This document shows, one piece after another, positions 1-64,000 of a stretch of DNA of 64,000 nt. The stretch spans positions 14,244-78,243 of the forward strand of contig JBBRWS010000001.1 of the NCBI GenBank assembly GCA_038249055.1, written 5' to 3'. A model generated the notes under the pieces. The model made no database searches. It was not told the origin of the DNA and was given only the letters and a program-made list of their open reading frames with translations. The translations under genes were made by a program, and so were the position numbers. How positions within the stretch are numbered: position 1 is the stretch's first letter; every line of letters begins with the position of its first letter. The stretch is from Minisyncoccia bacterium. GTDB taxonomy: Bacteria; Patescibacteriota; Minisyncoccia; Phycocordibacterales; UBA9973.

Positions 1-121
1 ATTTTGGAAGGATTTACTTGAAGCAGGAAGTTATGGTGAAGCACGCTCAAAAGGGAAAGTAAGAACAGAAGGCAAGGATTATATAGTGAAAAATGGGGAT
101 GTCGTAGAATTCAAAATTTAG
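1..121 (+). CDS. ychF: Ribosome-binding ATPase YchF, C-terminal fragment (TGS domain); gene starts upstream of window
   Basis: Frame 2 translates to FWKDLLEAGSYGEARSKGKVRTEGKDYIVKNGDVVEFKI-stop, typical YchF C-terminus (GKDYIV.DGDV..F). Confidence 0.55.
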   Translation, partial: FWKDLLEAGSYGEARSKGKVRTEGKDYIVKNGDVVEFKI

Positions 122-164
122 AGGTCCAACCTCGACTGATTTCGGAGGTTGTACCTCTAAATTT
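115..164. repeat. Palindromic element family A, copy A1 (reverse orientation relative to A2), ~19-20 bp arms aaatttagaggtccaacctc / gaggttgtacctctaaattt around an 11-nt asymmetric centre
   Basis: Inverted repeat read directly; shares core GAGGTCCAACCTC..GAGGTTGGACCTC with 3593-3639 and 28946-29022. Confidence 0.7.
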
Positions 165-195
165 TTTAATTTATCCTCGTAAAATTTATCAATAA

Positions 196-236
196 AAAAG
201 TCCTCGGATGAGGGAGTGATGGAAGCCACCCGGTAG
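196..236. repeat. GC-rich element family B, copy B1 (gtcctcggatgagggag..gaagccacccggt)
   Basis: GC-rich ~40-bp block in AT-rich spacer, about 80% identical to core of 16729-16767. Confidence 0.5.
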
Positions 237-293
237 GTCATTCTACTGAATGAGATATTTTTTATTGAAAAAATTTACTATGATTAAAGTCAT

Positions 294-851
294 ATGCAAA
301 ATAACTGGCTAAAAGTAATAAAGATTTTAAAAAACGATGGGGTAGTAGTGCTACCTACAGATACTTTGTACGGGTTAATTGCCAGTGCTTTTTCAAAGAA
401 AGCAATAGATAAAATATATAAAATAAAAGAAAGAGATAAAAGTAAACCTCTAATAGTTTTAATATCTAAAATTGAAGATTTAAAGAAATTTGGTATTAAA
501 GGTGATTTTTCAAAAGTATTTTTACCAAAAGTGAGTGTTTTACTTTCTAGTAGAAGTTTAAAATTTAAATATATTCATAGGGGGACTGGTGAAATAGCAT
601 TTAGGTTAATAAGTCAAAAAAATAAGAATTTATTTAATCTTGTAGAAAAAGTAGGACCAGTTGTTGCTCCTAGCGCAAATATTGAGAGCCTTAAGCCAGC
701 TGAGACAATAAAAGAAGCTCGTGGATATTTTGGGGATAATGTGGATTATTATATTAATGGAGGATTACGAAAATCTAAACCATCAACATTAATAAGAGTA
801 AAAAATGGAAACGTAGAAATATTAAGACAAGGAGAAGTAAAGATAAAATAA
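294..851 (+). CDS. tsaC: L-threonylcarbamoyladenylate synthase, YrdC/TsaC domain
   Basis: VVLPTDTLYGL motif and YrdC-like length (185 aa). Confidence 0.75.
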   Translation: MQNNWLKVIKILKNDGVVVLPTDTLYGLIASAFSKKAIDKIYKIKERDKSKPLIVLISKIEDLKKFGIKGDFSKVFLPKVSVLLSSRSLKFKYIHRGTGEIAFRLISQKNKNLFNLVEKVGPVVAPSANIESLKPAETIKEARGYFGDNVDYYINGGLRKSKPSTLIRVKNGNVEILRQGEVKIK

Positions 852-943
852 ACTCATAAATTTAATTTACATATTTTATATGTTATCTCGTATAAAATAT
901 GTATAAATAAAAAATAGGATTAAAATCTTTTTTGGTTTTAATC

Positions 944-1507
944 CTATTTTTTATTCTTTATATCTTGATGCTGTTTTTTTAATTCCATTACTTCTTCGAT
1001 GAGCTTACCCATTGTGTCTTCTATTCTTGTGAGAATCTCTTCATCTTCCTTTTCTTCTTTTTCTTCGTTCTCATCATCTTCTTGAATTTCTTCAACATCT
1101 TCCTGAATCTCATCCACATCTTTTTGAATTTCATCAACATCTTTTTCAATACCTTCCACATCTTCCTGAATCTCATCCACGTCTTTTTGAATTTCATCAA
1201 CATCTTTTTCGATACCCTCCACATCTTCCTGGATTCCTTCAACATCAAGAGCAACTGCACTCAACTTATCATCTTGACGATTAACTGACATCTGAATAAA
1301 TATAGATAAATAGATTGCCTCAAGAGATACGATTGTAGTTACTACTAAGAGTATTTTTTCAAAGGGGATTCCTAAAAAATATAATGTGAATGAAGATATA
1401 AATAATACTGTATGAATAAAAAGGGAACCAGTGGAACCCATCCACCTAGTTGCTCTAATGGAAACTTTTTCAAGCGCGTTACTTGATTTTGTGACTAATC
1501 TTCTCAT
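944..1507 (-). CDS. DUF1003-family membrane protein with acidic heptad-repeat C-terminal tail
   Basis: SLEAIYLSIFIQMSVNRQ resembles DUF1003 signature; tail DVEGIQE/DVDEIQK repeated about 9 times. Confidence 0.55.
   Translation of the reverse strand: MRRLVTKSSNALEKVSIRATRWMGSTGSLFIHTVLFISSFTLYFLGIPFEKILLVVTTIVSLEAIYLSIFIQMSVNRQDDKLSAVALDVEGIQEDVEGIEKDVDEIQKDVDEIQEDVEGIEKDVDEIQKDVDEIQEDVEEIQEDDENEEKEEKEDEEILTRIEDTMGKLIEEVMELKKQHQDIKNKK
1079..1250. repeat. Coding tandem repeat, 21-bp period with 63-bp super-period (2 full copies plus partials)
   Basis: Direct repeats ttcctgaatctcatccacatctttttgaatttcatcaacatctttttc(a/g)atacc(t/c)tccacatc; generates the spurious overlapping ORFs 1021-1260 and 1082-1288. 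Confidence 0.7.
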
Positions 1508-1673
1508 ATCCGGTGTTTATTATACACCCTAATTCTGTTATAATACAATAACTATGAATCTCGTTGGAGGATGTTATTACGGGATTGTTTATATTTTTAT
1601 TAATCATTATTAATTTAATCATACAGATTCGGTTTTTTTTGAAAGATAACGACCGAAACCTGCTTTTAGTTAT

Positions 1674-2690
1674 ATGGAAACACCAATACAAAAACCATCA
1701 TTAACACCAAGATTTTTCTTTATTTCTTTAGGTGTTCTTATAGCTCTTATAACTTCCGTTTCGTCTTTTCTTGTTTTGTATTTTGAAACTTTAAATAAGA
1801 AGTTTCCTGATGTATTAACTTCAACATATCAATATGGTTATAATTCTTACACATATGATACGATACGTTCCACATTAGCAACTCTTATAATATTTTTCCC
1901 CGTTTATTTATTATTGTCATATTACTGGAAAAAATTATCCAAGGCTGAATTAGGAATAAAAGATAATATTATTTTTAAGTGGATGATATATTTAATAATA
2001 TTTATTGCTAGTCTCGTAGTTGTTATTGATTTAGTTACACTTGTTAATTATTTTGTTTCGGGAGAAATTACAATTAGATTTATATTAAAGGTTTTAGGAG
2101 CTGCTATTCTTGCTTCTTTGGTTGGTTTTAATTATTTTTTTGAATTAAAAGATCATGTTATTTTAGATTCTAAAAGCAAAAAATCAATTATTTATGCTTC
2201 TTTTTCTATATTATTGTTTTTGGGTTTAATTATATGGAGTTTTGCAATTATGGGTAGCCCCTCACAACAACGCACCTGGAGATTAGATGATAAAAGGGTA
2301 AGTGATTTGCAGGGTATACAATATCAAATTATTAATTATTGGCAACAGAAAGAAAAATTACCAATTACATTATCCGAATTGTCGAATCCTATTTCCGGAT
2401 ATTCTGTGCCAGTTGATCCAGAATTTGAAAAAGGTTTAATTTATGAGTACAATCCTAAGGATACACTTTCATTTGAACTATGTGCTACTTTTGGGGCAGA
2501 TATACCCAAAGGATGGCAGGATTCTAATGTCACAGCATATAGAATGCAGGTTCCCATAGCAGAATACGACAAAACAACATCGTCATATCCTTATCCTGGC
2601 GGAGTTAATGAATCATGGGATCATAAAATAGGTAGAACTTGTTTTACTCGCACTATAGATAAAGATTTGTATCCACCAATAAAGAAATAA
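1674..2690 (+). CDS. Multi-pass membrane protein with C-terminal pseudopilin (GspG)-like region
   Basis: N-terminal hydrophobic helices; C-terminal LPITLSEL..PVDP..YEYNP..SFELCATF pattern reminiscent of type II secretion/type IV pilin globular domains. Confidence 0.4.
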   Translation: METPIQKPSLTPRFFFISLGVLIALITSVSSFLVLYFETLNKKFPDVLTSTYQYGYNSYTYDTIRSTLATLIIFFPVYLLLSYYWKKLSKAELGIKDNIIFKWMIYLIIFIASLVVVIDLVTLVNYFVSGEITIRFILKVLGAAILASLVGFNYFFELKDHVILDSKSKKSIIYASFSILLFLGLIIWSFAIMGSPSQQRTWRLDDKRVSDLQGIQYQIINYWQQKEKLPITLSELSNPISGYSVPVDPEFEKGLIYEYNPKDTLSFELCATFGADIPKGWQDSNVTAYRMQVPIAEYDKTTSSYPYPGGVNESWDHKIGRTCFTRTIDKDLYPPIKK

Positions 2691-2694
2691 AAAT

Positions 2695-5694
2695 ATGAAA
2701 AATTACGATCATAAAAAAATTGAAAAAAAATGGCAAAAAGAATGGGATAAAAATGGAATCTATAAGACCGTTAATGGAAAAGGTAAAAAGATGTATGTTC
2801 TTGATATGTTTCCATATCCGTCTGGAGTGGGTCTTCATGTGGGACACCCTCGTGGTTATATAAGTAGTGATGTATATGCTCGTATGAAGAGTATGCAAGG
2901 CTATAATGTGCTTCACCCTATGGGATATGATGCGTTTGGTTTACCAGCTGAACAGTATGCATTGCAACATAAAATACATCCCAGAAAAGCCGTTTTAGAA
3001 AATGTTAAGACTTTTAAGAAACAGCTTTCTATTATAGGACTTTCTTATGATTGGTCTCGAGAAGTAAATACAACTGACCCCAAATATTATAAATGGACAC
3101 AATGGATATTTCTTCAAATTTATAATTCTTGGTATGACAAAACAAAAAATAAAGCACGACCTATAAAAGAGCTTGAAATTATTTTTGAAAAAAGTGGAAA
3201 TCTAAAAGTAAATGCTAGTTGTAGTTTTGATGTAAAATTTTTTTCAGCAAAGGTGTGGTCTAGTTTTTCAAAAAAAGATAAGCAAGATATTTTAATGAAA
3301 TATCGTCTTGCTTATGAAGGACACAGTGAAGTAAATTGGTGTGAAAAAATGGGCACAGTTTTGGCAAATGATGAAATAGTAAATGATGCAAAAGGAAATC
3401 CAGTTTCAGAAAGAGGAGGATTTCCTGTTGAAAAAAAAATAATGCGTCAATGGTTTATGAGGATTACTGCATATGCAGACAGGTTACTATCTGGTCTTGA
3501 GGGGTTAGATTGGAGTGATCATATAAAAGAAATTCAGAAAAATTGGATAGGGAAAAGTGAGGGTAGTGAATTAGAATTTAAGATTTCAATTTCTTCAGAG
3601 GTCCAACCTCCGAAGTCAGTTGAGGTTGGACCTCTGAAGGTATTCACAACTCGTGCCGATACTATTTTTGGTGCGACGTATGTAGTGCTTGCGCCGGAAC
3701 ATCCTTTGGTTAATACCTTAAAATCAAATATATTAAACCAAGAGGAAGTTATTAAATATATAAAGTTAATAAAAAATAAGACTGATGAAGATCGTACTAA
3801 AAATGATAAGGAAAAAACAGGCGTAGAATTAAGGGGGGTTATGGCTATTAATCCAGCCAATGGAAAAGAAGTACCAATTTGGATAGCTGATTATGTACTC
3901 GCTACTTATGGTACAGGTGCTGTTATGGCAGTGCCCGCGCATGATGAGCGAGATTTTGAATTTGCAAAAAAATACAATTTAAATATAAAGCAGTCAGTAA
4001 TGCCAGTTTATGGGAATAGTGTTAAAGGAGAGGAATATAGATATGCTGTCTCAGCTTTTGTTAAAAGACCATCAGATGGTAAATATTTATTTATTAAGGC
4101 AAAAGAATTTAATCAAATTTCAAAAGTTTATGGTGGAATAGAAGAAGGTGAAAATCCTGTACTAGCTGGAATTCGAGAAGTTTTTGAAGAAACTGGATAT
4201 AAAACAAAATCAGTTACAGATTTTGGATTTTCAATTCAATCACATTTTCACCATCCCCATAAAAAAGTAAACCGTAAATTGATTAGTGATTTAGTAGAGT
4301 TGGAATTAATAGATGAAGAACAATATGAGGTAGACGAAGAAGAAGCATTGCTACATGAAGTAGTGTGGCTTACTCTCGATCAAGCAAAGAAATTAATCAC
4401 AAATCCAAAAGAATTATATGATTTTGAAATACGTGAGGGAAAAAAGTGTTTTACTGATGATGGTGTTTTGTGTAATTCAGACAATTTTTCGGGAATCTCT
4501 TCAGAGGCTGCTCGCATGCAAATAACAGAATTTGTTGGTGGAAAAATAGTCACAAAATATAAAATGAGAGACGCAATATTTGCACGTCAAAGATATTGGG
4601 GTGAACCAATACCGTTAAGGCATAATCTTGATGGAACTATAACTGAATTTAAAGAAAAAGATTTACCCCTTGAATTACCAAATGTTAAATCTTATGTTTC
4701 TATCGGTACAGGTGAGTCGCCACTTGCAGGTGTAAAGTCATGGGTAAAAGAAGGTTTTGAAACAAACACAATGCCAGGATGGGCAGGTTCATCTTGGTAT
4801 TTTTTAAGATACATGGACCCACTAAATTCAAAACAATTTGCATCAAAAAAGGCTATTGAATATTGGAGAGAAGTTGATATGTATGTAGGTGGACAAGAAC
4901 ATGCAACTGGACATTTACTCTACTCACGTTTTTGGAATAATTTCTTGTTTGATTTAGGTTGTGTTCCATTTAAAGAGCCATTTAAAAGATTAAAAAATCA
5001 AGGTATGATTCTTGCTACGGATGGGCGTAAAATGAGTAAACGTTGGAATAATGTTATAAATCCAGATGATATTGTTAATAATTATGGAGCTGATACATTA
5101 CGCATATATGAAATGTTCATGGGGCCATTTGAACAAAGTTTACCTTGGTCAACTGACAGCATTATTGGCTCACGTAGATTTTTAGATCGTATATACAGAA
5201 TTCAGGAGAAAGTTACAAATACAAAAAGTATTTTAGGTGTAGAAAAAATTATTCATAAGACTCTTAAAAAAGTAAGTGAAGATATTGAAAATTTTGCTTT
5301 CAATACAGCAGTATCTTCTATGATGATTTTAGTAAATGAGATTGAAAAGAGTGAATTTATTGGAAAAAATGATTTTAAAATATTTTTACAGATGCTCGCT
5401 CCTTTTGCCCCTCATATTACAGAAGAACTATGGGGTAATATAGGGGAAAAGAAATCTATTCATAAAAGTTCATGGCCTAAATGGGATAAAAAGAAAATAA
5501 TAGACGATGTGATTAAAATCGCTGTTCAAGTTAATGGAAAAGTTCGTGCTGAAATAATAATATCAAAGGACATGACAGAAGAAGAAATAAAAGATGTATC
5601 TTTGAAAGACAAAAATATAGTAAATTGGATTTTAAATAAAGAAATAAAAAGAATTATTTATGTTCCAAATAGAATTGTAAATATTGTTGTCTAG
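2695..5694 (+). CDS. leuS: Leucyl-tRNA synthetase, unusually long (999 aa) with editing domain plus an embedded Nudix domain and a small palindromic insertion
   Basis: HVGH and KMSKR class I motifs, TTRADTIFGATY editing domain entry, AHDERDFEFAKKY. Confidence 0.95.
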   Translation: MKNYDHKKIEKKWQKEWDKNGIYKTVNGKGKKMYVLDMFPYPSGVGLHVGHPRGYISSDVYARMKSMQGYNVLHPMGYDAFGLPAEQYALQHKIHPRKAVLENVKTFKKQLSIIGLSYDWSREVNTTDPKYYKWTQWIFLQIYNSWYDKTKNKARPIKELEIIFEKSGNLKVNASCSFDVKFFSAKVWSSFSKKDKQDILMKYRLAYEGHSEVNWCEKMGTVLANDEIVNDAKGNPVSERGGFPVEKKIMRQWFMRITAYADRLLSGLEGLDWSDHIKEIQKNWIGKSEGSELEFKISISSEVQPPKSVEVGPLKVFTTRADTIFGATYVVLAPEHPLVNTLKSNILNQEEVIKYIKLIKNKTDEDRTKNDKEKTGVELRGVMAINPANGKEVPIWIADYVLATYGTGAVMAVPAHDERDFEFAKKYNLNIKQSVMPVYGNSVKGEEYRYAVSAFVKRPSDGKYLFIKAKEFNQISKVYGGIEEGENPVLAGIREVFEETGYKTKSVTDFGFSIQSHFHHPHKKVNRKLISDLVELELIDEEQYEVDEEEALLHEVVWLTLDQAKKLITNPKELYDFEIREGKKCFTDDGVLCNSDNFSGISSEAARMQITEFVGGKIVTKYKMRDAIFARQRYWGEPIPLRHNLDGTITEFKEKDLPLELPNVKSYVSIGTGESPLAGVKSWVKEGFETNTMPGWAGSSWYFLRYMDPLNSKQFASKKAIEYWREVDMYVGGQEHATGHLLYSRFWNNFLFDLGCVPFKEPFKRLKNQGMILATDGRKMSKRWNNVINPDDIVNNYGADTLRIYEMFMGPFEQSLPWSTDSIIGSRRFLDRIYRIQEKVTNTKSILGVEKIIHKTLKKVSEDIENFAFNTAVSSMMILVNEIEKSEFIGKNDFKIFLQMLAPFAPHITEELWGNIGEKKSIHKSSWPKWDKKKIIDDVIKIAVQVNGKVRAEIIISKDMTEEEIKDVSLKDKNIVNWILNKEIKRIIYVPNRIVNIVV
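3593..3639. repeat. Palindromic element family A, copy A2, inserted within leuS coding sequence (18-bp perfect arms cttcagaggtccaacctc / gaggttggacctctgaag)
   Basis: Perfect inverted repeat read directly; encodes EVQPPKSVEVGPLK in LeuS, which has no counterpart in E. coli LeuS at that position (about 10 residues longer than E. coli here). Confidence 0.75.
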
Positions 5695-5775
5695 TTATAT
5701 TAATTTTCATTGTGTATAATTACTCAATCTTATTCATTACTTATCAAAAAAAAATAATTTCTATCAAAATTAGCA

Positions 5776-7464
5776 ATGGTCAATCGAATTATTACATTTC
5801 TTAATAAAGAATTTCGGGGAGTAAATGAAGCCGCCTTATTGCTTGGCGGTTTTGCTTTCCTTTCTCAGTTACTTGGGCTTATTCGAGATAGAACACTTGC
5901 TCACATAGTTGGACCAGGTCCAATGTTAGATGTCTATTATGCCGCCTTTAGAATACCAGATTTTTTATATATATCTATAGCATCTCTTGCTTCTGTTACA
6001 GTTCTGATGCCATTTTTAGTAGATAAAATAAATAACAATAGCGATACTGCAGATAAAGCACGTTCATTTATAAATAATATTTTTAGCGCTTACATGATAT
6101 TTATGGTATCTGCCAGCATAATAATTGCTATATTTATGCCATATATAGTTTCTTATATGGTTCCTGGTTTTAATGAATATCAAATTAATTTACTTATTAC
6201 AACAAGTAGAATAATGCTATTATCTCCGATTTTTATTGGACTTTCAAATTTAATCGGTACAATAACTCAGCTATTTAGAAATTTTCTTATTTTCTCTTTA
6301 TCTCCAGTTTTTTATAATGTTGGAATTCTTTTTGGAATAATATTTCTTTATCCAAGGTTTGGTATTTATGGTTTAAGTATGGGAGTTATACTAGGAGCTT
6401 TGATGCATTTTCTTATTCAAGTTCCTGTTGTTATAAAACATAATTTCTTTCCTAAATTTATTTTAAAAATTAGATGGAAAGAAATACTTCACGTTGTAAA
6501 ATTATCAGCACCAAGAACGCTGACTCTTTCTTGTAATAGTTTAGCTTTCATTTTTCTCATTGCGATGGCTTCAACTCTTAAAGAGGGTTCTATCTCTTTA
6601 TTTACTTTTGCTTTTAATCTACAATCTGTTCCTGTTGGAATTATTGGAATTTCATATTCTGTCGCGGCTTTTCCAATCTTAGTTAAATCATTTTCCATGA
6701 AAGATATGGATAATTTTATAGATCAAATAATTTTTGCTGCTAGACAGATTATATTTTGGTCTTTACCAGTTATTACTCTTTTAATAGTGCTTCGTGCTCA
6801 GATTGTACGTGTTATACTTGGTTCCAATACTTTTTCTTGGGCCGATACTCGTTTAACTGCTGCATCAGTTGCTCTGTTTGTAATTTCTCTTGCATCTCAA
6901 GGACTTGTTTTATTATTTGTTCGAGGATATTATGCTGCAGGGAATACAAAAAAACCATTATTTATAAATGTTTTTTCATCTGTAATGGTTATTGTCTTTG
7001 CTCAATTGTTAATTTATATATTTAATAATTATCCTAATGTTCTCTTAAAATTAGAATTAATTTTAAGAGTTAAAGATGTTCCCGGAACCATAATGCTCGC
7101 ATTACCACTAGCTTATGCAACAGGTTCACTTTTGAATTTCTTTTTAATCTGGTTTTTATTTAAAAAAGACTTTCTACATAATAAAAAAATAAATTTATCT
7201 TTAACTTTTATTCAAAGTTTTGCAGGAGCAGTTGTTATGGGGTCAGTCGCATATCTTTCATTGGGATTTTTTGATAATATATTTAATTTAAATACAGGTT
7301 TAGGTATTTTCCTTCAAGGATTAATATCTGGAATTATGGGTATTGCTTCTGGGGTATTTGTTTTAATTCTGTTAAAAAGCAATGAATTATTTGGTATTAT
7401 TCATGCTCTTAGAAATAAATTTTGGAGAAACAGAGTTATTGCACCAGAACAGGCGGATTTATAA
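5776..7464 (+). CDS. murJ: Lipid II flippase MurJ (MviN)
   Basis: N-terminal LSQLLGLIRDRTLAHIVG..DVYYAAFRIPDFLY, 14-TM-like profile, 562 aa. Confidence 0.85.
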   Translation: MVNRIITFLNKEFRGVNEAALLLGGFAFLSQLLGLIRDRTLAHIVGPGPMLDVYYAAFRIPDFLYISIASLASVTVLMPFLVDKINNNSDTADKARSFINNIFSAYMIFMVSASIIIAIFMPYIVSYMVPGFNEYQINLLITTSRIMLLSPIFIGLSNLIGTITQLFRNFLIFSLSPVFYNVGILFGIIFLYPRFGIYGLSMGVILGALMHFLIQVPVVIKHNFFPKFILKIRWKEILHVVKLSAPRTLTLSCNSLAFIFLIAMASTLKEGSISLFTFAFNLQSVPVGIIGISYSVAAFPILVKSFSMKDMDNFIDQIIFAARQIIFWSLPVITLLIVLRAQIVRVILGSNTFSWADTRLTAASVALFVISLASQGLVLLFVRGYYAAGNTKKPLFINVFSSVMVIVFAQLLIYIFNNYPNVLLKLELILRVKDVPGTIMLALPLAYATGSLLNFFLIWFLFKKDFLHNKKINLSLTFIQSFAGAVVMGSVAYLSLGFFDNIFNLNTGLGIFLQGLISGIMGIASGVFVLILLKSNELFGIIHALRNKFWRNRVIAPEQADL

Positions 7465-7475
7465 TTTTATAATAT

Positions 7476-7504
7476 CCCAGATAGGGCTCCAAGCCCTATC
7501 TGGG
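7476..7504 (+). terminator. Hairpin cccagataggg-ctccaag-ccctatctggg downstream of murJ
   Basis: Perfect 11-bp stem read directly. Confidence 0.55.
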
Positions 7505-7668
7505 AGTTCTTTGAATTTAAGGCTCTTTTTGGTAGTATAGATTTATGTCTCCCGTTAGAGATGTGTATGTCATAATCTACGGGATAGTTTACAATAGAAA
7601 TAAGGTTTATATTACTAAATAAAATTAATAAGATACGTCCCATATAAAGAGGGACTATCTCTAACGGG

Positions 7669-9492
7669 ATGGATATCAAATCAATTAGAAATTTTTCAAT
7701 CATTGCCCACATTGATCACGGCAAGAGTACTTTGGCTGACAGAATGATTGAAGTTACTGGTACGATTGAAAAGCGTAAAATGAAAGACCAGGTTCTAGAT
7801 TCAATGGATTTAGAAAGAGAGAGAGGAATTACTATAAAAATGCAACCTGTTCGTATGGAATATAAGTTAAAAAATGATAATTACATTTTAAACTTAATCG
7901 ATACACCTGGTCACATAGATTTCTCGTATGAAGTATCTCGTGCCCTAAAGGCTGTGGAAGGGTCTATACTCCTTGTGGATGCGACTCAGGGAGTGCAAGC
8001 ACAAACACTGACCACTTTACAAATGGCTCGTGACTCAGGGCTCGTAATCATTCCAGTGCTTTCAAAGATTGATTCTCCACTAGCCCGCGTTGATGAAATA
8101 AAAATGGAAGTTTCTATTTTATTAGACATAGATCCTGATTCTATATTACTTGTTTCTGGAAAGACTGGAGAAGGAGTAGCTTTATTACTTGAAGAAATAA
8201 TAAAAAAAATACCTTGTCCTCATGTAAATGAAAACCTTTTATTAGCAACTAATACTGGGCGTGCCTTAGTTTTTGATTTTAAATATGATAATCATAGAGG
8301 AGTTATAGTTTATATTCGGGTTGTTGACGGGGGTTTTAAAAAAGGGGAATCTCTTCTTTTTGCTGTTTCTTCAGAAAAATTTATTTCACTTGAAGTTGGA
8401 ACATTTTCTCCAGAAGAAGAGCCTCGGGATTATTTGGGTAGTGGAGAAATTGGATATATAGTTACTGGAATTAAAAAGCCAGGAATAGCATCCGTAGGAG
8501 ATACTATTACTTTTCTTAAAAAACCAATGCCACCTTTACCAGGTTATCAAAATCCTAAACCAGTAGTTTGGGCTTCTATATATCCAGAAAGTCAGGATGA
8601 TTTTCCAAATCTTAAACAAGCACTAAGCAGATTGCGTTTATCAGATTCATCTTTTTCTTATGAAGAAGAAAATTCTGGATCACTCGGTAGGGGGTATAGA
8701 TGTGGATTTTTGGGAATGCTTCATTTAGAAATTATTACAGAAAGATTAAATCGTGAATTTAATTTGGAATTAATAGTAACTATGCCTTCAATCACTTATA
8801 AAGTATTACTCCGTAACGGTGTTGAACAAATTATATATTCTCCTCATCTTTTTCCTGACGATGGAAATATTGTAAAAGTATTTGAACCGTGGGTTAACGT
8901 AAAGATTATAACCCCTTCTATTTATATAAGTTCGCTTATGCCATTTTTATATGATCATGAAGGATTAATAAAAGGCACAGATAATTTTGGAGATAATAGG
9001 TCATCTATTGATTTAGAAATGCCGTTACGCGAACTAATGCGTAATTTCTTTGATGATATGAAAAGTATTACTTCTGGTTATTCATCAATTTCTTATGAAA
9101 TAGGAGAGTATAAAGAAGCCGATGTAGTTAGACTAGATATAATTGTAGCAGATGAACCAATGGCAGCTTTTTGTAGAGTAGTATCACGTAGAAAAGTTGA
9201 AGAGGAAGCTAAGCAACAAGTTGAAAAATTGAAAGATATTATTCCAAGGCAGCAGTTTAATTTTAAAATTCAAGGCAAAGCGTTAGGTAGAATTATTTCA
9301 TCTGAATCAGTTTCTGCCTTCCGTAAAGATGTTCTTATGCATGGTAGTAAAATGGTTGGAGGAGGGGATGTGAGTCGTAAAAAGAAATTACTTGAGAAAC
9401 AAAAAAAGGGTAAAAAGAGAATGCAGGCAAATGCAAAAATAAATATATCTCATGAAGTTTTTTTGAAAATGATGAGAGGAACAAATAGTTAA
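7669..9492 (+). CDS. lepA: Elongation factor 4 (LepA)
   Basis: IAHIDHGKSTLADR G-domain, length 607 aa, LepA C-terminal domain. Confidence 0.95.
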   Translation: MDIKSIRNFSIIAHIDHGKSTLADRMIEVTGTIEKRKMKDQVLDSMDLERERGITIKMQPVRMEYKLKNDNYILNLIDTPGHIDFSYEVSRALKAVEGSILLVDATQGVQAQTLTTLQMARDSGLVIIPVLSKIDSPLARVDEIKMEVSILLDIDPDSILLVSGKTGEGVALLLEEIIKKIPCPHVNENLLLATNTGRALVFDFKYDNHRGVIVYIRVVDGGFKKGESLLFAVSSEKFISLEVGTFSPEEEPRDYLGSGEIGYIVTGIKKPGIASVGDTITFLKKPMPPLPGYQNPKPVVWASIYPESQDDFPNLKQALSRLRLSDSSFSYEEENSGSLGRGYRCGFLGMLHLEIITERLNREFNLELIVTMPSITYKVLLRNGVEQIIYSPHLFPDDGNIVKVFEPWVNVKIITPSIYISSLMPFLYDHEGLIKGTDNFGDNRSSIDLEMPLRELMRNFFDDMKSITSGYSSISYEIGEYKEADVVRLDIIVADEPMAAFCRVVSRRKVEEEAKQQVEKLKDIIPRQQFNFKIQGKALGRIISSESVSAFRKDVLMHGSKMVGGGDVSRKKKLLEKQKKGKKRMQANAKINISHEVFLKMMRGTNS

Positions 9493-9536
9493 AACTACAT
9501 AAAAACACCTATAAATAGGTGTTTTTATGTAGTTTT
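9492..9536 (+). terminator. Long hairpin aaactacataaaaacacctat / ataggtgtttttatgtagttt after lepA
   Basis: About 20-bp perfect stem followed by T-rich run. Confidence 0.7.
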
Positions 9537-9709
9537 ACTCCAAGATTAGACGTAAAAAGGAAGTTTAAGCACCTCTTTTAATTCATAAGGCCCGGAATAT
9601 ATAGTAAAATCATACTTATTATTACAAGTATTGAAACTACTGCAAAAGCTCTCTCTATTCTTTTTTTATTTCTTGAATTGAAATTCATGATATAATACTA
9701 CCATTAAAT

Positions 9710-10090
9710 ATGATGAAATCCAAGAAAACTAATTATAAATTTTGGCACTCGCCCATAGCACTTGGTCTTCTTTTTGTAATTTTAATTTTCTTCGGGTATA
9801 AGATTATTGATTTAATAAAAAGAGAAAGGGAAACTGCTCATGTAAAAGGGGATATTTTAGATAATTTAGAAATTTTACAGAAGAAAGAAACATCTTTGTT
9901 AAAGGATTTAGCTAGACTTGAGACAGAAGAAGGAAAAGAAGAGATTATTCGAGAAAAATATCCATTCGTTAAAAATGGTGAAAAGATGGTTACAATAGTT
10001 AACGAGAGTGAAAAAATTATATCTTCATCAGAGACAGAGAAAAATAATCATGGTTTTTGGAATTGGATTAAAGGAATTTTTAATAAGTAA
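9710..10090 (+). CDS. ftsB: Septum formation initiator FtsB/DivIC-like
   Basis: N-terminal TM, coiled coil, EEIIREKYPFVKNGEKMV motif typical of FtsB/DivIC. Confidence 0.6.
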   Translation: MMKSKKTNYKFWHSPIALGLLFVILIFFGYKIIDLIKRERETAHVKGDILDNLEILQKKETSLLKDLARLETEEGKEEIIREKYPFVKNGEKMVTIVNESEKIISSSETEKNNHGFWNWIKGIFNK

Positions 10091-10093
10091 AAT

Positions 10094-10164
10094 GCGGGAT
10101 TGGTTTAGTGGTAGGATGCGACCTTCCCAAGGTTGAGGCACGAGTTCGATTCTCGTATCCCGCA
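10094..10164 (+). tRNA. tRNA-Gly (anticodon CCC)
   Basis: Acceptor gcgggat/atcccgc, anticodon loop ttCCCaa, T-loop ttcgatt; hand-folded. Confidence 0.75.
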
Positions 10165-10197
10165 CATATTTAAAAACACTGAAAGGTGTGTTTTTAA

Positions 10198-10342
10198 ATA
10201 TGTGCGGGATAGTAAGCCAACTGCTTGGCTTACGTGCGAGAATCGAAAAGCTTTTCGTTCTCCGATGGATATCGGAGCGAAAAGGTGTACTGAAGCTGTA
10301 AGCTTCGATAAACGTACTCGCGGTCTCGTATCCCGCACATAT
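10198..10342. repeat. tRNA-Gly-linked structured unit 1: 14-bp terminal inverted repeats atatgtgcgggata...tatcccgcacatat (right end identical to tRNA-Gly 3' end), internal hairpins
   Basis: TIRs and hairpins (gtaagcc-aactgc-ggcttac, ctccgat-ggat-atcggag, cgaaaagcttttcg) read directly. Confidence 0.6.
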
Positions 10343-10374
10343 CTAAAAAGACTCTTTAAAGAGTCTTTTTTAAT

Positions 10375-10540
10375 ATATGTGCGGGATAGCAAAAGAACTG
10401 CTTCTTTTGCGTGCAACGATTAGTAAATCGAACCGTGAGGAGAATCGAAAGGCTTTTCCTTGTCGAAGATGGAAAAGCACCAGCGACCGTGATTTACAAA
10501 AATCACCTACTGGGTCAGGCGAGATTTTTGTATCCCACAT
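10375..10540. repeat. tRNA-Gly-linked structured unit 2 (diverged paralog of unit 1; right TIR degenerate tatcccacat)
   Basis: Same start atatgtgcgggatag, same hairpin loop aactgc with compensatory stem caaaag/cttttg, shared gagaatcgaaag(g)cttttc block. Confidence 0.55.
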
Positions 10541-10552
10541 TCATTATGTCAA

Positions 10553-10580
10553 TATTTGCATATTTTATCACTATGCTATA
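10553..10580 (+). promoter_or_regulatory. Candidate sigma70-like promoter (tttgca N16 tataat) for glutaredoxin-like gene
   Basis: Consensus -10 TATAAT with plausible -35, 43 bp upstream of ATG. Confidence 0.35.
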
Positions 10581-10623
10581 ATTATAGAGCAGAATTAATT
10601 ATCATTTAACTTAAATAAATTAT

Positions 10624-10863
10624 ATGAAAAAAGTAACCGTATATAGCACACCATCATGTCATTTTTGTCACATGGCAAAAGATTTTTTTAAAGAGAAAAA
10701 TATAGCCTTTGAAGATTTTGACGTTTCTGTAGATTTAGTAAAAAGAAAAGAAATGGTAGATAAAAGTGGACAAATGGGTGTACCAGTAATTTTAATCGAT
10801 AACGATTTAATTGTTGGTTTTAATAAGCCAAAGATCGCAGAACTTTTAGGTATAACAGAGTAG
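10624..10863 (+). CDS. Glutaredoxin-like protein (NrdH/YruB-like) with CHFC active site
   Basis: VYSTPSCHFC..GQMGVPVILID glutaredoxin fold motifs; paralog of 46955-47191. Confidence 0.7.
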   Translation: MKKVTVYSTPSCHFCHMAKDFFKEKNIAFEDFDVSVDLVKRKEMVDKSGQMGVPVILIDNDLIVGFNKPKIAELLGITE

Positions 10864-10929
10864 TAATTTTTAAAATAATGACGTATTATAAGAGCATTCC
10901 AGTACGTATTGGAATGCTCTTATAATTTT

Positions 10930-11001
10930 GCCCTCGTAGTTCAATGGATAGAACAGTTCCGTCCTAAGGAATAGATGCACGTTCGATTCGTACCGAGGGC
11001 A
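10930..11001 (+). tRNA. tRNA-Arg (anticodon CCT)
   Basis: Acceptor gccctcg/cgagggc, anticodon loop gtCCTaa, T-loop ttcgatt (one C-A mismatch in T-stem); hand-folded. Confidence 0.6.
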
Positions 11002-11038
11002 CTTTTATTTTCGAACAAAATATGATAATATTCTTAAT

Positions 11039-11341
11039 ATGGATCCTGAGACAAAACAGTTATTAGAGGAAAACTTAAAGTTGTCTAAAGAAAACAACGA
11101 AATGCTGAGTAGTCTTATCCGTAGTAAAAAAAGAAATAATATATTTAAGGCGGTTTATTGGGGTATTATAATTATTATAACCATTGGAACTTATTATTTT
11201 ATTCAACCTTATATTAGCGGTTTGACTAGTTTATATACAGGAGGTGCTTCAGATTTACAAGGCATAGGAGATATAAAAGCAAAGTTGGGTGACCAAGAAC
11301 AAATAGATGCTTTGTTAAATCTTATAAATCAAAAAAAATAA
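11039..11341 (+). CDS. Hypothetical small membrane protein
   Basis: ORF with one hydrophobic helix; no recognisable domain. Confidence 0.35.
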   Translation: MDPETKQLLEENLKLSKENNEMLSSLIRSKKRNNIFKAVYWGIIIIITIGTYYFIQPYISGLTSLYTGGASDLQGIGDIKAKLGDQEQIDALLNLINQKK

Positions 11342-11386
11342 ATTGCCCAGATATAAAGTAAAAATGTTTTAAAATAAAATATAATT

Positions 11387-11459
11387 GCCTAGATAGCTCA
11401 GTTGGTAGAGCGCTCCCCTGAAGAGGGATAGGTCCCCAGTTCAAATCTGGGTCTAGGCA
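11387..11459 (+). tRNA. tRNA-Phe (anticodon GAA)
   Basis: Acceptor gcctaga/tctaggc, D-arm tagctcagttggtagagc, anticodon loop ctGAAga, T-loop ttcaaat. Confidence 0.7.
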
Positions 11460-11460
11460 C

Positions 11461-11608
11461 AATAAGTAATAGTCTTACAATTAAAATATTTATCTCAGAC
11501 TAGATAGCCAGTTCAAAGTCTTTGGTCTAGGCACAACAAATAATAGTCTTACAATTAAAATATTTACCTCAGACTAGATAGCCAGTTCAAAGTCTTTGGT
11601 CTAGGCAC
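11461..11608. repeat. Two tandem 74-bp direct repeats, each ending in a degenerate copy of the tRNA-Phe T-arm plus acceptor 3' end, followed by hairpin and an inverted partial copy (11642-11651)
   Basis: Units 11461-11534 and 11535-11608 nearly identical; ends gccagttcaaagtctttggtctaggcac vs tRNA cccagttcaaatctgggtctaggcac. Confidence 0.7.
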
Positions 11609-11756
11609 AATTAAAAAATACCTGTTAAGGTGTTTTTTTATTGTGCCTAGAAAGCGAGGATTGTGGGGTGGAGACTATTTAATTGTTTAAAAAAATTATA
11701 CAATTAAATTGTCGCAAAATTATAAAATATGAAGTTGTATAAATACCAATAATAAT

Positions 11757-12065
11757 ATGAAATCTATAAATCAAGAGGTTGTTAAAGAAATTGTTAGTTT
11801 TATTGAGGGTTCAAGTTTTTATAATAAAATTCAGATTATTACTGAAAATAGTGGACAGAAAACTGAAACTTTTTATTTTTTAAAAGAAGAAGGTATTGGG
11901 CATACTATTCTTCTTCAAAAAGAAGATGGTCAAATTGAGACAATACAAGAAACTCATATGATAGATAAAGACTTTGTTTATAAAAAATTAGATTTAATAG
12001 AAGATAATGCTAAGGTTAATATATGTGGAAATAGTGGAGACTTTATTCTCTCTATAAAATTATAA
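11757..12065 (+). CDS. Hypothetical protein
   Basis: ORF only. Confidence 0.35.
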   Translation: MKSINQEVVKEIVSFIEGSSFYNKIQIITENSGQKTETFYFLKEEGIGHTILLQKEDGQIETIQETHMIDKDFVYKKLDLIEDNAKVNICGNSGDFILSIKL

Positions 12066-12086
12066 TATCTTTTCGCTCGATAAAAT

Positions 12087-12116
12087 AAAAAATCCTGACT
12101 TAAGTCAGGATTTTTT
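12087..12116. terminator. Bidirectional hairpin aaaaaatcctgac-ttaa-gtcaggatttttt
   Basis: Perfect stem flanked by A/T runs between convergent genes. Confidence 0.6.
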
Positions 12117-12119
12117 ATT

Positions 12120-12614
12120 TTATATTGATTTAATCTTTAATTTTGTTTCTCTATTTTTATCCAACTTAGGAAGTTTGATAATTAATAGCCCGTGTTTTTC
12201 TATTGCCTCTGCTTCTTCTGGGTCAACTTCTTCTGGAAGGGAAATGGTTCTTGAGAATGAACCCCAATAAAGTTCTTGTACAAAATAATTATCTTTTTCT
12301 ATTGATTGGTTCTCTTCGCGTTTACCACGTATAGTAATCATATCGCGAGTTATAGTAATAGAAAGATTATCTGGCTGTACTCCTGCTACCATTGTTTGGA
12401 CAATAATATCTGTTGGAGTTTGGTATAAGTCTACAGTTAATTCTGCATCTATTTCTTCTTCCCATTTAGATTCTCTTTGTTCATGGTTATCTTTAGTGGG
12501 AGAATTAATTTTTCTATTTGCTCCACCAAGGTAATTTTCTTCTTCGTTTTCTTCGTTTTCTTCAAATCTCATACTACCAGTTAAACGTTCTAAAAATGAT
12601 CTCTTTTTTGGCAT
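12120..12614 (-). CDS. Small heat shock protein, Hsp20/alpha-crystallin family
   Basis: Alpha-crystallin domain pattern ..TVDLYQT..ITIRGKRE..GSFSRTISLPEEVD..AEAIEKHGLLIIKLPK. Confidence 0.75.
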   Translation of the reverse strand: MPKKRSFLERLTGSMRFEENEENEEENYLGGANRKINSPTKDNHEQRESKWEEEIDAELTVDLYQTPTDIIVQTMVAGVQPDNLSITITRDMITIRGKREENQSIEKDNYFVQELYWGSFSRTISLPEEVDPEEAEAIEKHGLLIIKLPKLDKNRETKLKIKSI

Positions 12615-12619
12615 ATAAT

Positions 12620-13333
12620 TTAATTTAGTACAGGAATATCGTCTCCCATACGTTTTAATTTTTCAAATATAAGTATATTGATAATCGTGACGACCCATAA
12701 AAATCCAAAAACAGAAAGGAAATTTTCGCCACTTCCTTTCATTATAAAAAAATTAAAGATACTATGCAATAGAATAGCACAGATGATACCAATAAAAAGA
12801 TATATTACTCTGTATTGTTTTAAATAAAATGATAATCCTAGTGCGCTACCAATCATAGCACTTGAGATAGCATGTAATAATGTGGAACCAAGAAATCTCA
12901 AATTACCTGTAAGCATTCCTACTATTGCTCCGCTTACACTAAATGGATTTAATAAATAAAGAATATTTTCTAATGCTGCAAAACCCAAAGCAGTTGCTAT
13001 AAAATACATAGGATAATCAATTGGTTTATCAACATTTTTATTTCCCCATATTATAATTATTACTCCTAAAAATTTAAGCAGCTCCTCTATGGCGGCCCAT
13101 ATTATTGTTTGTGCTGTTTTGTCATTAATAAAACTCATTGAGTATTTTTCAAGCCAAATAGCCATAAAAACAAGCAATCCTCCTATAATAAAAGATATAA
13201 TAATAAGTCCCGTTGGCTCGCGTTCATCGCTGTCTTCTTGTTTAAGCCAAAACCAAAGCCAAAAAATAGCTGGAATCAATCCACTTGCTATAGCTAAAAG
13301 TGAAGTTTTAGGATCTCTCAATAAATCAATCAT
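12620..13333 (-). CDS. PrsW-family intramembrane protease
   Basis: AAIEELLKF (EExxK) and ALGFAALENILY motifs, multiple TM helices. Confidence 0.6.
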   Translation of the reverse strand: MIDLLRDPKTSLLAIASGLIPAIFWLWFWLKQEDSDEREPTGLIIISFIIGGLLVFMAIWLEKYSMSFINDKTAQTIIWAAIEELLKFLGVIIIIWGNKNVDKPIDYPMYFIATALGFAALENILYLLNPFSVSGAIVGMLTGNLRFLGSTLLHAISSAMIGSALGLSFYLKQYRVIYLFIGIICAILLHSIFNFFIMKGSGENFLSVFGFLWVVTIINILIFEKLKRMGDDIPVLN

Positions 13334-13447
13334 TCCAGTAGTAAAATTTTAATATTAATTTGTATTTTATTCGACCTCATTTTATAAATATTATATTTTT
13401 TTATTTTGTAATCAAAAATTTACTACGGGACAAGTATGATTATATTT

Positions 13448-15658
13448 TTAATTTGGCCATTTTTCCACCATTAATAATCTTTTATTATTAATGGGCCCGC
13501 CTGCTAAAGCATTTCGGACAGGCATCATACTCCATATTTCTTCTGTTACGAATGGCATAAAAGGATGAAGAATTTTTAAAATATCCGCTAATGTTTCTAA
13601 TAGAAATTGAGCTCTTGAGTTTTTGTCTATATCATTACCATTTTGAAATATTTCTTTACTTTCTTCTAAAATTACGTCAGCAAATCGTGACCAAGTGTAT
13701 TGATAGATTTTATCTCCAACTAAGTAAAATTTATATTCTTCCATTTCTTTTGTCACCTCTATTATCAATTCATACCTTTCTTTTATTAGTTCTGTATCTT
13801 TTTCTGAATATTCCTTAAATTTATTGTTAAACTTTATTCCTTCAGTGCTACTTAATACAAATCGTGTTATATTCCAAAGTTTATTGGCGTAATTTTTATA
13901 TGCTCTTATTTTATCTTCAGACATTTTACTATCATTACCAGGGCCTGTACCTATAACGAGAGACATACGTGCTGCATCTGCTCCATACTTTTTAGTTAGT
14001 TCAAGTGGGTCTAGGGAATTACCTAAAGACTTACTCATTTTTCGCCCTTGTGCATCTCTAATTATTCCATGCAGGTATACAGTTTTAAAAGGTACGGTCC
14101 CAACAAGATATGTACTCATAAGTATCATACGGGCAATCCAAAAGAAGATAATGTCGTATCCCGTTTCGATGATTGTCGTTGGATGATATGTCTTGAAATC
14201 AGGTGAATTTAAATCAGGCCATCCAAGTGTGGAGAAAGTCCAAAGCCCAGAAGAAAACCATGTATCAAGTGTGTCTTCGTCTTGAATCCAGCCTTCTTCT
14301 TTTGGTGCTTCAAGTCCGCAATAGATTTCTTTTCCCTTGTACCAAACAGGAATTCTATGACCATACCAAATTTGTCTAGATATACACCAGTCACGAAGAT
14401 TCTCAATCCAGTTGAAGTATATTTTTTCAAATCGGTCAGGAATAATATTTATTCCCTTATTTCTAACAGCATCAAGCATTAATTCTTTTAGTGTTTTATT
14501 ATTTTTATCTTCAATGGGTTTATTTACATTTATAAACCATTGAAGCTTTGGAAGTGGCTCTATAATACCTCCTGTTCTTTCAGCTGTTGAAATATTTTGG
14601 TCTACATCTTCTTCTTTTTCAAGAAGCCCTTCATTTTTTAACCATTCTGCTATTACAAGTCTAGCTTCGGTTGTTTTTTTATTTAAAATTCTTTCATCCC
14701 CAACAGTCATTTTTGCAAATTCATTTATTACTTGTTTTGTAGGAAGTCCATGTCGCGCTGCAATTTCAGCATCTATTTGACTGTGTGCAGGTGTAACTCC
14801 AAGAGCCCCTGTTCCAAAATCTTTTTCAACAGCGTCATCGGCAACTATTTTTATTTCAAGCTTTACTCCACAAAAATCCTCAATGATATAAGTTCTACCG
14901 ACATACTCTTTATATCTTTCATCAGTTGGATTTACTGCTACCGCTACATCTCCAACTTTTGTTTCAGGTCGTGTTGTTGAAATAGAAATAGGGAAGTCTT
15001 TGCTGTATTTAAAAGTATAAAATTTTGCTTTTCTTTCTTCGTAAACAATTTCGTCATCGGAAATAACAGTTTGGCCTTTTGGGTCCCAATTTACAATACG
15101 ATGACCACGATAAATAAGACCATCATTATACATTTTTTTAAATGCTGTACGGACCGCAAAGTTTCTTTTTTCATCTAGAGTAAAAGCTTCACGAGACCAG
15201 TCGAGAGATGCCCCCATTTTTTTGGATTGGTTTATTATTGTGTCGTGACTTTCCTGGGCAAATTTATTTACTCTTTTTAAAAATTCTTCTCTTCCTAAAT
15301 CTGTTTTTCTTTTTCCTTCTTCTTTTTCTAATATTTTTTCAACTTTTGATTGAGTTGCGATTGCAGCATGGTCAGTTCCAGGAAGCCACAAAGTTCTTTT
15401 TCCTTGCATTCGAGCAAAGCGAGTCATGATGTCCTCAATAGTAAGTGTGGCAGCATGCCCCAAGTGTAGAGTTCCTGTTACATTTGGAGGAGGTAATACC
15501 ATAGAAAATACTTCTGCATCTTTATCTGTAACTCCTTTTTCTATACAAACATCAGGGTTAAAAAATCCACTTTCTTCCCATATTTTATAAATGCGATCTT
15601 CTGTTTCTTTCGGATCGTAGGGTTTTAATAATTTTGAATCAATATTTGGTTCATTCAT
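13448..15658 (-). CDS. valS: Valyl-tRNA synthetase (short form, 736 aa, lacks C-terminal coiled-coil extension)
   Basis: PPPNVTGTLHLGHA, TTRPETKVGDVAVAV editing, KMSKSLGN, DTWFSSGLW. Confidence 0.95.
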   Translation of the reverse strand: MNEPNIDSKLLKPYDPKETEDRIYKIWEESGFFNPDVCIEKGVTDKDAEVFSMVLPPPNVTGTLHLGHAATLTIEDIMTRFARMQGKRTLWLPGTDHAAIATQSKVEKILEKEEGKRKTDLGREEFLKRVNKFAQESHDTIINQSKKMGASLDWSREAFTLDEKRNFAVRTAFKKMYNDGLIYRGHRIVNWDPKGQTVISDDEIVYEERKAKFYTFKYSKDFPISISTTRPETKVGDVAVAVNPTDERYKEYVGRTYIIEDFCGVKLEIKIVADDAVEKDFGTGALGVTPAHSQIDAEIAARHGLPTKQVINEFAKMTVGDERILNKKTTEARLVIAEWLKNEGLLEKEEDVDQNISTAERTGGIIEPLPKLQWFINVNKPIEDKNNKTLKELMLDAVRNKGINIIPDRFEKIYFNWIENLRDWCISRQIWYGHRIPVWYKGKEIYCGLEAPKEEGWIQDEDTLDTWFSSGLWTFSTLGWPDLNSPDFKTYHPTTIIETGYDIIFFWIARMILMSTYLVGTVPFKTVYLHGIIRDAQGRKMSKSLGNSLDPLELTKKYGADAARMSLVIGTGPGNDSKMSEDKIRAYKNYANKLWNITRFVLSSTEGIKFNNKFKEYSEKDTELIKERYELIIEVTKEMEEYKFYLVGDKIYQYTWSRFADVILEESKEIFQNGNDIDKNSRAQFLLETLADILKILHPFMPFVTEEIWSMMPVRNALAGGPINNKRLLMVEKWPN

Positions 15659-15826
15659 ATGTAAAATATAGCACTTTTTGGATTATTATTCAAAAAATTC
15701 AATTATAATTTTAAAATTATTTGATTAATTTTTTGTATTTTATTGACAATTAAAATTATAAAATATAGTGTAAATAAAAATGGTACTAAATCTGAACCAT
15801 TGTTGGTTCCTTAAAAATTATTTTAT

Positions 15827-16186
15827 ATGAATAGAATAGAATTAACTCATGATGAATTCGCATTTCTTTTTTCTTATATTTCGGGTTTCATTGATAAATC
15901 TGAAAAAAGAATTTGTGAGATTATTGAAAAAGCTTTAGATTGCACCGAAGTGTCTTTGTTAAAAGTAGAATCCTTTGCTACTACTATTGAAGAAGCAATT
16001 GATGAATTTTACGAATCTGCTTGGGGTTCAAAAAAAGAGTCAGCAGTTACGAGAAATCTTATAAGTCTTACGACTAATAAAGATGACTTACCTGCAATCT
16101 ATGAAGATAAAATCGCGTACTCTTTTGGTGATAATAGCGACGAAACTTTTTTGCTTATAAGAAGAGCAGTTGAAATTTTATTTTAA
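15827..16186 (+). CDS. Hypothetical protein
   Basis: ORF only. Confidence 0.35.
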   Translation: MNRIELTHDEFAFLFSYISGFIDKSEKRICEIIEKALDCTEVSLLKVESFATTIEEAIDEFYESAWGSKKESAVTRNLISLTTNKDDLPAIYEDKIAYSFGDNSDETFLLIRRAVEILF

Positions 16187-16204
16187 AAAAAGAAAAATTT
16201 AATT

Positions 16205-16237
16205 AAAAAGGTGATACTTATGAAGTATCACCTTTTT
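16205..16237. terminator. Bidirectional hairpin aaaaaggtgatactt-atg-aagtatcaccttttt
   Basis: Perfect stem between convergent genes. Confidence 0.6.
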
Positions 16238-16253
16238 TAATTTCCTGGATTTT

Positions 16254-17525
16254 TTATAAAGATAAATTGCCTTTGGCTTTAATAGTATTTATATTTTTTA
16301 TAAATTTTTTATTTTTAGCTTGGAAGTATCCCGCGATAGCTATCATTAGGGCATTGTCTCCAGTCAAACTTTTAGAAGGAAAATGAACTTTTACTTTTAA
16401 TTTATTTTCTTTAATTTTTTCAGACATTATTTTTTGCAGATAAGTATTTGCAGAAACACCACCCCCAACAATAAGAGTTTTTATTTTATATTCTTTAATT
16501 GCTTTAATTGTTTTATGAGTTAGTACTTCTACAACTGCATCCTCGAATTCGCAAGCTATTTTTTGCTTTATATCTATATCATTTAATATATTAGGATTTT
16601 GAATTTTTAAATCTCGCACAAGATATAGCACCGCTGTTTTTAACCCAGAAAATGAAAAATCATAATCTTTTGAATAAATCATAGGACGGGGTAAATTTAT
16701 TGCCTTCAGTAATATGCTTGATTTTTCAGGTCCTCGGACGAGGGAGGACGAGGAGCCAGACCGTGAAAAATCAAGCATATTACTTTCGTCCTTACGTTTT
16801 GCTGAAGCTAATTTTGAAATCTCTGGTCCTCCAGGATAAGGAAGTCCAAGCATACGAGCCACTTTGTCAAAAGCTTCGCCAGCCGCATCGTCTCTTGTTT
16901 GTCCAATTTTTTTATATTTTTGCCAATCTTTTACAATAACAAGTTCAGTATGTCCACCAGAAACTAAAAGAGAAAGCATTGGGAATTTAATGTTGTTTGT
17001 ATCTACTGTAAAATTTTTGGTTTTTTTAGGAAAAATAGAAAAGACATGTCCCTCCATATGATTAACAGAAACGATTGGTATATTCCAATAGGTACTGAGT
17101 GCTTTTGCAAAACTTATCCCTACCCATAGTGCAGGCTCTAAACCAGGTCCTGTTGTTACAGCAATAGCATCAATTTTAGGTTTTTTTATTAGAGGCATTA
17201 TTTCCATCCATCTATCTTGAATCTCGTTTTCTCTATCCAAAATTTTATGAACTTTATTTTCTAATTTATTATCAGATTGAGTCTTTTTATTTAAAGAATA
17301 CATTTTTGATTCTTTTAGTACTTTCACTAAAATGTGTAAAATATTTCTTCCATGTTCACGCTTGGCCATCATAGGGAAAACACCACCATATTGAGCATGA
17401 AGAGCTATTTGGGAAGATATTTCATTTCCAAGTATTTTAAATTTAATTTTTTTGCCTTCTTTTTGCGTATCTATTATAGACAAGGCTGTCTCATCACAGG
17501 AAGTTTCAATTGCTAATATTCTCAT
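16254..17525 (-). CDS. tsaD: tRNA N6-adenosine threonylcarbamoyltransferase TsaD (Kae1/Gcp), with ~27-aa insertion
   Basis: MRILAIETSCDETALSI.., ..GGPEISKLA.., DYDFSFSGLKTAV; 423 aa vs ~340 typical. Confidence 0.9.
   Translation of the reverse strand: MRILAIETSCDETALSIIDTQKEGKKIKFKILGNEISSQIALHAQYGGVFPMMAKREHGRNILHILVKVLKESKMYSLNKKTQSDNKLENKVHKILDRENEIQDRWMEIMPLIKKPKIDAIAVTTGPGLEPALWVGISFAKALSTYWNIPIVSVNHMEGHVFSIFPKKTKNFTVDTNNIKFPMLSLLVSGGHTELVIVKDWQKYKKIGQTRDDAAGEAFDKVARMLGLPYPGGPEISKLASAKRKDESNMLDFSRSGSSSSLVRGPEKSSILLKAINLPRPMIYSKDYDFSFSGLKTAVLYLVRDLKIQNPNILNDIDIKQKIACEFEDAVVEVLTHKTIKAIKEYKIKTLIVGGGVSANTYLQKIMSEKIKENKLKVKVHFPSKSLTGDNALMIAIAGYFQAKNKKFIKNINTIKAKGNLSL
16708..16788. repeat. 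Element family B, copy B2: 20-bp perfect inverted arms gtaatatgcttgatttttca / tgaaaaatcaagcatattac flanking 41-bp GC-rich core, in-frame within tsaD
   Basis: Read directly; 81 bp = 27 codons encoding MLDFSRSGSSSSLVRGPEKSSILLKA, which has no counterpart in E. coli TsaD. Confidence 0.7.
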
Positions 17526-17584
17526 TTCAGTACTATATCACAAGGGTTTTTATTTGACCATTTTTATGATAATATTAAATTTAT

Positions 17585-18199
17585 ATGAAAAAAGAACGAC
17601 TCGGTTTTAATCTAGCTTTGATGGGAATGATTGCTTCAGGTAAAGAAACTCAGACAGATCTTTTAAAAAAAAGATACTCGCTTCAATCCGTCGAAACAGG
17701 TGTTTACACCAGAAAACTTTTAAAAGAAAAAACTGAAAATGGTGAATGGGCCAGACGTACAGCAGGAAAAGGTGGACCCTTGCCTGTTGTATTAATGAAA
17801 AAATTTCTTCTAGATCAAATAAGTAAAAAATCTAAAAATAAAGATTTAATTTTTATTGGTGGACCACGTCTTAAGCCAGAAGCACAATTAACTAAAAAAA
17901 TACTTCAAGAAAAAGGACAAGATATATTTGTGATATATATTACTCTTCCAGATAATGAAGTATACAAGAGATCGATAAAACGTAAGACTGGTAACATGAA
18001 AGCCATTTATAAAGTTTTTGATACAAAAGAAATTATTGGTAAACGTATCAAGTGGCACAAAGAACAAGTGGGTAAAACTGTAAAATATTTTGAGTCTTTA
18101 GGTAAATTAAAAAAGATAAATGGTAATCAGCCTATTGATAAAGTATATTTAGACATAGAGAAGGCCTTGACCTATTTTAAAAAATTAAATAATAAATAA
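17585..18199 (+). CDS. adk: Adenylate kinase-like nucleoside monophosphate kinase (divergent P-loop GMIASGKETQ)
   Basis: P-loop, VETGVYTR and IFIGGPRLKPEAQ resembling Adk NMP-binding and LID-flanking motifs. Confidence 0.5.
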   Translation: MKKERLGFNLALMGMIASGKETQTDLLKKRYSLQSVETGVYTRKLLKEKTENGEWARRTAGKGGPLPVVLMKKFLLDQISKKSKNKDLIFIGGPRLKPEAQLTKKILQEKGQDIFVIYITLPDNEVYKRSIKRKTGNMKAIYKVFDTKEIIGKRIKWHKEQVGKTVKYFESLGKLKKINGNQPIDKVYLDIEKALTYFKKLNNK

Positions 18200-18203
18200 A
18201 AGG

Positions 18204-19634
18204 ATGAAAATATTAAGCGAAGTATTAGAAAATATAAAAGTAATAGAAAGTCATGGTAATCTTGAAACCCGTATATCTTCGGTATCACTTAATTCAAAAA
18301 TGATTGAACCTAGGTCTTTGTTTGTGGCTATTGCTGGTAATATGGTAGATGGTCATTTTTATATAGATGAAGTTATTGAAAAAGGAGCAACTGCTATTGT
18401 TTACGAGCGCGACCCCTCAGAATTTAAAAGCGGTGTTACTTATATTAAAGTAGCTGATACTCATAGTGCAGTGGGAATAATTGCGGATAATTTTTATGGT
18501 AATCCATCCAGTAAATTAAAATTAATAGGAGTGACTGGTACAAATGGTAAAACAACTACAGCCACGCTATTACATCAACTTTTTCGAGATTTAGGTCATA
18601 AGGCTGGAATGATTGGAACAATAGTAAATAAAATAAATGATGAATCTTTTGAATCAGTTAGAACAACTCCAGACCCAATAAATTTAAATAGATTATTGGC
18701 TGAAATGAACGACGCTGGTTGTGAATATTGTTTTATGGAAGTTTCATCACACTCTGTATGTGAAAAGAGAATAGAAGGTCTTACTTTTGCGGGTGGAATA
18801 TTTACAAATCTTACACTAGATCATTTGGATTATCATAAAACTTTTGAAAATTATTGTGATGCCAAAAAAAGTTTTTTTGATATATTACCTGCGTCTTCAT
18901 TTGCGGTTGCAAACATAGATGATGATAAAGGAGAATATGTGCTAAGTTCTACAAAGGCAAAGAAATATACTTTTAGTTTAAAAAAAGAAGCGGATTTTAA
19001 TGAAAGATTAGAAAGTAAACTTATAGGTGAATTCAACGCATATAATATTTTGGGAATTTATGCTGTAGCTGTTTTACTTCTATATGGAGATAAACCTGCC
19101 CGACTTGGTAGTCATTCAGGCGGGGAAAAAGTGAAAGAAGTTATAAAAAGTTTGGAATCTGTCGCTGGACGTTTTCAATATATAAAAAGTGAAAGTGGTG
19201 TAACTGGTATAATAGATTATGCTCATACTCCAGATGCACTTCTAAATGTTTTAAAAACAATAAATGGAATGAAAGGTGATAATAAAGTTATATCAGTTAT
19301 TGGTTGCGGGGGGGATCGTGATAAAAGTAAACGTCCAATAATGGCAAAAATTGGTTATGATATGAGTGACATTCTTATTCTAACATCAGATAATCCTCGT
19401 ACTGAGAAACCAGAAGATATTTTAAATGATATGCAAAAAGGTTTACCTCTTGATGGTCTTGATAAAGTAGAAATAATAATTGATAGACATGTAGCCATAA
19501 AAAAAGCTTGTACATTTGCAAAACCTGGTGACTTTATGCTTGTAGCGGGGAAGGGGCATGAAAATTATCAAGAAGTAAATGGTGTTAAAACACATTTTGA
19601 TGACATGGAAGAATTGCAGAAAAATTTGAAATAA
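18204..19634 (+). CDS. murE: UDP-N-acetylmuramoyl-L-alanyl-D-glutamate--2,6-diaminopimelate ligase MurE (DNPR motif, meso-DAP type)
   Basis: GVTGTNGKTTT, DNPRTE motif, Mur ligase length. Confidence 0.9.
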   Translation: MKILSEVLENIKVIESHGNLETRISSVSLNSKMIEPRSLFVAIAGNMVDGHFYIDEVIEKGATAIVYERDPSEFKSGVTYIKVADTHSAVGIIADNFYGNPSSKLKLIGVTGTNGKTTTATLLHQLFRDLGHKAGMIGTIVNKINDESFESVRTTPDPINLNRLLAEMNDAGCEYCFMEVSSHSVCEKRIEGLTFAGGIFTNLTLDHLDYHKTFENYCDAKKSFFDILPASSFAVANIDDDKGEYVLSSTKAKKYTFSLKKEADFNERLESKLIGEFNAYNILGIYAVAVLLLYGDKPARLGSHSGGEKVKEVIKSLESVAGRFQYIKSESGVTGIIDYAHTPDALLNVLKTINGMKGDNKVISVIGCGGDRDKSKRPIMAKIGYDMSDILILTSDNPRTEKPEDILNDMQKGLPLDGLDKVEIIIDRHVAIKKACTFAKPGDFMLVAGKGHENYQEVNGVKTHFDDMEELQKNLK

Positions 19635-19642
19635 AATAAACT

Positions 19643-19670
19643 ACGCATATAAGCCATGGTGTATATGCGT
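19643..19670 (+). terminator. Hairpin acgcatata-agccatggtg-tatatgcgt after murE
   Basis: 9-bp perfect stem. Confidence 0.5.
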
Positions 19671-19691
19671 AAAAAGATATTTTAATCTAAA

Positions 19692-21026
19692 ATGAAAAAT
19701 TATAAACAACATTTTAAAGGAAAGAAGATTACTGTGATGGGGCTTGGTCTTTTGGGTCGTGGTATTGGATACACTAAATTTTTATCTGAATGTGGTGCGG
19801 ACTTGATAGTTACAGATTTAAAAACAAAAGAACAACTCGTATCTTCAATAAAAGCTTTGAAAAAATTTAAAAATATTAAATTTATACTTGGCGAACATAG
19901 ACTGGAAGATTTTAGAGATAGAGATATGATTATAAAAGCTGCTGGGGTACCACTTGATTCTATTTATATAAAAGAAGCAAAGAAAAATAATATCCCAGTT
20001 GAAATGGATGTATCTCTCTTTGCTAAATGTGCACCTAAGGTGGTAATAATTGGTGTTACAGGAACAAGAGGTAAATCAATGACAACTACACTTATATATG
20101 AAATATTAAAAGCTAATGAAAAATTTTTAAACAAGAATGTTTATGTTGGGGGTAATCTCCGTGGAGTAGCAACTTTACCTTTACTTAAAAAGGTAAAAGA
20201 AGGGGATATTTTAATTTGTGAACTAGACTCTTGGCAGTTACAAGGTTTTGGTGAAGCAAAACTTTCACCGCATATTTCTATATTCACATCATTTATGCCT
20301 GATCATATGAATTATTATAAAGATAATATGGAAAAGTATTTTGATGATAAGGCAAATATTTACAAATATCAAAAGGAAAATGATATTCTTATTATTCGTC
20401 CTAAAATGAAAAAATTAATTCCTCCAAATATTAAAAGTAAATTGATAGTTATAAATAAAAAAGAAATAGAAAGTTGGAAATTTATTGTTCCTGGGGAAAA
20501 TCAAAGAGAAAATTTAGCTTGTGCCGTAAAGGTTGCAGAACAATTTGATATCCCTATATCTAAGATTAAAAAAGCTGTGGAAGATTTTAAGGGTCTTGAA
20601 GGACGCATGCAATTATTGAGTTCTTATAAAGGAATTAAGATTTATAATGATAATAACGCTACTACACCAGAGGCAACAATTTCGGGAATTGAATCATTAA
20701 AAAGTGAAAAGAAAAATATTATTTTAATTTGTGGAGGTGCAGATAAAAATCTTCCGTTAGATAATTTTGTAAAACTTATAAATAAAAACTGTAAAACTAT
20801 AGTGTTAATTCCTGGGACAGGGACTGATAAGCTAATTAATAATTTTAACTTAAAAATTAAAAATGAGATAGGTAAAGATTTAAAAGATGTAGTACAAAGA
20901 GCTGTTAAACATACAAAGAAAGGAGATATTATTTTATTCTCTCCAGCTTTTGCTTCTTTTGGTATGTTTAATAATGAATACGAACGCAATGATCTTTTTA
21001 TGAAGATTATAAAAAATTTGAAATAA
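19692..21026 (+). CDS. murD: UDP-N-acetylmuramoylalanine--D-glutamate ligase MurD
   Basis: KKITVMGLGLLGRG N-terminal Rossmann, GVTGTRGKSMTTTLI. Confidence 0.9.
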   Translation: MKNYKQHFKGKKITVMGLGLLGRGIGYTKFLSECGADLIVTDLKTKEQLVSSIKALKKFKNIKFILGEHRLEDFRDRDMIIKAAGVPLDSIYIKEAKKNNIPVEMDVSLFAKCAPKVVIIGVTGTRGKSMTTTLIYEILKANEKFLNKNVYVGGNLRGVATLPLLKKVKEGDILICELDSWQLQGFGEAKLSPHISIFTSFMPDHMNYYKDNMEKYFDDKANIYKYQKENDILIIRPKMKKLIPPNIKSKLIVINKKEIESWKFIVPGENQRENLACAVKVAEQFDIPISKIKKAVEDFKGLEGRMQLLSSYKGIKIYNDNNATTPEATISGIESLKSEKKNIILICGGADKNLPLDNFVKLINKNCKTIVLIPGTGTDKLINNFNLKIKNEIGKDLKDVVQRAVKHTKKGDIILFSPAFASFGMFNNEYERNDLFMKIIKNLK

Positions 21027-21030
21027 TTTT

Positions 21031-21594
21031 ATGAGTAATCCATTAGAACTGTTAGAGGTGGTAGATGATAATGACAATGTCATAAGGATTGAGACAAAAG
21101 AAAAAATTCATGAAGATGAGTTGCTTCATCGTGATGTCCATATTTGGTTTATAACCCCTAATGGAGAAATGGTTTTTCAACATAGGTCAAAAAATAAAAA
21201 TCTATTACCAGATAAGTTGGATTCAACAGTTGCTGGTCACGTAGAATTAAATGATTCCTATGAAAAGACCGCGATTAAGGAGTGTAAAGAAGAGACTGGT
21301 ATAGATATAGATGTTAATAAACTTGTGTTTTTAATAAAAAAGAAAAAAAGTGCAGTCAATCATGTTAATGGAAAATCTCATAATACTATAGGCGTTTTGT
21401 ATGTGTATTTGTACGAAGGCAAAATAAGTGATTTAAAAGTAGAAAAAGATGACGGGGAAGGTTTTGAGCTTTGGAAGATTGATGAATTGCCTCATCTCTC
21501 TCTAGAAGATAAATCTAAATTTATTCCAGAAATTCTTTGTGAAGAAATGTTTATTCTTTTTAATAAAGCAAAAAATATTTTTAATATAAAATAA
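21031..21594 (+). CDS. Nudix hydrolase
   Basis: Nudix-box-like GHVELNDSYEKTAIKECKEETGI. Confidence 0.65.
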   Translation: MSNPLELLEVVDDNDNVIRIETKEKIHEDELLHRDVHIWFITPNGEMVFQHRSKNKNLLPDKLDSTVAGHVELNDSYEKTAIKECKEETGIDIDVNKLVFLIKKKKSAVNHVNGKSHNTIGVLYVYLYEGKISDLKVEKDDGEGFELWKIDELPHLSLEDKSKFIPEILCEEMFILFNKAKNIFNIK

Positions 21595-22043
21595 TGAAAA
21601 ACAAAAATAAAAAAACAATAGTTATTTGTTCAAGTGCTTCTTTTTATACTCAAGCCGTTGAAATAGAGAAGCAGTTAAAAATTTTGGGTTTTAAAGTCAA
21701 GATTCCATTAGTAGCTAATAAAATGAAGAAAAGCGGAGATTTTAATGTTGATACATATAAAACTTGGAACGAAAGACCAGAAGATTATAAAATAAAATCA
21801 TATCTTACAAAGAAGCATTTTATTGAAATAGAAAAAGGTGATATTGTTTTAGTTTTGAATTATAAGAAAAATGTGAAAGACGGATATATTGGCGGGGCTG
21901 TTTTATGTGAAATGGCGATTGCTTTTTATCTTAAAAAACCTATTTACATATTAAATAAAATAGATGAAAGTTCTTCTCTTAAAGAAGAAATTTATGCGAT
22001 GTCCCAAAAAATAATTAATGGCGATTTATTAAAAATTAAATAA
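21594..22043 (+). CDS. Nucleoside 2-deoxyribosyltransferase-like protein
   Basis: C-terminal GGAVLCEMAIAFYLKKPIYIL resembles G..FE.G.A.A.GKP motif of the family; weak. Confidence 0.4.
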   Translation: MKNKNKKTIVICSSASFYTQAVEIEKQLKILGFKVKIPLVANKMKKSGDFNVDTYKTWNERPEDYKIKSYLTKKHFIEIEKGDIVLVLNYKKNVKDGYIGGAVLCEMAIAFYLKKPIYILNKIDESSSLKEEIYAMSQKIINGDLLKIK

Positions 22044-22047
22044 TAAT

Positions 22048-22656
22048 ATGAAAAAACAAATTATTTTTATCAGGGGAGGGGAAACTTTTGCTAATAAAGA
22101 AGATTTTTATACTTTTCTTAATACAACAGATATTAATCCATACGAAAACAAAAAACATTGGAGAGATGAAGTTATTGAAAAAATAGCAGAAACTTATGAC
22201 CCTTTGGTTCCCAATATGCCATTGAGAGAAAATTCGGATTATAAAGCTTGGAAAATTTGGTTTGATAGACATTTGGATTTTATATATGACGAAAGTCCTA
22301 TTCTTGTTGGAACTTCATTGGGTGCTACTTTTTTATTAAAATATTTATCTGAAAATGGTTTTTCAAAAAAAATTTCTCAATTACATTTAATGGCTCCTTG
22401 TGTTACAGATGAAGGGCAACAACTAGAGAAACTTTCAACTTTTGAGTTTGATGTAACTAAAATAAATAAGATTTCTAATCTTTGTAAAGATATTCATTTA
22501 TGGCATTCAAAAGATGATAAATTTGTGCCATTTAAAAATTCGGAAATTGTTAAAGAGAATCTCCCAGATGCTTTCTTCCATATTCTTGAAGATAAAGGTC
22601 ATTTTAACATAGAATCGTTTCCTGAAATATTGGAAGTTATAAAAAAAGTTAATTAA
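22048..22656 (+). CDS. Alpha/beta serine hydrolase, YdeN/RBBP9-like
   Basis: GTSLG nucleophile elbow, 202 aa. Confidence 0.5.
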   Translation: MKKQIIFIRGGETFANKEDFYTFLNTTDINPYENKKHWRDEVIEKIAETYDPLVPNMPLRENSDYKAWKIWFDRHLDFIYDESPILVGTSLGATFLLKYLSENGFSKKISQLHLMAPCVTDEGQQLEKLSTFEFDVTKINKISNLCKDIHLWHSKDDKFVPFKNSEIVKENLPDAFFHILEDKGHFNIESFPEILEVIKKVN

Positions 22657-22660
22657 TTTT

Positions 22661-23290
22661 ATGAAATTAATTCTTTCTTCAGACGGTAGTTTTTTGCTCA
22701 AATATGGATATGGACTAACTGGTATTCCAAAAGATCAGATGAGAATTGGCTATATTACAACTGCTTACAAGGTTTCTCGTAATAATTGGGATTTTTTTGA
22801 TAATTATAAAAATAAAGTCATAAAAGAAGGATATAATCTTGAAGAAATAGATATTGAAGACAAAAGCGAAGAAGAATTAAGAATTTTTTTTAAAGATAAA
22901 AATGTAATTCACATAGAAGGCGGAAATACTTTTTATTTGTTAAAAGTTATAAAAGAAACTGGTTTTGATAAAATTCTTAAAGAATTATTGGAAGAGGGTA
23001 GAGTCTATATTGGAACAAGTGCTGGAGCTTATGTTGCTTGTCCTACCATAGAAGTTTCTACTTGGAACGAAGATGGAAAGGATAGATTTGGGATTACAGA
23101 TTTTAATGCATTAAATTTAGTTCCATTTGTTTTAAAAGTTCATTATAAAGATGAACAAAAAGAAAAAGTGAAATTAAATATGAAAAATTGTAAATATCCT
23201 ATTAGAATATTAAGGGATGGACAAGGTATAATAGTAGATGATACTAATTATATATTTTCAGGTGATGGGGAAGAATTAATTTTAAATTAA
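22661..23290 (+). CDS. Peptidase E-like (S51 family / class I glutamine amidotransferase-like)
   Basis: IHIEGGNTFYLL and YIGTSAGA motifs. Confidence 0.6.
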   Translation: MKLILSSDGSFLLKYGYGLTGIPKDQMRIGYITTAYKVSRNNWDFFDNYKNKVIKEGYNLEEIDIEDKSEEELRIFFKDKNVIHIEGGNTFYLLKVIKETGFDKILKELLEEGRVYIGTSAGAYVACPTIEVSTWNEDGKDRFGITDFNALNLVPFVLKVHYKDEQKEKVKLNMKNCKYPIRILRDGQGIIVDDTNYIFSGDGEELILN

Positions 23291-23398
23291 AACTTGTCCC
23301 GTACTAAATTTACGGTTAGTAAAAAGTTTTAAAAATATGTTTACAACATAAAGTCGTGATAAAAAATAATTAATATTAAAAATTTTAGTACGGGGATG
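23291..23398. repeat. Junction stem-loop element C, copy C1: arms cttgtcccgtactaaattt / aaattttagtacggggatg, right arm ends at start codon of next gene
   Basis: ~15-bp inverted repeat with ~65-nt AT-rich loop; loop ~85% identical to copy at 24437-24536. Confidence 0.6.
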
Positions 23399-23905
23399 TA
23401 TAAAAGAATTATAATTTTTGGTGGAGGTGGATCTGGAAAATCTACTCTCGCAAATAGAATCGGTCTTTATACTGGTTATCCTGTGTATCATTTGGATAAT
23501 ATACTTTTAAATTCTGATTGGAGTATAAAAGATAAAAATGATTGGGAAGAAATAAGTAAGCAGTTTCTGTTAAGAGATACTGGGGTTGTTGATGGTAATT
23601 ATTCATCATCCTTACCTAATAGATTAAGTTGGGCTGATTTGGTTATTTATATTGATATTTCAACTAGAGTTCAATTATGGCGTATTTTTATAAGAAATAT
23701 TAAAATAAGAGTTGGAATAGATAAAAGACATGGGTTCCCTGATGGTTCAAAAGAAAAATTAAGTTTTAAATTTATTTCATGGGTGTATCATTGGAATTCA
23801 TCTCATCGGGTTAAAATGTTTTCTTTGTTAGAATCTATAGAAGATAAAAAAGTTTTAATTATTAAAGAACCAAGAAAATTAGATTTAAAAAAATTATTTA
23901 ATTAA
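23396..23905 (+). CDS. P-loop NTPase, FlaR/topology-modulation-protein-like kinase
   Basis: IIIFGGGGSGKSTLANR Walker A at N-terminus, ~170 aa. Confidence 0.5.
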   Translation: MYKRIIIFGGGGSGKSTLANRIGLYTGYPVYHLDNILLNSDWSIKDKNDWEEISKQFLLRDTGVVDGNYSSSLPNRLSWADLVIYIDISTRVQLWRIFIRNIKIRVGIDKRHGFPDGSKEKLSFKFISWVYHWNSSHRVKMFSLLESIEDKKVLIIKEPRKLDLKKLFN

Positions 23906-23916
23906 ATAAAATTATA

Positions 23917-24024
23917 CTTGCCCCGTACTAAATTTTCGATTAAGTTAGATATAATTTTAAAAATAAATTATTAATAAAATATTAGATATAAATATATGAT
24001 AAATAATAAAAATTTTAGTACTGT
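23917..24024. repeat. Junction stem-loop element C, copy C2: arms cttgccccgtactaaatttt / aaaattttagtactgtggtg
   Basis: Same inverted repeat as C1; right arm lies inside the annotated N-terminus (MINNKNFSTVV) of the next ORF. Confidence 0.6.
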
Positions 24025-24424
24025 GGTGAAAACAATTTTAGTTGATGCGGTGTTTTGTTTTATTATAGAAAAAGAAGAGGGTAAATTTGAGATTTTTCAA
24101 GATATGTATAAATTACTTGAAACATATCCAAATAAAAAAATAATTCTTACTGGTGCGAGTGATGATAAAAGAGAGCTATATGGTTTGGATAAAATGCCTT
24201 ATGAGGTTTTTACTTTAAAGCATAATCCAGAAAAAACAGACCCAGAATATTATAAAATTTTATTAAAGAATTTTGATTTAAATAAAAATGATGTAATATA
24301 TTTTGAGCATGATATTAACGCAGTAAAAAGTGCTCAATCTTTAGGAATAAATACTTATCACTATGATAATGATATAAAAGACCTGGAAAGTCTTAAAAAG
24401 TTTATAGATGAAAACTTAAAATAA
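23996..24424 (+). CDS. Hypothetical protein (possibly HAD-like); true start may be the GTG at ~24023 directly after the repeat arm
   Basis: ORF; N-terminal 9 codons encoded by repeat element C2. Confidence 0.35.
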   Translation: MINNKNFSTVVKTILVDAVFCFIIEKEEGKFEIFQDMYKLLETYPNKKIILTGASDDKRELYGLDKMPYEVFTLKHNPEKTDPEYYKILLKNFDLNKNDVIYFEHDINAVKSAQSLGINTYHYDNDIKDLESLKKFIDENLK

Positions 24425-24436
24425 TATACTTCTTTC

Positions 24437-24536
24437 TAAATTTTTGATTAGTAAAAAATCTTGAAAATATGTAGTATGTATAATATAAGGATGTGTTAAA
24501 AATAATTAATATTAAAAATTTTAGTACTGGGATGGA
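24437..24536. repeat. Junction element C, copy C3 (left arm degenerate), immediately upstream of murC start
   Basis: ttagtaaaaaatcttgaaaatatgt...taaaaataattaatattaaaaattttagtactgggatgg about 85% identical to C1 interior and right arm. Confidence 0.55.
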
Positions 24537-25854
24537 ATTAGATTTATCAAAAATTAAAAATGTGCACTTTATAGGTATTGGAGGAATAGGTATTTCAGCG
24601 ATTGCCCGTATGATGCTTCATGATGGAAAAATAGTAACTGGGCAGGATATGCAAGAAGGAGAAGTGGTAAAAGAGCTTATTAAACTTGGAGTTGATATAA
24701 AAATAGGGCAATCATATGAAAATATACCCTTAGATACTGATTTAATAGTTTATACTATTGCAATAGATACTTATGACTCAGATTTGGCTTTAAAAATAAA
24801 AACTCAAACAGAAATTCCAGTTCGTTCATATCCTCAAATGCTTGATATTATAAGTAAGGATAAATATACAATTGCGGTTTCGGGAACTCATGGAAAGACA
24901 ACTACAACAGCTATGATTGCCCAAATTCTGCGTGGAGCGGAATATGATCCAACTGTAATAGTTGGAAGTTTACTTGTGGGTGAAAAAAGTAACTTTATTG
25001 CTGGAGATAGTAAATATTTGGTTGTTGAAGCATGTGAATATAGAAGGTCATTTTTAAATATAAATCCTAAAATTTTGGTTATTACTAATATTGATAATGA
25101 CCATTTAGATTATTATAAAGACATAGAAGATATTAAGAGCGCATTTCACTCGATGGCTTTGAAAGTACCAGAAGATGGATATGTAATTTGTAATCCAGAG
25201 GATAAAAATATCGCTGATGTGATAAAAGATATTAATGCTAAAGTTGTAAATTATAATGATTTTTTTAATGTAAATTTAAAGTTGAAAATTCCTGGAATTC
25301 ACAATAAAAAAGATGCAGCAGCAGCGATTACAGTAACCACAATCCTAGGTGTTTCTATTGTTGACTCAGAAAAATATATCGGCGAATTCCCAGGGACCTG
25401 GAAACGATTTGAATTTAAAGGCACTTTATCTCAGGGTTCACTCTTGTATGATGATTATGCTCACCACCCTACAGAAATAAAAGCAACACTTGAAGGATTT
25501 AGAGAATTATATCCCAAGAAAGATAAATGGATAATTTCTGTTGTTTTTCAACCTCATTTATTTAGTCGTACAAAATTACTTTTATATGATTTTGCAAAAA
25601 GTTTTAAAGAAGCCGATGAAGTTATCATTTTACCAATTTATTATGCAAGAGAAACTGACGACGGGACTATAAGCTCAGATATTTTATGCTCGGAGATAAA
25701 TAAAATTAGTAACAATTCTAAATCTTTTGAAAACTTTGAAAGTGCAGAAATATATTTAAAAAATAATCTTTTAAAAATGGATAATAAAAATATTATAATT
25801 ACTATGGGGGCAGGTGATGCTGGAGATGTTGGGGACTCTCTTTTAAAAGGATAA
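24532..25854 (+). CDS. murC: UDP-N-acetylmuramate--L-alanine ligase MurC (start placed at ATG of MELDLSKIKNVHFIGIGG; the ORF-track GTG start at 24493 lies in repeat C3)
   Basis: VHFIGIGGIGISAIA, GTHGKTTTTAMIAQIL. Confidence 0.9.
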   Translation: MELDLSKIKNVHFIGIGGIGISAIARMMLHDGKIVTGQDMQEGEVVKELIKLGVDIKIGQSYENIPLDTDLIVYTIAIDTYDSDLALKIKTQTEIPVRSYPQMLDIISKDKYTIAVSGTHGKTTTTAMIAQILRGAEYDPTVIVGSLLVGEKSNFIAGDSKYLVVEACEYRRSFLNINPKILVITNIDNDHLDYYKDIEDIKSAFHSMALKVPEDGYVICNPEDKNIADVIKDINAKVVNYNDFFNVNLKLKIPGIHNKKDAAAAITVTTILGVSIVDSEKYIGEFPGTWKRFEFKGTLSQGSLLYDDYAHHPTEIKATLEGFRELYPKKDKWIISVVFQPHLFSRTKLLLYDFAKSFKEADEVIILPIYYARETDDGTISSDILCSEINKISNNSKSFENFESAEIYLKNNLLKMDNKNIIITMGAGDAGDVGDSLLKG

Positions 25855-25971
25855 ATATTCATTGTGGTATAATACACGAGTATCTGAACTTTTAGGTAGG
25901 TGGCTTTTTTAAGTAAATTATAAAATATAATAAAGAAATGATTAATTCATAATGTCATTTTTATTAAATAA

Positions 25972-26802
25972 ATGAAAAATTTTTTTCTCTCTCTGGTCAT
26001 TCCAATATATATTTTTACAGCTATACCAGTTTTTGCTGGTGAGCTTATTAATTCAGGGTTTATCCCTGGTCAAATTTGGTATTCAAAAGATACTTTAATT
26101 GAAGGTGATACTGTAAATATACATTCTGCTGTTTGGAATGGAGAAAAGGAGTCAATTATAGTGAAGATTGAATTTTACGATAAAAATGTAATTTTGGGGA
26201 ATAGGGAAGTTGTTGTAAATTCGATGGAGTTAAGGGATATTTATGTACCATGGAAAATTACATCTGGAGATCATGTTATATCAGCAAAGATTATTTCATC
26301 ATTGGTGACCATTTCTGGGAAAAAAGAAACAGTTTTATTAGAAAGAAACACAACTTCTAATGATAGACAATTTATAGAGGTCGTAGTTAAAAATAGTCTT
26401 GGTGAATCTGTATCTCAAACAGATGCATTAAAAAATCAAATAGGTAGGACAACTTCTGAAATAAGTAATATTGTTCCCGAAGAAGTAAGTACGACAATTT
26501 CGGGTGGTTTTTTGAGTATAGATAATTTACGTGATAAAACTTTTACAAAAGTAGATTCTATAAGGAATGAAACTAAAAAAGAAATAAACTTACTAAATGA
26601 TAAAGAAATCGTTGTAAACAAAAATCCAGAAAATAAAAGTAGTATAGAAGATGCGACAAAGAAACCTATTACATATATTAAATTATTTTTATTTTCAATT
26701 CTTTCTTTTATTTTTGGTAGCAAGATAGTTTTTTATGGTTTCATAATAGCCATCTTATTTTACTTTTTTCGTTTTATTTATCGTAAAATAAGAAACAAAT
26801 AA
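25972..26802 (+). CDS. Hypothetical exported protein with C-terminal membrane anchor
   Basis: N-terminal signal-like helix, C-terminal hydrophobic segment; no recognisable domain. Confidence 0.35.
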   Translation: MKNFFLSLVIPIYIFTAIPVFAGELINSGFIPGQIWYSKDTLIEGDTVNIHSAVWNGEKESIIVKIEFYDKNVILGNREVVVNSMELRDIYVPWKITSGDHVISAKIISSLVTISGKKETVLLERNTTSNDRQFIEVVVKNSLGESVSQTDALKNQIGRTTSEISNIVPEEVSTTISGGFLSIDNLRDKTFTKVDSIRNETKKEINLLNDKEIVVNKNPENKSSIEDATKKPITYIKLFLFSILSFIFGSKIVFYGFIIAILFYFFRFIYRKIRNK

Positions 26803-26842
26803 TAGATTTGTCAATATATGTTTTTTACAGTATAATCTCATT

Positions 26843-27133
26843 ATGAAGAGGATAATTTTTGATATAATATTGTTTATTACTATATATATATTTCCTTGGT
26901 GGGTTGGGTTTTTACTGTTAATGGTAGGATTATTTTATTTTGATAATTTTTATGAATTTATAATTATTAGTGCAATTATTTACTCATTATATTCAGTTCC
27001 TGGTTTAGGAGTAATTTCTTCTTCGGTATTTTTCCCTTCAATTATTATTATTTTATATATTATTGTTCAATCTGTAAAAAATAATATTATTCATTATAAA
27101 AATGAATCGTATAGTATAAATAGAATTATTTAA
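26843..27133 (+). CDS. Small polytopic membrane protein (MreD-like by position upstream of PBP2; weak)
   Basis: Three hydrophobic helices; mreD-mrdA synteny is the only support. Confidence 0.3.
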   Translation: MKRIIFDIILFITIYIFPWWVGFLLLMVGLFYFDNFYEFIIISAIIYSLYSVPGLGVISSSVFFPSIIIILYIIVQSVKNNIIHYKNESYSINRII

Positions 27134-27220
27134 AAAACAAACACAATCAGTATATTATTTAAACTTTAATAAAATAAAAAGAGAAATGATTGAATCATAA
27201 CGTCATTTATCAATATTCGA

Positions 27221-28918
27221 ATGAAATTTCATATAAATCAAAAAAGAATAAAAAAAGATATTGATCCTGATGAAATTTTTCTAGATTCCAAGAATTTACC
27301 TAATTTTAATACTCAACAATTTGAAGGAAGGCTAGAAAAGGCAATTCCAAAACACTCTATTTTTTTAATAGGAATATTTTTTATTTCAGTTCTTTTTATC
27401 TTTATTTGGCAAGTATTTAATCTTCAAATAATAAAGGGAGAGGCTTATTTAAAAAAAAGTGAAAATAATACGCTAATGAAAAAACCTATTTTTGCGGATA
27501 GGGGCTTAATTTACGACCGTAAGGGAGTAATACTTTCTTGGAATAAATGGGATAATGAGGATATTAATAAGTTATCATCTCCACAAAGATCTTATTTTCC
27601 TTCACCTGGATTTGGATTATTGCTTGGTTATGTAAGCCAACCAGCGAAAGATTCTTCTGGTTATTATTGGCAAGATGAATTTATCGGAAAAGATGGAGTA
27701 GAAAAATTTTTTAATGATAGGTTAACTGGCATTAACGGTGTTCGCATAACAGAAACAGACGTAGGTGGTATTGTTCAATCTGAGAACATGATATTATCTC
27801 CGCAGTCAGGAGAAAATATTAATCTTTCTATTGATTCACAAATTCAAAAAAAAATGTACGAATCAATTTCTTTAATGGCAAAAAATTCTAATTTTATGGG
27901 AGGTGCAGGTGTTATTATGGATATAAAATCTGGCGAAATTTTGGCAATTACAAGCTATCCTGAATATGATGGCAATGTTTTGTCTTTAGGTAAAGATACT
28001 AAAACTATAAATGGATATTTTTCAGATAAACGAAAAGTTTTTTTGAATCGTGCAGTTTCTGGGTTGTATAGTCCAGGGTCAATAATCAAACCATTTTTGG
28101 GTTATGCAGCATTAGTTGAAAATGTTATTAGTCCAGTAAAAGTAATCCTTTCAAATGGTTCTATTTCAATTCCAAATCCATACTATCCCGAAAAAAGATC
28201 TGTATTTAGAGACCACGGTTCTTTTGGTTATGTAGATATGAAAAAGGCTATTGCTATTTCTTCTGACGTATATTTTTATCAAATAGGAGGAGGTTTTGAG
28301 AGTCAAAAAGGGTTAGGTATTATTAATATTGATAAATATTCACGAATATTTGGAATTGGAGAAAAAACAGGTATTAATCTTAATGGTGAAAAAGATGGAA
28401 CAATTCCGACTCCCGAATGGAAAACAAAAACATTTAAAGGTGAACCTTGGAGAGTTGGAGATACATACAATACATCCATTGGACAGTATGGTTTTCAGGT
28501 TACTCCTATACAGATGGTAAAAGCTATTGCTGCTATTGCTAACATGGGTATGGTTTATACTCCTCACATAACACTTGCTGATAAAAGTTTTGAATCACAA
28601 ATTACAAATATTCCAATTGATGCAAATAAAATAAAAACAATATACGAGGGTATGAGAATGGCCGTGACGGAGGGAACTTGTGTAGCACTTAATATCCCAA
28701 AAGTTAAAGTTGCAGCAAAATCAGGTACAGCTCAGGTTGGTTTAGGAAATACTAATACAAACTCATGGATTGTTGGATTTTTCCCATACGAGAATCCAAG
28801 ATATTCTTTTGCTTTGGTTATGGAAAGAGGTCCTAAGGCCGCATCGGGGAATGCTACTCGAGTAATGAGTGAAGTAGTAGATTATATGAGTGTTTACACA
28901 CCCGAATATTTACAATAG
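27221..28918 (+). CDS. mrdA: Penicillin-binding protein 2 (class B transpeptidase)
   Basis: SxxK (SIIKP), SxN-like SSD, KSG(T) triad; N-terminal TM and dimerisation domain. Confidence 0.8.
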   Translation: MKFHINQKRIKKDIDPDEIFLDSKNLPNFNTQQFEGRLEKAIPKHSIFLIGIFFISVLFIFIWQVFNLQIIKGEAYLKKSENNTLMKKPIFADRGLIYDRKGVILSWNKWDNEDINKLSSPQRSYFPSPGFGLLLGYVSQPAKDSSGYYWQDEFIGKDGVEKFFNDRLTGINGVRITETDVGGIVQSENMILSPQSGENINLSIDSQIQKKMYESISLMAKNSNFMGGAGVIMDIKSGEILAITSYPEYDGNVLSLGKDTKTINGYFSDKRKVFLNRAVSGLYSPGSIIKPFLGYAALVENVISPVKVILSNGSISIPNPYYPEKRSVFRDHGSFGYVDMKKAIAISSDVYFYQIGGGFESQKGLGIINIDKYSRIFGIGEKTGINLNGEKDGTIPTPEWKTKTFKGEPWRVGDTYNTSIGQYGFQVTPIQMVKAIAAIANMGMVYTPHITLADKSFESQITNIPIDANKIKTIYEGMRMAVTEGTCVALNIPKVKVAAKSGTAQVGLGNTNTNSWIVGFFPYENPRYSFALVMERGPKAASGNATRVMSEVVDYMSVYTPEYLQ

Positions 28919-28945
28919 TTAGTAGGATAAAACCTTTACTTCTAT

Positions 28946-29022
28946 ACCTACTTGTAGAGGTCAAACCTCCGAAACCAATTAGCCCAGTAGGTGATTGTAC
29001 TCAATCAAGGTTGGACCTCTAA
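28946..29022. repeat. Palindromic element family A, copy A3 (~23-bp arms cctacttgtagaggtcaaacctc / gaggttggacctctaaaagtagg with ~38-nt centre)
   Basis: Inverted repeat read directly between mrdA and greA. Confidence 0.65.
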
Positions 29023-29203
29023 AAGTAGGTGTGGGGGGTTTACTTATTTGTAAAAAATGAGTAATATACGTCTATCATAGATCCCGTTAGTTTATATATT
29101 TTATATAAGCTAACGGGAATTATGTTTATAAAAATGGTTAATATGTCAGTCTTATTAGTTAATCAATGTATGAGAATTTTAATTTTCTCTACCCTTAAAC
29201 AGA

Positions 29204-29668
29204 ATGGATGAAATAAATTATATAACAGAAGAAAAAAAGAAGTCATTACAAGAAGAACTTGATTATCTTAAAACAACTAAACGTAAAGAAATACTCGAGT
29301 CTTTAGAGGCGGCTCGTGCTCTAGGGGATTTGTCTGAAAATGCAGAATATCATCAAGCTCGTGAAGATCAAGGAAAAACAGAAGATCGTGTTCATCAAAT
29401 AGACCATATGTTAAAATCTGCGGTGGTTGTTAAAAAACATTCAAGCCGTAATGTTGAAATCGGTACTACTGTTATAGTAAAAAAAGAAAATTCAAAAGAT
29501 GAAATAACTTATAGTATTGTAGGAGCCGAGGAAGCTGATATGAAAAATAATAAAATTTCAAATAAATCACCACTTGGAGAAGCATTGTTTGGTAAAACAA
29601 AAGGAGATGTTGTTTCAATTAAAACTCCAAAGGGGCTAGTCAAATACACTCTAGTTGATATACAATAG
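29204..29668 (+). CDS. greA: Transcription elongation factor GreA
   Basis: LGDLSENAEYHQAREDQ coiled-coil signature, 154 aa. Confidence 0.9.
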   Translation: MDEINYITEEKKKSLQEELDYLKTTKRKEILESLEAARALGDLSENAEYHQAREDQGKTEDRVHQIDHMLKSAVVVKKHSSRNVEIGTTVIVKKENSKDEITYSIVGAEEADMKNNKISNKSPLGEALFGKTKGDVVSIKTPKGLVKYTLVDIQ

Positions 29669-29673
29669 AGAAT

Positions 29674-31161
29674 ATGGCATCAATAGAAGAATTACGCGAT
29701 ACGCGTCTTATAAAAATTAATAAATTAATTGAAGCAGGAATGGAACCATTTCCGGTTTCTGTTTTACGTGATTACTCAATAAAAGAAGTAAAAGATTCTT
29801 TTGAAAAACTTTTACCTAAATCGGAAGAAAAAAATATTTCAATCGCAGGCAGAGTGATTGTTGTTCGTGGACAAGGAGCAATACTTTTTATAGTGTTGCA
29901 AGATGGAGATGAAAGATTTCAGGCTGTATTGAAAAAGGATTCTTTGGAAGAAAAATTATTTAACTTATTTGTTGATACTATTGATAATGGAGATTTTATT
30001 TCTGTAACGGGATCACTTTTTGTAACTCAAAGAGGGGAACAAAGTATTTTGATTAAAAATTGGAAGATGGCAACTAAGGCACTTCTACCACTTCCTGATA
30101 AATGGCATGGACTTCAAGATGTAGAGGAAACTTATCGTAAAAGATATTTAGATATTTTAATGGACAAGGAAGTTTACAATAGATTTGTTTTGCGTTCAAA
30201 AATAATTAAATTTGTCAGAGGATTTTTTGATAATAAAAATTTTCTTGAAGTAGAAACACCTATTTTACAAAATCAGGCTGGAGGAGCAATGGCAAAAGTA
30301 TTTGAAACTCATCACAATGACTATGATATGGATATGGTTCTTCGTATTTCACTTGAATTAGAGCATAAAATGCTTATGGTGGGAGGATATGAAAGAGTTT
30401 ATGAAATAGGTAAAAATTTTAGGAATGAAGGTTCTGATCCTACTCATTTACAAGAATTCACAATGATAGAATGGTATGCTGCTTACCAGACCTTAGAAAC
30501 AAATATGAAGTGGACTGAGGAACTCATTAAATCTATTGCAAAAGACCTAATGAACAAAACTACTTATAAGATTTATGATAACGATGGTAATGCAGTAGAT
30601 GTTGATTTAGGTGAAGAATGGCCTCGAATTACTTTTGGAGAATTATTAAAAAAAGATGCCGGAATAGATATAGAAACTATAACTTTAGAGGAAGCTAAAG
30701 CACAGGCTCTAAAATGGGGGGTAAAAGAAGAAGAAGTTAAAAAATTAGGAAGGGGTAATTTACTTGATAAAATTTATAAAAAATCTTCTAGAGGTAAAAT
30801 AATTAATCCGACTTTCATCACAGATTTTCCTGGAGATTTAAAACCTCTTGCTCAACAGAATAGTAATGGGACTGCAAAAGTTTGCCAGCTCATAATTGCT
30901 GGAGCAGAAATTACAAATCAATATGCAGAATTAGTGAATCCTATAATTCAAAGAGAATTACTTGTTTCTCAGTCAAATGCAAAAGAAGGTGGGGATGAAG
31001 AAGCGATGGATGTAAATGAAGGATTTATAACTGCAATGGAACATGGTATGCCTCCGATGACAGGGTTTGGTATGGGGATAGATCGTCTGGTTTCTATTTT
31101 TACAGAACAGAAAAATTTAAGAGATGTAGTTTTCTTTCCAATAATGAAACCAAGAGAATAA
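29674..31161 (+). CDS. lysS: Lysyl-tRNA synthetase, class II
   Basis: OB-fold N-term, FRNEGSDPTHLQEFTMIEWY motif 2 region, GMGIDRL motif 3. Confidence 0.95.
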   Translation: MASIEELRDTRLIKINKLIEAGMEPFPVSVLRDYSIKEVKDSFEKLLPKSEEKNISIAGRVIVVRGQGAILFIVLQDGDERFQAVLKKDSLEEKLFNLFVDTIDNGDFISVTGSLFVTQRGEQSILIKNWKMATKALLPLPDKWHGLQDVEETYRKRYLDILMDKEVYNRFVLRSKIIKFVRGFFDNKNFLEVETPILQNQAGGAMAKVFETHHNDYDMDMVLRISLELEHKMLMVGGYERVYEIGKNFRNEGSDPTHLQEFTMIEWYAAYQTLETNMKWTEELIKSIAKDLMNKTTYKIYDNDGNAVDVDLGEEWPRITFGELLKKDAGIDIETITLEEAKAQALKWGVKEEEVKKLGRGNLLDKIYKKSSRGKIINPTFITDFPGDLKPLAQQNSNGTAKVCQLIIAGAEITNQYAELVNPIIQRELLVSQSNAKEGGDEEAMDVNEGFITAMEHGMPPMTGFGMGIDRLVSIFTEQKNLRDVVFFPIMKPRE

Positions 31162-31175
31162 AATAATTACTAATT

Positions 31176-31210
31176 AAAAATGACCAAGCTTTAAACAGCT
31201 TGGTCATTTT
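31176..31210 (+). terminator. Hairpin aaaaatgaccaagct-ttaaac-agcttggtcatttt after lysS
   Basis: Perfect 15-bp stem flanked by A/T runs. Confidence 0.7.
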
Positions 31211-31482
31211 GTGGACTAATGTCATCTTCGCTTACGTATTCACTTCCACTATGCGGAAGAGGAAGATTTGTAGCAATTTTAATGTGCATTTTAGTTAAAG
31301 TTGCTACACCTTGTTCGTCTTTACCAGGAAGGTAAAATCCCAGTTGTAATTCGGGTATTTTTTGGGTGTCAGTCATATAACTATTTTTTTAGAAGTTTTA
31401 TAAATAATATAACAAAATAAGGGTTTTGTCTAGTGCTAAAAAATATTTTAAATATTTTTTAGCATAGTTATCCACACTTTAA

Positions 31483-31548
31483 GTGGGGGATTGTATTTGT
31501 ATTGTGGGACGAAGTGGTTTATAATCAAACTAAGTGGGATATAGTGGG
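31483..31548 (+). promoter_or_regulatory. Array of five direct GTGGG(G/A) repeats with 10/20-bp phasing upstream of mraZ (candidate MraZ-binding repeats in dcw promoter)
   Basis: GTGGG at 31483, 31504, (degenerate GTGGT 31514), 31534, 31544; MraZ is known to bind GTGGG direct repeats in its own promoter. Confidence 0.5.
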
Positions 31549-31581
31549 GAATAATTAATAACTATATTTTACTTTATTATT

Positions 31582-32016
31582 ATGCTCATAGGGGAATATA
31601 CACATACATTAGATGACAAAAATAGAATGTCATTACCCGTAAAATTCCGAAAGGAGATGGGCAAGAGTGTTGTTGTTGCTCCAGGTTTAGATAATTGTCT
31701 TTCAATTTTTACAACTCGTGAGTGGCAAAAAGTTTCAGAAAAGTTATCTGATTCATCAATGCTCGCAAGTGATAATAGAAGTTTTTCGAGATTTATGTTT
31801 GGTCAAGCTGTCATTGTAGATGTTGATAGTAACGGTCGAATATTAATCCCGGAAAATTTAAAAAATCGTTCAAGCCTAACAAACAAGGTGGTTGTTATTG
31901 GTGTGCAAAATCGTGCTGAAATCTGGAATGAAAAAGCATGGAACGATTATAAGAAAGTAGTAGAGAAACAAGCTGATGCCCTTGCGGATAAATTAGGGCA
32001 AATAGGAGTTCTTTAA
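31582..32016 (+). CDS. mraZ: Transcriptional regulator MraZ
   Basis: Two SpoVT/AbrB-like halves, DDKNRMSLP and DSNGRILIP motifs. Confidence 0.9.
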   Translation: MLIGEYTHTLDDKNRMSLPVKFRKEMGKSVVVAPGLDNCLSIFTTREWQKVSEKLSDSSMLASDNRSFSRFMFGQAVIVDVDSNGRILIPENLKNRSSLTNKVVVIGVQNRAEIWNEKAWNDYKKVVEKQADALADKLGQIGVL

Positions 32017-32017
32017 T

Positions 32018-32914
32018 ATGAAACATATTTCTGTATTACTAAACGAATCAATCGACGGTTTAAATATTAAACCCAACGATGTAATTGTTGACGGTACTCT
32101 CGGAGGGGGAGGACACACTTTAGAAATAATTAATCGTTTTGGTTCTAAGGTAAAAATAATTTGTTTAGACTTAGATTCTGATGCTATCGCTCGCTCTAAA
32201 AAATTGATAGATAAGACAGACTCCAATGTATCTTATGTAAATATTGGATTCCAGGACATTGATAAAGCGTTAGATGGCTTAGGTGTTAAAAGTGTAGATA
32301 AAATATTGCTTGATTTGGGTCTTAGTTCATTTCAATTAGAAGAAGGAAATAGAGGATTCTCATTTTCTAAAGATGAGCCACTTCTAATGACCATGAACAA
32401 GAGTCCACAAAGTGATGCTGTTACCGCTCATGGAATTGTTAACACTTGGGATGAAGAAACATTAGCAGATATTATATTTGGGTTTGGAGAAGAAAGATTT
32501 TCACGCAAAATAGCAAAAGCAATAGTAGAGGCACGTTTAGAAAAAGAAATAAAAACTACTTTTGATTTAGTTGAAATTATAGAGAAGACAGTAGGAAAGT
32601 TTTATAGAGGTAAAAAGATAAATCCTTCCACTAGAACATTTCAGGCAATCAGAATAGCAACCAACAGTGAGTTATCTAATTTAGAGCAAGTAATACAAAA
32701 AGGTTTTAATTATTTATCAAAAGGGGGAAGGATGGCCATAATATCATTTCATAGCTTAGAAGACAGAATAGTAAAAAAAGCCTTTGTAGAATTAAAAGAA
32801 AAAGGGGAAGTAAACATTATTACTAAAAAACCAATAGTTCCAAGTGATGAAGAGATAAAATTAAACCCACGTTCTCGTAGTTCAAAATTAAGAATAATAG
32901 AAAGAATAATATGA
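32018..32914 (+). CDS. rsmH: 16S rRNA (cytosine1402-N4)-methyltransferase RsmH (MraW)
   Basis: VDGTLGGGGH SAM motif, mraZ-adjacent. Confidence 0.9.
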   Translation: MKHISVLLNESIDGLNIKPNDVIVDGTLGGGGHTLEIINRFGSKVKIICLDLDSDAIARSKKLIDKTDSNVSYVNIGFQDIDKALDGLGVKSVDKILLDLGLSSFQLEEGNRGFSFSKDEPLLMTMNKSPQSDAVTAHGIVNTWDEETLADIIFGFGEERFSRKIAKAIVEARLEKEIKTTFDLVEIIEKTVGKFYRGKKINPSTRTFQAIRIATNSELSNLEQVIQKGFNYLSKGGRMAIISFHSLEDRIVKKAFVELKEKGEVNIITKKPIVPSDEEIKLNPRSRSSKLRIIERII

Positions 32915-33234
32915 TAAGAGCAAAAAAAATTACAAATGATATAGCCCAAAACATGAACACGCAAAAAATACTTTTTCGTATTCTTATTGTTAGTTCAGTA
33001 TTAATGTTTACTGTATATATCTATTTAGTTGGTTCAATTACTTTTAATATAATTGCTCGTAAATCATTGGAAAATACTCTAACTGAATTAACTAGTCATG
33101 TAAATAAGCTTGAATTATCGTATTTAAGTAATATTAATACAATTGATAAAGAATATGCCATATCTAAAGGTTTTGTAGACGTACATCAGAGTATATTTGC
33201 TGCACGTAATATTAACCATGTTGCTATTCGCTAA
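32911..33234 (+). CDS. ftsL: FtsL-like cell division membrane protein
   Basis: Single TM small protein between rsmH and ftsI; positional inference. Confidence 0.45.
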   Translation: MIRAKKITNDIAQNMNTQKILFRILIVSSVLMFTVYIYLVGSITFNIIARKSLENTLTELTSHVNKLELSYLSNINTIDKEYAISKGFVDVHQSIFAARNINHVAIR

Positions 33235-34940
33235 TGAAATTATTATCGTTTCAATCAAGAATAAGAATTATAATAGCTTGTATTTTTATAGTTTCAGCTA
33301 TTCTTTTGAGTAGGCTTTTTTTTGTTCAAGTTGTTCATAAAAACTTTTATGCAGAGAGAGCGGACAAGCAATATGTAACCCCCTCAAGTAATATATTTAA
33401 TCGTGGTTCAATATTTTTTTCAAAAAAGGATGGTTCTTTTGTAACGGCTGGAACTGTAACTTCAGGTTTTAAATTAGCGATGGTGCCAAAAGATATATTA
33501 AATGGCGAATCTGCTTATATTAAATTGAATCCTTATATTGAGATGGATGAATCTACTTTTTTATCAAAAGTTTCTAAAAAAAATGATCCCTATGAAGAAA
33601 TAGCCACTGGTTTAACAAAAGAACAAATTACTGAAATAGAAAATTTAAGTATAAAAGGAATTTCAATTTTTAAAGATAATTGGAGGTTTTATCCAAGCAA
33701 TAGTCTCGCTTCTCACACGATAGGGTTTTTAGCATTTAAAGGAGATTCTTTGGTTGGACAATATGGATTAGAGAGATATTATAATTCAACTCTTTCTAAG
33801 CCAAAAAATGAATCATATGTTAATTTTTTTGCAGAAGTTTTTTCAAATATAAGTGATACTATTACCAATACTAATAGGGGGGATATTATAACAACAATAG
33901 AACCCTCAGTTCAGTATTCGCTAGAGTCTGAATTATTAGCGACCTTAAATAAATGGAATGCTGATCAGGCAGGCGGTATAATAATGAATCCTCAAACTGG
34001 AGAAATATATGCAATGGTTGGTTTACCAGATTTTGATTTAAATAATTTTAAAAAAGTTTCTGATATTGGAGTTTATCGTAATCCTATTGTTGAAAATGTT
34101 TTTGAGTTTGGTTCAGTTATTAAACCATTAGTAATGGCAGGTGCTATTGATGCTGATGTAGTTTCTCCTGAAACAAAATATACCGATAATGGATTTATTG
34201 TTGTAGATAAGAAAACAATAAATAACTTTGATAAAAAAGGAAGAGGTGTAGTTACTATGCAAGACGTTTTAAACCAATCTCTAAATACTGGTATGGTTTT
34301 TGCTGAAAATAAGCTTGGACACGATAAGTTTCGTTCATATATGAAATCATATGGGATAGGAGATAAGACAGGTATTGATCTTCCAAATGAAACTTCAGGA
34401 CTTATTAGTAATCTAAACAGTCCAAGAAATATCGAATATGCGAATGCATCTTTTGGTCAAGGTATTGCTCTTACTCCCATAGAAGCAGCTAGAGCCTTTT
34501 CTATTCTTGCAAATGGAGGTAAATTAATTACACCACATTTAGTAAAAGAAATTAAATATGAAAACGGGCTATCAAAAAAAATAAATTATCCTTATACAAA
34601 AGAAAATATTCTTAAAAAAGAATCCACGGATACTATTACAAGAATGTTAATTAAAGTATTTGAGTCCTATGATAGTGGAAAATATAAATTTGATAACTAT
34701 AGTGTTGCAACAAAAACAGGAACTGCACAAGTAGCCCTCGAGGACGGAAAGGGGTATTATACAGACCGTCACATGCATTCTTTCTTTGGTTATTTCCCCG
34801 CATATGATCCTAAATTTTTAGTATTTCTTTTCTTAAAAAATCCAAAAGAGATAAAATATGCCTCGCAAACATTAATACCACCTTTTTTAAATATTACTAA
34901 GTTTATTTTAACTTATTATGGTGTTCCACCAGATAGATAA
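33234..34940 (+). CDS. ftsI: Penicillin-binding protein FtsI (class B transpeptidase)
   Basis: SVIKP (SxxK), SLN (SxN), KTGTAQV (KTG). Confidence 0.8.
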   Translation: MKLLSFQSRIRIIIACIFIVSAILLSRLFFVQVVHKNFYAERADKQYVTPSSNIFNRGSIFFSKKDGSFVTAGTVTSGFKLAMVPKDILNGESAYIKLNPYIEMDESTFLSKVSKKNDPYEEIATGLTKEQITEIENLSIKGISIFKDNWRFYPSNSLASHTIGFLAFKGDSLVGQYGLERYYNSTLSKPKNESYVNFFAEVFSNISDTITNTNRGDIITTIEPSVQYSLESELLATLNKWNADQAGGIIMNPQTGEIYAMVGLPDFDLNNFKKVSDIGVYRNPIVENVFEFGSVIKPLVMAGAIDADVVSPETKYTDNGFIVVDKKTINNFDKKGRGVVTMQDVLNQSLNTGMVFAENKLGHDKFRSYMKSYGIGDKTGIDLPNETSGLISNLNSPRNIEYANASFGQGIALTPIEAARAFSILANGGKLITPHLVKEIKYENGLSKKINYPYTKENILKKESTDTITRMLIKVFESYDSGKYKFDNYSVATKTGTAQVALEDGKGYYTDRHMHSFFGYFPAYDPKFLVFLFLKNPKEIKYASQTLIPPFLNITKFILTYYGVPPDR

Positions 34941-35046
34941 ATATGAATTCACCAAACTTTTTATCAGACAACCATTACAAATTAATTAATTTTTATAAAA
35001 TATATACACGTGGATTAGATAGTATTTTTAATGAAAATTCAGGCCT

Positions 35047-36348
35047 ATGAAAAAAAATTTCAAACAAATTATAGTCTTAATAATAACTTGGCAGGCAAAG
35101 TTAATCCTTTCAAGGTATCATCCAAAAATAATTGCCATTACTGGATCTGTAGGGAAGACTTCTACGAAAGATGCAATTTTTACTGTATTGTCAAAGTTTA
35201 AAAAAGTTAGAAAAAGTGAAAAAAGCTTTAATAGTGAAATAGGTTTACCTCTAACTATTTTAGGTTCTCCTAATGGTTGGAATGATCCATTTATATGGTT
35301 AGAAAATATAATCCATGGATTTTATTTAATTTTATGGAAACAGCCATATCCAGAATATTTAGTACTTGAAATAGGAGTTGGTAAGCCTGGTGATATAAAG
35401 AAAAATGTCGTTCCTTGGTTAAAACCAGATGTAGTTATAGTTACTCGTTTTCCTGATAAACCTGTCCATGTAGAATTTTTTGGTTCAGTTGAAAAAATTA
35501 TTGAAGAAAAAAGTGCACTTGTTTATGCATTAAAAAAAGATGGAATACTTATTTTAAATCATGATGATGAAAAAGTTTATTCACTACATCTTAAATCAAA
35601 TTGTAGGACTATATCATATGGAATGAATAAAAATTCAACTTATCATTCTGTTTATCCAACATATTTATATACAACAAAAAATAAAGTAAAAATTCCTGTC
35701 GGTATTAATTTTAAGTTAGAATATGAAGGAAATGTTTTTCCAGTAATGTTACCAAATATCTTAGGTATGCATAACATAGGGCAAGCATGTGCGGCTCTTG
35801 CATGTGCATGTGAATTGGGTTGTGATTTATTGGAATCAATAAAAGCAATTAGTGAATATGTAACACCACCAGGAAGATTGTCTCTTATTGAAGGTATAAA
35901 TAATTCTATAATAATTGATGATACTTATAATTCGTCACCCGTTGCTATGGATGCAGCAATAGAAGTATTAAAAGATATTGATGGGGGAAGAAAGATTGCG
36001 GTAATTGGAGATATGCTTGAATTGGGTAAATTTACAGAAGAAGAACACTATATAATAGGCGAAAAGATAAATGGAGTTGCAGATATTTTAGTTGTTGTTG
36101 GGCCACGGGCAAAATCTATTGCACAAGGCGCAATGGAAAATGGATTTTTACAAAAAAATATTTATAGTTTTGATTCTTCAAAAACAGCTTCTAAATTTTT
36201 AGAAGGTATAGTAGAAAAAGGAGATATTGTTCTAATAAAAGGCTCTCAAGGAGTACGCCTAGAAAGAGCTGTAGAGGCTATTATGGAACATAAAGAGCTT
36301 AAAGGGACTCTTTTGTGTAGACAGGATAAACATTGGTTAAATAGATAA
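35047..36348 (+). CDS. murF: UDP-N-acetylmuramoyl-tripeptide--D-alanyl-D-alanine ligase MurF
   Basis: ITGSVGKTSTKD P-loop, Mur ligase domains. Confidence 0.85.
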   Translation: MKKNFKQIIVLIITWQAKLILSRYHPKIIAITGSVGKTSTKDAIFTVLSKFKKVRKSEKSFNSEIGLPLTILGSPNGWNDPFIWLENIIHGFYLILWKQPYPEYLVLEIGVGKPGDIKKNVVPWLKPDVVIVTRFPDKPVHVEFFGSVEKIIEEKSALVYALKKDGILILNHDDEKVYSLHLKSNCRTISYGMNKNSTYHSVYPTYLYTTKNKVKIPVGINFKLEYEGNVFPVMLPNILGMHNIGQACAALACACELGCDLLESIKAISEYVTPPGRLSLIEGINNSIIIDDTYNSSPVAMDAAIEVLKDIDGGRKIAVIGDMLELGKFTEEEHYIIGEKINGVADILVVVGPRAKSIAQGAMENGFLQKNIYSFDSSKTASKFLEGIVEKGDIVLIKGSQGVRLERAVEAIMEHKELKGTLLCRQDKHWLNR

Positions 36349-36356
36349 AAATAAAG

Positions 36357-36382
36357 AAAACCCCTCCTAAAAAGGGGTTTTT
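36357..36382. terminator. Bidirectional hairpin aaaacccctcc-taaaaa-ggggtttt
   Basis: GC-rich perfect stem with flanking A/T. Confidence 0.65.
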
Positions 36383-36405
36383 CTGATAATTCTACATTAA
36401 AGTAG

Positions 36406-36786
36406 TTATTTAAGGCATACAACAATATGAGGAAAAATTGTGTTAAATTTTTTGATATCGATGAATTCACTTTTGGTAAATTCTATCCATTTTGATTCCT
36501 CTTTGTAAAAAACTCCAAAAACAACCAGACCATCATTGTTGATTGAAATCATTAACAACTTATTAGTTGGTAATCCTTCAATCTCAAAATCTGCGCTGTG
36601 AAATTTTGGATTTTTTTCTGCCTTCATACTGGGGATGATTTTATCTTTCTCGATGATTTTTAAATTTGAAGTTTCCAGATTTATAATCACCGACTGGATG
36701 AAGATAAGAATTTTTTCTTCAAATAATTTCCCTTTTTCTATTTCGAGAAAAGGGATTAAATCCACTTTAACAATTGATTCGCCCAT
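36406..36786 (-). CDS. Hypothetical protein
   Basis: ORF only. Confidence 0.35.
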   Translation of the reverse strand: MGESIVKVDLIPFLEIEKGKLFEEKILIFIQSVIINLETSNLKIIEKDKIIPSMKAEKNPKFHSADFEIEGLPTNKLLMISINNDGLVVFGVFYKEESKWIEFTKSEFIDIKKFNTIFPHIVVCLK

Positions 36787-37078
36787 GTTTTATTTTTTAT
36801 GTTTATGAATAACTTTTTTATAAATATAATATGTTTTTACCGTATTGTCAAATTTATTTTTATAGGTTATATAAATAAAAAAAGAGCCCCAAAATATATG
36901 GGACTCATTCTTTTATTTATTCTCTATTTAATTATTAAGACAAAAAATAGTTTGAGGCGATTTTGTAGTAGTATTCTTCGAAAATGAACACTAGATAATC
37001 ACAACATACATACTTTTTGACAAAGTAATATCAAAAGGGTACTTAGTGATACAATTTATTTCATAATATACTCCCTTT

Positions 37079-37432
37079 TTATATTACAAATGCTTCATCT
37101 CTATACATAACTAAAGCGTTCCAATTAGAAACCGTAGTTGCTCCGTGAATCCATTTTGCTTCATCAAGGCAAATATAATTTCTTCCATTTTCTTTTGCAA
37201 TATAGGTTCCACATTTATCCATACAACATATTCTTTTGTAATAGACAACGTTTCCCTTTGTAAACTTTAGTTTATATATATGAGGAACATATCCTCTCTT
37301 ATTACTTTTTTCGGAAATTAACCCCCTATATATATTTGAGGTTTTTCCAAAAACAATAAAATTTTGATCTATTTTTGGGCGCCCTTCCTTGAAGCACTTT
37401 TTACAATAACCCAATCTAGTAATTGTTGTCAT
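37079..37432 (-). CDS. Hypothetical Cys-rich protein (possible zinc-binding)
   Basis: CKKC ... CCMDKC ... C pattern; no confident family. Confidence 0.35.
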   Translation of the reverse strand: MTTITRLGYCKKCFKEGRPKIDQNFIVFGKTSNIYRGLISEKSNKRGYVPHIYKLKFTKGNVVYYKRICCMDKCGTYIAKENGRNYICLDEAKWIHGATTVSNWNALVMYRDEAFVI

Positions 37433-37555
37433 AATAGTGAGTTATCAAGTTTTTTAAAGACTGTGTATTTAGTTTAATTATATACCTATTAATTAAATTA
37501 ATATACAAATAGCAAATTAGTTTATAATAATTTATAAAAATGATAGTATTACTAA

Positions 37556-38554
37556 ATGAACTCCAAGGCCATAATAGTATCCAATTTAACAAAAAAGTTT
37601 TCTTTCTCCGCAAAGAATCCGTCTTTTAGTTGGATTAAGAATTTATTTTATCCTGAAAAAAAAGAAATTATAGCGGTTAAGGATATTTCATTTTCTGTTA
37701 ATCATGGGGAACGCATAGCCTTTATAGGTCCTAATGGTGCTGGTAAATCCACCACAATCAAAATGCTTACAGGTATTCTTTTTCCAACTTCAGGGGAAGT
37801 TAGTATTCTCGGCCTAGATCCAACAAAAGATAGAAAAAAGTTAGCTTATCAAATAGGTACAGTATTTGGACAGCGCTCACAACTTTTACCAAATCTCCCT
37901 TTGACTGACTCCTTCGAATTTTTTGGAGTTATGTATGATATGTCAGAGGAAGACATAAAAAAAAGAATTATTGAACTTGTAGAAATTTTTGATCTTGGAT
38001 CATTTGTGACTCAACCAGTACGAAAGCTTTCACTAGGTCAGCGCATGCGAGCAGAAGTTGCTGTTTCTTTAATTCACAAACCCAAAATTATATTATTAGA
38101 CGAACCAACCATAGGTTTAGATGTAGTCGCTAAAAAGTCACTTCGTGATTTATTAATTAAAATAAATAAGGAAGAAAATACAACTATTTTTTTAACCTCA
38201 CACGATGTTGGTGATATTGAATCACTTTGCGACAGAACAATAATTATTAACCATGGAGTAATGGTAAAAGATTTACCTACATCTGATTTAGCAAAAGCTT
38301 TTGTTTATGAAAAATACATAGACCTTATTCCAGAAAAAATTTTTAATAATTTTCCTTTACTTCCACACGGTATAAGGTATTCTTTACAGGATAAAAATAA
38401 AATCACAGTTATTGTAGATATAAATAAAATTAATGTTCAAGAATCATTGCGGAAATTACTTGATCTATTTTTAGTCGAAGATATTGATGTATATAATGCT
38501 GACTTAGAAACTGTTATTAGGCACATATATGAAAGAGATTCGATTAGCAAATAA
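37556..38554 (+). CDS. ABC transporter ATP-binding protein (ABC-2/DrrA-like exporter)
   Basis: Walker [10 protein letters not shown], signature LSLGQRMR, Walker B ILLDEPT. Confidence 0.85.
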
Positions 38555-39329
38555 AATACTAAAAACACTTATAAAGGATAGTTTTCAATATCCTAGTAGG
38601 CTTATAGCGGATACAATCGTTGTTATTGCAAGATGCGGAGTTCTCCTTGTTCTATATTGGTATGTATTCAAATTAAATAATGGTGTTATTAATAATACTA
38701 CTTTTCTTTTTTCTGCATGGAGTATATTTTTTTACTTTTCTTTATCAACTTTAAAATTACGTCAAATTTCAAGATTAATAATGCAAGATGTGCAATCTGG
38801 GAATGTAGAAGTATTATTTAGTAAACCCATATCATATCTTTTTTACAGAATGTGGTGGCAGATAGGTGAAGGACTATATTCATTTTTGGTTATAACAGTA
38901 TTCGCGGTTATTATATTGTTTTTGATTATTGGCTTTCCTTCAACTATGCTAATTGGTATATTTATACCAACATTAATTTTAACTTTTATTTTTGCAGTAA
39001 TCCTGTCGTTACTTTTATATTCTATTATTGGTTTGCTATCTTTTTGGATAGAAGATATAAATCCAGTATTTTGGATAGTTGATAAAACTATTATGATTCT
39101 TGGCGGTTCATATCTTCCTATTGCTCTTTTCCCCACATTTATGTATAAAATTGCTTTATATAGTCCATTTGGTGCATCTCAATTTGTGTCCCATACAGTT
39201 TATACTTCTTGGCAAACTAATTGGTATAAGCTCATTGGTATCCAATTATTTTGGATTATATTGATGGGGTTTATTGTTTATTTGATTTTTAGAAAAGTTA
39301 AACAAAGAGTATCTGTGAATGGGGGATAA
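38529..39329 (+). CDS. ABC-2 family transporter permease
   Basis: 6 TM-like helices, adjacent to ABC ATPase with overlapping stop/start. Confidence 0.55.
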
Positions 39330-40134
39330 TATATTAAATTATATGAGAGAATTAAATTTTGCATTATATGCAATAAAAAAGAATATACAAAGTAGTGCGG
39401 AACTCCGTACGAGTTTTTTGTTAAATATTTTTGGCATGGCTATTAACAATACAGCTTTTATAATTTTATGGGTATTTTTTGTTAGATCAGTCGGCGTAGT
39501 CGGAGGTTGGACAGCAGCAGATATAGTTGGGCTCCAAGGATTTGTTGCCCTTTGTTTTGGTATTGTATTTTCAGCAGGAGCAGGAATAAGAAAAATGGCA
39601 GACTATGTTACATCCGGAGCATTTGATCGTTTTATGCTTTCACCAAAGAATTTACTTACAAGAATTGCAACATCATCATTCGGTGTATCTGCGTTAGGAG
39701 ATATATTTTTTGGTATTATTTGTTTAGGGATTTATGCTTTTCTAATACATGCAAGTATTTTTCAAATTATACTTATATTTTTACTTGTAATTATTACATC
39801 TATTATATTTTTAGCAGTAGGGATAGTAATTTATTCAATGAGTTTTTTATTTACAGATGCCAATTCAGTCACAATTGGTCTTTTTGAATTATTTTTAACT
39901 TCATCCTTATTCCATGGTGGAGCTTTTCAAGGTGCAATGAGATTTATTTTTACTTTTGCAATCCCATCTCTTTTAATAGGAACTTTACCTGTTGAAATAG
40001 TCAGGGATATTTCATTAAAAAAACTTTTATTAGTTGTTGTTCTAGGACTAATTTGGTTTATTATTTCTATAAAAATTTTTAATAAAGCTGTGAGAAAATA
40101 TGAAAGCTCAAATTTTATGACTTTTGGTAATTAA
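39319..40134 (+). CDS. ABC-2 family transporter permease (second subunit)
   Basis: Polytopic membrane protein in same operon. Confidence 0.5.
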   Translation: MGDNILNYMRELNFALYAIKKNIQSSAELRTSFLLNIFGMAINNTAFIILWVFFVRSVGVVGGWTAADIVGLQGFVALCFGIVFSAGAGIRKMADYVTSGAFDRFMLSPKNLLTRIATSSFGVSALGDIFFGIICLGIYAFLIHASIFQIILIFLLVIITSIIFLAVGIVIYSMSFLFTDANSVTIGLFELFLTSSLFHGGAFQGAMRFIFTFAIPSLLIGTLPVEIVRDISLKKLLLVVVLGLIWFIISIKIFNKAVRKYESSNFMTFGN

Positions 40135-40191
40135 TTAAATATTGTAATATAACAAATTAAAATACCCATAAATTTATGGGTATTTTAATAA

Positions 40192-41097
40192 TTAAATTTC
40201 AGATTTTTTATTAACTTCTTTTTTTAATTTAATCATTTCTAATTCTCTGCCTATCATTAAATCATTCATTTTTTCTATTTCCTCTAATTTTTCCTTGAGT
40301 GAATCCTCATCCATCTTTTTTTCAGTAACATCTTGAACTGTTGATACCATTAAATCTTGTTCAGGAACAGGTATATTGATTGCGGTTATGTATATATTTT
40401 TACCAGCAAGAGTAGTGATAGGGATATTTTCCCATTTCATTTTAGCTGGATCCTTAGTCATCATAGCTTCTGTTGTTTTTTCACGCATTTCTTTTCTATA
40501 AGTAGGATCTATATAAACTTTTTCATAAAAATCATCAGTACTGTTTATACTCTTTCTTTCAACTCCATAAATTTCTTCAAATTTACTACTTACAAACAAT
40601 GCTTTTCCGTCGCTAATTTTATTAACAGCAAAACCGATAGGTGCATTTTCAAGAATAGTATTTAACAATAAGTTTTGTTTTTGTAATTCTTTTTCTATTA
40701 TTTTACGGTCGGTGATATCTTTAATAATAGCAACAGAATATTTAATATTACCATTAGGTTCTCTAACACATCCAACAGAGAGATTTGTCCAGATGGTTGT
40801 TCCGTCTTTACGAATATATCTCTTGTCTAAATTATAGTTTTCAATTTGACCAGATAAAATTTTATTAAATTCTTTTTCATCAGCATCAATATCATCGGGA
40901 TGAGTCATTTCTGACCAAGTTTTTTTAAGGAGTTCATCTCTAGTGTATCCAAGCATTGAGCACAATTCATTATTGACTTCTAGCCAGCCTTTTTCTGGAG
41001 AGGTCATTGCAATTCCATTTAATGGCATATTAAAATAACTATAAAATCTATCCTCGCATTCTTTTAGTTTATCTTCGGTGCTTTTATTTTCAGTCAT
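40192..41097 (-). CDS. Tandem PAS-domain sensor protein without recognisable output domain
   Basis: PAS S-box like segments (..THPDDID..YRKDGT.IW..), C-terminal LMIGRELEMIKLKKEV motif shared with 49988-50956. Confidence 0.65.
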   Translation of the reverse strand: MTENKSTEDKLKECEDRFYSYFNMPLNGIAMTSPEKGWLEVNNELCSMLGYTRDELLKKTWSEMTHPDDIDADEKEFNKILSGQIENYNLDKRYIRKDGTTIWTNLSVGCVREPNGNIKYSVAIIKDITDRKIIEKELQKQNLLLNTILENAPIGFAVNKISDGKALFVSSKFEEIYGVERKSINSTDDFYEKVYIDPTYRKEMREKTTEAMMTKDPAKMKWENIPITTLAGKNIYITAINIPVPEQDLMVSTVQDVTEKKMDEDSLKEKLEEIEKMNDLMIGRELEMIKLKKEVNKKSEI

Positions 41098-41182
41098 ATA
41101 TAATTTAATTTATTAAACGTAATATTATTATAACAAATATATTTTTATTATACTATTAATCTATATTAATTATGAAGATTAA

Positions 41183-41211
41183 TTGACAATTAAGTATAAA
41201 AATGTTATATT
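41183..41211 (+). promoter_or_regulatory. Candidate sigma70-like promoter ttgaca-N17-tatatt
   Basis: Consensus -35 with 17-bp spacer 32 bp upstream of ORF 41243. Confidence 0.35.
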
Positions 41212-41242
41212 AAAACTAATTTTGAAATTTAAAATATAAGAC

Positions 41243-41728
41243 ATGTTGAGTAAAAATACAATTAAGTACGCTGAAATGTTAAATTATCAGGGGCATCGTC
41301 ATCCTGTAATAAAAGTAATGGTTATTATTTTAGTAATACTTTCAGATTTTGAGAGTAGAAAAAAAACTGACGAAGATCCTGAAAAATTTCTTTCAACTTT
41401 AGGGTTTAATAAAGAGGATAGAAATCAATTACTTAAAACTGGACCAGAAGCGTTTTCTGGAAGAGGTTTTTTCTTTAAGGATGATTCTAGTGAGGTTTTA
41501 TCTTTAATCGGCTTAACTGAAAAATCAAATGAAATGCTTGAAAAATACAATGTAATTTTAAATGTATTTAGTTCTAAAAAAGGGAAGGAATTAAATTCTT
41601 TCTCAACTGAGGATATAATTGATGGATTATGTTTTACTCATGAAGGGAAAAATTTACTCAAGCAAATGTCTTCACTTTATAATAATAATATTGTTTTACT
41701 ATATTATCATTATTTTAATGTAAAATAA
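41243..41728 (+). CDS. Hypothetical protein
   Basis: ORF only. Confidence 0.35.
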   Translation: MLSKNTIKYAEMLNYQGHRHPVIKVMVIILVILSDFESRKKTDEDPEKFLSTLGFNKEDRNQLLKTGPEAFSGRGFFFKDDSSEVLSLIGLTEKSNEMLEKYNVILNVFSSKKGKELNSFSTEDIIDGLCFTHEGKNLLKQMSSLYNNNIVLLYYHYFNVK

Positions 41729-41853
41729 TTAATTAAAAATATTGTAAAAATGCCGTCGAATTAAGTAGGCGGCTTTTTTGTTTTAATTTTTGACAAAATC
41801 ATATATTGATGTTAACATCGAAAAATATGTAAGTTCCTTGATATTCGGGTTTA

Positions 41854-41896
41854 TTGGTGACCAAAGGAGATTTTAGGAGTCTTTTTTGGTCACCAA
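41854..41896 (+). promoter_or_regulatory. Inverted repeat TTGGTGACCAAA-N19-TTTGGTCACCAA, candidate operator upstream of 41913 gene
   Basis: 12-bp perfect inverted arms read directly; each arm itself near-palindromic. Confidence 0.4.
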
Positions 41897-41912
41897 ATTT
41901 AAAACCCAAAAA

Positions 41913-42647
41913 ATGAAAAAATCAGTATTGTTGTTTTCTTTCTCGGTACTAGTTATTTGTACAGTTATGGCTCAGGATTTTAATCTAAGTGGCCAAAAGG
42001 TACTTCGTTCAAAATATGTTGGACCTGATGGTCTAACATTTTATGACAAGCCTGTCATTCAAGGTAATATTACTTTAGATCATAAGTCAGGATTTTTTGT
42101 TGATCTATGGATTTCTTCCGGATTAAATACTAACTGGTCCACGGACTGGGATGATGAGATGGATTACACCTTAGGGTGGAGTGGTAAAATTAAGCCAATT
42201 CAAATAAGTACTTCTATCTCATATTTTGATGATATTAATATTTGGCAGTTTTCATACAATGATGTAATCAAATCAGAAGTGAGGATTGATTTGCCAAAAA
42301 AAATCAACAAATGGTTGGAAGTTATTTATTTTGTAGATTATGCAAACTATTTTATTCCAGACAAGAAAACCCCATTTAATGGAGGTAATATTTATTCACT
42401 AGGTATTGATAATGAAATTATCATTTCTGAAAAAATAAAAATTACACCTTCTGTACAATTTTCATATGATGACGGAGCATTCGAAGTAAAACCTGGATGT
42501 TTTATAAAAATGTCATCAAATTTAAATTTAACTCTTACTAAGCATTTTGTTTGGAATATAGTGGAAGCTACTTTTTACGGTCCCTTAGGTGAACGTGAAA
42601 TGAAGAACCAACTAATTCTTGGTACGGGTTTATCCTGGACACTTTAA
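41913..42647 (+). CDS. Hypothetical secreted beta-rich protein (signal peptide; ORF-track TTG start at 41886 likely too early)
   Basis: MKKSVLLFSFSVLVICTVMAQ signal-like N-terminus from ATG at 41913; alternating hydrophobic pattern. Confidence 0.4.
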   Translation: MKKSVLLFSFSVLVICTVMAQDFNLSGQKVLRSKYVGPDGLTFYDKPVIQGNITLDHKSGFFVDLWISSGLNTNWSTDWDDEMDYTLGWSGKIKPIQISTSISYFDDINIWQFSYNDVIKSEVRIDLPKKINKWLEVIYFVDYANYFIPDKKTPFNGGNIYSLGIDNEIIISEKIKITPSVQFSYDDGAFEVKPGCFIKMSSNLNLTLTKHFVWNIVEATFYGPLGEREMKNQLILGTGLSWTL

Positions 42648-42821
42648 AAATGATTTTTCTTTTAATTAAAATAAACCGCTCTATAAATGGGCGGTTTGTT
42701 TATTTAAAGTGAGACACAATAGAAAGAGGCCTCTAATTCATTTATTATGGGATGTATTTTAAATTAATATAAAAATGATATAATTTTTATATTAATTAAT
42801 AATAGATAATAAATAAAATAT

Positions 42822-43253
42822 ATGTTAAAAGAAGGAACAAAAATTATCGATTTTACACTTGTTGATCAGGACAATATAGAACATAAATTATCAGATTATT
42901 CTACAGGTAGGGTACTTTTATATTTTTACCCAAAAGACGATACACCAGGGTGCACAAAAGAGGCCTGCACAATTACCGAAGTTTATGATGATTTTATTAA
43001 GAAAGGTATCACCGTCCTTGGAGTGTCGTCAGATTCACCAGAGAGCCATAAAAAGTTTAGAGAAAAATATAGCATACCGTTTACTTTATTATCTGACCCA
43101 GAAAAAAAAGTAATAAAAGAATACGGTGCTTCATCTTTATTATTTACTAAACGCATTTCATATTTAATTGAAAATGGAATAATTATAAAAACATATACAA
43201 AAGTAGATCCTGCGAGTCATGCCAGTTTAATATTAAAAGATATAGGTAATTAA
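42822..43253 (+). CDS. bcp: Peroxiredoxin Bcp (thiol peroxidase)
   Basis: PKDDTPGCTKEAC active-site motif. Confidence 0.8.
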   Translation: MLKEGTKIIDFTLVDQDNIEHKLSDYSTGRVLLYFYPKDDTPGCTKEACTITEVYDDFIKKGITVLGVSSDSPESHKKFREKYSIPFTLLSDPEKKVIKEYGASSLLFTKRISYLIENGIIIKTYTKVDPASHASLILKDIGN

Positions 43254-43265
43254 AAATCATTAACT

Positions 43266-43295
43266 AAAAATCCTCATTTAGAAATGAGGATTTTT
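43266..43295. terminator. Bidirectional hairpin aaaaatcctcattt-agaa-atgaggattttt
   Basis: Perfect stem between convergent genes. Confidence 0.6.
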
Positions 43296-43305
43296 AGTTC
43301 TAACT

Positions 43306-43572
43306 TTATTTCTTTAAATCAGCTACTTGAATAGGGCTTTGTATTTGAGGTATAACCATATCAATTTCTCCAAATTGCTTTTCGTAATTTTGAACTTGTT
43401 CATTCATCCACATTGCTATGCTTTTCATAATTTGCGGAGTTGTTGCATAGGCATCCATATTATTACCAGAAGTAATAATAAATGAAAATATTTCTTTTCC
43501 GTGTGCACCTATCGCTCCATCACAAAATTTCTTTGGCACTTGATTTAAATCTACTTTTGTTGGGTCAATCAT
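43306..43572 (-). CDS. DUF3467-family small protein
   Basis: C-terminal YEKQFGEI resembles DUF3467 signature YESQFGEI; 88 aa. Confidence 0.55.
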   Translation of the reverse strand: MIDPTKVDLNQVPKKFCDGAIGAHGKEIFSFIITSGNNMDAYATTPQIMKSIAMWMNEQVQNYEKQFGEIDMVIPQIQSPIQVADLKK

Positions 43573-44010
43573 AATTATTTATTTAAATTATATATTATTA
43601 ATATGTAAATATTAGCACACAATTGAAGTTAAAGTGAATTATGCTATAAAAAAAGACAATTATAAGTATATTATATTTCATTGTAATATAATTATATTAA
43701 TGTATCATTAGCGCATTGATATCTATGATTATATATGAAAATTATTAATTATTAGTTATTTATAAAATATGATTTATATACTTTTAATTATCATAATAGT
43801 TGAACTATCTGCACTTCTTTACTCTAATAAGAAGCACAAAGAAGAGAATCTAAATAAATTATTTAGGCCTATTAAAAATATCAAATTTTTTAACGGTAAT
43901 GGGAATAGGGATATAACAGAATTAGAAAATTAACAATAATATTGTATCTAATTATTATTAGATACAATTTTTAGTAATAAATTATTAAGTTCAGATTTAT
44001 ATATCTATGA

Positions 44011-44439
44011 TTAATCTGAACTTGTATTTGTTTTTAAATACCAAATAGAAAGAATAAAAATTAGAATATAAAAAATAAGCCCGTAAGTGCAGGTTGGTAA
44101 ACCTAAAGTAGATATTTTTTCGTTACTTGAAATAAGTTTTGTAATTTCAGGGGTTGTAAAATACCCAGCGAAAAGTATTCCTAAAAATGATACAGTCACT
44201 ATTATTTTTGACATAATTTTTTCAGAAATTTTTTTAAGGAAGCCTAAGGTAGCAGATAAAAAAATAATTAGAAACATAGCAAATCCATACCAACAAGCGG
44301 GGTATCCTAAAAAATATGGACAAGTTTCATTAAAAGCACAAGTAGAAGTAAAAAGTTTTATAGCACTTAAATATCCAGAAAATAATAAACCCCCAAGACC
44401 AAGGAAAAACATAGTTTTTGAATAAATTGATATACTCAT
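44011..44439 (-). CDS. Polytopic membrane protein with paired cysteines (possible VKOR/DsbB-like thiol oxidoreductase)
   Basis: 4-5 TM helices, CAFNETC and PACW/PTCTYG cysteine motifs; weak. Confidence 0.3.
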   Translation of the reverse strand: MSISIYSKTMFFLGLGGLLFSGYLSAIKLFTSTCAFNETCPYFLGYPACWYGFAMFLIIFLSATLGFLKKISEKIMSKIIVTVSFLGILFAGYFTTPEITKLISSNEKISTLGLPTCTYGLIFYILIFILSIWYLKTNTSSD

Positions 44440-44668
44440 ATATTTAAATTTAGATATTAATACTTTTATTATATCATACCCACGAGGCTATTCCAGAATT
44501 AATTTATTTGAACTCAACTATATGTAGTATTAGGAGATTAAGAGATTTATATTATTTAATTTATTAAATAAAAATTGATATTTAAAATTTATAGTACTAT
44601 AATTTACTATTATTAAACAATTATGGCTATTTGATAAATAGTTATAATAAATAATTTATAAAATTTAT

Positions 44669-45013
44669 ATGACTATAATATATGGTGTTGATACAGAAAA
44701 ACCAATTAAACCGGAAGATGTACGGGATGCAATTATTGAATGTTTTACACAGGCACATGGTGAAGCATTAGAAGATTTAAAAAATTATAATAAGAATTTG
44801 ACCGAGGTTTCTTTTGAAGAAATTAAGCGTATAAATATCAGACAAATGGTAAGAAATTATTTTAATGAAGTTGGTGGCGATTATGATCATCCTACTCGTG
44901 ATTCAATTGTAAAAATAACTGAAAAACTAAAAGAATTTGCTAATAATTTTCGTGACCAAAAGTTAATTGAAGAACATTTTAAAGAAATAAAAATTTTATT
45001 AGAAAAGTTATAA
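44669..45013 (+). CDS. Hypothetical protein
   Basis: ORF only. Confidence 0.35.
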   Translation: MTIIYGVDTEKPIKPEDVRDAIIECFTQAHGEALEDLKNYNKNLTEVSFEEIKRINIRQMVRNYFNEVGGDYDHPTRDSIVKITEKLKEFANNFRDQKLIEEHFKEIKILLEKL

Positions 45014-45055
45014 AATAATTTATTTAATAATTTTGTAATCTTACGTTTAACCCAA

Positions 45056-45090
45056 TCAACCCCCACTTACAAATAGTAAGTGGGGGTTGA
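45056..45090 (+). terminator. Hairpin tcaacccccacttac-aaatag-taagtgggggttga
   Basis: 15-bp perfect GC-containing stem followed by tttt. Confidence 0.65.
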
Positions 45091-45223
45091 TTTTGCGTGT
45101 TTAATTAAAATATTCAGGAGGATAAATTTTAAGAGAAAAATATGCAATAACTATACTTTAAAATAATCTTTATATAACATAAAAAAGAAAAAATGTTATT
45201 AAATAAATAAGGTCCTTTAGTAG

Positions 45224-45252
45224 TTGACAATAATTTAAAGGTAGTATATCAT
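45224..45252 (+). promoter_or_regulatory. Candidate promoter ttgaca-N17-tatcat ending 7 bp before arsR-family ATG (leaderless-like), overlapped by palindrome cattcaaa-N6-tttgaatg
   Basis: Consensus -35, 17-bp spacer; 8-bp inverted repeat spanning -10 and start codon (45250-45271). Confidence 0.4.
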
Positions 45253-45258
45253 TCAAAT

Positions 45259-45531
45259 ATGCGTTTGAATGAATTAGCAAAATTAATGCGAACAGCTGGA
45301 GATGAAAGTAGGCTTAAAATTCTATGTATCATTTTTGGTAAAAATAAAGTATGTGTTTCTGATATAGCAAAAGACCTCGGTGTGAGTGTTGCTATTGTGT
45401 CACATCATCTTCAGGTTATGTCTCACGAAGGGTTAGTAATTCCTGTACGTGAAGGGAAAAAGATTTGTTATGAAATTCCAAAAGATCCATTCGTCAAGGA
45501 CTTAAAAAAATTTATATGCAAATATAAGTAA
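45259..45531 (+). CDS. ArsR/SmtB-family transcriptional regulator
   Basis: HTH segment VCVSDIAKDLGVSVAIVSHHLQVMSHEGLV. Confidence 0.75.
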   Translation: MRLNELAKLMRTAGDESRLKILCIIFGKNKVCVSDIAKDLGVSVAIVSHHLQVMSHEGLVIPVREGKKICYEIPKDPFVKDLKKFICKYK

Positions 45532-45548
45532 TTATAAATAAAATACAT

Positions 45549-46835
45549 ATGAAAATAACTTATTTAAAATCATCAGATGAATTTAATATCTTGAAACAAA
45601 GTAATTCGTTACTAGTTTTGGATTTTTATTCTGAAGATTGTCCACCGTGTGAAAAATTGGCTCCAATTTATGAAAAAATGGCACAAGTTTTTCCATCAAT
45701 TATGTTTGTAAAAGCTTTTCGTCAACAAAATCGTGAATTAGCTTTATCTTTAGGAGTTAGTGGGTCACCTACCGTTTTGTTTTTTAAAGATGGAGAATTA
45801 TTAGAAAATCGTTTATCTGGTGAAATCGAAGAAAATAAATTTAGAGAAATTCTTCAATATATAAGTGGGGAAAGTGGATTAGATGATTTGGCTGTTACAA
45901 ATGAAGCTATCGAGGAGTATGATTTATGTATTATTGGTAACGGTCCAGCTGGATTATCAGCTGCTGTTTATGCTGCTCGTTATAAAATAAATCAGGTTTT
46001 AATTGGGGATCTACCTGGAGGATTAATGACCACTGCACATAAAATATGCAATTTTCCTTCAGAAGTTGAAATATCTGGGACAGAATTAACTCAAAAAATG
46101 ATGGATCAAGTTGTTTCACTTTCTGTACCTCAGAAAAAATTTAAAAGAGTTAACTTGATAGAACAAGTAGGAGAGTCATACAAACTTATATTATCAAATG
46201 GGGAAGCAATTAAAGCTAAAGCTATATTACTAGCTACCGGTACAAAGCATCGTCATTTGAATTTACCAAATGAAGAAGCATTGGTAGGCAGAGGTATATC
46301 TTATTGTGCAACTTGTGATGCTTCGTTTTATGCTGATAAGATAGTAGCAGTAATTGGTGGTAGTGATAGTGCAAATACTGCTGCTTTGTATTTAGCTCAA
46401 ATAGCTAAACATGTTTATCAAATTTATCGTGGAAATGATTTACGAGGGGAGGTGGCTTGGATAGACCAAGTAAAAGATAATGATAAAATTACAGTTATTT
46501 ATAACACCAAAATAACTAAAATTCTTGGTGAAAAGCAATTGTCGGGTTTGATATTAGATAAAGAATTTAATGGTAAAAATGAATTAATTGTTGACGGGGT
46601 GTTTGTTGAGATTGGGTCAGATCCGGATCCAGTTTTAATTAAACAATTATCCTTAGATGTAGATTCTAGTGGTTATATAATCACAAAACCAAATCAAATG
46701 ACTAGCAGGGTAGGTGTTTGGGCTGCTGGAGATATTACTACTAACTCAGATTCTTTCCAACAAATTATCACAGCTTGTTCTGAAGGTGCAGTATCGACAC
46801 AGAGTATTTTTAAATACCTTCAAGCAAAAAAATAA
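45549..46835 (+). CDS. trxB: Thioredoxin domain (CPPC) fused to thioredoxin-disulfide reductase
   Basis: N-terminal ~110 aa Trx fold with CPPC; then GNGPAGLSAAVYAAR FAD motif, CATCD redox-active disulfide, NADPH motif GGSDSA. Confidence 0.85.
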   Translation: MKITYLKSSDEFNILKQSNSLLVLDFYSEDCPPCEKLAPIYEKMAQVFPSIMFVKAFRQQNRELALSLGVSGSPTVLFFKDGELLENRLSGEIEENKFREILQYISGESGLDDLAVTNEAIEEYDLCIIGNGPAGLSAAVYAARYKINQVLIGDLPGGLMTTAHKICNFPSEVEISGTELTQKMMDQVVSLSVPQKKFKRVNLIEQVGESYKLILSNGEAIKAKAILLATGTKHRHLNLPNEEALVGRGISYCATCDASFYADKIVAVIGGSDSANTAALYLAQIAKHVYQIYRGNDLRGEVAWIDQVKDNDKITVIYNTKITKILGEKQLSGLILDKEFNGKNELIVDGVFVEIGSDPDPVLIKQLSLDVDSSGYIITKPNQMTSRVGVWAAGDITTNSDSFQQIITACSEGAVSTQSIFKYLQAKK

Positions 46836-46954
46836 TGAAAAGAGTTTATCAAAATTTATTAAAGATCTATTAGTCGTAGGTCATAAAAATTATTAGAAAT
46901 TATTAATTAAATTAAATTCGTCATTATTTATATCATGACGAAAAAATAAAATAT

Positions 46955-47191
46955 ATGAAAAATCATAATGTTATCGTTTATTCAACTCCAACTTGTCCAT
47001 ATTGTGTATATGCAAAAGAATATTTTAAGGATAAAGGTGTAGATTTTAAAGATATAGATGTTTCAAGAGATAGAGCATTAGCAGAAGAGATGATTAAAAA
47101 AAGTGGTCAAATGGGTGTACCTGTAATAGATATTGATGGAAAAATTTTAGTCGGTTTCCAGCCAAATGAATTTGATAAATTGTTAAAATAA
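46955..47191 (+). CDS. Glutaredoxin (CPYC active site)
   Basis: VYSTPTCPYCVYAKE..GQMGVPVIDIDG. Confidence 0.8.
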   Translation: MKNHNVIVYSTPTCPYCVYAKEYFKDKGVDFKDIDVSRDRALAEEMIKKSGQMGVPVIDIDGKILVGFQPNEFDKLLK

Positions 47192-47194
47192 AAT

Positions 47195-47578
47195 ATGAAA
47201 AAAACGATATTTATAACTTTAGGAATTGTTGTTTTAGTGGGTATTATAATTGCGTTTAGTTCAACAAGTGCAAGTGGTCTTTTGGATTCTCAGGATTTTA
47301 TGACAAAATATAAAAATACACCAGATGCTATTTTAATGGATGTCCGTACTCCAGCTGAATTTGATGCGGGTCACATACAGGGATCAGTAAATGTAGATTA
47401 TGAGAATGTTAATTTTGAAAGTGAAGTCAATAAATTGGATGCTTCAAAAACATATTTTGTGTATTGTCGTTCTGGTAACAGGTCTTCAAAAGCAATTCCG
47501 ATAATGAAAAATATAGGTATTGAAAATATTTATGATTTACAGGGAGGCGTTAGTAATGCCCCAGAGTTACTAAATTAA
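47195..47578 (+). CDS. Rhodanese-domain sulfurtransferase with N-terminal membrane anchor
   Basis: Active-site loop CRSGNRS, rhodanese fold length. Confidence 0.75.
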   Translation: MKKTIFITLGIVVLVGIIIAFSSTSASGLLDSQDFMTKYKNTPDAILMDVRTPAEFDAGHIQGSVNVDYENVNFESEVNKLDASKTYFVYCRSGNRSSKAIPIMKNIGIENIYDLQGGVSNAPELLN

Positions 47579-47596
47579 TTAATATTATTATATTTC

Positions 47597-47624
47597 AAAA
47601 AAACTGCTTTTAAGCAGTTTTTTT
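47597..47624 (+). terminator. Hairpin aaaaaaactgctt-ttaa-gcagttttttt
   Basis: Perfect stem plus T-run. Confidence 0.6.
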
Positions 47625-47718
47625 GATTTGTTACCTTGTTGCTAATTTAAATGATTAAGGTTTATATATTTTAAATTCATTACTATTTCTTTTGATATTG
47701 TTTTGATATAATTATTTT

Positions 47719-48333
47719 ATGAAAAAAATTGGGCAAGGATGGCAATATACAACATACGACTTAGAAAATGGAAGGGTTTTAAAGAAATTTCATTCTTGGC
47801 AAAAAGCTTACTTTGTAATTTTTAGAGAAATTTTTCCATTCAACAAAGATTCATTTTTTGAAATTCCTAGTTTTATTAAAGATGTAAAAAGAAAAGCTGA
47901 TGAATCTTTTGAAATATTAAAAAGAAAAAATATTCCAAAAGAGTGGATGGCTAATCCAAAATTTATTAATAAATATGATTTTGAACAAGATAAAGTACTT
48001 CCTCTTCATGAAGTCTTTAAAGAATTAGATACTAAAGGCATCAAAAGCATCGTTAATCAATTTATTAAATTTAATTTAAAGTTATTAACTCTCGGTGTAA
48101 TAGATAAGGGTTTTAATATTACAAAAAATTATGGAATAGATAATAAGGGGCAAATTGTACTTATTGATATTGGGGAACTTTTTGATGATAGAAAGTTGAT
48201 AATAAAACAATTTAGAAATCATGGATGGGACAAGAGCTATGTGGCAGGGTGCATACAGAATAAAGAAGCACGAGAATATTTTATAGTAGAAATGTGTAAA
48301 AATTTTAATGAAGTTAAACTAACGAATATCTAA
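47719..48333 (+). CDS. Hypothetical small kinase-fold-like protein
   Basis: GQGWQYTTYDL..GRVLKK (Gly-loop plus Lys-like) and VLIDIGE (DFG-like); speculative. Confidence 0.3.
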   Translation: MKKIGQGWQYTTYDLENGRVLKKFHSWQKAYFVIFREIFPFNKDSFFEIPSFIKDVKRKADESFEILKRKNIPKEWMANPKFINKYDFEQDKVLPLHEVFKELDTKGIKSIVNQFIKFNLKLLTLGVIDKGFNITKNYGIDNKGQIVLIDIGELFDDRKLIIKQFRNHGWDKSYVAGCIQNKEAREYFIVEMCKNFNEVKLTNI

Positions 48334-48445
48334 TTAATTTTTTTATAACCTTACAGCCATTTATCAGAACTTGCTTATAGGAAATATAAGGAGGTTTTGA
48401 ATGATTGAGGGTCTATGGTTATAAATTTAATTAAAGGGTAGGGTA

Positions 48446-48474
48446 TTGACAAATAATTAAATATATGCTAAACT
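48446..48474 (+). promoter_or_regulatory. Candidate promoter ttgaca-N17-taaact
   Basis: Consensus -35 with 17-bp spacer in long 5' region of ORF 48588. Confidence 0.35.
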
Positions 48475-48587
48475 GTAAAGTAACTTTGTTTTTTGACATT
48501 TTTGATTCTAAGTTATTTTGTTTGCTGTTTCAAGGGTCTCTAAGGATTTTTGAGACAGTAAATAATTTAACTTAAATCTATAATAAA

Positions 48588-49304
48588 ATGGAAGTTCAAA
48601 AAACATTATCACTAACAACTAAGCAAGAAAAAAACTTATTACTCTTACTTTTGGGTGAACCAAATGATTTGGATCTTACAAAAGATCAAGCAAATCAGAT
48701 TATGGCTAATCTTGAGAAAACATTATCAACAATGTATTTAAGTGATGATAATCGATTTGGTCCAGCTTCTGAAACTTTCAGAATCACGGTTCCAGAAAAT
48801 TATAATCACGAAACACAAATTGATGAGTTTGCTAGCTCATGGATGGTGGAACAATCAGAGCATGATAAATACCACAACAAACCTCAACTCGTTGGATATT
48901 TTGATAGAGGTTTAACTAGTAAAAACTACGAAAAGGCTACTTATCAATTGGTCCCTGGTAAAAAATACTGGGTAAAATTGATTCCTATCCTAGATACAGT
49001 TAATGGTAAAGACTGCTTAGAGTTTTCGAAAAAACAAGGGGCTGTATTGGTTGGAGTACAAGGTCTAACCTTACTATGTGAGATTGAACTTAAGAAGTTA
49101 TTAAGTGGATATTACACAAAAGGAACTCGGGTTTATTCTTTAGATGAGCAACAGGCATTATTTAACAACAATATACCTGTGTTATGCTTTACTGAAGATA
49201 GACACTTTGTTTCTTGTCCTAACTCTTTAGATTTTTATACTCATGAGTATGAAAAGGAGATATATTATAAAAATTTTTTGTTGTGTTTCTTTGAACTGAC
49301 ATAA
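48588..49304 (+). CDS. Hypothetical protein, GC-richer than neighbours
   Basis: ORF; locally elevated GC by eye. Confidence 0.35.
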   Translation: MEVQKTLSLTTKQEKNLLLLLLGEPNDLDLTKDQANQIMANLEKTLSTMYLSDDNRFGPASETFRITVPENYNHETQIDEFASSWMVEQSEHDKYHNKPQLVGYFDRGLTSKNYEKATYQLVPGKKYWVKLIPILDTVNGKDCLEFSKKQGAVLVGVQGLTLLCEIELKKLLSGYYTKGTRVYSLDEQQALFNNNIPVLCFTEDRHFVSCPNSLDFYTHEYEKEIYYKNFLLCFFELT

Positions 49305-49383
49305 CAAAAAATTACTATTTGATAGTAGCAGTCTAATTGATTGCTACTATTTTTTTTATAAAGTATTATAATAAGCAGATTAT

Positions 49384-49905
49384 ATGGAAAAATTTACTAT
49401 AGCCGTCGGTACAACTTCAAACCAAAAGATTGGCTATTTAAAAGAGGTCTTAAAAGAATTAGATATTAAATCCGTTATTATACCCATTAGTGTAGAAAGT
49501 GGAGTTGCTGAACAGCCAATAACATCAAATGAAACTAAAAAAGGTTCTAAAAATAGAGCAAAAAATGTGATTAAAGAAGTTAATCATTTTGATTTTGCTT
49601 TAGGTATTGAAATTGGATATCATAAATATTTAAAAAATAAATATGAAATTTTTTGCTGGGTGACTTTAATCGATAAACTTGGCTATAAAATATCCGGACA
49701 ATCTCATAAATTTCTTTTACCAAAATATCACCAAAATTTTTTAAATGATGGCAAAAATCTTGGTGATAACTTAGACGGTTACTCTAAAAAAATAAAAAAT
49801 TCTATGGACATATATATAGAAGATATGATTCGTCACAGAAAACCTTTTATAGTAGGTGCATTGAAAGATGTATTGGTTAGATATTTTAAAAAAGAAGATT
49901 ATTAA
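49384..49905 (+). CDS. Inosine/xanthosine triphosphatase-like (YjjX/DUF84, Maf/Ham1 superfamily)
   Basis: N-terminal FTIAVGTTSNQKI and VESGVAEQP resemble YjjX motifs. Confidence 0.5.
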   Translation: MEKFTIAVGTTSNQKIGYLKEVLKELDIKSVIIPISVESGVAEQPITSNETKKGSKNRAKNVIKEVNHFDFALGIEIGYHKYLKNKYEIFCWVTLIDKLGYKISGQSHKFLLPKYHQNFLNDGKNLGDNLDGYSKKIKNSMDIYIEDMIRHRKPFIVGALKDVLVRYFKKEDY

Positions 49906-49987
49906 AAAAGTGAATAATTATAATAATTTTTAAAATGTTTTTATGTTATAATTAAAATAAAATTATCAATTTTAAATAAATAAATTC

Positions 49988-50956
49988 ATGGATACTAATA
50001 AAATAAATATTGATATGTCAGATGATGAAAAAGAAAAAAAGATGCTTCAAATGATTGAAGAGCGTTTTAAAACCATATTTGAGCAAGCACCTTTAGGTAT
50101 TGCTTTAATTGATTCTAATACAGGGCATATATACGAAGTTAATTCACGCTTTGCTAAAATTTGTGGCAGATCAGTAGAAGAGATGTCAAATATTGATTGG
50201 ATGCAAATAACGCATCCTGATGATATAAAAAAAGACCAAGAAAATATGGCTTTATTAAATGCTGGTAAAATACATGAGTTTAGTATGGAAAAACGCTATA
50301 TTCATCCTGATGGTAAAATTGTTTGGATTAATATGACGATTGCCCCATTAAAATCCGATGATAATACAAGCCCACGTCATTTGTGTATGATAGAAGATAT
50401 TACTGAACGTAAGCATCTGGATGAAAATATTTATAATTCTCAAATGTTGTTAAAAAGAATAATTAATCTTTTGCCGGTAAGAATATTTTGGAAGGATAAA
50501 AAATTAGTATATCTTGGTTGTAATAATATTTTTGCCAAAGATGCAGGTAAAAATAGTCCCGAGGAGCTAATTGGTAAGGATGATTTCGATATGGGATGGA
50601 AAGATCAAGCTAAATTATATCAAGACGACGATTTATTGGTTATAAATTCAGGAAAACCAAAACTTAATTTTGAAGAAGTTCAAACTACCCCTAATGGAGA
50701 AACAATATGGTTACGAACAAATAAAGTACCTCTAACTAATTTAGAAGGTAATGTAATTGGTATTTTGGGCTCCTATGAAGATATTACAAAAAATAAACTA
50801 GCGGAAGATGAAATAAAAAAATCTAAAGATGATTTACTATTAAAAATTGATGAATTAGATAGGACTATAAAATTAATGGTTGGAAGAGAATTAAGTATGA
50901 TTGAATTAAAAAATAAAATTACTGAATTAGAAAAAATTATTTCAAATTGTAAATAA
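49988..50956 (+). CDS. Tandem PAS-domain sensor protein without recognisable output domain (paralog of 40192-41097)
   Basis: ..THPDDIKKD..YIHPDGKIVW.. PAS S-box; C-terminal LMVGRELSMIELKNKI. Confidence 0.65.
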   Translation: MDTNKINIDMSDDEKEKKMLQMIEERFKTIFEQAPLGIALIDSNTGHIYEVNSRFAKICGRSVEEMSNIDWMQITHPDDIKKDQENMALLNAGKIHEFSMEKRYIHPDGKIVWINMTIAPLKSDDNTSPRHLCMIEDITERKHLDENIYNSQMLLKRIINLLPVRIFWKDKKLVYLGCNNIFAKDAGKNSPEELIGKDDFDMGWKDQAKLYQDDDLLVINSGKPKLNFEEVQTTPNGETIWLRTNKVPLTNLEGNVIGILGSYEDITKNKLAEDEIKKSKDDLLLKIDELDRTIKLMVGRELSMIELKNKITELEKIISNCK

Positions 50957-51026
50957 CAACTATACTATTCTTTTATATTTAAACATTATATAAAAAATAG
51001 GGGCATAATATTACAAAATATATTAC

Positions 51027-51060
51027 AATAAATAACCATCTAATTAGATGGTTATTTATT
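51027..51060. terminator. Bidirectional hairpin aataaataaccatct-aatt-agatggttatttatt
   Basis: Perfect 15-bp stem between convergent genes. Confidence 0.6.
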
Positions 51061-51076
51061 GTAATATATTTACTAT

Positions 51077-52288
51077 TTAAATATTATTATATTTTTCACC
51101 AATAATTTTATATGCATCTCGAAAAGGTATATTTTTTTCTTTTACAAGTTCGTATGCTTCTTCTGTTGCATATATTTCAGTTGAACATGCTTTTTTTAAC
51201 ATTTCTTTATTTATGACGATGTTATCTACTATAAGTGAAGTTATTTTAATTGTGTCGATAGCATTTTTTACACCTTTTAAATATGGTTCTTTTGTTAACT
51301 GAAAACCTCTGCTGTATCCCGAAGGTAATTTCTCCGTTATGTTTTGAAGTTGAGAAATAATTCCATTAAACAAAGATACGTTGGCGATTGAAAGTTCTAA
51401 CACATCATAATTATGTTTCTGTGGCATAACACTTGAGCCAGTAGTAAATTCATTTGGCAAAGAGACAAAATTATATTCTTTGGTTGTAAACAACATTAAA
51501 TCAGTGCAAAGTTTTCCAATATCAAACATTATTAATGATAAAGTTTGAAGTATAATAAGTTCAAATTTTCCTCTTGATAATGCACAGTACATAGGATTTT
51601 CTTGTGTATGTGAAAACCCTAATATTTTCGTTGTTAAATTTCTATTTAAACCTAAAGTATTTTCACCATATCCTGCAACTGAACCAAGAGGATTTTGGTC
51701 TATTATTTTTAAGGTGCTATTTAATATAATTAAATCGTCCCTTAATGCATCTCTAAATGATCCTAGCCAAACAGAAACTGAGCTCGGCATTGCTTTTTGC
51801 ATATGCGTATATCCAGGCATAATTACTTTATTATGTTTTTTTATTTTTTTATTCAATGAATGAATTAATTTGTTAGTTTCTTTAATGGATTCAATTATTT
51901 TTTCCTTCATATGTAATCTCAGAGCAGTTAATATTTGGTCATTTCTTGATCTTCCTGTATGAATTTTTTTACCTACATCACCACAAATATTGGTTAAATA
52001 ATTCTCTATAGCTGTATGACAATCTTCATCATTTTTTTCAATCTTAAAATTTCCAGTTCTTAAATCTTTGATTAAAAGTTTTAATCCTTTAATTAAGGAA
52101 TTCAATTCTTTATTTGAGAGAATTTTAATTGCATAAAGCATTTTAGCGTGAGCAATAGATGCTTTAATATCATATTCGATAAGTTCTTTATCTAATATGT
52201 AATCTATCCCTACCGTATAATTTTCAATTTGTTTATTAAGTGTATTTTGGCCCGATTTTTGCCAAAGTTTACTATTTTTTGTTTCCAT
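51077..52288 (-). CDS. argH: Argininosuccinate lyase (short, 403 aa)
   Basis: HTGRSRNDQ and GSSVMPQKHN fumarase/lyase signatures. Confidence 0.9.
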   Translation of the reverse strand: METKNSKLWQKSGQNTLNKQIENYTVGIDYILDKELIEYDIKASIAHAKMLYAIKILSNKELNSLIKGLKLLIKDLRTGNFKIEKNDEDCHTAIENYLTNICGDVGKKIHTGRSRNDQILTALRLHMKEKIIESIKETNKLIHSLNKKIKKHNKVIMPGYTHMQKAMPSSVSVWLGSFRDALRDDLIILNSTLKIIDQNPLGSVAGYGENTLGLNRNLTTKILGFSHTQENPMYCALSRGKFELIILQTLSLIMFDIGKLCTDLMLFTTKEYNFVSLPNEFTTGSSVMPQKHNYDVLELSIANVSLFNGIISQLQNITEKLPSGYSRGFQLTKEPYLKGVKNAIDTIKITSLIVDNIVINKEMLKKACSTEIYATEEAYELVKEKNIPFRDAYKIIGEKYNNI

Positions 52289-53513
52289 CTTTTTTTATAT
52301 TATTTCTTTTAATGTTTTGAAGTCGAAGTGGTAGAGCCATTAGTTTAATAAATCCGATTGCATCTTTTGGTGTATATGCTCCACCATCATCATCCATGGT
52401 TGCAATATTTATGTCATACAATGAACATGGAGATTTTCTACCAGTGATAGTTATATTTCCCTTATAAAGTTCTAACCTTACAGTTCCAGTTACATATTTT
52501 TGAGTTTCATCAATAAATGCATTCAGCGCTTTCATTTTATCGGAAAACCAAAATCCATTATATGTAAGTTCTGCAAATTCAGGCATTAATTTGTCTCTTA
52601 AATGAATAAGGTCTCTATCTGTTGTTATACTTTCCATAGCTCTGTGAGCTTTCCATAATATAGTTGCTCCAGGAGTTTCGTAAACTCCACGTGATTTCAT
52701 TCCAACAAAACGATTTTCTACTAAGTCTAAACGACCAATCCCGTTTATTGAACCCAAGTTATTTAGAGTCTGCATAATTTTTAATGGGTTCATTTTTTTA
52801 TCATTTATTTTAATTGGAATACCTTTTTCAAATGCAATCGTTATACCAGTTATTTTATTTGGTGCTTTTTGGGGAGAGACTGTATACTCATACATTTCGG
52901 TTGGTGGTTTGAACCAAGGGTCTTCTAATACTCCTGATTCAAAAGATATGTGCATTAAATTTTCATCTGTTGACCAAGGGGCCTTTTTTGTAGCTTTGAT
53001 AGGGATATTATTTTCTTTAGCAAAAGCGATCATTTCCGCTCTTCCTGGAAATTGAGCTAAAAATTCCTCATTTTTCCAAGGTGCCAGTATTTTTATATCA
53101 GGTTTTAATGCATAGTATGTTATTTCAAAACGTACTTGGTCATTTCCTTTTCCTGTAGCTCCATGAGATACAATAGTTGCTTTTTCTTTATTTAGAATTT
53201 CAATTTGTTTCTGAGCTATTATTGGACGTGCAAGGGAAGTTCCCAAATAATATTCTCCCTCATATTGAGCATTCCATTTTAGTGCGGTAAAAACATATTT
53301 ATTTATAAATTCTTCTTTAGCATCTATAACATATACTTTGGATGCTCCACAAATTGTAATTGCCTTATGCTTTATTTTTTCTATATCTGATACTTTTTGT
53401 CCTATATCGACCAAACAACAAATAACCTCATAACCTTTATCGACTAACCATTTTACAATAATGGAAGTATCTAAACCTCCAGAGTATGCCAAAACAATTT
53501 TTTCTTTTTTCAT
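52272..53513 (-). CDS. argG: Argininosuccinate synthase
   Basis: AYSGGLDTS PP-loop, full-length 413 aa. Confidence 0.95.
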   Translation of the reverse strand: MKKEKIVLAYSGGLDTSIIVKWLVDKGYEVICCLVDIGQKVSDIEKIKHKAITICGASKVYVIDAKEEFINKYVFTALKWNAQYEGEYYLGTSLARPIIAQKQIEILNKEKATIVSHGATGKGNDQVRFEITYYALKPDIKILAPWKNEEFLAQFPGRAEMIAFAKENNIPIKATKKAPWSTDENLMHISFESGVLEDPWFKPPTEMYEYTVSPQKAPNKITGITIAFEKGIPIKINDKKMNPLKIMQTLNNLGSINGIGRLDLVENRFVGMKSRGVYETPGATILWKAHRAMESITTDRDLIHLRDKLMPEFAELTYNGFWFSDKMKALNAFIDETQKYVTGTVRLELYKGNITITGRKSPCSLYDINIATMDDDGGAYTPKDAIGFIKLMALPLRLQNIKRNNIKKDGNKK

Positions 53514-53791
53514 AAAAAATAGTTTTTTAATAATAAAAGCGACCTCTGGACTTGAGATCGCTTTTAAATATTTATATTTTTTGGAGTTAGTTAATTATCA
53601 AATTAAATACTCTGAAGCGACCTCAAATTTTTTGAGTCGCCCCGACGAGATATTAAGTTGATAATCACTTTTGATATCATATTGATATGTTAGCAATATT
53701 ATAATCTTTTTGTCAAGATATGAATCTTATCATATAAAAAACCTGGCCACGGATGGTCAGGTTTTTTTTGTATTTATCTTTAAGAATATTC

Positions 53792-55114
53792 TTAAAGTAG
53801 GTTACTGGCAAGTTCCGCCAGATAAGAGCGTTCTCCTTTCATTAAAGCAACATGAGCATAAATGCTTTGCCCTTTAAATTTGGAAATGACATAGCTTAGC
53901 CCGTTTGAATTTTGGTCGAGATACGGAGAATCAATTTGGGTTACATCACCCATAAAAATGATTTTTGTATCTTCTCCAGCGCGAGTAATAATAGCTTTTG
54001 CATCTTTGGGAGTTAAATTCTGGGCTTCATCAACAATGAAATATGTTTTTGGAATGCTCCTCCCTCGAATGAAGGTTAGGGGCTCCATGATGAAAATCCC
54101 ATCCTTTTCAAATTTGTCAATTATTTCCTTGTTTTTCCCTATGCTTTTAATAAGAGCAACATTGTCATATATACCACGCATATACGGAGAAAGTTTTTCT
54201 TTTGTATCACCAGGTAAATATCCAATATCCTTGTTCGAAAGTCCAATTATCTCACGAGTAAAGTAGAATTGGTTCATTTTATTCTCCTTTAATAGTTGTA
54301 ATCCTACAGCCGCAGCAATGAGAGTCTTACCTGTACCTGCTTTGCCCACAAGAGTTACAAAAGAAATATTAGGATCAAATAAAGCTGACATCGCAAATGT
54401 TTGTTCAGCATTTAATGCGCTTATTCCGAAAGGTTTTAAATTTCCTTTTGTAACCAAGTGAATTTCTTTTTTCTTGAAACAAGCAAGAGCTGTATTTTTT
54501 TCAGACTCAAGAAAAATGAATTCATTTTCGTATAGATTCTCTTTCTTTTGTAAATTGATTTTTCCCTTGGAATACAATTCTTCAACTTCTTTTTCAGATA
54601 CAATAATTTCTTGTGCTTTTGCATAGAATGAATTTACATTTGAAACGATATCATTCTTGTAGTCTTCGGCAGCTACTCCCAAAGCCCCAGCTTTTAAGCG
54701 AAGATTTCCATCTTTAGAAACTAAAATAACTTTAATTCCTTTTTTCACAATTTCATCATCAATTGAGAGATTGTAGGCAGCATTTAGAATCAGGTGGTCA
54801 GTTTCTTTCGATGAGAAAATTTTCTTTACATTCTCATGAAAAGGATATCCTACAATAATTCTCATCTTGCCCAAGCCTTCTCCTAAAGGCGCACCGCCAT
54901 TGTAAAGAAGTTTAACAGGTAATTTTTCAATTTCCCGGATTGCTTCTCTCGCGTTGAAATTAATCGAGTCAGATCCTTTTTTAAACTTATCCAACTCGCT
55001 AATAACTTCAATAGGAATCACAATATCATTCTCTTTAAAAGATGAGAGGGACTCACTGTCATGCAAGATGACATTTGTGTCCAAGACAAAAAGCTTCTTT
55101 TGTTGCTTTTTCAT
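53792..55114 (-). CDS. phoH: PIN-domain plus PhoH-like ATPase (YlaK-type)
   Basis: N-terminal LFVLDTNVILHD PIN, Walker A GKAGTGKT, PhoH C-terminal. Confidence 0.85.
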   Translation of the reverse strand: MKKQQKKLFVLDTNVILHDSESLSSFKENDIVIPIEVISELDKFKKGSDSINFNAREAIREIEKLPVKLLYNGGAPLGEGLGKMRIIVGYPFHENVKKIFSSKETDHLILNAAYNLSIDDEIVKKGIKVILVSKDGNLRLKAGALGVAAEDYKNDIVSNVNSFYAKAQEIIVSEKEVEELYSKGKINLQKKENLYENEFIFLESEKNTALACFKKKEIHLVTKGNLKPFGISALNAEQTFAMSALFDPNISFVTLVGKAGTGKTLIAAAVGLQLLKENKMNQFYFTREIIGLSNKDIGYLPGDTKEKLSPYMRGIYDNVALIKSIGKNKEIIDKFEKDGIFIMEPLTFIRGRSIPKTYFIVDEAQNLTPKDAKAIITRAGEDTKIIFMGDVTQIDSPYLDQNSNGLSYVISKFKGQSIYAHVALMKGERSYLAELASNLL

Positions 55115-55238
55115 AACCTAGTTTTTAGTGAATATCAAAGACTATATTTATCTTAAAATTACTCTTTATCGGGGGATATGTCAATTAAATAAACGCCTGC
55201 AAAGATTAATCTTTGCAGGCATTTTAAATGTCATTTTT

Positions 55239-55670
55239 TTAGTTCAATCCAGTAAAATTTAAACCAACGGAGTCAAAAGTATAAACAGCTATTTCTATAT
55301 ATTTCCATAATATAATAAAAATAGGTCTTTTAATTTTTCCTTCACTTAACAACATAACTCCATGCAGTAAATACCTTTGACTGTCTAAATTACCGAGTAA
55401 AACTCTGGTTGACAAGGATAATTGTGAAGTCATTTCTTCACCCATAGTTGTTTCTATGTAGCAATTATTGTTGGTAAAAAATGTACCCGGTAAAATTACT
55501 TCGTCGATAATAATTTTTGATTTAATTTCAATCGGTTCTCCATGTTCAGTTTGTTTTTCTATTAACCCAGACATTTCGATTTCAGGGATTAAATAGTCGA
55601 CAAATAATTTCCATTTTTCCTCATCATATTCTAAATAGATGATATCAGTAGCCAAAATTGTTAAATCCAT
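55239..55670 (-). CDS. Hypothetical protein
   Basis: ORF only. Confidence 0.35.
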   Translation of the reverse strand: MDLTILATDIIYLEYDEEKWKLFVDYLIPEIEMSGLIEKQTEHGEPIEIKSKIIIDEVILPGTFFTNNNCYIETTMGEEMTSQLSLSTRVLLGNLDSQRYLLHGVMLLSEGKIKRPIFIILWKYIEIAVYTFDSVGLNFTGLN

Positions 55671-55900
55671 AGTCTATTTTTTTTAGTTTTGTTTACTGGT
55701 TTTAATTTAGATTATTCTTTTTAATATTTATTGTCAACGTTTAGTAATAATTGTTCTTGTTGGTTCATGTGGCAAGAATTGGTGATTTGCGGATAGTTTA
55801 TTAGAACTTGACCATATAAAATTCAAGTGGATTTAAGGATTTTGAATATAAAAAGAAGCATCCATTTCTGAATGCTTCTATTTCATTAACACAATAAAAA

Positions 55901-56344
55901 TTAATTTTCATCGCCAACTTCTTGGATTATTTTCACAAAAGAGCCACGACTTTTACCATAAGAATGTCCAAGTAAAAGATTTCGTATTCCTCTATAAGTT
56001 TCCTGGTCAGAATTGAACGAGAAACGATTATACCACCAGTAATAACGGAAGCCTTCGAATTTTATAAGTTCTTTCCACTGCGTAGTGTCAAACTGTACGA
56101 GTCTGCAATCCATGTTGCGAGTCGCAGAAGTAATACAAACTCTTTGGGGTCTGGTATCAATCTTTGTTGCCAAAACCCACGGTAAAGTTAAATGGTGTCC
56201 AGCACGTTGATCTGATTTTAATTCACCAGTAAAAACATTGAATGTTATACCAAATTCATAACTATCCGTGTAGTGGTAAAAAGAAAGATAACAAGTAAAA
56301 ATTATTATTGCGATAATACTCACAATTTTTATGTTCTTTTTCAT
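55901..56344 (-). CDS. Membrane-anchored SPFH-like (band 7-like) short protein
   Basis: TM then SYEFGITFNVFTGEL..LTLPWVLATKIDTRPQRV resembling SPFH N-terminal strand motifs; weak. Confidence 0.35.
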   Translation of the reverse strand: MKKNIKIVSIIAIIIFTCYLSFYHYTDSYEFGITFNVFTGELKSDQRAGHHLTLPWVLATKIDTRPQRVCITSATRNMDCRLVQFDTTQWKELIKFEGFRYYWWYNRFSFNSDQETYRGIRNLLLGHSYGKSRGSFVKIIQEVGDEN

Positions 56345-56917
56345 TTACTGCGTTTTTACAGGTAGATAATTTTGCAGAGTATCTGCTGTTGTTGATGTTG
56401 TGGTCATAATTTCAAGGAACGTATATTTCTTTTGTAAATGTTCCTTGCTGTAACCATCTGTTGCACATCCTTCATACGCATATATTTTCAATATCTGCGA
56501 TAAAGTTTCCTGGTCGTAATCCATTCTTCCGTGGTATTCAAGTAATTGAATGAGACCTACCGGTTTGAAGCGTACCAACATTGCGTTTAGCACGCGAGTA
56601 TTTACACCACTCGTACTAGTACTACTACCTGATATATTTGCCTCAATACGAATTTGTACGGGGCGTGTATCGATAGTATGTATTTCTACAAAAAAGGGTG
56701 TAATACGGTGCCAACCAGTTCTTGTAAGCATAGTAGTTTGGCCTGTAGCTTTGTCAAATTTATAGCCCAGTTCATAACTGTCTACGAATGTCCACCAATT
56801 GTAACGGTAGATTATTCCTCCAATCAAAATTACAACTACAAGAATCCCAGTAATGATCCATCTTTTTTCCGAAGTTTCCATAATATTAGTGTTTTTTAAG
56901 GTGACGCCTTTCGGCAA
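56345..56917 (-). CDS. Membrane-anchored SPFH-like short protein, tandem paralog
   Basis: SYELGYKFDKATGQ..ITPFFVEIHTIDTRPVQIRI aligns with neighbour; locally higher GC. Confidence 0.35.
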   Translation of the reverse strand: MPKGVTLKNTNIMETSEKRWIITGILVVVILIGGIIYRYNWWTFVDSYELGYKFDKATGQTTMLTRTGWHRITPFFVEIHTIDTRPVQIRIEANISGSSTSTSGVNTRVLNAMLVRFKPVGLIQLLEYHGRMDYDQETLSQILKIYAYEGCATDGYSKEHLQKKYTFLEIMTTTSTTADTLQNYLPVKTQ

Positions 56918-57054
56918 TTTTGTCCTAATATATCATATAAAGTACATTTTGTCAATGGTGACTCTACAGGTATTTATTAAAACTCTATTGTTGATAACAC
57001 AAGGAGATTTAATGGTTTTATGTTTATTTATTATAAGATGCTAATATCTAAAAT

Positions 57055-57612
57055 ATGGATGAAGATATTAAATTAATTAATTTATATATTTCAGGTGATG
57101 ATAAAGTTTTAAAACAAATCATAGAAAAGTATACTCCGCAAATTTATAACTTTGTTCGACGTTTTGTTGGAAGTGATGAATCAAACGATGTTACTCAAGA
57201 AATTTTTATTAAAATCTGGAAAAATCTTAAAAAGTTTAATAAAGATAAATCAAGTTTTAAAACTTGGATTTTTGTTATTGCTCGAAATACAGTTATTGAT
57301 TTTAATCGAAAAAGGAAGGTCGTTGTATTTTCTAGTTTAGATGATGAAGAAAATAATTTTGAAGAAAATATAAAAGATGAAATAATTTTACCTGATGAAG
57401 CATTACAAAAATTACAAGATTCTGATTTTTTAAATTCATTATTAGAAAAACTACCAGAACAATATAAAACGGTTTTGATTCTTTACTATCAAGAAGAAAT
57501 GACTTTTAATGAAATATCTCAAGTTTTAAAAAAACCATTAAATACAATCAAAAGTCATCATTTTCGTGCTATCTCTCAATTAAGGAAGATAATTGCACCA
57601 AATGTTGATTGA
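57055..57612 (+). CDS. ECF-family RNA polymerase sigma-70 factor
   Basis: Region 2 (FVRRFVGSDESNDVTQEIFIKIW) and region 4 HTH (MTFNEISQVLKKPLNTIKSHHFRA). Confidence 0.85.
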   Translation: MDEDIKLINLYISGDDKVLKQIIEKYTPQIYNFVRRFVGSDESNDVTQEIFIKIWKNLKKFNKDKSSFKTWIFVIARNTVIDFNRKRKVVVFSSLDDEENNFEENIKDEIILPDEALQKLQDSDFLNSLLEKLPEQYKTVLILYYQEEMTFNEISQVLKKPLNTIKSHHFRAISQLRKIIAPNVD

Positions 57613-58031
57613 CCTTCGTATATATAAGTGTGGATAATAATCTTAATAATATATTTAAAAAAGCTATATATATACCCGAAAATAGACTTTCGAATGATAT
57701 TTTACTTGCAATTTCTGATAAGGACAGAAAAAATGCCCATATTAAACTCTGGGTAAATTCTACTATTGGAGTCTTTTCTTTTGTGGGATTTTTTCCAGCA
57801 TTTAAATTACTTTTGTCAGATTTTGCTCAATCTGGGTTTTATCAGTATTTATCATTAGTATTTTCTGATGGCCATATTACTTCATATTGGAAAGAAATTA
57901 TCTTGTCTATAACAGAATCTATACCAATGATTAGTTTAACTTTATCTCTAGCTTTGGTTTTTATTTTTATATTATCATTACGTTTTATAGCACGGAATAT
58001 TCGAGTTCGTCCTAGTTTATTAGCAGTATAA
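57609..58031 (+). CDS. Putative anti-sigma factor-like membrane protein
   Basis: Overlaps sigma gene stop by 4 bp; two TM helices; positional inference. Confidence 0.35.
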   Translation: MTFVYISVDNNLNNIFKKAIYIPENRLSNDILLAISDKDRKNAHIKLWVNSTIGVFSFVGFFPAFKLLLSDFAQSGFYQYLSLVFSDGHITSYWKEIILSITESIPMISLTLSLALVFIFILSLRFIARNIRVRPSLLAV

Positions 58032-58041
58032 TTTATTATTT

Positions 58042-58575
58042 ATGAAAGAAATAAAAGAAAGTATTAAGAAAGTTTTTGAATCAAAAAAAGTTTTAGTTAT
58101 TGCATCAATCTTTGGGGTGTTGTTTATAATTTCACTTATTTTTCAGGCTGGAGTTTCTGTGGGTTTCCACAAGGCTTCATTTGGGCGTGATTGGGGTGAA
58201 AATTATGGACGCAATTTTGGAATGATGAGAGGTGGTGATAAAGGTTTTCCAATTGGAGGAATGATGAATCAAGGAAATTTTCCTAATGCACATGGAACTG
58301 TGGGTAAAATTATTAAAAATGAGTTACCTATAATTGTAGTACAAGACAAAGATGGTACAGAAAAATTTATTCTTATTAATGATGACACAAGTATTCGTTC
58401 TGAGAAAGAGAATATAAATGGAAGTGATTTAAAAGTAGATGATTTTATTGTGGTGATTGGTTCTCCAAATGAGGAAGGTCAAATAGTAGCAAAACTTGTC
58501 AGGCTTATGCCTTTTGGCATGCCACAAGGACCACTACCATCTCTAGATCAATCATTAATAAAACCAATTCAATAA
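58042..58575 (+). CDS. Small Gly-rich membrane-anchored protein
   Basis: N-terminal TM, Gly-rich linker; resembles 62227-62649. Confidence 0.35.
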   Translation: MKEIKESIKKVFESKKVLVIASIFGVLFIISLIFQAGVSVGFHKASFGRDWGENYGRNFGMMRGGDKGFPIGGMMNQGNFPNAHGTVGKIIKNELPIIVVQDKDGTEKFILINDDTSIRSEKENINGSDLKVDDFIVVIGSPNEEGQIVAKLVRLMPFGMPQGPLPSLDQSLIKPIQ

Positions 58576-58576
58576 T

Positions 58577-60250
58577 ATGGAAAATTCTAAGTTAACAAAA
58601 TTTCAAAATATTAAAAATTATATTTATTCTCACAAAACTATTAGTGTAGTTGTTTTAATGGCTGTAATTATCCTAGGATACTTTGGTGATAAATTAATTT
58701 TTAAAGCAACAGCAGAAACAAGCTATGTTACTTCTACTGTTGTCAAAGGCTCTGTTTTTGTTTCTGTCGCTGGTAGTGGTCAAGTTGAATCTTCAAGTTC
58801 TATTGATTTGAAGGCAAAGACATCAAGTTACATTACTTATGTAAGTGTGAAGGCAGGTGATGTTGTAAGAAAAGGTAAATTACTTTTTTCTCTTGATTCT
58901 AAGGATGCAGAGAGGTCTGTTCGTGACGCAGAGTTAAGTTTAGCCAGTTCAAAATTATCACTAGAAAAACTTGAAAATCAAAACTCAGAGGAAAATATAA
59001 GTGCAGACTTAAATAAGGCGTATGAAGACGGTTTTAATGATGTTTCAAATGCTTTTCTTGATTTACCGACGGTTTTGACTGGATTAGAGAGTATTTTAGT
59101 AGAACAAAATTTATCTGATAATTCAGCTAGAATGGTTAGTAAGACAGCTCGAGATTATAGAAACAAAGCTGAAGAATTATATTATAAAGCTAATAATTCT
59201 TTTTTTATAAATCAAAAAAATTATAGATTATTAACTCGTGATGGAGAAGTAGAAAAAATAGAAGAAATTATAAACGAAACCTACGAAACAACTAAGTTGA
59301 TTTCAGATGCGGTAAAGAGTTATAGAAATTTCGTAGATTATATGGCAGATGAAACTGATAGACCATCTGATTATACTTCTTATCAGAATACTTTAGGAAA
59401 TTATACCAGTACAATAAATAGTCATTTATCAAATCTTCTTTCAACCAGAACTAATATAGAAGATTATAAAGACAATTCAACTAATGGTGGATTAGATATA
59501 GAGAGTTCTATTCTTGGAGTTAAACAAAAAGAAAATTCTTTACAGGATGCAAAAGATGCATTAGCTGATTACTATGTCTATGCACCATTTGATGGAACTA
59601 TTTCTTCAGTCACAGCAAAAGTAGGAGATATAGCTTCTGGAACACTTGCTACAATTATTACTAAACAAAAAATAGCGACCATATCACTCAATGAAGTTGA
59701 TATTGCTAAAATAAAATTAGGACAAAAAGCCACTCTTACATTTGATGCTATTGATACTCTGAGCATTACTGGTGAAGTTTCTGAGATTGATTCCATTGGT
59801 GCTGTTTCTCAGGGAGTTGTTTCTTATAACGTAAAAATTAGTTTTGATGTATCAGATGATAGAGTTAAACCAGGAATGAGTGTTTCTGCATCAATTATCA
59901 CCGATATAGTGCAAGATGTGCTTATTATTCCAAATAATGCTGTTAAAAATCAAAATGGAGTAAATTTTGTTCAAACATTTGATACTCCGCTCGTGTCTTC
60001 CTCAATTAGTTTACAAGGTGCCCCTTCGACAATTCCTCCTAAACAGACAGAGGTTGTAATTGGTTTGGTTGATGATACAAATACAGAAATTATTTTAGGA
60101 TTAAAAGAAGGGGATATTATAGTTACTAAAACCATAGCCGGGTCTAATACTACAGTGAAGTCAACAGCCCCAAGTCTAATGAGTGCTGTTGGTGGAAATA
60201 AAACTACTGGTGGTACTGGTGGAGCAAGGATGGGTATTCCACACGATTAA
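58577..60250 (+). CDS. HlyD/MacA-family periplasmic adaptor (membrane fusion protein)
   Basis: N-terminal TM, biotin-lipoyl-like YYVYAPFDGTISSVTAKVGD, long coiled-coil. Confidence 0.75.
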   Translation: MENSKLTKFQNIKNYIYSHKTISVVVLMAVIILGYFGDKLIFKATAETSYVTSTVVKGSVFVSVAGSGQVESSSSIDLKAKTSSYITYVSVKAGDVVRKGKLLFSLDSKDAERSVRDAELSLASSKLSLEKLENQNSEENISADLNKAYEDGFNDVSNAFLDLPTVLTGLESILVEQNLSDNSARMVSKTARDYRNKAEELYYKANNSFFINQKNYRLLTRDGEVEKIEEIINETYETTKLISDAVKSYRNFVDYMADETDRPSDYTSYQNTLGNYTSTINSHLSNLLSTRTNIEDYKDNSTNGGLDIESSILGVKQKENSLQDAKDALADYYVYAPFDGTISSVTAKVGDIASGTLATIITKQKIATISLNEVDIAKIKLGQKATLTFDAIDTLSITGEVSEIDSIGAVSQGVVSYNVKISFDVSDDRVKPGMSVSASIITDIVQDVLIIPNNAVKNQNGVNFVQTFDTPLVSSSISLQGAPSTIPPKQTEVVIGLVDDTNTEIILGLKEGDIIVTKTIAGSNTTVKSTAPSLMSAVGGNKTTGGTGGARMGIPHD

Positions 60251-60251
60251 A

Positions 60252-60959
60252 ATGATTGAAATAAAAAATATTACAAAAATATATGACACTGGAGGAGAGC
60301 CACTTAGTGCTTTGGGTGGTGTAAGTTTTACCATTAACGATGGCGAGTTTGTTGCCATAATGGGACCGTCTGGTTCTGGTAAGTCTACGCTTATGCATAT
60401 ACTAGGAGCCCTGGATAATCCTACCTCTGGAACATATCTTCTTGATGGAAAAGATGTTTCTAAACTTTCAGATGATAAATTGGCTGATATTCGAAAAAAC
60501 AAAATTGGTTTCGTTTTTCAATCTTTTAATTTACTTCCAAGAACAACTGTTATTCGTAACGTTGCATTACCACTTATATATGATGGTGTAGGAGAAAAAG
60601 AAAGAGTTGAAAGAGCCAAAGCATCTTTATTTGCTAGTGGTCTTGATGAAAAACATTTCTCACATTTATCAAATCAACTTTCGGGTGGACAAATTCAGAG
60701 AGTTGCTATTGCTCGAGCATTAGTAAATAATCCAACTCTTATTCTTGCCGATGAACCTACTGGAAATCTTGATACAAAAACTGGAGATATTGTTTTAGGA
60801 ACTTTCCAGAAATTAAATAAAGAACAAGGTCATACAATTGTTTTAATTACTCATGAACATGAAGTAGCTGAACATGCAGATAGAATTATTACTATTCGTG
60901 ATGGGCTGATAACTTCTGATAATGGCTTACATAAAAAAAGAATTATTAAAAATATATGA
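60252..60959 (+). CDS. MacB/LolD-type ABC transporter ATP-binding protein
   Basis: GPSGSGKSTLM Walker A, LSGGQIQRVAIARAL, ILADEPTGNLD. Confidence 0.9.
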   Translation: MIEIKNITKIYDTGGEPLSALGGVSFTINDGEFVAIMGPSGSGKSTLMHILGALDNPTSGTYLLDGKDVSKLSDDKLADIRKNKIGFVFQSFNLLPRTTVIRNVALPLIYDGVGEKERVERAKASLFASGLDEKHFSHLSNQLSGGQIQRVAIARALVNNPTLILADEPTGNLDTKTGDIVLGTFQKLNKEQGHTIVLITHEHEVAEHADRIITIRDGLITSDNGLHKKRIIKNI

Positions 60960-62176
60960 AAACTCAGGATATTTTACAAGAAACATTTATTTCATTATCT
61001 AGCAACAAAGCTCGTTCAGGCTTAACTATGCTTGGTATAGTGATTGGTATCGCTTCAGTTATAGCCATGACGGCTATTGGAGCTGGAGCTCAAAAATCTA
61101 TTTCATCTTCAATACAATCAATGGGTGCAAATTTAATTGTTGTTTCTCCAGGTGCACCAAGAGGTGTTGGTCAGCAAGTAAATCAAGGACGTGGTTCTGC
61201 AAAAACATTAACCATGCAAGATGTTACAGCTATAACCAAACTTGATTATGTGAAAGCTGTGACGGCAGAAGTTTCAAGTCGTTATCAGGTGACAGCAAAA
61301 GGTACAAATACAAATACAACAGTTGATGGCGTGACTTCAAGCTATACAGATGTCCGTAATTTACAAATTGATCAAGGAAATTTTATTACCGATCAAAATA
61401 ATCAAAGTGGAGCAAAGGTTGCAGTTTTAGGTCCGACAGTTGTCACTGATCTTTTTCCTGACGGTACAGACCCTATGGGGCAAATAATTCGTATTAAAAA
61501 TACACAATTTAAAATAGTAGGAATAACAAAAGCAAAAGGTGGCTCAGGTTTTCAAAATCCAGATGATATGATTTACATTCCTCTCACAACTGCTCAACGT
61601 TATTTTTCCGGTGACCAGTATGTGAGTTCTATTAGCGTCTCAGCTGAAAATTCTGAATTAATGACAGAACTTCAAACAAATATTACTTCTACTCTTTTAT
61701 CAGAACATAACATTTCTGATCCAACTTTGGCTGATTTTAATACAATGAATCAAGCTGATATTATTGCTACCGCATCTTCTATTACAGGTACTCTTACTGC
61801 ATTACTTGCAGCTATAGCTGGTATCTCGCTTGTTGTTGGAGGAATTGGAATTATGAATATGATGCTTACAACTGTCACAGAACGAACTCGTGAGATTGGT
61901 TTAAGAAAAGCTATTGGTGCGAAAAGAAGAGATATAAATAGACAGTTTTTAATTGAAGCAATAATCTTAACATTCATTGGAGGTTTAATTGGAGTTATTC
62001 TTGGTTGGGGAATAGCATTTTTTATAAATTCTTTTGGAATACTTCAAGCAGTAGTTTCTATAAAATCAGTTCTGCTTGCTTTTGGAGTATCAGCTTTGAT
62101 TGGAATTGTTTTCGGATATTATCCAGCACAACGTGCCGCAAAACTTAACCCAATTGAGGCATTAAGATATGAGTAA
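60956..62176 (+). CDS. MacB-type ABC permease (MacB periplasmic domain plus FtsX)
   Basis: N-terminal TM, large periplasmic domain, C-terminal FtsX-like 3 TM. Confidence 0.85.
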   Translation: MKTQDILQETFISLSSNKARSGLTMLGIVIGIASVIAMTAIGAGAQKSISSSIQSMGANLIVVSPGAPRGVGQQVNQGRGSAKTLTMQDVTAITKLDYVKAVTAEVSSRYQVTAKGTNTNTTVDGVTSSYTDVRNLQIDQGNFITDQNNQSGAKVAVLGPTVVTDLFPDGTDPMGQIIRIKNTQFKIVGITKAKGGSGFQNPDDMIYIPLTTAQRYFSGDQYVSSISVSAENSELMTELQTNITSTLLSEHNISDPTLADFNTMNQADIIATASSITGTLTALLAAIAGISLVVGGIGIMNMMLTTVTERTREIGLRKAIGAKRRDINRQFLIEAIILTFIGGLIGVILGWGIAFFINSFGILQAVVSIKSVLLAFGVSALIGIVFGYYPAQRAAKLNPIEALRYE

Positions 62177-62226
62177 ATATAATTAAGAATTAAGAATTAT
62201 TAATAAAATAAAAATGAAACAAAAAG

Positions 62227-62649
62227 ATGAAAAATAAAAAAAATGTTTGGATTGTAGTAGTTTGTTTGGCGATAGCAGGGATTAGTTTTTATGGAGGTAT
62301 GATGTTTAGTAATTCTAAAAATCCTACCAGTCAGTTTGCAAATCGACAAGGGAATTTTCCTCAAAATGGAATAAATCAAAATATTGAAGGAAGGTCAAAT
62401 CAAGGAATGCGCACGGGAATGGGTGGTGGCTTTATTTCTGGAGAAGTTATTTCTATGGATGATAAAAGTATAATAGTGAAGCTTCGAGACGGTGGTTCAA
62501 AAATTATCTTTTTCTCACCTGTAACAAAAATTGAAAAAACTGTTGAAGGTTTAATTTCAGATGTTGTTGTTGGTGAGAATATTATGACCAATGGCACACC
62601 TAATCCTGACGGGAGTATTAATGCTATATCAATACAGATAAGAGATTAA
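62227..62649 (+). CDS. Small Gly-rich membrane-anchored protein (paralog-like of 58042-58575)
   Basis: N-terminal TM, Gly-rich region, C-terminal beta-rich segment. Confidence 0.35.
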   Translation: MKNKKNVWIVVVCLAIAGISFYGGMMFSNSKNPTSQFANRQGNFPQNGINQNIEGRSNQGMRTGMGGGFISGEVISMDDKSIIVKLRDGGSKIIFFSPVTKIEKTVEGLISDVVVGENIMTNGTPNPDGSINAISIQIRD

Positions 62650-62769
62650 ATTATCAAATAAATAAGTAAAAAACGTGGTGAACCACGTGGATAAGTTTTT
62701 AGAATTAAACTATATAGGATATAGGGGATATAAATATTTATAATTAAAATGCTAAAATGTAATTATATT

Positions 62770-63096
62770 ATGACAACCTTAACGTTAAATATAATAGAAC
62801 CATATGTATCTTTTATATTAAGTGGCCGAAAGATTATTGAAGGTCGTTTGAATAAGGATAAATTTAAAGATTTAAAAATAGGAGATATTTTACTTATTGG
62901 TCCTGAAAGAAAAAAATTTAATATAGAAAGAATAAGTATATATGAGAGTTTTAAAGATATGCTAAGCAAAGAGGGTGTTAATAATGTAGTTCCAAATAAA
63001 AATACAGTAGAAGAAGCGGTAAAAGTTTATTATAATTTCTACACCAAGGAGCAAGAAAAAGAATTTGGAGTTCTTGCTATTAAAATTAAAGAATAA
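62770..63096 (+). CDS. ASCH-domain protein (start placed at MTTLTL; ORF track starts 62749)
   Basis: ASCH-like N-terminal beta-barrel pattern ..YVSFILSGRKIIEGR..IGDILLI; weak. Confidence 0.45.
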   Translation: MTTLTLNIIEPYVSFILSGRKIIEGRLNKDKFKDLKIGDILLIGPERKKFNIERISIYESFKDMLSKEGVNNVVPNKNTVEEAVKVYYNFYTKEQEKEFGVLAIKIKE

Positions 63097-63100
63097 ATAT

Positions 63101-63499
63101 ATGTCTTGTATATTTTGTAAAATAATAAAAAATGAAATACCAGCATATAAAGTCTGGGAAAATAATAATTTTCTAGTGTTTTTGGATGTAAATCCAATAA
63201 ACCCTGGTCATATTCTTTTAATACCCAAAAAACATTTTGAAGAAGTTTTTGATTTAGATGATGATTTGTATGATGAAGTATTTCAAATAATTAAAAAAAT
63301 ATCAAAACCATTAAGAAATATAACAAATGCTAAAAAAGTAGGTGTTGCAATAGAAGGATTGGGTGTATCTCATTGTCATATACATATTGTTCCTATACAT
63401 AATGGTAATGAATTAAATCCAGAAAGAGCAAAGAAGGCAACTGAAGAAGAACTTAAAGAAATGCAAACTAAATTAGTAGAGTGTTTTAAAAATATATGA
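63101..63499 (+). CDS. HIT-family hydrolase (start at MSCIFCKII; ORF-track start overlaps previous gene)
   Basis: CIFCKII N-terminus and histidine triad HCHIHIVP. Confidence 0.8.
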   Translation: MSCIFCKIIKNEIPAYKVWENNNFLVFLDVNPINPGHILLIPKKHFEEVFDLDDDLYDEVFQIIKKISKPLRNITNAKKVGVAIEGLGVSHCHIHIVPIHNGNELNPERAKKATEEELKEMQTKLVECFKNI

Positions 63500-63975
63500 T
63501 CATATTTCTTAACGGCTCAATAAATTCAGGTAAATCAACAGTTGCTAACATATTAGCTGAAAAGATTTCTAATATCGCGTTATTGGAAATAGATACACTT
63601 AGACAAATGATAAATTGGATGCCTATCAATCAGGCTGTTCCTATAAATTTAGAGAATGCAGTTTCCTTAATTAAAAATTTTTCAAACAAAGGATTGAATG
63701 TAATAGTTCCGTATCCACTTTCCGAAAAGAATCATGATTTTATTATGAATGAATTAAAAGATATTGATACTAAAATATTTGTATTTACTCTTTCTCCTAA
63801 ATTAGAAAAAGTACTGACTAATAGAGGGAGTAGGGAATTAGATAGTTGGGAAATAGAAAGAATTAAATATCATTATGATGTTGGTATACATAATCCGAAA
63901 TTTGGAGAAATAATAGATAACGGAGACCAGAATCCAGAAGAAACCGCAAATTATATTTTGAGTAAAATATCTTAA
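63496..63975 (+). CDS. P-loop kinase-like protein
   Basis: IIFLNGSINSGKSTVANIL Walker A at N-terminus. Confidence 0.45.
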   Translation: MIIFLNGSINSGKSTVANILAEKISNIALLEIDTLRQMINWMPINQAVPINLENAVSLIKNFSNKGLNVIVPYPLSEKNHDFIMNELKDIDTKIFVFTLSPKLEKVLTNRGSRELDSWEIERIKYHYDVGIHNPKFGEIIDNGDQNPEETANYILSKIS

Positions 63976-64000
63976 TTAAATATGTGGTCCTACAGCTATT

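Follow-up and report, generated by a model that had tools for sequence, protein, structure and literature searches.

What are the repeats that stand directly behind the tRNA-Phe gene of this genome, and by which process did they come to be there? A sequence-only reading had described two near-identical 74-bp units at this place, interpreted them as mini-tRNA-like remnants of tRNA-Phe, and proposed that they result either from repeated integration and excision of elements at the tRNA 3' end or from a tRNA-templated duplication. The features concerned are listed below; the window designates the whole stretch of 64,000 nucleotides that was analysed.

11342 to 11353, plus strand: ATTGCCCAGATA, partial copy (12 nt) of the tRNA-Phe 5' end with an upstream ATT, 42 nt upstream of the tRNA start (repeat search)
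11387 to 11460, plus strand: tRNA-Phe(GAA), intact, CCA not encoded (ARAGORN; Rfam RF00005 at 11387-11459, 68.8 bits)
11461 to 11534, plus strand: repeat unit 1, i.e. an AT-rich leader (11461-11497) and a decayed partial copy of tRNA-Phe (11498-11534) made up of the pseudo-acceptor GACTAGA, TAG, a T-arm-like CCAG..TGG and then TCTAGGCAC (TRF, repeat search, homologous units in relatives)
11535 to 11608, plus strand: repeat unit 2, with its decayed tRNA copy at 11572-11608 (TRF, repeat search, occurrence counts)
11600 to 11651, no strand: A/T-rich palindromic hairpin (repeat search, fold, pairwise alignments)
11645 to 11670, plus strand: stub GCCTAGAAAGCGAGGATTGTGGGGTG, a copy of the 5' acceptor followed by AAG (alignments with relatives)

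The two units indeed differ at only three of their 74 positions, all located in the leader (96% identity), and TRF detects the array as a 74-bp period present in 2.4 copies (94% matches, score 308) at 11436-11610. Both have the same layout, an AT-rich leader of about 37 nt followed by GACTAGA-TAG-CCAGTTCAAAGTCTTTGG-TCTAGGCAC. The 64 kb contain exactly two occurrences of a 32-nt block, GATAGCCAGTTCAAAGTCTTTGGTCTAGGCAC, and two of a 26-nt block of the leader, where shuffles predict 0, and GGTCTAGGCAC is found three times in the window, against 0.1 expected. These block counts revealed no other copy of the unit in the 64 kb. Elsewhere in the window, a 21/63-bp tandem repeat (1071-1246, 8.4 or 2.6 copies) lies inside a minus-strand ORF (944-1507) and is probably a repetitive protein segment.

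The derivation of the units from tRNA-Phe is supported on both sides of the copy. The last 11 nt of each unit are identical to the tRNA-Phe 3' end, and the T-arm/T-loop region is 2 nt longer than that of tRNA-Phe and carries one substitution. The proposed fusion of the acceptor and D-arm 5' part to the T-arm and acceptor 3' end fits the 5' side of the window units, GACTAGATAGC being identical to the first 11 nt of tRNA-Phe at 10 positions; the pseudo-acceptor had been drawn too short, its 5' strand being GACTAGA (11498-11504 and 11572-11578; six of seven positions as in tRNA-Phe) and not only CTAGA. Neither ARAGORN nor Rfam finds a tRNA in 11461-11651, even at E<=10, the homologous unit of the related locus L009 is likewise not called as a tRNA, and the mini units correspond to no Rfam family.

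Two other interpretations of the unit were rejected. A sigma-70-like promoter in each unit (TAGGCA-16-TACAAT; 11454-11481 and 11528-11555), with the tRNA-type 3' end TAGGCA as -35 and the TACAAT of the leader as -10, is at background level and is unconserved in relatives. A T-box-like or codon-like reading of the motif TTCAG, the complement of the Phe anticodon loop, finds no support in the flanks of this motif, and the large element described below is devoid of a tRNA-specific loop.

The window belongs to a Nomurabacteria-like genome of the Paceibacteria (CPR). Comparison with relatives was based on LepA (7669-9492), used as a query that retrieved 80 related loci (68-90% identity), to which a metagenome pattern scan added L081/L082, L083, L084/86/87 and L085. 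The conserved gene order is LepA - DivIC-like - tRNA-Gly(CCC) - glutaredoxin - tRNA-Arg(CCT) - small ORF - tRNA-Phe - convergent hsp20. Twelve distinct homologous units were found in nine Paceibacteria genomes or contigs, always directly 3' of tRNA-Phe, with one to three units per genome, copy numbers that come from short-read MAGs in which mis-assembly is possible. L009, L017, L083 and L084 carry a single unit (L084, L086 and L087 being identical), the window and L085 carry two, L081 and L082, identical to each other, carry three divergent units, and L013 carries at least 1.5 units, its contig ending within the repeat. Units are absent from the nearest relative, L008, and from about 40 other loci. 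The LepA proteins of the carriers are 81-89% identical to that of the window, and on the LepA tree the carriers are interspersed with many non-carriers. The mini unit was never found outside the 3' side of tRNA-Phe in the relatives examined, which, with the lack of further copies in the 64 kb, led us to reject a dispersed element of the MITE or REP type. The presence of this unit in one to three copies among relatives makes the array mostly a matter of ordinary repeat turnover, albeit in a lineage in which unusual elements are drawn to the ends of tRNA genes.

The tandem duplication could also have been created or mis-counted during the assembly of short-read MAGs. Tandem repeats of 74 bp are difficult for short-read assemblers, as the interrupted contig of L013 recalls, but the two units of the window differ at three positions and independent assemblies from other samples place one to three units at the same location (with L081 identical to L082, and L084 to L086 and L087), so that an artefact is extremely improbable.

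The 12 units are conserved very unevenly along their length. The junction block GATAGCCA.TT is invariant in all of them (alignment A2), and a TTCAG motif lies 3-7 nt upstream of this block in 11. The leader is recognisably homologous and AT-rich in every unit, with an identity of only about 50%. A CRISPR-type or TIGR-type guide array was rejected, as the leaders, which would be the spacers, are near-identical within an array and conserved between species, and no cas-like or tas-like gene is found in the neighbourhood. In L009, L081, L084 and L085, a clear terminator (hairpin and T-run) lies 3' of the last unit; the units are therefore likely to belong to the trailer of the tRNA transcript in these genomes.

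The 3' part of the unit evolves with the neighbouring gene. Carriers harbour three variants of tRNA-Phe, which differ in the acceptor (TCTAGGC or TCTCGGC) and in the T-loop (TTCAAAT or TTCGACC), and the 3' ~25 nt of each unit carries the variant of its own tRNA (A69 vs C69, T-loop AAAT vs GACC). The 5' positions 1-4 of the pseudo-acceptor drift across units.

This raises the question of whether the units function as tRNA-like minihelix RNAs, transcribed together with tRNA-Phe. RNase P, RNase Z or the CCA-adding enzyme would recognise such mimics, which would punctuate the trailer, free a leader or mini RNA, or act as decoys for the binders of the tRNA-Phe acceptor and T-arm; the units would then be related, in minimal form, to the large tRNA-mimic element that trails other tRNAs. 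The invariant junction block and the TTCAG motif argue for it, as do the location of the units inside the tRNA transcription unit, the full pairing of pseudo-acceptor pairs 5-7 (100%), the pair 4-69 that is GC in four units and UA in four, the fact that the minihelix is the minimum-free-energy fold in three of the seven units tested, and the clearly selected tRNA-mimicking structure of the neighbouring large element. However, an overall covariation signal is absent: the proposed pairing reaches 74.2% vs 71.7% in shuffles (43 of 500 reach it), only 54% of the outer acceptor helix is paired, and double changes affect two pairs, where shuffles average 1.8. The z-scores of the folds lie between -2.1 and +0.3, no better than shuffles, and the window unit (-0.26) does not adopt the minihelix. 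Moreover, mutations or expansions affect the T-loops of the window, L013, L084 and unit 2 of L085, the T-loop of unit 2 of L081 is largely destroyed, and most relatives lack the unit altogether. Thus, the acceptor and T-stem pairs are not conserved through compensatory changes, and the mini-tRNA-like character that the sequence-only reading had attributed to the units, unseen by ARAGORN and Rfam, is not borne out. The pattern is the one left by a partial gene copy that decays while its 3' end undergoes homogenisation with the gene next to it, not that of a selected tRNA-like RNA, and a minihelix function appears doubtful.

The explanation that we favour, with a probability of roughly 0.55, is that the units are one ancient partial copy of tRNA-Phe, in which unequal recombination or slippage between the repeated tRNA 3' ends has caused expansion, contraction and homogenisation. 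The first unit would have arisen once, in the ancestor of a subclade of Nomurabacteria-like Paceibacteria, and would have consisted of the leader, the T-arm and the acceptor 3' strand, preceded by GATAG and remnants of the 5' strand. It could be either an internally deleted duplicate of the tRNA gene or a 3'-half scar. Indeed, GATAG reads as tRNA positions 6-10, with acceptor remnants before it, in the window, L009 and L085; in L083, L084 and unit 1 of L081, it reads better as the 3' strand of the anticodon stem (CCCT.CAG.GGGATAG), a reading that would turn the unit into a 3' half truncated at its 5' side and lacking 4 nt (GATAG[GTCC]CCAG). Counted by position on alignment A2, the two readings of GATAG give 28/60 vs 20/60 matches, 15 being expected at random.

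The tRNA 3' end and the unit 3' end form direct repeats of about 25 nt, 66-76 bp apart, and repeats of this length and spacing are classical substrates of slippage and unequal recombination. Unequal recombination or replication slippage between them would gain and lose units, leaving one, two, three or none, and the same recombination would keep the unit 3' ends identical to the resident tRNA. A single process could thus explain both the range of zero to three copies and the homogenisation, and what is observed, i.e. head-to-tail units, zero to three copies across loci and 3' parts that match their own tRNA, is what repeat turnover leaves. The tRNA-templated duplication that had been proposed fits the concerted evolution loosely, but this pattern is explained by ordinary unequal recombination. 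The two copies of the window would represent a recent duplication of an already diverged unit. As they lie upstream of a terminator-type hairpin, they are probably transcribed as the 3' trailer of tRNA-Phe, and would be discarded after 3' processing, presumably without any function of their own.

Several points stand against this turnover of one ancient copy. The block GATAGCCA.TT is invariant without being an exact match to either parental tRNA segment, in units with leaders of only about 50% identity, and a neutral pseudogene should not keep such a block. In addition, CPR genomes are small and prone to deletion, and would not be expected to retain DNA without function over a LepA divergence of about 10-20%. 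The copy numbers may suffer from mis-assembly, and the simple scan does not recognise a canonical terminator in the hairpin of the window.

Behind the units, the hairpin at 11600-11651 is formed by two 24-nt arms (11600-11623 and 11628-11651; 22 of 24 positions complementary, 92%) around a 4-nt loop, GTTA, and has a core that consists of an A-run, a short stem and a T-run. The 3' end of unit 2 and the trailer make up its left arm, its right arm ends in GTGCCTAGA, and pairwise alignments show that it is homologous to the hairpin found behind tRNA-Phe in L008 and L024. The inverted acceptor copy tgtgcctaga, previously described as a motif that follows the hairpin, is present but is not separate from it: it is the end of the 24-nt right arm, and the copy runs on as GCCTAGAAAGC. 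The window hairpin plus GCCTAGAAAGC aligns with the hairpin plus the start of the larger element behind tRNA-Phe in L008 and L024. The "inverted copy" is therefore the right arm of the clade's post-tRNA palindromic hairpin together with an 11-25-nt stub of another tRNA-derived unit. This stub represents either a large tRNA-mimic element truncated after its start (compare GCCGAGAAAGCACATG... in L024) or a decayed tRNA-Phe 5'-half unit (compare the upstream units of L083 and L090).

A terminator consensus scan does not call the 11600-11651 hairpin, whose core is ACCT/AGGT followed by T7; the homologous position in relatives is occupied by clear terminators. Hairpins with perfect or near-perfect arms of 21-28 nt are present at three places in the window (10156-10211, 10329-10388 and 11600-11651) and in many related loci, where they link a tRNA or unit 3' end, via an A-run, a short stem and a T-run, to its inverted copy. 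The sequence of these hairpin trailers varies between species and their palindromy is kept.

The DNA located 3' of the stub is unique to the window and includes a 102-aa ORF (ORF102, 11757-12065), between the hairpin and hsp20, that has no Pfam domain and that none of the 87 related loci contains. Other Paceibacteria carry homologues of it (46-87% identity) in differing neighbourhoods, always with the upstream motif ATTAAATTGTCGCA. ORF102 was considered as cargo of an island and rejected as uninformative, since the varied contexts of its homologues contain no mobile genes and one homologue lies directly behind a tRNA-Phe without units. Exact look-ups of the two flanking small proteins gave no match.

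The sequence-only reading had also noticed that the neighbouring tRNA-Gly is followed by stacked copies of its own 3' end. This is the case, and the copies belong to a larger structure:

10094 to 10165, plus strand: tRNA-Gly(CCC) (ARAGORN, Rfam)
10156 to 10211, no strand: palindromic hairpin with perfect arms of 24 nt, combining the tRNA-Gly 3' end, trailer and inverted copy (repeat search)
10204 to 10338, plus strand: large tRNA-mimic element, copy A (covariance model R1, 122 bits; covariation)
10329 to 10388, no strand: second palindromic hairpin, between copies A and B (repeat search)
10381 to 10539, plus strand: large tRNA-mimic element, copy B, of a different subtype, with a decayed 3' end, GTATCCCACA (R1, 82.7 bits)

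In copy A, a copy of the 5' acceptor is followed by hairpin P1, a patch antisense to the T-arm, hairpins P2 and P3, and a direct copy of the tRNA-Gly 3' end. Model R1 finds 30 copies of this element of about 110-160 nt above 60 bits, two in the window and 28 in L004-L084. All are on the tRNA strand and lie directly 3' of tRNA-Gly, Arg, Phe, Trp or Glu, or are second in a tandem pair; in L024, inserted DNA separates the element from the tRNA. The structure is strongly supported by the covariation of P1 and P3: 95.6% of cells are paired vs 68.7% in shuffles, none of 500 shuffles reaches this value and slid controls give 22-47%. The loop of P1 is an invariant AACTGCTT and that of P3 is TGTAA. The 5' end of the element copies the 5' acceptor strand of the tRNA, the internal patch is antisense to the T-stem and T-loop, and the 3' end repeats the last 14-18 nt of the tRNA; in many copies, 7/7 acceptor pairs and 9/9 T-helix pairs track the tRNA type. 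No match was found in Rfam 15. The element is a candidate for a new tRNA-mimic RNA or a small mobile element. In L008 (10440-10600), tRNA-Gly(CCC) is deleted down to its last 9 nt, ATCCCGCAC, and the hairpin and large element behind it are intact.

Copies of tRNA ends are not restricted to these two genes. In the window and the related loci, 24 of 175 tRNAs are followed by a copy of their own 3' end (at least 14 nt, at most two mismatches), none is preceded by one, and most of the downstream copies terminate a large element of about 110-160 nt. Partial copies of the 5' end occur upstream of tRNA-Phe: besides the 12-nt copy at 11342-11353 in the window, L083 has two decayed 56-nt tandem units resembling the tRNA-Phe 5' half, and L090 has a similar feature at 3745-3800. 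Self-copies therefore flank tRNA-Phe on both sides in some genomes. Other fragments include the 3' half of a different tRNA-Gly (acceptor ATTCCGC) after tRNA-Gly(CCC) in L004, L046 and L070, a 46-nt tRNA-Arg 3' half between two large elements after tRNA-Arg in L019 (12750-12810), and a Thr mini copy behind tRNA-Thr in L080.

Such a distribution recalls attachment sites, and the units could be scars of the attR type, each combining an element end with the displaced 3' half of the tRNA, left by successive integrations into tRNA-Phe whose interiors were later deleted. A direct repeat of a tRNA 3' segment downstream of an intact tRNA is present here (GGTCTAGGCAC three times, with T-arm and acceptor repeated), the own 3'-end copies of Gly, Phe, Arg, Trp and Thr tRNAs are strictly downstream, the units of L083 and L084 and unit 1 of L081 read as a contiguous 3' half from the anticodon stem-loop, and the fragments behind tRNA-Gly and tRNA-Arg are similar. 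Partial tRNAs are documented as integration scars of tycheposons (bioRxiv 10.1101/2020.12.28.424599).

The ends of some copies are also suggestive. In L023 (12868-13125), the 3' acceptor of the working tRNA-Arg, CAGGGGC, looks foreign and mismatches its own 5' strand, and the distal copy has the native CGAGGGC, as expected for a scar; however, L007 (12328-12536) shows the opposite, the distal copy behind tRNA-Gly having a foreign acceptor type. Judging from their sequences, the ends of L023 and L007 appear to be evidence of recombination with other lineages at these repeats. With the body subtypes of the large element that Gly and Arg copies have in common, these foreign ends give a hint of exchange or mobility.

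The search for recombinase-bearing elements with Phe or Gly sites was positive in relatives, exactly at the 3' ends of tRNA-Phe (L024, L038, partial in L073) and tRNA-Gly (L010, partial in L018):

L024, 9737 to ~11600: serine-recombinase element
L038, 8931 to ~10570: serine-recombinase element
L010, 10957 to 12846: serine-recombinase element
L018 and L073: partial serine-recombinase elements

These IS-like elements of about 1.9 kb consist of a large serine recombinase of 531-538 aa, with Resolvase, Recombinase and Zn_ribbon_recom domains, surrounded by G+C-rich terminal inverted repeats of 125-190 bp. Their flanks are inverted (GCAC|..|GTGC, GCACC|..|GGTG and GCACCA|..|TGGTG) and therefore indicate insertion at the centre of a palindrome formed by the tRNA 3' end and its inverted copy. 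The last ~21 residues of the recombinase are encoded by the tRNA antisense strand. Relatives thus provide elements that insert at the same tRNA ends; none of them accompanies mini units.

Several results oppose the origin of the units as scars. The leader is common to the units of an array (96% in the window, near-identical in L085), and the arrays therefore grew by tandem duplication of a single unit and not by independent integrations, contrary to what had been proposed. The whole "insert" is 35-45 nt long, contains no ORF between the repeats, and is homologous across species, in nine genomes, so that each repeat is not bounded by independently acquired DNA. The absence of an integrase from the window, noticed from the start, holds as far as tblastn with one serine recombinase and a Pfam spot check of 10 window ORFs reach, and tblastn with the same single query finds no recombinase, nor is a cargo gene seen, beside tRNA-Phe in unit-bearing stretches. 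Neither the mini-unit pattern nor three motifs of the large element gave a real match in scans of viral contigs; the single match, in L092, was rejected as due to chance, as it lies in a G+C-rich phage portal gene, without model match or tRNA. The comparison of the locus across relatives, which had been suggested as a check, thus reveals one unit type with a shared junction and leader and speaks against repeated integration, and successive att scars are a decidedly improbable origin of the units.

A broader interpretation would unite the mini units, the palindromic hairpins and the large P1-P3 element in one undescribed system of Paceibacteria that copies the tRNA acceptor and T-arm, sense and antisense, as RNA or single-stranded DNA. 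Its products would be either processed tRNA-mimic RNAs, involved in tRNA maturation or acting as decoys, or small non-autonomous mobile elements whose tRNA-matching patches set their insertion at tRNA 3' ends. The mobile version could possibly depend on the serine recombinases, which use these palindromes as insertion sites, and the GATAGCCA block of the mini unit may be a recognition site. We regard this unified system as unlikely.

Taken alone, the array in the window would be a small lineage-specific remnant of tRNA-Phe turning over behind its parent, an unsurprising finding that helps annotation and can serve to mark recombination at tRNA ends. More novel is the large tRNA-mimic element next to it, which trails at least five tRNA types and covaries strongly. 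If 3'-end copies, serine-recombinase insertions and the tRNA-mimic element were truly linked, the tRNA 3' ends of ultra-small genomes would harbour structured or mobile elements of a class not described before. Literature searches gave no account of these elements; TIGR arrays came up and do not fit.

Known systems resemble parts of this locus to various degrees. Like the att scars of islands, prophages and tycheposons, the units are stackable copies of the 3' part of a tRNA downstream of the intact gene, at tRNA ends that are insertion targets in relatives (L010, L024, L038). Unlike them, they are separated by just a 37-nt leader, are tandem duplicates of one ancient unit without integrase, and may retain part of a 5' acceptor, a feature absent from att scars. 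They share with tRNA pseudogenes and tandem duplicates in concerted evolution a head-to-tail arrangement, copy-number variation, 3' identity to the functional gene and decay elsewhere, but a mini unit is about half a tRNA plus a leader, and one short junction block is invariant without obvious reason.

Minihelices and processing mimics, such as the MALAT1 mascRNA or tRNA punctuation, also place a mimic of the acceptor and T-arm in a longer transcript beside a real tRNA, whereas the mini-unit fold has no covariation or thermodynamic support and its processing is only hypothetical. The core layout of the 11600-11651 hairpin, A-run, stem and T-run, at a site where relatives have clear terminators, is that of bidirectional intrinsic terminators; in contrast to these, its G+C core is about 4 bp, its palindrome reaches 9-10 nt into the acceptor sequence and the inverted copy, and the scan does not call it. 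Finally, the large element differs from the tRNA-like domain of tmRNA and from the YrlA Y RNA in that its acceptor and T sequences copy the upstream tRNA, two hairpins replace the T-loop, and neither an Rfam match nor an associated protein is found, but as in these RNAs its 5' and 3' ends pair as an acceptor-like helix stacked on a T-arm-like helix.

Follow-up and report, generated by a model that had tools for sequence, protein, structure and literature searches.

The Rickettsia palindromic elements (RPEs; Ogata et al. 2000, Science 290:347, according to the summary in PMC10969869) are small palindromic repeats, present in many copies per reduced genome, that lie in spacers and also in frame within unrelated housekeeping genes, where they encode a peptide at fold-compatible places. 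They form several families per lineage, and essential genes are among their hosts. These traits are shared by the repeat family described here, a multicopy palindrome found in frame in unrelated protein-coding genes, one copy of which lies in tsaD, an essential gene for tRNA modification, within the 64-kb stretch of DNA analyzed (the window). However, the present element is shorter (about 75 to 95 nt, compared with about 100 to 150 nt), its loop is conserved whereas its stems are free but covarying, it is read in five frames and in both orientations, in contrast to the single conserved peptide that each RPE encodes, and it shows strong turnover, with nested insertions at one loop. All real matches of the family were in CPR (Patescibacteria) MAGs and not in Rickettsia, and the likeness is one of description, of an analogue and not of a member.

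Miniature inverted-repeat elements (MITEs) that are cotranscribed with genes, such as Correia/NEMIS in Neisseria, ERIC/IRU in enterobacteria, and RUP/BOX in pneumococcus, are occasionally intragenic in the accounts given in PMC10969869 and PMC2759123. They too are nonautonomous dispersed repeats that form hairpins and measure about 100 nt, and they lie in short operon spacers, where they can affect termination and mRNA processing. In those elements, however, the terminal inverted repeats are conserved and target-site duplications occur (TA in Correia), whereas here the central core and not the arms is conserved among copies, no duplication could be delimited, and the intragenic share is about half. 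The REP/BIME sequences associated with RAYT (IS200/IS605-like Y1) proteins are likewise short, GC-rich, imperfect palindromes that are numerous between codirectional or convergent genes and are recognized as folded single strands, a model that would fit recognition by structure plus a short conserved motif. REPs, however, are extragenic and 20 to 40 nt long, with stems that are conserved and a GTAG-type tetranucleotide at the 5' end, whereas about half of the copies of the present family are intragenic. No RAYT-like gene was seen among the neighbors of these copies.

GC-rich "byp" inserts exist in yeast mitochondrial genes and are bypassed by the ribosome, whereas translation is indicated for the repeat described here. 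Together with the other yeast mitochondrial GC clusters and the palindromes of Nematomorpha mitochondria, they resemble it as GC-rich or perfect palindromic inserts in protein-coding genes of very AT-rich reduced genomes, but all of these are organellar, and those of Nematomorpha do not make up a dispersed family built on one core. In Nematomorpha, coding palindromes are found in protein genes (PMC6649704), and translation covering both arms is a further likeness to the mitochondrial palindromes. Our literature search found no paper on CPR/Patescibacteria with palindromic, MITE, or in-frame elements, and the family is apparently undescribed.

The tsaD copy and its host protein

The original prediction placed a second family of GC-rich palindromes in frame in tsaD, and the tsaD ORF does run through the element (Table 1). 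The arms of this hairpin-forming repeat are perfectly (100%) complementary, as had been proposed, but they are 21 nt long and not 20, and they are spaced by a core of 35 nt and not 41, so that the palindromic block is 77 bp (21 + 35 + 21) instead of 81 bp. The accompanying argument that 27 codons keep the frame rested on this wrong length; the unit that is gained and lost is 72 nt, or 24 codons, which is a multiple of 3. The in-frame palindromic element that had been proposed for leuS was likewise borne out, as a member of family A. Within the window, the tsaD arm sequence matched only the two arms themselves (2 matches; 0.06 expected), and the 17-mer GTCCTCGGAYGAGGGAG occurred exactly twice, at positions 200 and 16730 (0.01 expected). 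A covariance model built from 108 members of the family detected only two copies in the 64 kb.

Table 1. Coordinates of the repeat copies and associated features in the window
Feature	Position	Strand	Remarks
Element-A terminator hairpin	121..157		Precedes the intergenic copy
Second family member, intergenic "IG-2" type	170..287	+	Arms 170-199 / 258-287; 42.5 bits at 173-284
Long core variant of the IG-2 copy	200..257		58 nt
tsaC/YrdC-like gene	294..851	+	ORF; ATG at 294, 6 nt past the right arm of the intergenic copy
Family A element in leuS	3598..3634		In frame
tsaD host gene	16254..17525	-	Intact ORF, 423 aa; element in frame at residues 248-273; predicted peptide across the element, e.g., SGSSSSLVRGPEK
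Full-length family-model match	16698..16794	+	90.8 bits, E = 1.3e-20, model positions 1-97; takes in TTC/TTC internal-loop positions 16705-16707 and 16785-16787 and outer-stem remnants
Left arm, tsaD copy	16708..16728	.	AGTAATATGCTTGATTTTTCA; tsaD sense E267-L273 (EKSSILL)
GC-rich core, tsaD copy	16729..16763	+ (family orientation; antisense to tsaD)	GGTCCTCGGACGAGGGAGGACGAGGAGCCAGACCG; R255-P266 (RSGSSSSLVRGP)
Right arm, tsaD copy	16764..16784	.	TGAAAAATCAAGCATATTACT; tsaD sense S248-S254 (SNMLDFS)

The tsaD frame follows the antisense strand of the element and reads SNMLDFS-RSGSSSSLVRGP-EKSSILL. On the mRNA strand, the hairpin is predicted to fold at -37.5 kcal/mol and is far more stable than shuffled sequence (z = -5.7). 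The tsaD copy does not have the GC-rich stem and U run on the transcribed strand that mark an intrinsic terminator, and a search of both strands at positions 16500 to 17000 revealed no terminator-like site. It also does not resemble an intein or a self-splicing intron, being 77 nt long with no such domains and with frame constraints that indicate translation. Rfam returned no family match at the gathering score for the whole window or in permissive scans of both window copies and an intergenic copy, the only sub-threshold matches being to hairpins of eukaryotic miRNA precursors. A hammerhead-like reading of the motif CGGAYGAGG was rejected, there being no GAAA box and no Rfam support. A phage origin was also rejected, the 18-mer core being absent from 2.9 million viral contigs. 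Neither the two window copies nor a copy of the intergenic IG-1 subfamily contained a sigma-70-like promoter match.

The host protein is recognizable as TsaD by its PF00814 domain and its homologues, and it has the conserved motifs for metal and ATP as well as the fold of TsaD/Kae1. TsaDs in the PDB aligned to it on both flanks of residues 245 to 275. In the structure prediction suggested along with the original claim, the fold was otherwise that of a normal TsaD (TM-score of 0.80 to 0.84 to TsaD structures), and the pLDDT was below 50 solely at residues 251 to 272, in a loop away from the conserved motifs. Residues 248 to 273 are thus predicted to form a disordered loop at a place where canonical TsaD has a connection of 2 to 9 residues (~2 in solved TsaDs), and in this model the inserted loop would be tolerated at the protein surface with the enzyme fold intact. 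The alignment to PDB TsaDs also revealed further lineage-specific insertions in the TsaD of this clade, for example at residues 76 to 115.

Conserved core and covarying stems of the repeat family

Other copies, which the original prediction had called for, were found in related genomes. A scan of one genome per species, in which all copy numbers are lower bounds, yielded at least 109 stretches, all but 2 of them from about 46 CPR MAGs (Paceibacteria/Nomurabacteria), with up to at least 11 copies per MAG among the stretches listed. Judging from these relatives, the bacterium of the window is probably Nomurabacteria/Paceibacteria-like. The outermost part of the element is a stem of 5 bp, followed inward by a symmetric internal loop of 3x3 pyrimidines (TWC/TYC), by ~21 bp of stem in which the sequence is free but pairing is kept, by a 1-nt bulge, and by a near-invariant 32-nt GC-rich core, GTCCTCGGAYGAGGGAGGACGAGGRGCCAGAC. 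The flanks CTTCRC ... CTWCGY recur in all copies and therefore belong to the element, as its internal loop and outer stem. Core positions outside those fixed in the search pattern were 83% to 100% conserved, although values from pattern-found copies are inflated by ascertainment and only the protein-found tsaD copies L001 and L003 are unbiased in this respect. The tsaD core of the window was identical to those of L003 and L033 at 35/35 positions and to that of L001 at 33/35, whereas the flanking tsaD DNA was 74% to 81% identical, and the L003 core lies in the opposite orientation. This comparison suggests that the core is conserved at the nucleotide and not the protein level.

The arms differ from locus to locus and are conserved only inside two intergenic subfamilies, but they remain complementary. 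Among 108 distinct copies, 76% of arm cells were paired, compared with 53% in shuffles and 39% to 48% when the partner was slid, and double-sided changes numbered 752 against 264 expected. The covariation score was 0.50 (0.15 expected), a value reached by 0 of 500 shuffles. Base pairing inside the core was considered and dropped: positions 9 (Y) and 20 (R) are weakly associated (CG, 45; TA, 14; TG, 45; CA, 2), too weakly to define a structure.

The second window copy had been proposed as a sister lacking the tsaD arms. It is a member of the family and does lack those arms, but its core begins at position 200 and not 196, and it has arms of its own, each 30 nt long and 83% complementary, around a longer core. 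This core variant contains an extra small hairpin (TCATTC-TACT-GAATGA) that shows compensatory changes with respect to L012 and L044. An IG-2-subfamily element, L111, occupies the matching place upstream of a tsaC orthologue (MNNNYKK...VVVLPTDTLYG) in another genome.

Placement in genes and spacers and turnover at individual sites

Slightly more than half of the copies (55/108) lie inside long ORFs, belonging to roughly 20 different gene families. Their hosts include TGT, RNase HII, UvrA/B/C, LigA, PolA, the CCA-adding enzyme, TruB, TrmD, MnmA, Dus, LeuRS, MurB, peptidase M1, Nramp, and a VirD4-like protein. Both orientations and five of the six reading frames are used, with the peptides RSSDEGGRGARP, GPRTREDEEPDH, VLGRGRTRGQT, SGSSSSLVRGP, and GLAPRPPSSED; the sole unused frame is the hydrophobic one (VWLLVLPRP). 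Whichever frame is used, the host frame is open through the arms and core in every intragenic copy. In sense-oriented intragenic copies, A.C mismatches in the arms outnumber G.U mismatches (85 versus 35), so that the mRNA strand folds worse than its complement. A control of orientation by replication direction was unsupported for the antisense intragenic copies, whose neighboring genes were divided 5 versus 6 per strand.

Of the intergenic copies, 43/57 are flanked by codirectional genes and have their core on the sense strand, and spacer copies end very regularly 6 to 16 nt ahead of the next ATG. The reverse strand of the core is a canonical terminator-like sequence, GTCCTCCCTCATCCGAGGAC followed by a T run, and in the IG-1 copies this motif is confined to the strand antisense to the flanking genes. 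Only 1 of 46 genes had a Shine-Dalgarno sequence, and the genome is one without such sites. Several species have copies at orthologous sites, for example in RNase HII and TGT and upstream of atpD, gap, rbfA, and tsaC; orthologous spacers with copies belong to operons of highly expressed genes (atpA-atpG-atpD, gap, recA, infB, and frr). The arms of copies at orthologous sites are 0.68 to 0.73 identical and have drifted as far as the host gene, indicating that these copies are old. The neighbors of the ~110 copies were housekeeping genes, and no transposase, recombinase, or other candidate mobilizing gene was seen adjoining any copy.

At the tsaD site, orthologues differing by only 3% to 10% are in different states: some are filled, in one orientation or the other or with a nested insert, and others have a deletion remnant, another family, or an empty site. 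The comparison of TsaD orthologues proposed with the original claim thus showed that the inserted peptide is not conserved. The filled P0018 differs from the empty P0042 and P0046 (94% amino acid identity) in a stretch of exactly 72 nt, which takes in the core and the two arms. The question of whether the arms belong to the element, also raised at the outset, is answered by this close relative: they lie within the gained or lost unit, although their sequence differs by locus. The boundaries in this comparison are ambiguous by 5 to 8 nt (AAAGT ... ATAAT), and no target-site duplication is definable. The idea that the arms are copies of the target was rejected, both being inside the 72-nt indel, with the possible exception of the outermost 5 to 8 nt or fewer. 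In P0062/L125, only ...CCAAACCATGAAAAT and the right arm remain, and since such one-arm states keep a piece of the core, they are deletion remnants. In UvrC and TGT, copies are found at differing positions and in differing orientations between genomes.

Origin of the repeat and alternative explanations

The tsaD block is probably one copy of a small noncoding, hairpin-forming repeat family that is mobile now or was so recently, an analogue of the RPEs; we put the probability of this reading as a whole at roughly 0.7. Such an element would move as a folded single strand, its conserved core being recognized by a trans-acting protein and the stem serving as a mere scaffold. Two processes could uphold arm complementarity: selection on the hairpin, or correction by template switching inside the palindrome. 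Copies would land in, or survive only in, short codirectional spacers or permissive surface loops of proteins, and those in spacers would keep the orientation that creates no terminator. Because the core is almost without stop codons, copies inside genes would simply be translated. The element would be selfish rather than useful.

Several observations speak against the mobile repeat. MITEs conserve their terminal repeats, whereas here the arms are variable and the loop is conserved. A dead, old selfish copy would be expected to lose its core as well, and the persistence of the core in old copies argues for a continuing sequence-specific constraint, by function or concerted evolution. The regular end point before the start codon could reflect function instead of a tolerance filter. 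In addition, no mobilizing gene lies beside the copies, target-site duplications are not definable, and many copies are old occupants of orthologous sites.

CPR bacteria, with genomes among the smallest and most streamlined in bacteria, nevertheless carry several families of GC-rich hairpins in essential translation and DNA repair genes, and these families turn over quickly. The phenomenon would reach a different and very large radiation than Rickettsia. In-frame repeats offer a ready explanation for many of the insertions that lengthen CPR proteins relative to their homologues, and they call for caution from annotators and phylogeneticists, such loops not being homologous protein characters. 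The invariant loop, the free but paired stems, and the fixed internal loop point to a recognition machinery, and the intergenic copies provide a handle on operon expression in organisms without Shine-Dalgarno sites.

A different reading, which overlaps in part with the selfish repeat and does not exclude it, is that of a domesticated hairpin, a structured RNA or DNA module of the host whose core binds a host factor and whose copies in genes are tolerated spill-over. It could act in intercistronic mRNA processing or stabilization, as hairpins of the RNase III type do, or bring stop and start codons together for reinitiation without Shine-Dalgarno sequences. The near-invariant core with arms that drift yet stay paired, the orthologous spacers occupied in many species in highly expressed operons, the spacing of 6 to 16 nt to the ATG, the scarcity of Shine-Dalgarno sequences, and the compensated extra hairpin of the long core variant, which is typical of structured RNAs, are all in its favor. 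However, an intercistronic role is inapplicable to the half of the copies that are found, in both orientations and in several frames, within coding sequences unrelated to one another. The excess of A.C mismatches, which makes the mRNA strand the worse folder, the absence of an Rfam match, and the speed with which the tsaD site gains and loses the element also tell against it, and we regard domestication as possible but the less probable account.

More tentatively, the family may be a "stem-agnostic" mobile or invertible hairpin. A trans-acting enzyme, still active in these minimal genomes, would read the 32-nt loop, together with the 3x3 internal loop 21 bp below it as a ruler, on the folded single strand, and the hairpin as a whole would be inserted, excised, or flipped by it; intergenic copies may have been co-opted as intercistronic RNA modules. 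This reading, on the whole a rather doubtful one, would account for identical cores with drifting stems, for the reoccupied and nested loops of TsaD, LeuRS, TGT, and UvrC, and for 72-nt units that come and go.

Inversion of the core alone is unlikely. Like an intragenic inverton, the tsaD copy has inverted repeats around a short coding segment, and the 21-bp arms could let the 35-nt core flip, with isoforms ...FS-RSGSSSSLVRGP-EK... and ...FS-GPRTREDEEPDR-EK.... Both orientations are open in the tsaD frame, a flip leaves length and frame unchanged, and TsaD orthologues show both orientations at one place with related arm peptides (e.g., ELFDFS/ELFKFS). However, the closest pairs of opposite orientation (P0068/P0079 and P0003/P0005) differ in their arms and are not simple flips, and no invertase gene was seen nearby. 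Moreover, the loop is predicted to be disordered and away from the conserved motifs, so that the isoforms would have no obvious functional difference, and most family members, intergenic or in other genes, have a single orientation and are not placed as switches.

It is very improbable that the residues never appear in TsaD because the hairpin is cut from the mRNA and the ends are rejoined, or because the ribosome hops over it. The 21-bp perfect stem is a plausible substrate for a double-strand-specific RNase, and the yeast byp inserts are a precedent for bypass. However, the frames kept open through arms and core in all intragenic copies, the gain or loss of a unit divisible by 3, and the avoidance of the hydrophobic frame alone make sense only if the element is translated. 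Also lacking are a matched pair of take-off and landing codons and a stop codon at the base of the hairpin.

Equally hard to credit is a regulatory link within the t6A pathway, in which the copies upstream of tsaC (sense) and in tsaD (antisense) would couple both genes through complementary RNAs (17 nt, with one G.U). This complementarity is directly readable from the two window sequences, and in JAENWX01 the L111 copy upstream of tsaC coexists with a TsaD (P0036) whose insert is antisense oriented. But complementarity of this kind is expected of any dispersed repeat present in both orientations, dozens of unrelated genes have the same core upstream of them or within them, TsaD orthologues hold the element in either orientation or none, and the data suggest no covariation of the two copies across genomes.

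Finally, the other insertions in the TsaD of this clade would suit an ordinary lineage-specific insertion selected at the protein level, but that reading and an assembly artifact can be practically dismissed, as the same nucleotides occur both in about 20 gene families, where five frames are used, and in noncoding spacers, the opposite orientation in orthologues gives an unrelated peptide, and the same tsaD site carries the element in independent NCBI, JGI, ENA, and Logan assemblies.

The tsaD copy and its host protein

In the AT-rich window (26-35% GC), the hairpin repeat in tsaD, a copy of family B, consists of 21-nt inverted arms (AGTAATATGCTTGATTTTTCA / TGAAAAATCAAGCATATTACT) and a GC-rich core of 35 nt (GGTCCTCGGACGAGGGAGGACGAGGAGCCAGACCG). 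The 81 bp, 41-bp core, and 27 codons of the original prediction were miscounts, as the palindrome is 77 bp long, but the insertion is in frame as proposed, with the tsaD open reading frame (ORF) uninterrupted across it. The region folds at -37.5 and -41.2 kcal/mol on the two strands, far more stably than shuffled sequence (z ~ -6), and retains TTC/TTC at the internal-loop positions of the family. In the tsaD sense, the element reads S248-NMLDFS / RSGSSSSLVRGP / EKSSIL-L273. The arm sequence had no further occurrence in the 64-kb window, and the 17-mer GTCCTCGGAYGAGGGAG is present at two sites, 200 and 16730 (0.01 expected). The 10 innermost arm nucleotides (16719 to 16728, TGATTTTTCA, encoding DFS) recur as their complement 56 nt away at 16653 to 16662, where tsaD encodes its conserved DYDFSFSG motif; this is probably a coincidence of AT-rich coding sequence.

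Features of the window related to the repeat families
Feature	Position	Strand	Description
Family A copy	121-157		Bidirectional terminator-like hairpin, directly after ychF
Family B, second copy	170-287		IG-2 type with long core; arms 30 nt, 83% complementary; folds as one long hairpin
leuS ORF	2695-5694		
Family A copy	3598-3634		In frame within leuS
tsaD	16254-17525	minus	423-aa ORF, element included
Family B, tsaD copy	16708-16784		Perfect inverted repeat
Insert at TsaD residues 76-115	about 17181-17300		About 40 residues
Family A copy	28957-29019		

Along its whole length, the ORF product is similar to TsaD/Kae1 proteins (PF00814). Alignments to solved TsaD structures lie on either side of residues 245 to 275, where Aquifex TsaD has 2 residues. 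In an AlphaFold model based on 37 homologs (mean pLDDT, 82), values below 50 were confined to residues 251 to 272, and target-normalised TM-scores to TsaD structures were 0.80 to 0.84; on these grounds, the insert is predicted to be a disordered excursion from an intact TsaD fold. The insert at residues 76 to 115, absent from all solved TsaDs, is helical by prediction. It is kept across the TsaDs of the clade and is therefore an ordinary lineage-specific insertion, not a repeat element.

Turnover at the TsaD loop

Among the closest 120 TsaDs, the loop was empty (9 to 14 residues), held family B in the orientation of the window (..DFSRSGSSSSLVRGPEK..) or in the opposite one (..FSGPRTREDEEPDRE..), held family B in one of these orientations with another GC-rich insert nested inside it, or contained a deletion remnant of the element. 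In others, it was occupied by other insert families: A (..QPEVGPL..), C (VVPGSLAQA.GPSTSKK....LLCADG), or D (..ARARGIFQQKNIRA..). These states have a mosaic distribution on the TsaD tree. Proteins P0068 and P0079 carry opposite orientations at 3% distance, and P0018 (filled) and P0042 (empty) are 6% apart. The core in the tsaD of locus L003, found by protein similarity, is identical to that of the window at 35/35 positions and inverted, and that of L001 is identical at 33/35 in the same orientation, whereas the surrounding tsaD DNA is merely 74 to 81% identical. P0018 differs from P0042 and P0046 (94% amino acid identity; flanks, ~80% nucleotide identity) by one gap of exactly 72 nt that holds both arms and the core, which places the arms inside the unit gained or lost. 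The insert is thus no protein feature of TsaD conserved among orthologs. At the sequence level, these comparisons show that the element has been gained, lost, inverted, nested, and replaced here over short evolutionary distances.

Family B across genomes

The search for other B-like copies, in which one genome for each species was scanned with an exact pattern, revealed a dispersed family, with at least 109 matched stretches. Two of the 109 listed, one on a contig from Chloroflexi and one on a contig from an actinomycete, appear to be chance matches; the others lie in ~46 MAGs labelled, as deposited, Paceibacteria, Paceibacterota, Nomurabacteria, or generic CPR, with up to at least 11 copies per MAG. 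After duplicate removal, 108 canonical copies among the matches listed were aligned. Core positions left free by the pattern were 83 to 100% conserved in these matches, a figure inflated by ascertainment; the pattern also misses diverged copies. Arm sequences vary between copies, yet pair: standard pairs fill 76% of arm cells (53% in shuffles; 39 to 48% with slid partners), 752 double-sided changes were observed against 264 expected, and the covariation score of 0.50 (versus 0.15) was reached by 0 of 500 shuffles. A symmetric 3x3 internal loop (TWC/TYC) is conserved 21 bp below the core, the outer stem has 5 bp (AAAGC/GCTTT), and a 1-nt bulge lies on the 3' side of the core; core variants of 36 nt (...GAGGGGGACGGGAGCCRGTGCCAGAC) and of 58 nt, the latter including an additional small hairpin, also occur. 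Family B is thus a family of hairpin-forming repeats, with nucleotide-level conservation in the loop and covariation in the stems. Its covariance model matched the window exactly twice, at 16698 to 16794 (90.8 bits) and 173 to 284 (42.5 bits). No Rfam family matched the element, and the core was found in no viral contig. At locus L100 (5707 to 5776), a Nextera adapter (CTGTCTCTTATACACATCT) directly follows a family B core and forms the end of the contig. This is a broken assembly or an artefact at the hairpin, and it recalls that MAG assemblies are fragmented by these repeats.

Among the matches listed, 55 of the 108 copies lie within long ORFs; the coding strand carries the core in 42 of them, and the core is antisense in the other 13, the class of the window tsaD copy. 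They use five of the six reading frames, the sole unused one being hydrophobic. Their hosts include TGT, CCA-adding enzyme, TruB, TrmD, MnmA, Dus, LeuRS, TsaD, RNase HII, UvrA, UvrB, UvrC, LigA, Pol I, MurB, peptidase M1, Nramp, and a VirD4-like ATPase. The insert elongates or splits the Pfam matches of its hosts, and in UvrC and TGT, its position and orientation differ between genomes. Judged from these ORFs, the element is read through by translation in many genes. Arm mismatches in sense-oriented intragenic copies (alignment A2) are more often A.C (85) than G.U (35); therefore, the strand complementary to the mRNA, and not the mRNA strand, would fold better.

About half of the copies are intergenic and belong mainly to the subfamilies IG-1 (ACAAATTATATTCTRAAAAAA ... 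TTTTTTYATAAAATAATTTGT) and IG-2 (GTAAACTTTATCAATAAAAAA ... TTTTTTCTTGAAAAAGTTTRC), in both of which the arms are conserved. Among the matches listed, 43 of 57 have co-directional genes on both sides and carry the core on the sense strand of these genes; they start 0 to 30 nt past the upstream stop and end 6 to 16 nt short of the next ATG. Intergenic copies are flanked by ordinary genes (atpA/G/D, gap, recA, infB, frr, rbfA, ileS, thrS, argS, prfA, and tsaC). On its antisense strand, the core reads like a canonical terminator, with a T run after GTCCTCCCTCATCCGAGGAC, which offers a simple explanation for the biased orientation within operons. The second window copy had been described as a sister copy without the arms; the tsaD-copy arms are indeed absent, but the description is misleading, as it has arms of its own. 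Relative to L012 and L044, compensatory changes are seen in its additional small hairpin. It ends 6 nt before a tsaC-like ATG at 294, and L111 has an orthologous IG-2 copy upstream of its own tsaC. Shine-Dalgarno-like motifs precede only 1 of 46 genes (window ORFs of at least 150 aa). In many window genes, a TATAAT-like box lies 6 to 12 nt upstream of the ATG, suggesting that their mRNAs have no leader or a very short one.

Nature of the element and other insert families

Full-text searches found no paper that links palindromic, MITE-like, or in-frame elements to CPR/Patescibacteria. By behaviour, the closest known system is the Rickettsia palindromic elements, which are likewise inserted in frame in many housekeeping genes of a reduced genome (PMC10969869); other coding palindromes occur in organelles (PMC6649704). 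Family B differs in phylum and size, in its conserved loop and variable stem, and in being found in both orientations and read in five frames. It lacks the conserved terminal repeats of MITEs and the extragenic location of REPs.

We infer that the element is a selfish, non-autonomous mobile element. Copies would persist solely where harmless: in frame within surface loops, or within spacers, where they lie ahead of the minimal initiation region and in the non-terminating orientation. The invariant core and its fixed distance to the internal loop suggest that a trans-acting protein recognises the folded single strand; no candidate gene was seen among the examined neighbours of any copy. Either selection for the hairpin or template-switch correction inside the palindrome could maintain the complementarity of the arms. 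A domesticated or functional element, which partly overlaps the selfish reading, is a substantial alternative: many old copies are shared between orthologs, their cores intact although their arms have diverged as much as the host genes, and the intergenic end point is strikingly regular in a genome nearly devoid of Shine-Dalgarno sites. Together with the A.C excess, this argues for more than "dead selfish DNA," and we keep the functional alternative beside the selfish one.

Family A is also a hairpin (GAGGTCCAACCTC ... GAGGTTGKACCTC), and its leuS copy bears out the predicted in-frame palindromic insertion there. Its translation occupies the TsaD loop of P0003, P0017, P0043, P0087, L118, and L121. 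At least three further families, C (VVPGSLAQA.GPSTSKK.S..LLCADG), D (LG.L.SATARARGIFQQKNIRA), and E (PLSRGGLKSRGGCIPPPPSGTPQEE), identified here as TsaD peptides, occur in the loops of L115, L122, L127, L128, L130, L132, L133, L135, L138, L140, P0007 to P0009, and P0055. LeuRS is a second insertion hotspot: leuS of L111 (2623 to 5628) has a family B copy at 3534 to 3630, the same offset as family A in the window leuS (~3598). Another GC-rich hairpin (GCCTGCCCGACCTTGCGGTTGTTCGGGCGGG) is nested in the core of that copy, and similar nested inserts are present in the TsaD of L123, P0056, and P0079.

Follow-up and report, generated by a model that had tools for sequence, protein, structure and literature searches.

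The window, that is, the whole 64-kb stretch of DNA analysed here, contains murD and murC, which are separated by several small genes on the same strand (Table 1). The preliminary description took this interval to be an accessory island, and the comparison with other loci bears this out: in L003, L018 and L033, murD is followed only by one element of the type discussed below, a mini-ORF and then murC, and the content of the island is different again in L140, L079 and L038. Among the gene identities proposed earlier, NUDIX, Ser_hydrolase and Peptidase_S51 are recovered with Pfam and the HAD assignment is weak, while the genes called 'NDT-like' and 'FlaR-like kinase' have no Pfam match at E≤0.001. 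In the first part of the island the genes are separated by only 0–4 nt, with no element between them.

Table 1. Features of the window discussed in the text (CM, covariance-model score).
Feature	Position	Strand	Remarks
Solitary left-arm-like sequence CCTGTACTAAATTA	12621..12634	-	codes for the last codons of prsW and its stop codon; ATG of the next gene after 5 nt
Copy 4	13334..13435	-	between leuS and prsW; prsW ATG (13333-13331) directly after; CM 79 bits
murD	19692..21026	+	last 8 codons encode MKIIKNLK*
First part of variable island	21031..23290	+	Nudix, unassigned 149-aa ORF, serine hydrolase, peptidase S51
Copy 1	23292..23395	+	ACTTGT, left arm CCCGTACTAAATTT (23298-23311), 68-nt AT-rich loop, right arm AAATTTTAGTACGGGG (23380-23395); between pepE (S51) and P-loop kinase gene; ATG at 23396; CM 74 bits
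P-loop kinase-like gene, 169 aa	23396..23905	+	ATG directly after GGGG of copy 1
Copy 2	23916..24025	+	ACTTGC and CCCC on the left; left arm 23922-23935, right arm 24010-24025; GTG at 24026, TGC/GTG being the covarying variant; CM 74 bits
HAD-like gene, 132 aa	24026..24424	+	starts at GTG adjoining copy 2
Copy 3	24428..24531	+	left arm decayed (ACTTCTTTCTAAATTT); right arm 24516-24531 intact, adjoining murC ATG at 24532; CM 42.8 bits
murC	24532..25854	+	true start at the ATG adjoining copy 3; the mechanical ORF list has a GTG further upstream instead

The three repeat copies that had been noticed at consecutive gene junctions of the island are real and were all found again at their sites, and each right arm indeed adjoins an ATG or GTG. 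A fourth copy is located on the opposite strand, between leuS and prsW, and the total for the window is thus four copies rather than three, all of them co-oriented with their genes and with an ATG or GTG right at their end. Both nhmmer and an unfiltered covariance-model scan give precisely this number for the 64 kb. The default covariance-model filters lost three of these four, which means that the copy counts for the flanks are lower bounds. The right-arm pattern has 8 matches in the window against 0.93 expected and the left-arm pattern 6 against 0.68, and neither count was reached in any of 100 shuffles. In addition, the solitary sequence CCTGTACTAAATTA at the end of prsW may be the remnant of an element.

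Some details of the initial picture have to be modified. Identities of 84–97% between copies are attained in sub-blocks only, whereas whole-element identity among the copies is 68–75%. Copy 3 is without the outer half of the left arm; only some 10 AU pairs are possible in it, and it folds no better than shuffles. The statement that ORF calls run into the repeat holds, as the mechanical ORF list gives MINNKNFSTV.. and ..IKNFSTGMELD.. for the window. KNFSTG.. N-termini appear in this list for both the window and L140, and an extended HAD ORF of 142 aa is among the genes called on the Logan contig L001; ORF callers can thus be led into the repeat. The murC orthologues begin with MNLDL or MELDL, in agreement with the ATG at 24532, and the HAD orthologue in L140 likewise begins at a GTG after a right arm.

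The copies belong to a family with the consensus ACYTGT-CCCGTACTAAATTTTTGATTA, an AT-rich loop of ca 55 nt, and AAAATTTTAGTAC-T-GGG directly before ATG. The element is ca 100–115 bp long, with arms of 14–18 nt and a loop that has no conserved ORF. With the exact-arm pattern, 83 loci were found in ca 60 species-representative MAGs of Nomurabacteria/Paceibacteria (CPR), at 3–4 exact copies per larger assembly, and no match was found in viral contigs; a looser pattern matches at least 120 metagenome contigs. The copy number is roughly 5–10 per genome of ca 0.7 Mb. A start codon (ATG or GTG) follows directly after 63 of the 86 copies of the genome set, and an ATG after 107 of the 114 copies of the metagenome set. 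The proteins that start there have their native N-termini (L11, GatA, SerRS, MurE, GyrB and others), and the downstream genes, which across dozens of species include rplK, gatA, serS, murE, gyrB, pheT, nusG and prsW, are functionally unrelated. The orientation is always sense and the junction exactly the same, a uniformity that must have either selection or insertion specificity as its cause. Some arm pairs are found in settings outside the translation model given below: they bracket tRNA-Ile or tRNA-Arg, or are located at a conserved DnaA-box region or in a protein family with the start codon inside the loop. Rfam 15 at gathering thresholds gives only tRNAs in the window, with no match overlapping the elements at E≤10. 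A literature search on the element, on leaderless translation in CPR and on GIY-YIG genes with inverted repeats found no description of it, and the family is apparently undescribed.

We now turn to the structure of the element. The arms can pair into a helix of 13–18 bp with two bulges, in which 98% of the cells in the alignment are paired, and the same helix is predicted independently by RNAalifold. At an unbiased 4-bp block of the arms there are 76 cases of GTAC/GTAC, 9 of GTAT/ATAC, 9 of GTAG/CTAC and one of ATAG/CTAT, together with 13 variants that differ by G·U pairs only and about 6 that are mismatched; L175 has the further variant GAAAT/ATTTC. Copy 4 carries GTAG/CTAC, which is a compensatory swap of C-G to G-C, and the orthologous leuS-prsW junction in L061 has a GTAC/GTAC element. 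The two arm types are found together in a single genome and also at junctions that are orthologous. The covariation extends to the start codon itself: a C before CCC is always accompanied by a G after GGG (5 of 5, with no discordant case among 86), including both genes that start with GTG. Since the arms covary, with TGT opposite ATG and TGC opposite GTG, the sequence forms a helix with the start codon in its base. This pattern would fit the alternative suggestion of the preliminary description, a translational control structure common to the copies.

There are also observations on the helix that point in other directions. Single sequences have folding energies that do not stand out (z-scores of -1.2 to -1.8). 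Intermediates with G·U outnumber those with A-C by 10 to 2, which equals C-to-T changes on the sense strand, and part of this excess could reflect a strand mutation bias (GC skew ca +0.2). The left arm is decayed not only in copy 3 but also in the element that precedes the HAD gene in L140, and both this gene and murC of the window are intact, which shows that the helix is not indispensable. The right arm may serve a function of its own.

A Shine-Dalgarno-like motif precedes only 4 of 60 genes in the window, and the 16S 3' tail, GGAAUAAUUCAAUUUG, is without CCUCC in five relatives. This conserved tail was also considered as an alternative anti-Shine-Dalgarno, and nothing in the element is convincingly complementary to it. 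The distance of strong -10 hexamers to the ATG has its peak at exactly 6 nt (59 of 455 ORFs) and a second one at 12 nt. By these sequence features, the host clade is without the Shine-Dalgarno/anti-Shine-Dalgarno pair and uses leaderless promoters. Upstream of the element, a co-directional ORF ends within 20 nt in 89 of 138 start-adjoining copies, with a mode of 4 nt, and another 36 have a -10-like box 3–9 nt upstream, 15 of them with a TG extension. About a tenth of the copies fit neither context. Upstream ORFs entering the left arm are rare (9 of 173), unlike the situation in the nuclease cassettes described next.

These cassettes are ca 320 bp long and consist of inverted repeats homologous to those of the element, CCCnGTAGTAGATTTTTGA.. 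and ..TCAAAAATTCACTACnGGG, around a gene for an 88-aa GIY-YIG nuclease. In L027 (6728-7043), arms of the same type surround an 88-aa ORF (6754-7020) with a PF01541 match at E=2e-17, and the locus also has a miniature copy at a distance of 1.5 kb. Six further cassettes with homologous arms were found (L205, L209, L216, L221, L224 and L228); the inner parts of their arms covary freely, and the arm in L221 ends with GGG directly before the ATG of engB. The termini of cassettes and miniatures align. The cassettes are located at gene junctions, four different ones lying after glyA, and at glyA and rny the C-terminus of the upstream gene is duplicated on both sides. The 88-aa protein belongs to a family of more than 1400 members and corresponds to the catalytic domain without a recognisable DNA-binding domain; GIY-YIG enzymes are not known to act as transposases. 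An HMM search found no GIY-YIG gene in the window, and the copies there are without an ORF.

The elements also turn over between relatives. In five related species, the end of murD, MKIIKNLK*, recurs behind the element as a duplicate mini-ORF whose stop lies 0–6 nt from the next ATG. The gene order in L140 is HAD-[el]-kinase2-[el]-murC, compared to [el]-kinase-[el]-HAD-[el]-murC in the window, and the two elements around kinase2 are nearly identical; the L140 kinase orthologue is without an element and overlaps the hydrolase gene upstream. At the adk-murE and tsaD junctions the window is empty, while an element is present there in L033, L073 and L081, and the loops at the same junction in L033 and L073 belong to different subfamilies. 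Clusters in which genes alternate with elements are seen in L140, L157 and L183. Of the cassette-boundary role proposed earlier, it thus stands that the elements mark units that are gained and lost, but they are specific neither to cassette junctions nor to the island.

As regards known classes, the element resembles a MITE in being small, non-coding and bounded by terminal inverted repeats, and in occurring in several copies per genome with presence or absence between relatives. No target-site duplication was found at the miniatures, whose flank k-mers match no better than permuted pairings, and the longer duplications there are gene ends only, at murD. REP/REPIN sequences with their RAYT genes offer a similar combination of palindromic non-coding repeats, hairpin covariation and a small nuclease gene flanked by the same palindromes, but RAYT is of the HUH/Y1 type and the present enzyme is GIY-YIG. 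REPs are moreover 20–40 nt long, occur in hundreds of copies, are usually located downstream of genes and have no relation to start codons. In the 35S leader of cauliflower mosaic virus (CaMV), a short upstream ORF stops a few nt short of the base of a long helix, and ribosomes initiate again directly on its 3' side. By analogy, the arrangement here, where the upstream stop precedes CCC by 7–16 nt and the helix has the AUG at its 3' foot, would resemble this ribosome shunt, as well as bacterial translational coupling by ribosome-mediated unfolding; unlike in CaMV, however, about a quarter of the copies have a promoter-like -10 box and no adjacent upstream ORF.

The Correia elements of Neisseria (CREE/NEMIS) and the enterobacterial ERIC/IRU sequences are non-coding intergenic repeats of ca 100–150 bp with terminal inverted repeats, which are co-transcribed, form mRNA hairpins, alter adjacent expression and are strain-polymorphic (PMC2649163, PMC2229807, PMC10969869). 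The CPR element differs from them in sequence and host phylum, has no TA duplication or IHF site and a low copy number, is always in sense orientation with its 3' arm ending at the start codon, and has a putative parent that encodes a GIY-YIG nuclease instead of a DDE transposase. In T4-like phages, RNA hairpins sequester the initiation signals of the free-standing GIY-YIG homing-endonuclease genes (seg) on read-through transcripts (PMC2988022). Like these, the CPR cassettes are small nuclease genes wedged site-specifically between host genes of the same orientation, but the nuclease has only 88 aa, the inverted repeat brackets the whole ORF, and neighbouring genes have had their ends duplicated or replaced. 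Furthermore, the ORF-less miniature has multiplied to many junctions, which classical homing does not do. Two other possibilities could be discarded: a riboswitch or protein-binding leader, as the loop is variable without conserved structure and the downstream genes are functionally unrelated, and a generic rRNA processing stem, as the 16S stem in L017 is unrelated to the arms.

Among the other explanations, one is that the element is not mobile but owned by the host as a cis-regulatory RNA, the helix being either a site at which RNase III or another endonuclease processes the transcript or a silencer of the AUG on read-through transcripts. In the processing version, a cut next to GGG-AUG would generate, from internal cistrons or from transcripts with a long leader, leaderless or near-leaderless mRNAs, the form preferred by the ribosomes of the clade. 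A helix of 13–18 bp with two bulges is compatible with an RNase III substrate, and the T4 homing-endonuclease hairpins and Correia/RNase III provide precedents (PMC2988022, PMC2649163). Covariation that includes the start codon, in a leaderless clade without Shine-Dalgarno, would be accounted for, the exact abutment is what a requirement for a 5'-terminal AUG predicts, the arms around the two tRNAs look like a processing stem, and junctions are conserved across species (nusG-rplK 8, gatC-gatA 4, murD 5). However, the element is found on only ca 1% of the genes, which vary by species and have no common function; loop subfamilies are common to non-orthologous sites, the same junction may be with or without it, and its arms are homologous to those of the nuclease cassettes. 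The lack of relation to the L017 16S processing stem and the tolerated decay of the left arm before the essential murC also speak against a host-owned signal, and we regard it as an improbable explanation. A promoter module, in which a short-leader transcript of the downstream gene would be driven by the right-arm TAAAAT or by the loop hexamers and the inverted repeat would play no part, is considerably harder to accept. It would fit with the right arm being better conserved than the left and at a fixed distance to the ATG, with the position of TAAAAT 12 nt before ATG at the second -10 peak of the ORF survey, and with the hexamer pairs in two loop subfamilies (TTGAGT-N18-TATAAT and TAGACA-N17-TAGATT). 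But the right arm is without a consistent -35 or TG extension, while the genuine promoters of the clade have TGnTAnnnT six nt before ATG, and there is no -10 position that all loops share. The 36 boxes just upstream of the left arm place the whole element inside the transcript, and neither the arm covariation nor the coupling of TGC with GTG is explained. The right arm was also tried as a leaderless -10, and was rejected because the hexamer at the canonical distance, TTTAGT, is without the essential A at -11.

The least probable explanation, in our view, is a DNA-level site for site-specific recombination, integron-attC-like or Xer-like, that delimits captured or excised cassettes. The palindrome is imperfect, bulged at two bases and variable in its loop, and lies between consecutive co-oriented small genes, which does resemble attC architecture; the three consecutive copies in the window flank small accessory genes, and both the clusters in L140, L157 and L183 and the permuted order in L140 would fit. 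However, as the preliminary description stated, the attC cores are absent: the arm consensus CCCGTACTAAATTT/AAATTTTAGTACTGGG has no RYYYAAC/GTTRRRY, that is, no R''/R' sites, and most copies are solitary and precede housekeeping genes rather than forming arrays. No associated integrase was found among the loci examined, the only connection of the XerD-like gene in L202 being a copy in front of it; a site of this kind would have no use for the start-codon abutment and the pairing of the AUG, and ordinary homologous recombination between repeats of ca 100 bp can explain the rearrangements.

The explanation that we consider reasonably probable is that the elements are MITE-like, ORF-less derivatives of the GIY-YIG cassettes, with arms that keep the downstream gene translatable. 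Cassettes and miniatures both fill the few nt that separate two co-directional genes, or a leaderless promoter from its ATG, and they come and go between related genomes; recombination between copies would reshuffle the small genes that they flank. In the sense transcript, the arms would pair into the 13–18-bp helix, with U-G-U opposite A-U-G or U-G-C opposite G-U-G. The nuclease would be what mobilises the elements. For translation, the host depends on leaderless mRNAs and on re-initiation from stop to start over 0–10 nt. Given such a host, in which there is no Shine-Dalgarno pairing, we infer that the helix loops the insert out and bridges it for the ribosome. The terminating upstream ribosome, or the 5' end of the transcript, would then be placed right beside the AUG and, with the first few pairs melted by the ribosome, the downstream gene could be translated despite an insertion of 100–300 nt.

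If this is correct, no repeat family of this kind would have been known before from CPR/Patescibacteria, and it would connect three features that are poorly understood in these very small genomes: the very large family of tiny GIY-YIG genes, the turnover of cassettes in conserved operons such as murD-murC, and translation without Shine-Dalgarno. The strict coincidence of the helix end with the AUG would be a testable handle on the initiation of internal cistrons in bacteria of the leaderless type. One can speculate further that the elements represent a new class of mobile element, in which a minimal GIY-YIG nuclease recognises the hairpin ends and inserts before start codons, and in which the ends, as RNA, act as a ribosome shunt across a loop of 70–300 nt to the AUG at the foot of the helix, replacing the lost Shine-Dalgarno. 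We consider this more specific proposal unlikely as a whole.

The three stem-loop copies of the preliminary description are present where it had placed them, and each right arm indeed abuts a start codon directly at the element end (see table). Their left arm, CCCGTACTAAATTT, is preceded by ACTTGT or ACTTGC; an AT-rich loop of 66–74 nt and a right arm AAATTTTAGTAC(G/T)G(G/T)G complete the element. A fourth copy was found between leuS and prsW; it also ends at an ATG, and its arms have GTAG/CTAC where the others have GTAC/GTAC. In the 64 kb, nhmmer and an unfiltered covariance-model scan each find these four copies and no others, with identities of 68–75% over the whole element, and the arm patterns greatly exceed chance, with 8 matches (0.93 expected) and 6 matches (0.68 expected). 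With the default filters of Infernal, three of the four window copies were lost compared to the same model with the filters off (loci L002–L084 plus the window), so that divergent copies in AT-rich flanks are undercounted. The final codons of prsW, with its stop, are made up of a solitary left-arm-like sequence, which lies 5 nt upstream of the next gene's ATG and could be the remnant of an element that formerly replaced the prsW end.

Coordinates of element copies and related features in the window and in loci of other genomes or metagenomes (L numbers)
Location	Coordinates	Strand	Feature
Window	23292–23395	+	Copy 1; ATG at 23396
Window	23916–24025	+	Copy 2; GTG at 24026
Window	24428–24531	+	Copy 3; ATG at 24532
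Window	13334–13435	−	Copy 4
Window	12621–12634	−	Solitary left-arm-like sequence CCTGTACTAAATTA
Window	10094–10165		tRNA-Gly
Window	10159–10400		Two tandem hairpin units
L039	1354–1472		Arm pair bracketing a tRNA gene
L058	479–596		Arm pair bracketing a tRNA gene
L075	1621–1740		Arm pair bracketing a tRNA gene
L076	1412–1534		Arm pair bracketing a tRNA gene

The element is not specific to the junctions of the island, where it had been noticed; it also stands ahead of housekeeping genes in many species. The exact two-arm pattern matched 83 loci in species-representative genomes, at 3–4 per assembly in the largest assemblies, and zero viral contigs among those searched. The records are mostly named as Candidatus Nomurabacteria, Paceibacterota and Parcubacteria MAGs, while some carry the label uncultured Saccharibacteria or plain "bacterium". 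A looser pattern matched at least 120 metagenome contigs. The repeat family thus established has the consensus ACYTGT-CCCGTACTAAATTTTTGATTA ... AAAATTTTAGTAC-T-GGG; no matching family was found in Rfam, and no description of it in full-text literature searches.

A start codon (ATG or GTG) follows straight after GGG in 63 of 86 copies of the genome set, and ATG does so in 107 of 114 copies of the metagenome set. The proteins encoded downstream have normal N-termini. The element precedes the L11 gene, after nusG, in 8 species and the GatA gene after gatC; products of other downstream genes include SerRS, MurE, GyrB, PheT, NusG, S14, S17, L24, PrsW, TsaD, enolase and ClpB. Among 138 start-abutting copies, 89 have a co-directional upstream ORF that stops at most 20 nt away (mode 4 nt), while 36 lack an adjacent ORF and have a −10-like box 3–9 nt upstream (with a TG extension in 15), so that transcription would begin at about the element's first base. 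In L202 (~1350 nt), a copy abuts the ATG of a gene for a 316-aa tyrosine recombinase of XerD-like type.

We now turn to the helix. The previously described stem-loop fold stands for the family, in which the arms pair; copy 3 has lost its outer left arm and folds no better than shuffled sequence. In an alignment of 83 copies, 98% of the cells are paired, and RNAalifold independently gives a single long-range helix and a loop without conserved structure. The metagenome pattern left four base pairs unconstrained. There, GTAC/GTAC (n=76) is accompanied by the compensatory variants GTAT/ATAC (n=9), GTAG/CTAC (n=9) and ATAG/CTAT (n=1), by 13 variants differing by G·U pairs alone and by ~6 true mismatches; a GAAAT/ATTTC arm variant occurs in one lineage in L175. 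Wobble pairs outnumber A–C intermediates by 10 to 2; in terms of the sense strand this excess amounts to C-to-T changes, and it may partly be a strand mutation bias. Two arm types coexist inside one genome, and they differ at the orthologous junctions leuS–prsW (window and L061) and adk–murE (L033 and L073); co-evolution with a binding protein across the family is therefore an insufficient explanation. Covariation extends to the bases that precede CCC and follow GGG: 80 copies combine T with A, and wherever the first base is C the second is G (5 of 5), both GTG-start genes being among these. The helix therefore takes in the start codon's first base, and U-G-U can pair with the A-U-G start codon.

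These start codons are found in a host with unusual translation signals. Shine-Dalgarno motifs precede 4 of 60 window genes, which is chance level. The 16S rRNA 3' end in five relatives (L012, L017, L028, L063, L190) reads ..GGAAUAAUUCAAUUUG, without CCUCC, the terminus of the clade being GGAAUAAUUCAAUUUGAAAAA in place of GGAUCACCUCCUUA. The distance of strong −10 hexamers, frequently of the form TGnTAnnnT, from the ATG has its peak at exactly 6 nt (59 of 455 ORFs, background ~5), which implies widespread leaderless mRNAs; both traits of the host can be considered established. Inside operons the spacers between genes are 0–10 nt, and a 100-nt insert at such a junction should break expression without compensation.

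The origin of the element is indicated by nuclease cassettes. The locus L027 has, at 1.5 kb from a miniature, an 88-aa ORF between same-type arms, CCCCGTAGTAGATTTTTGAAT and ATTCAAAAATTCACTACGGGG; the ORF matches the GIY-YIG catalytic domain (E=2e-17). More than 1400 relatives of this protein come up at E≤1e-10; the best 120 are 67–100% identical and mostly 80–100 aa, and the few source names given among them are Paceibacterota, Nomurabacteria, Parcubacteria or Patescibacteria. Related proteins led to six further cassettes with homologous arms. Their outer part is conserved as CCC-N-GTAGTAG/CACTAC-N'-GGG, with N pairing with N', and the inner part is variable yet complementary (TTGAT/ATCAA, ACGACT/AGTCG, TGAGAT/ATCTCA, TAGCTT/AAGCTA, TAAATT/AATTTA). 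The termini of miniatures and cassettes can be aligned, the bulged U of the miniature being a paired position in the cassettes, and we regard their homology as established.

The cassettes are located downstream of glyA (four protein variants) and of rny, within a prepilin leader, and also ahead of engB; at engB the arm ends GGG|ATG, as in the miniatures. In the glyA and rny cases, a TAG within the left arm now terminates the upstream gene, and the gene's original C-terminal codons survive beyond the right arm as a short ORF ending a few nt short of the next gene. The cassette in the type IV prepilin leader (L205, 1440–1800) has a right arm coding for ..QKFTTG|FTLVEV, and the pilin's new start codon lies inside the 3' end of the nuclease gene. 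The in-frame peptide of the miniature, KNFSTG, resembles a prepilin leader, a hint at the source of the arm sequence. The small GIY-YIG genes of L039, L058 and L091 are bracketed by CCCC...GGGG repeats unlike the element arms in sequence. In the window, tRNA-Gly is followed by two tandem units of ~190 nt, each starting with a copy of the tRNA 3' end (CTCGTATCCCGCA) followed by a perfect 23-bp hairpin ATCCCGCACATATTTAAAAACAC / GTGTTTTTAAATATGTGCGGGAT. Their CCC...GGG palindrome resembles other GIY-YIG cassette brackets, e.g. CCCCTCACATAAATT in L091, and this feature could be a scar left by integration or a bracket that is 'empty'.

The same duplicated-end arrangement is found for the miniatures after murD. 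In five species the murD end ..IIKKLK* is followed by an element and a mini-ORF, MK(I/L)(I/V)K(K/N/G)LK*, which stops 0–6 nt ahead of murC or a hydrolase gene. The murD gene of the window ends in exactly the sequence seen as mini-ORF, and the island follows without an element between. Comparison of the murD–murC interval across relatives shows the suggested gain and loss: it holds one element and the mini-ORF alone in L003, L018 and L033, and one extra gene in L079, while L038 has an accessory hydrolase gene after the mini-ORF and ends before the rest of the interval. In the close relative L140, the order is hydrolase, kinase, methyltransferase, an element with decayed left arm, HAD, element, second kinase, element, murC; the hydrolase and kinase genes overlap with no element between them, and the elements flanking the second kinase are nearly identical, 10 nt upstream included. 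Further element-gene-element clusters occur in L157 and L183. The adk–murE and pre-tsaD junctions are empty in the window and occupied in L033, L073 and L081, with different loop subfamilies at the same junction in L033 and L073. Elements have thus been gained, lost and reshuffled between relatives. As to the island genes, the ORFs named "NDT-like" (21594–22043) and "FlaR-like kinase" (23396–23905) gave no Pfam hits at E≤0.001; the second ORF has a clear P-loop, GGGGSGKST, and two paralogues in L140.

The arms also occur in other contexts. In a strongly conserved non-coding block (L012 4700–5250, L017 5450–6000, L028, L040, L063, L066), a DnaA box (CTGTGGATAAC) is followed by an element copy and next, on the opposite strand, by a terminator and a conserved sequence of ~110 nt (..CUGUAGCGGGUGGUCGCACUCACAUAGGCACAUAUGUUGGAGUUUCGCCAUCAC..). 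The block has no match in Rfam; it might combine an origin region with an unknown small RNA. In a secreted-protein family (L021, L023, L024, L025, L030, L041, L064, L068, L077) the start codon lies within the element loop and the right arm encodes the signal peptide (..SKILVLGLIL..); here the repeat has turned into coding sequence. In Parcubacteria of higher GC content, a tRNA gene (Ile-GAT twice, Arg-CCG twice) stands directly between the same AT-rich arms, replacing the AT-rich loop; in L058, GIY-YIG cassettes neighbour the bracketed tRNA, flanked by duplicated tRNA 5' ends.

On this basis the inference we favour is that pairing of the arms in the mRNA would loop out the insert. The pairs U-G-U/A-U-G and CCC/GGG would be opened by a ribosome halting 7–16 nt ahead of CCC, and the remaining helix would hold the AUG beside this ribosome; in promoter-proximal copies, the 5' end of the transcript would play the ribosome's role. 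The conserved translatable mini-ORFs keep the old stop–start distance to the next gene, which argues that ribosomes do enter at the AUG located at the helix foot. The main alternative is that the helix is cleaved to yield leaderless mRNAs. This would account equally well for the exact abutment to the start codon and fits the arms around tRNA genes better. However, it explains neither the patchy spread over genes and species, nor the common loop subfamilies, nor the homology to nuclease cassettes, and we therefore rank it second to the looping-out of the insert. Against an essential role of the helix counts the decay of the left arm with an intact right arm, seen in two elements, copy 3 and the one that precedes the HAD gene in L140 (L140_HAD, alignment A4). 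To be listed on the same side are that target-site duplication, one of the criteria for MITEs, was looked for at the element flanks and none was found, and that we know of no transposition chemistry for a GIY-YIG protein.

As to known systems, the absence of core sites agrees with the earlier judgement that the element is not an integron attC. Functionally it resembles Correia/ERIC-type MITEs (PMC2649163) and the hairpin-controlled homing-endonuclease genes of T4 (PMC2988022), and architecturally the REP/RAYT pairing. The best reading is that of a MITE-like derivative of GIY-YIG cassettes, unusual in how strictly it is tied to start codons in a clade that lacks Shine-Dalgarno motifs.
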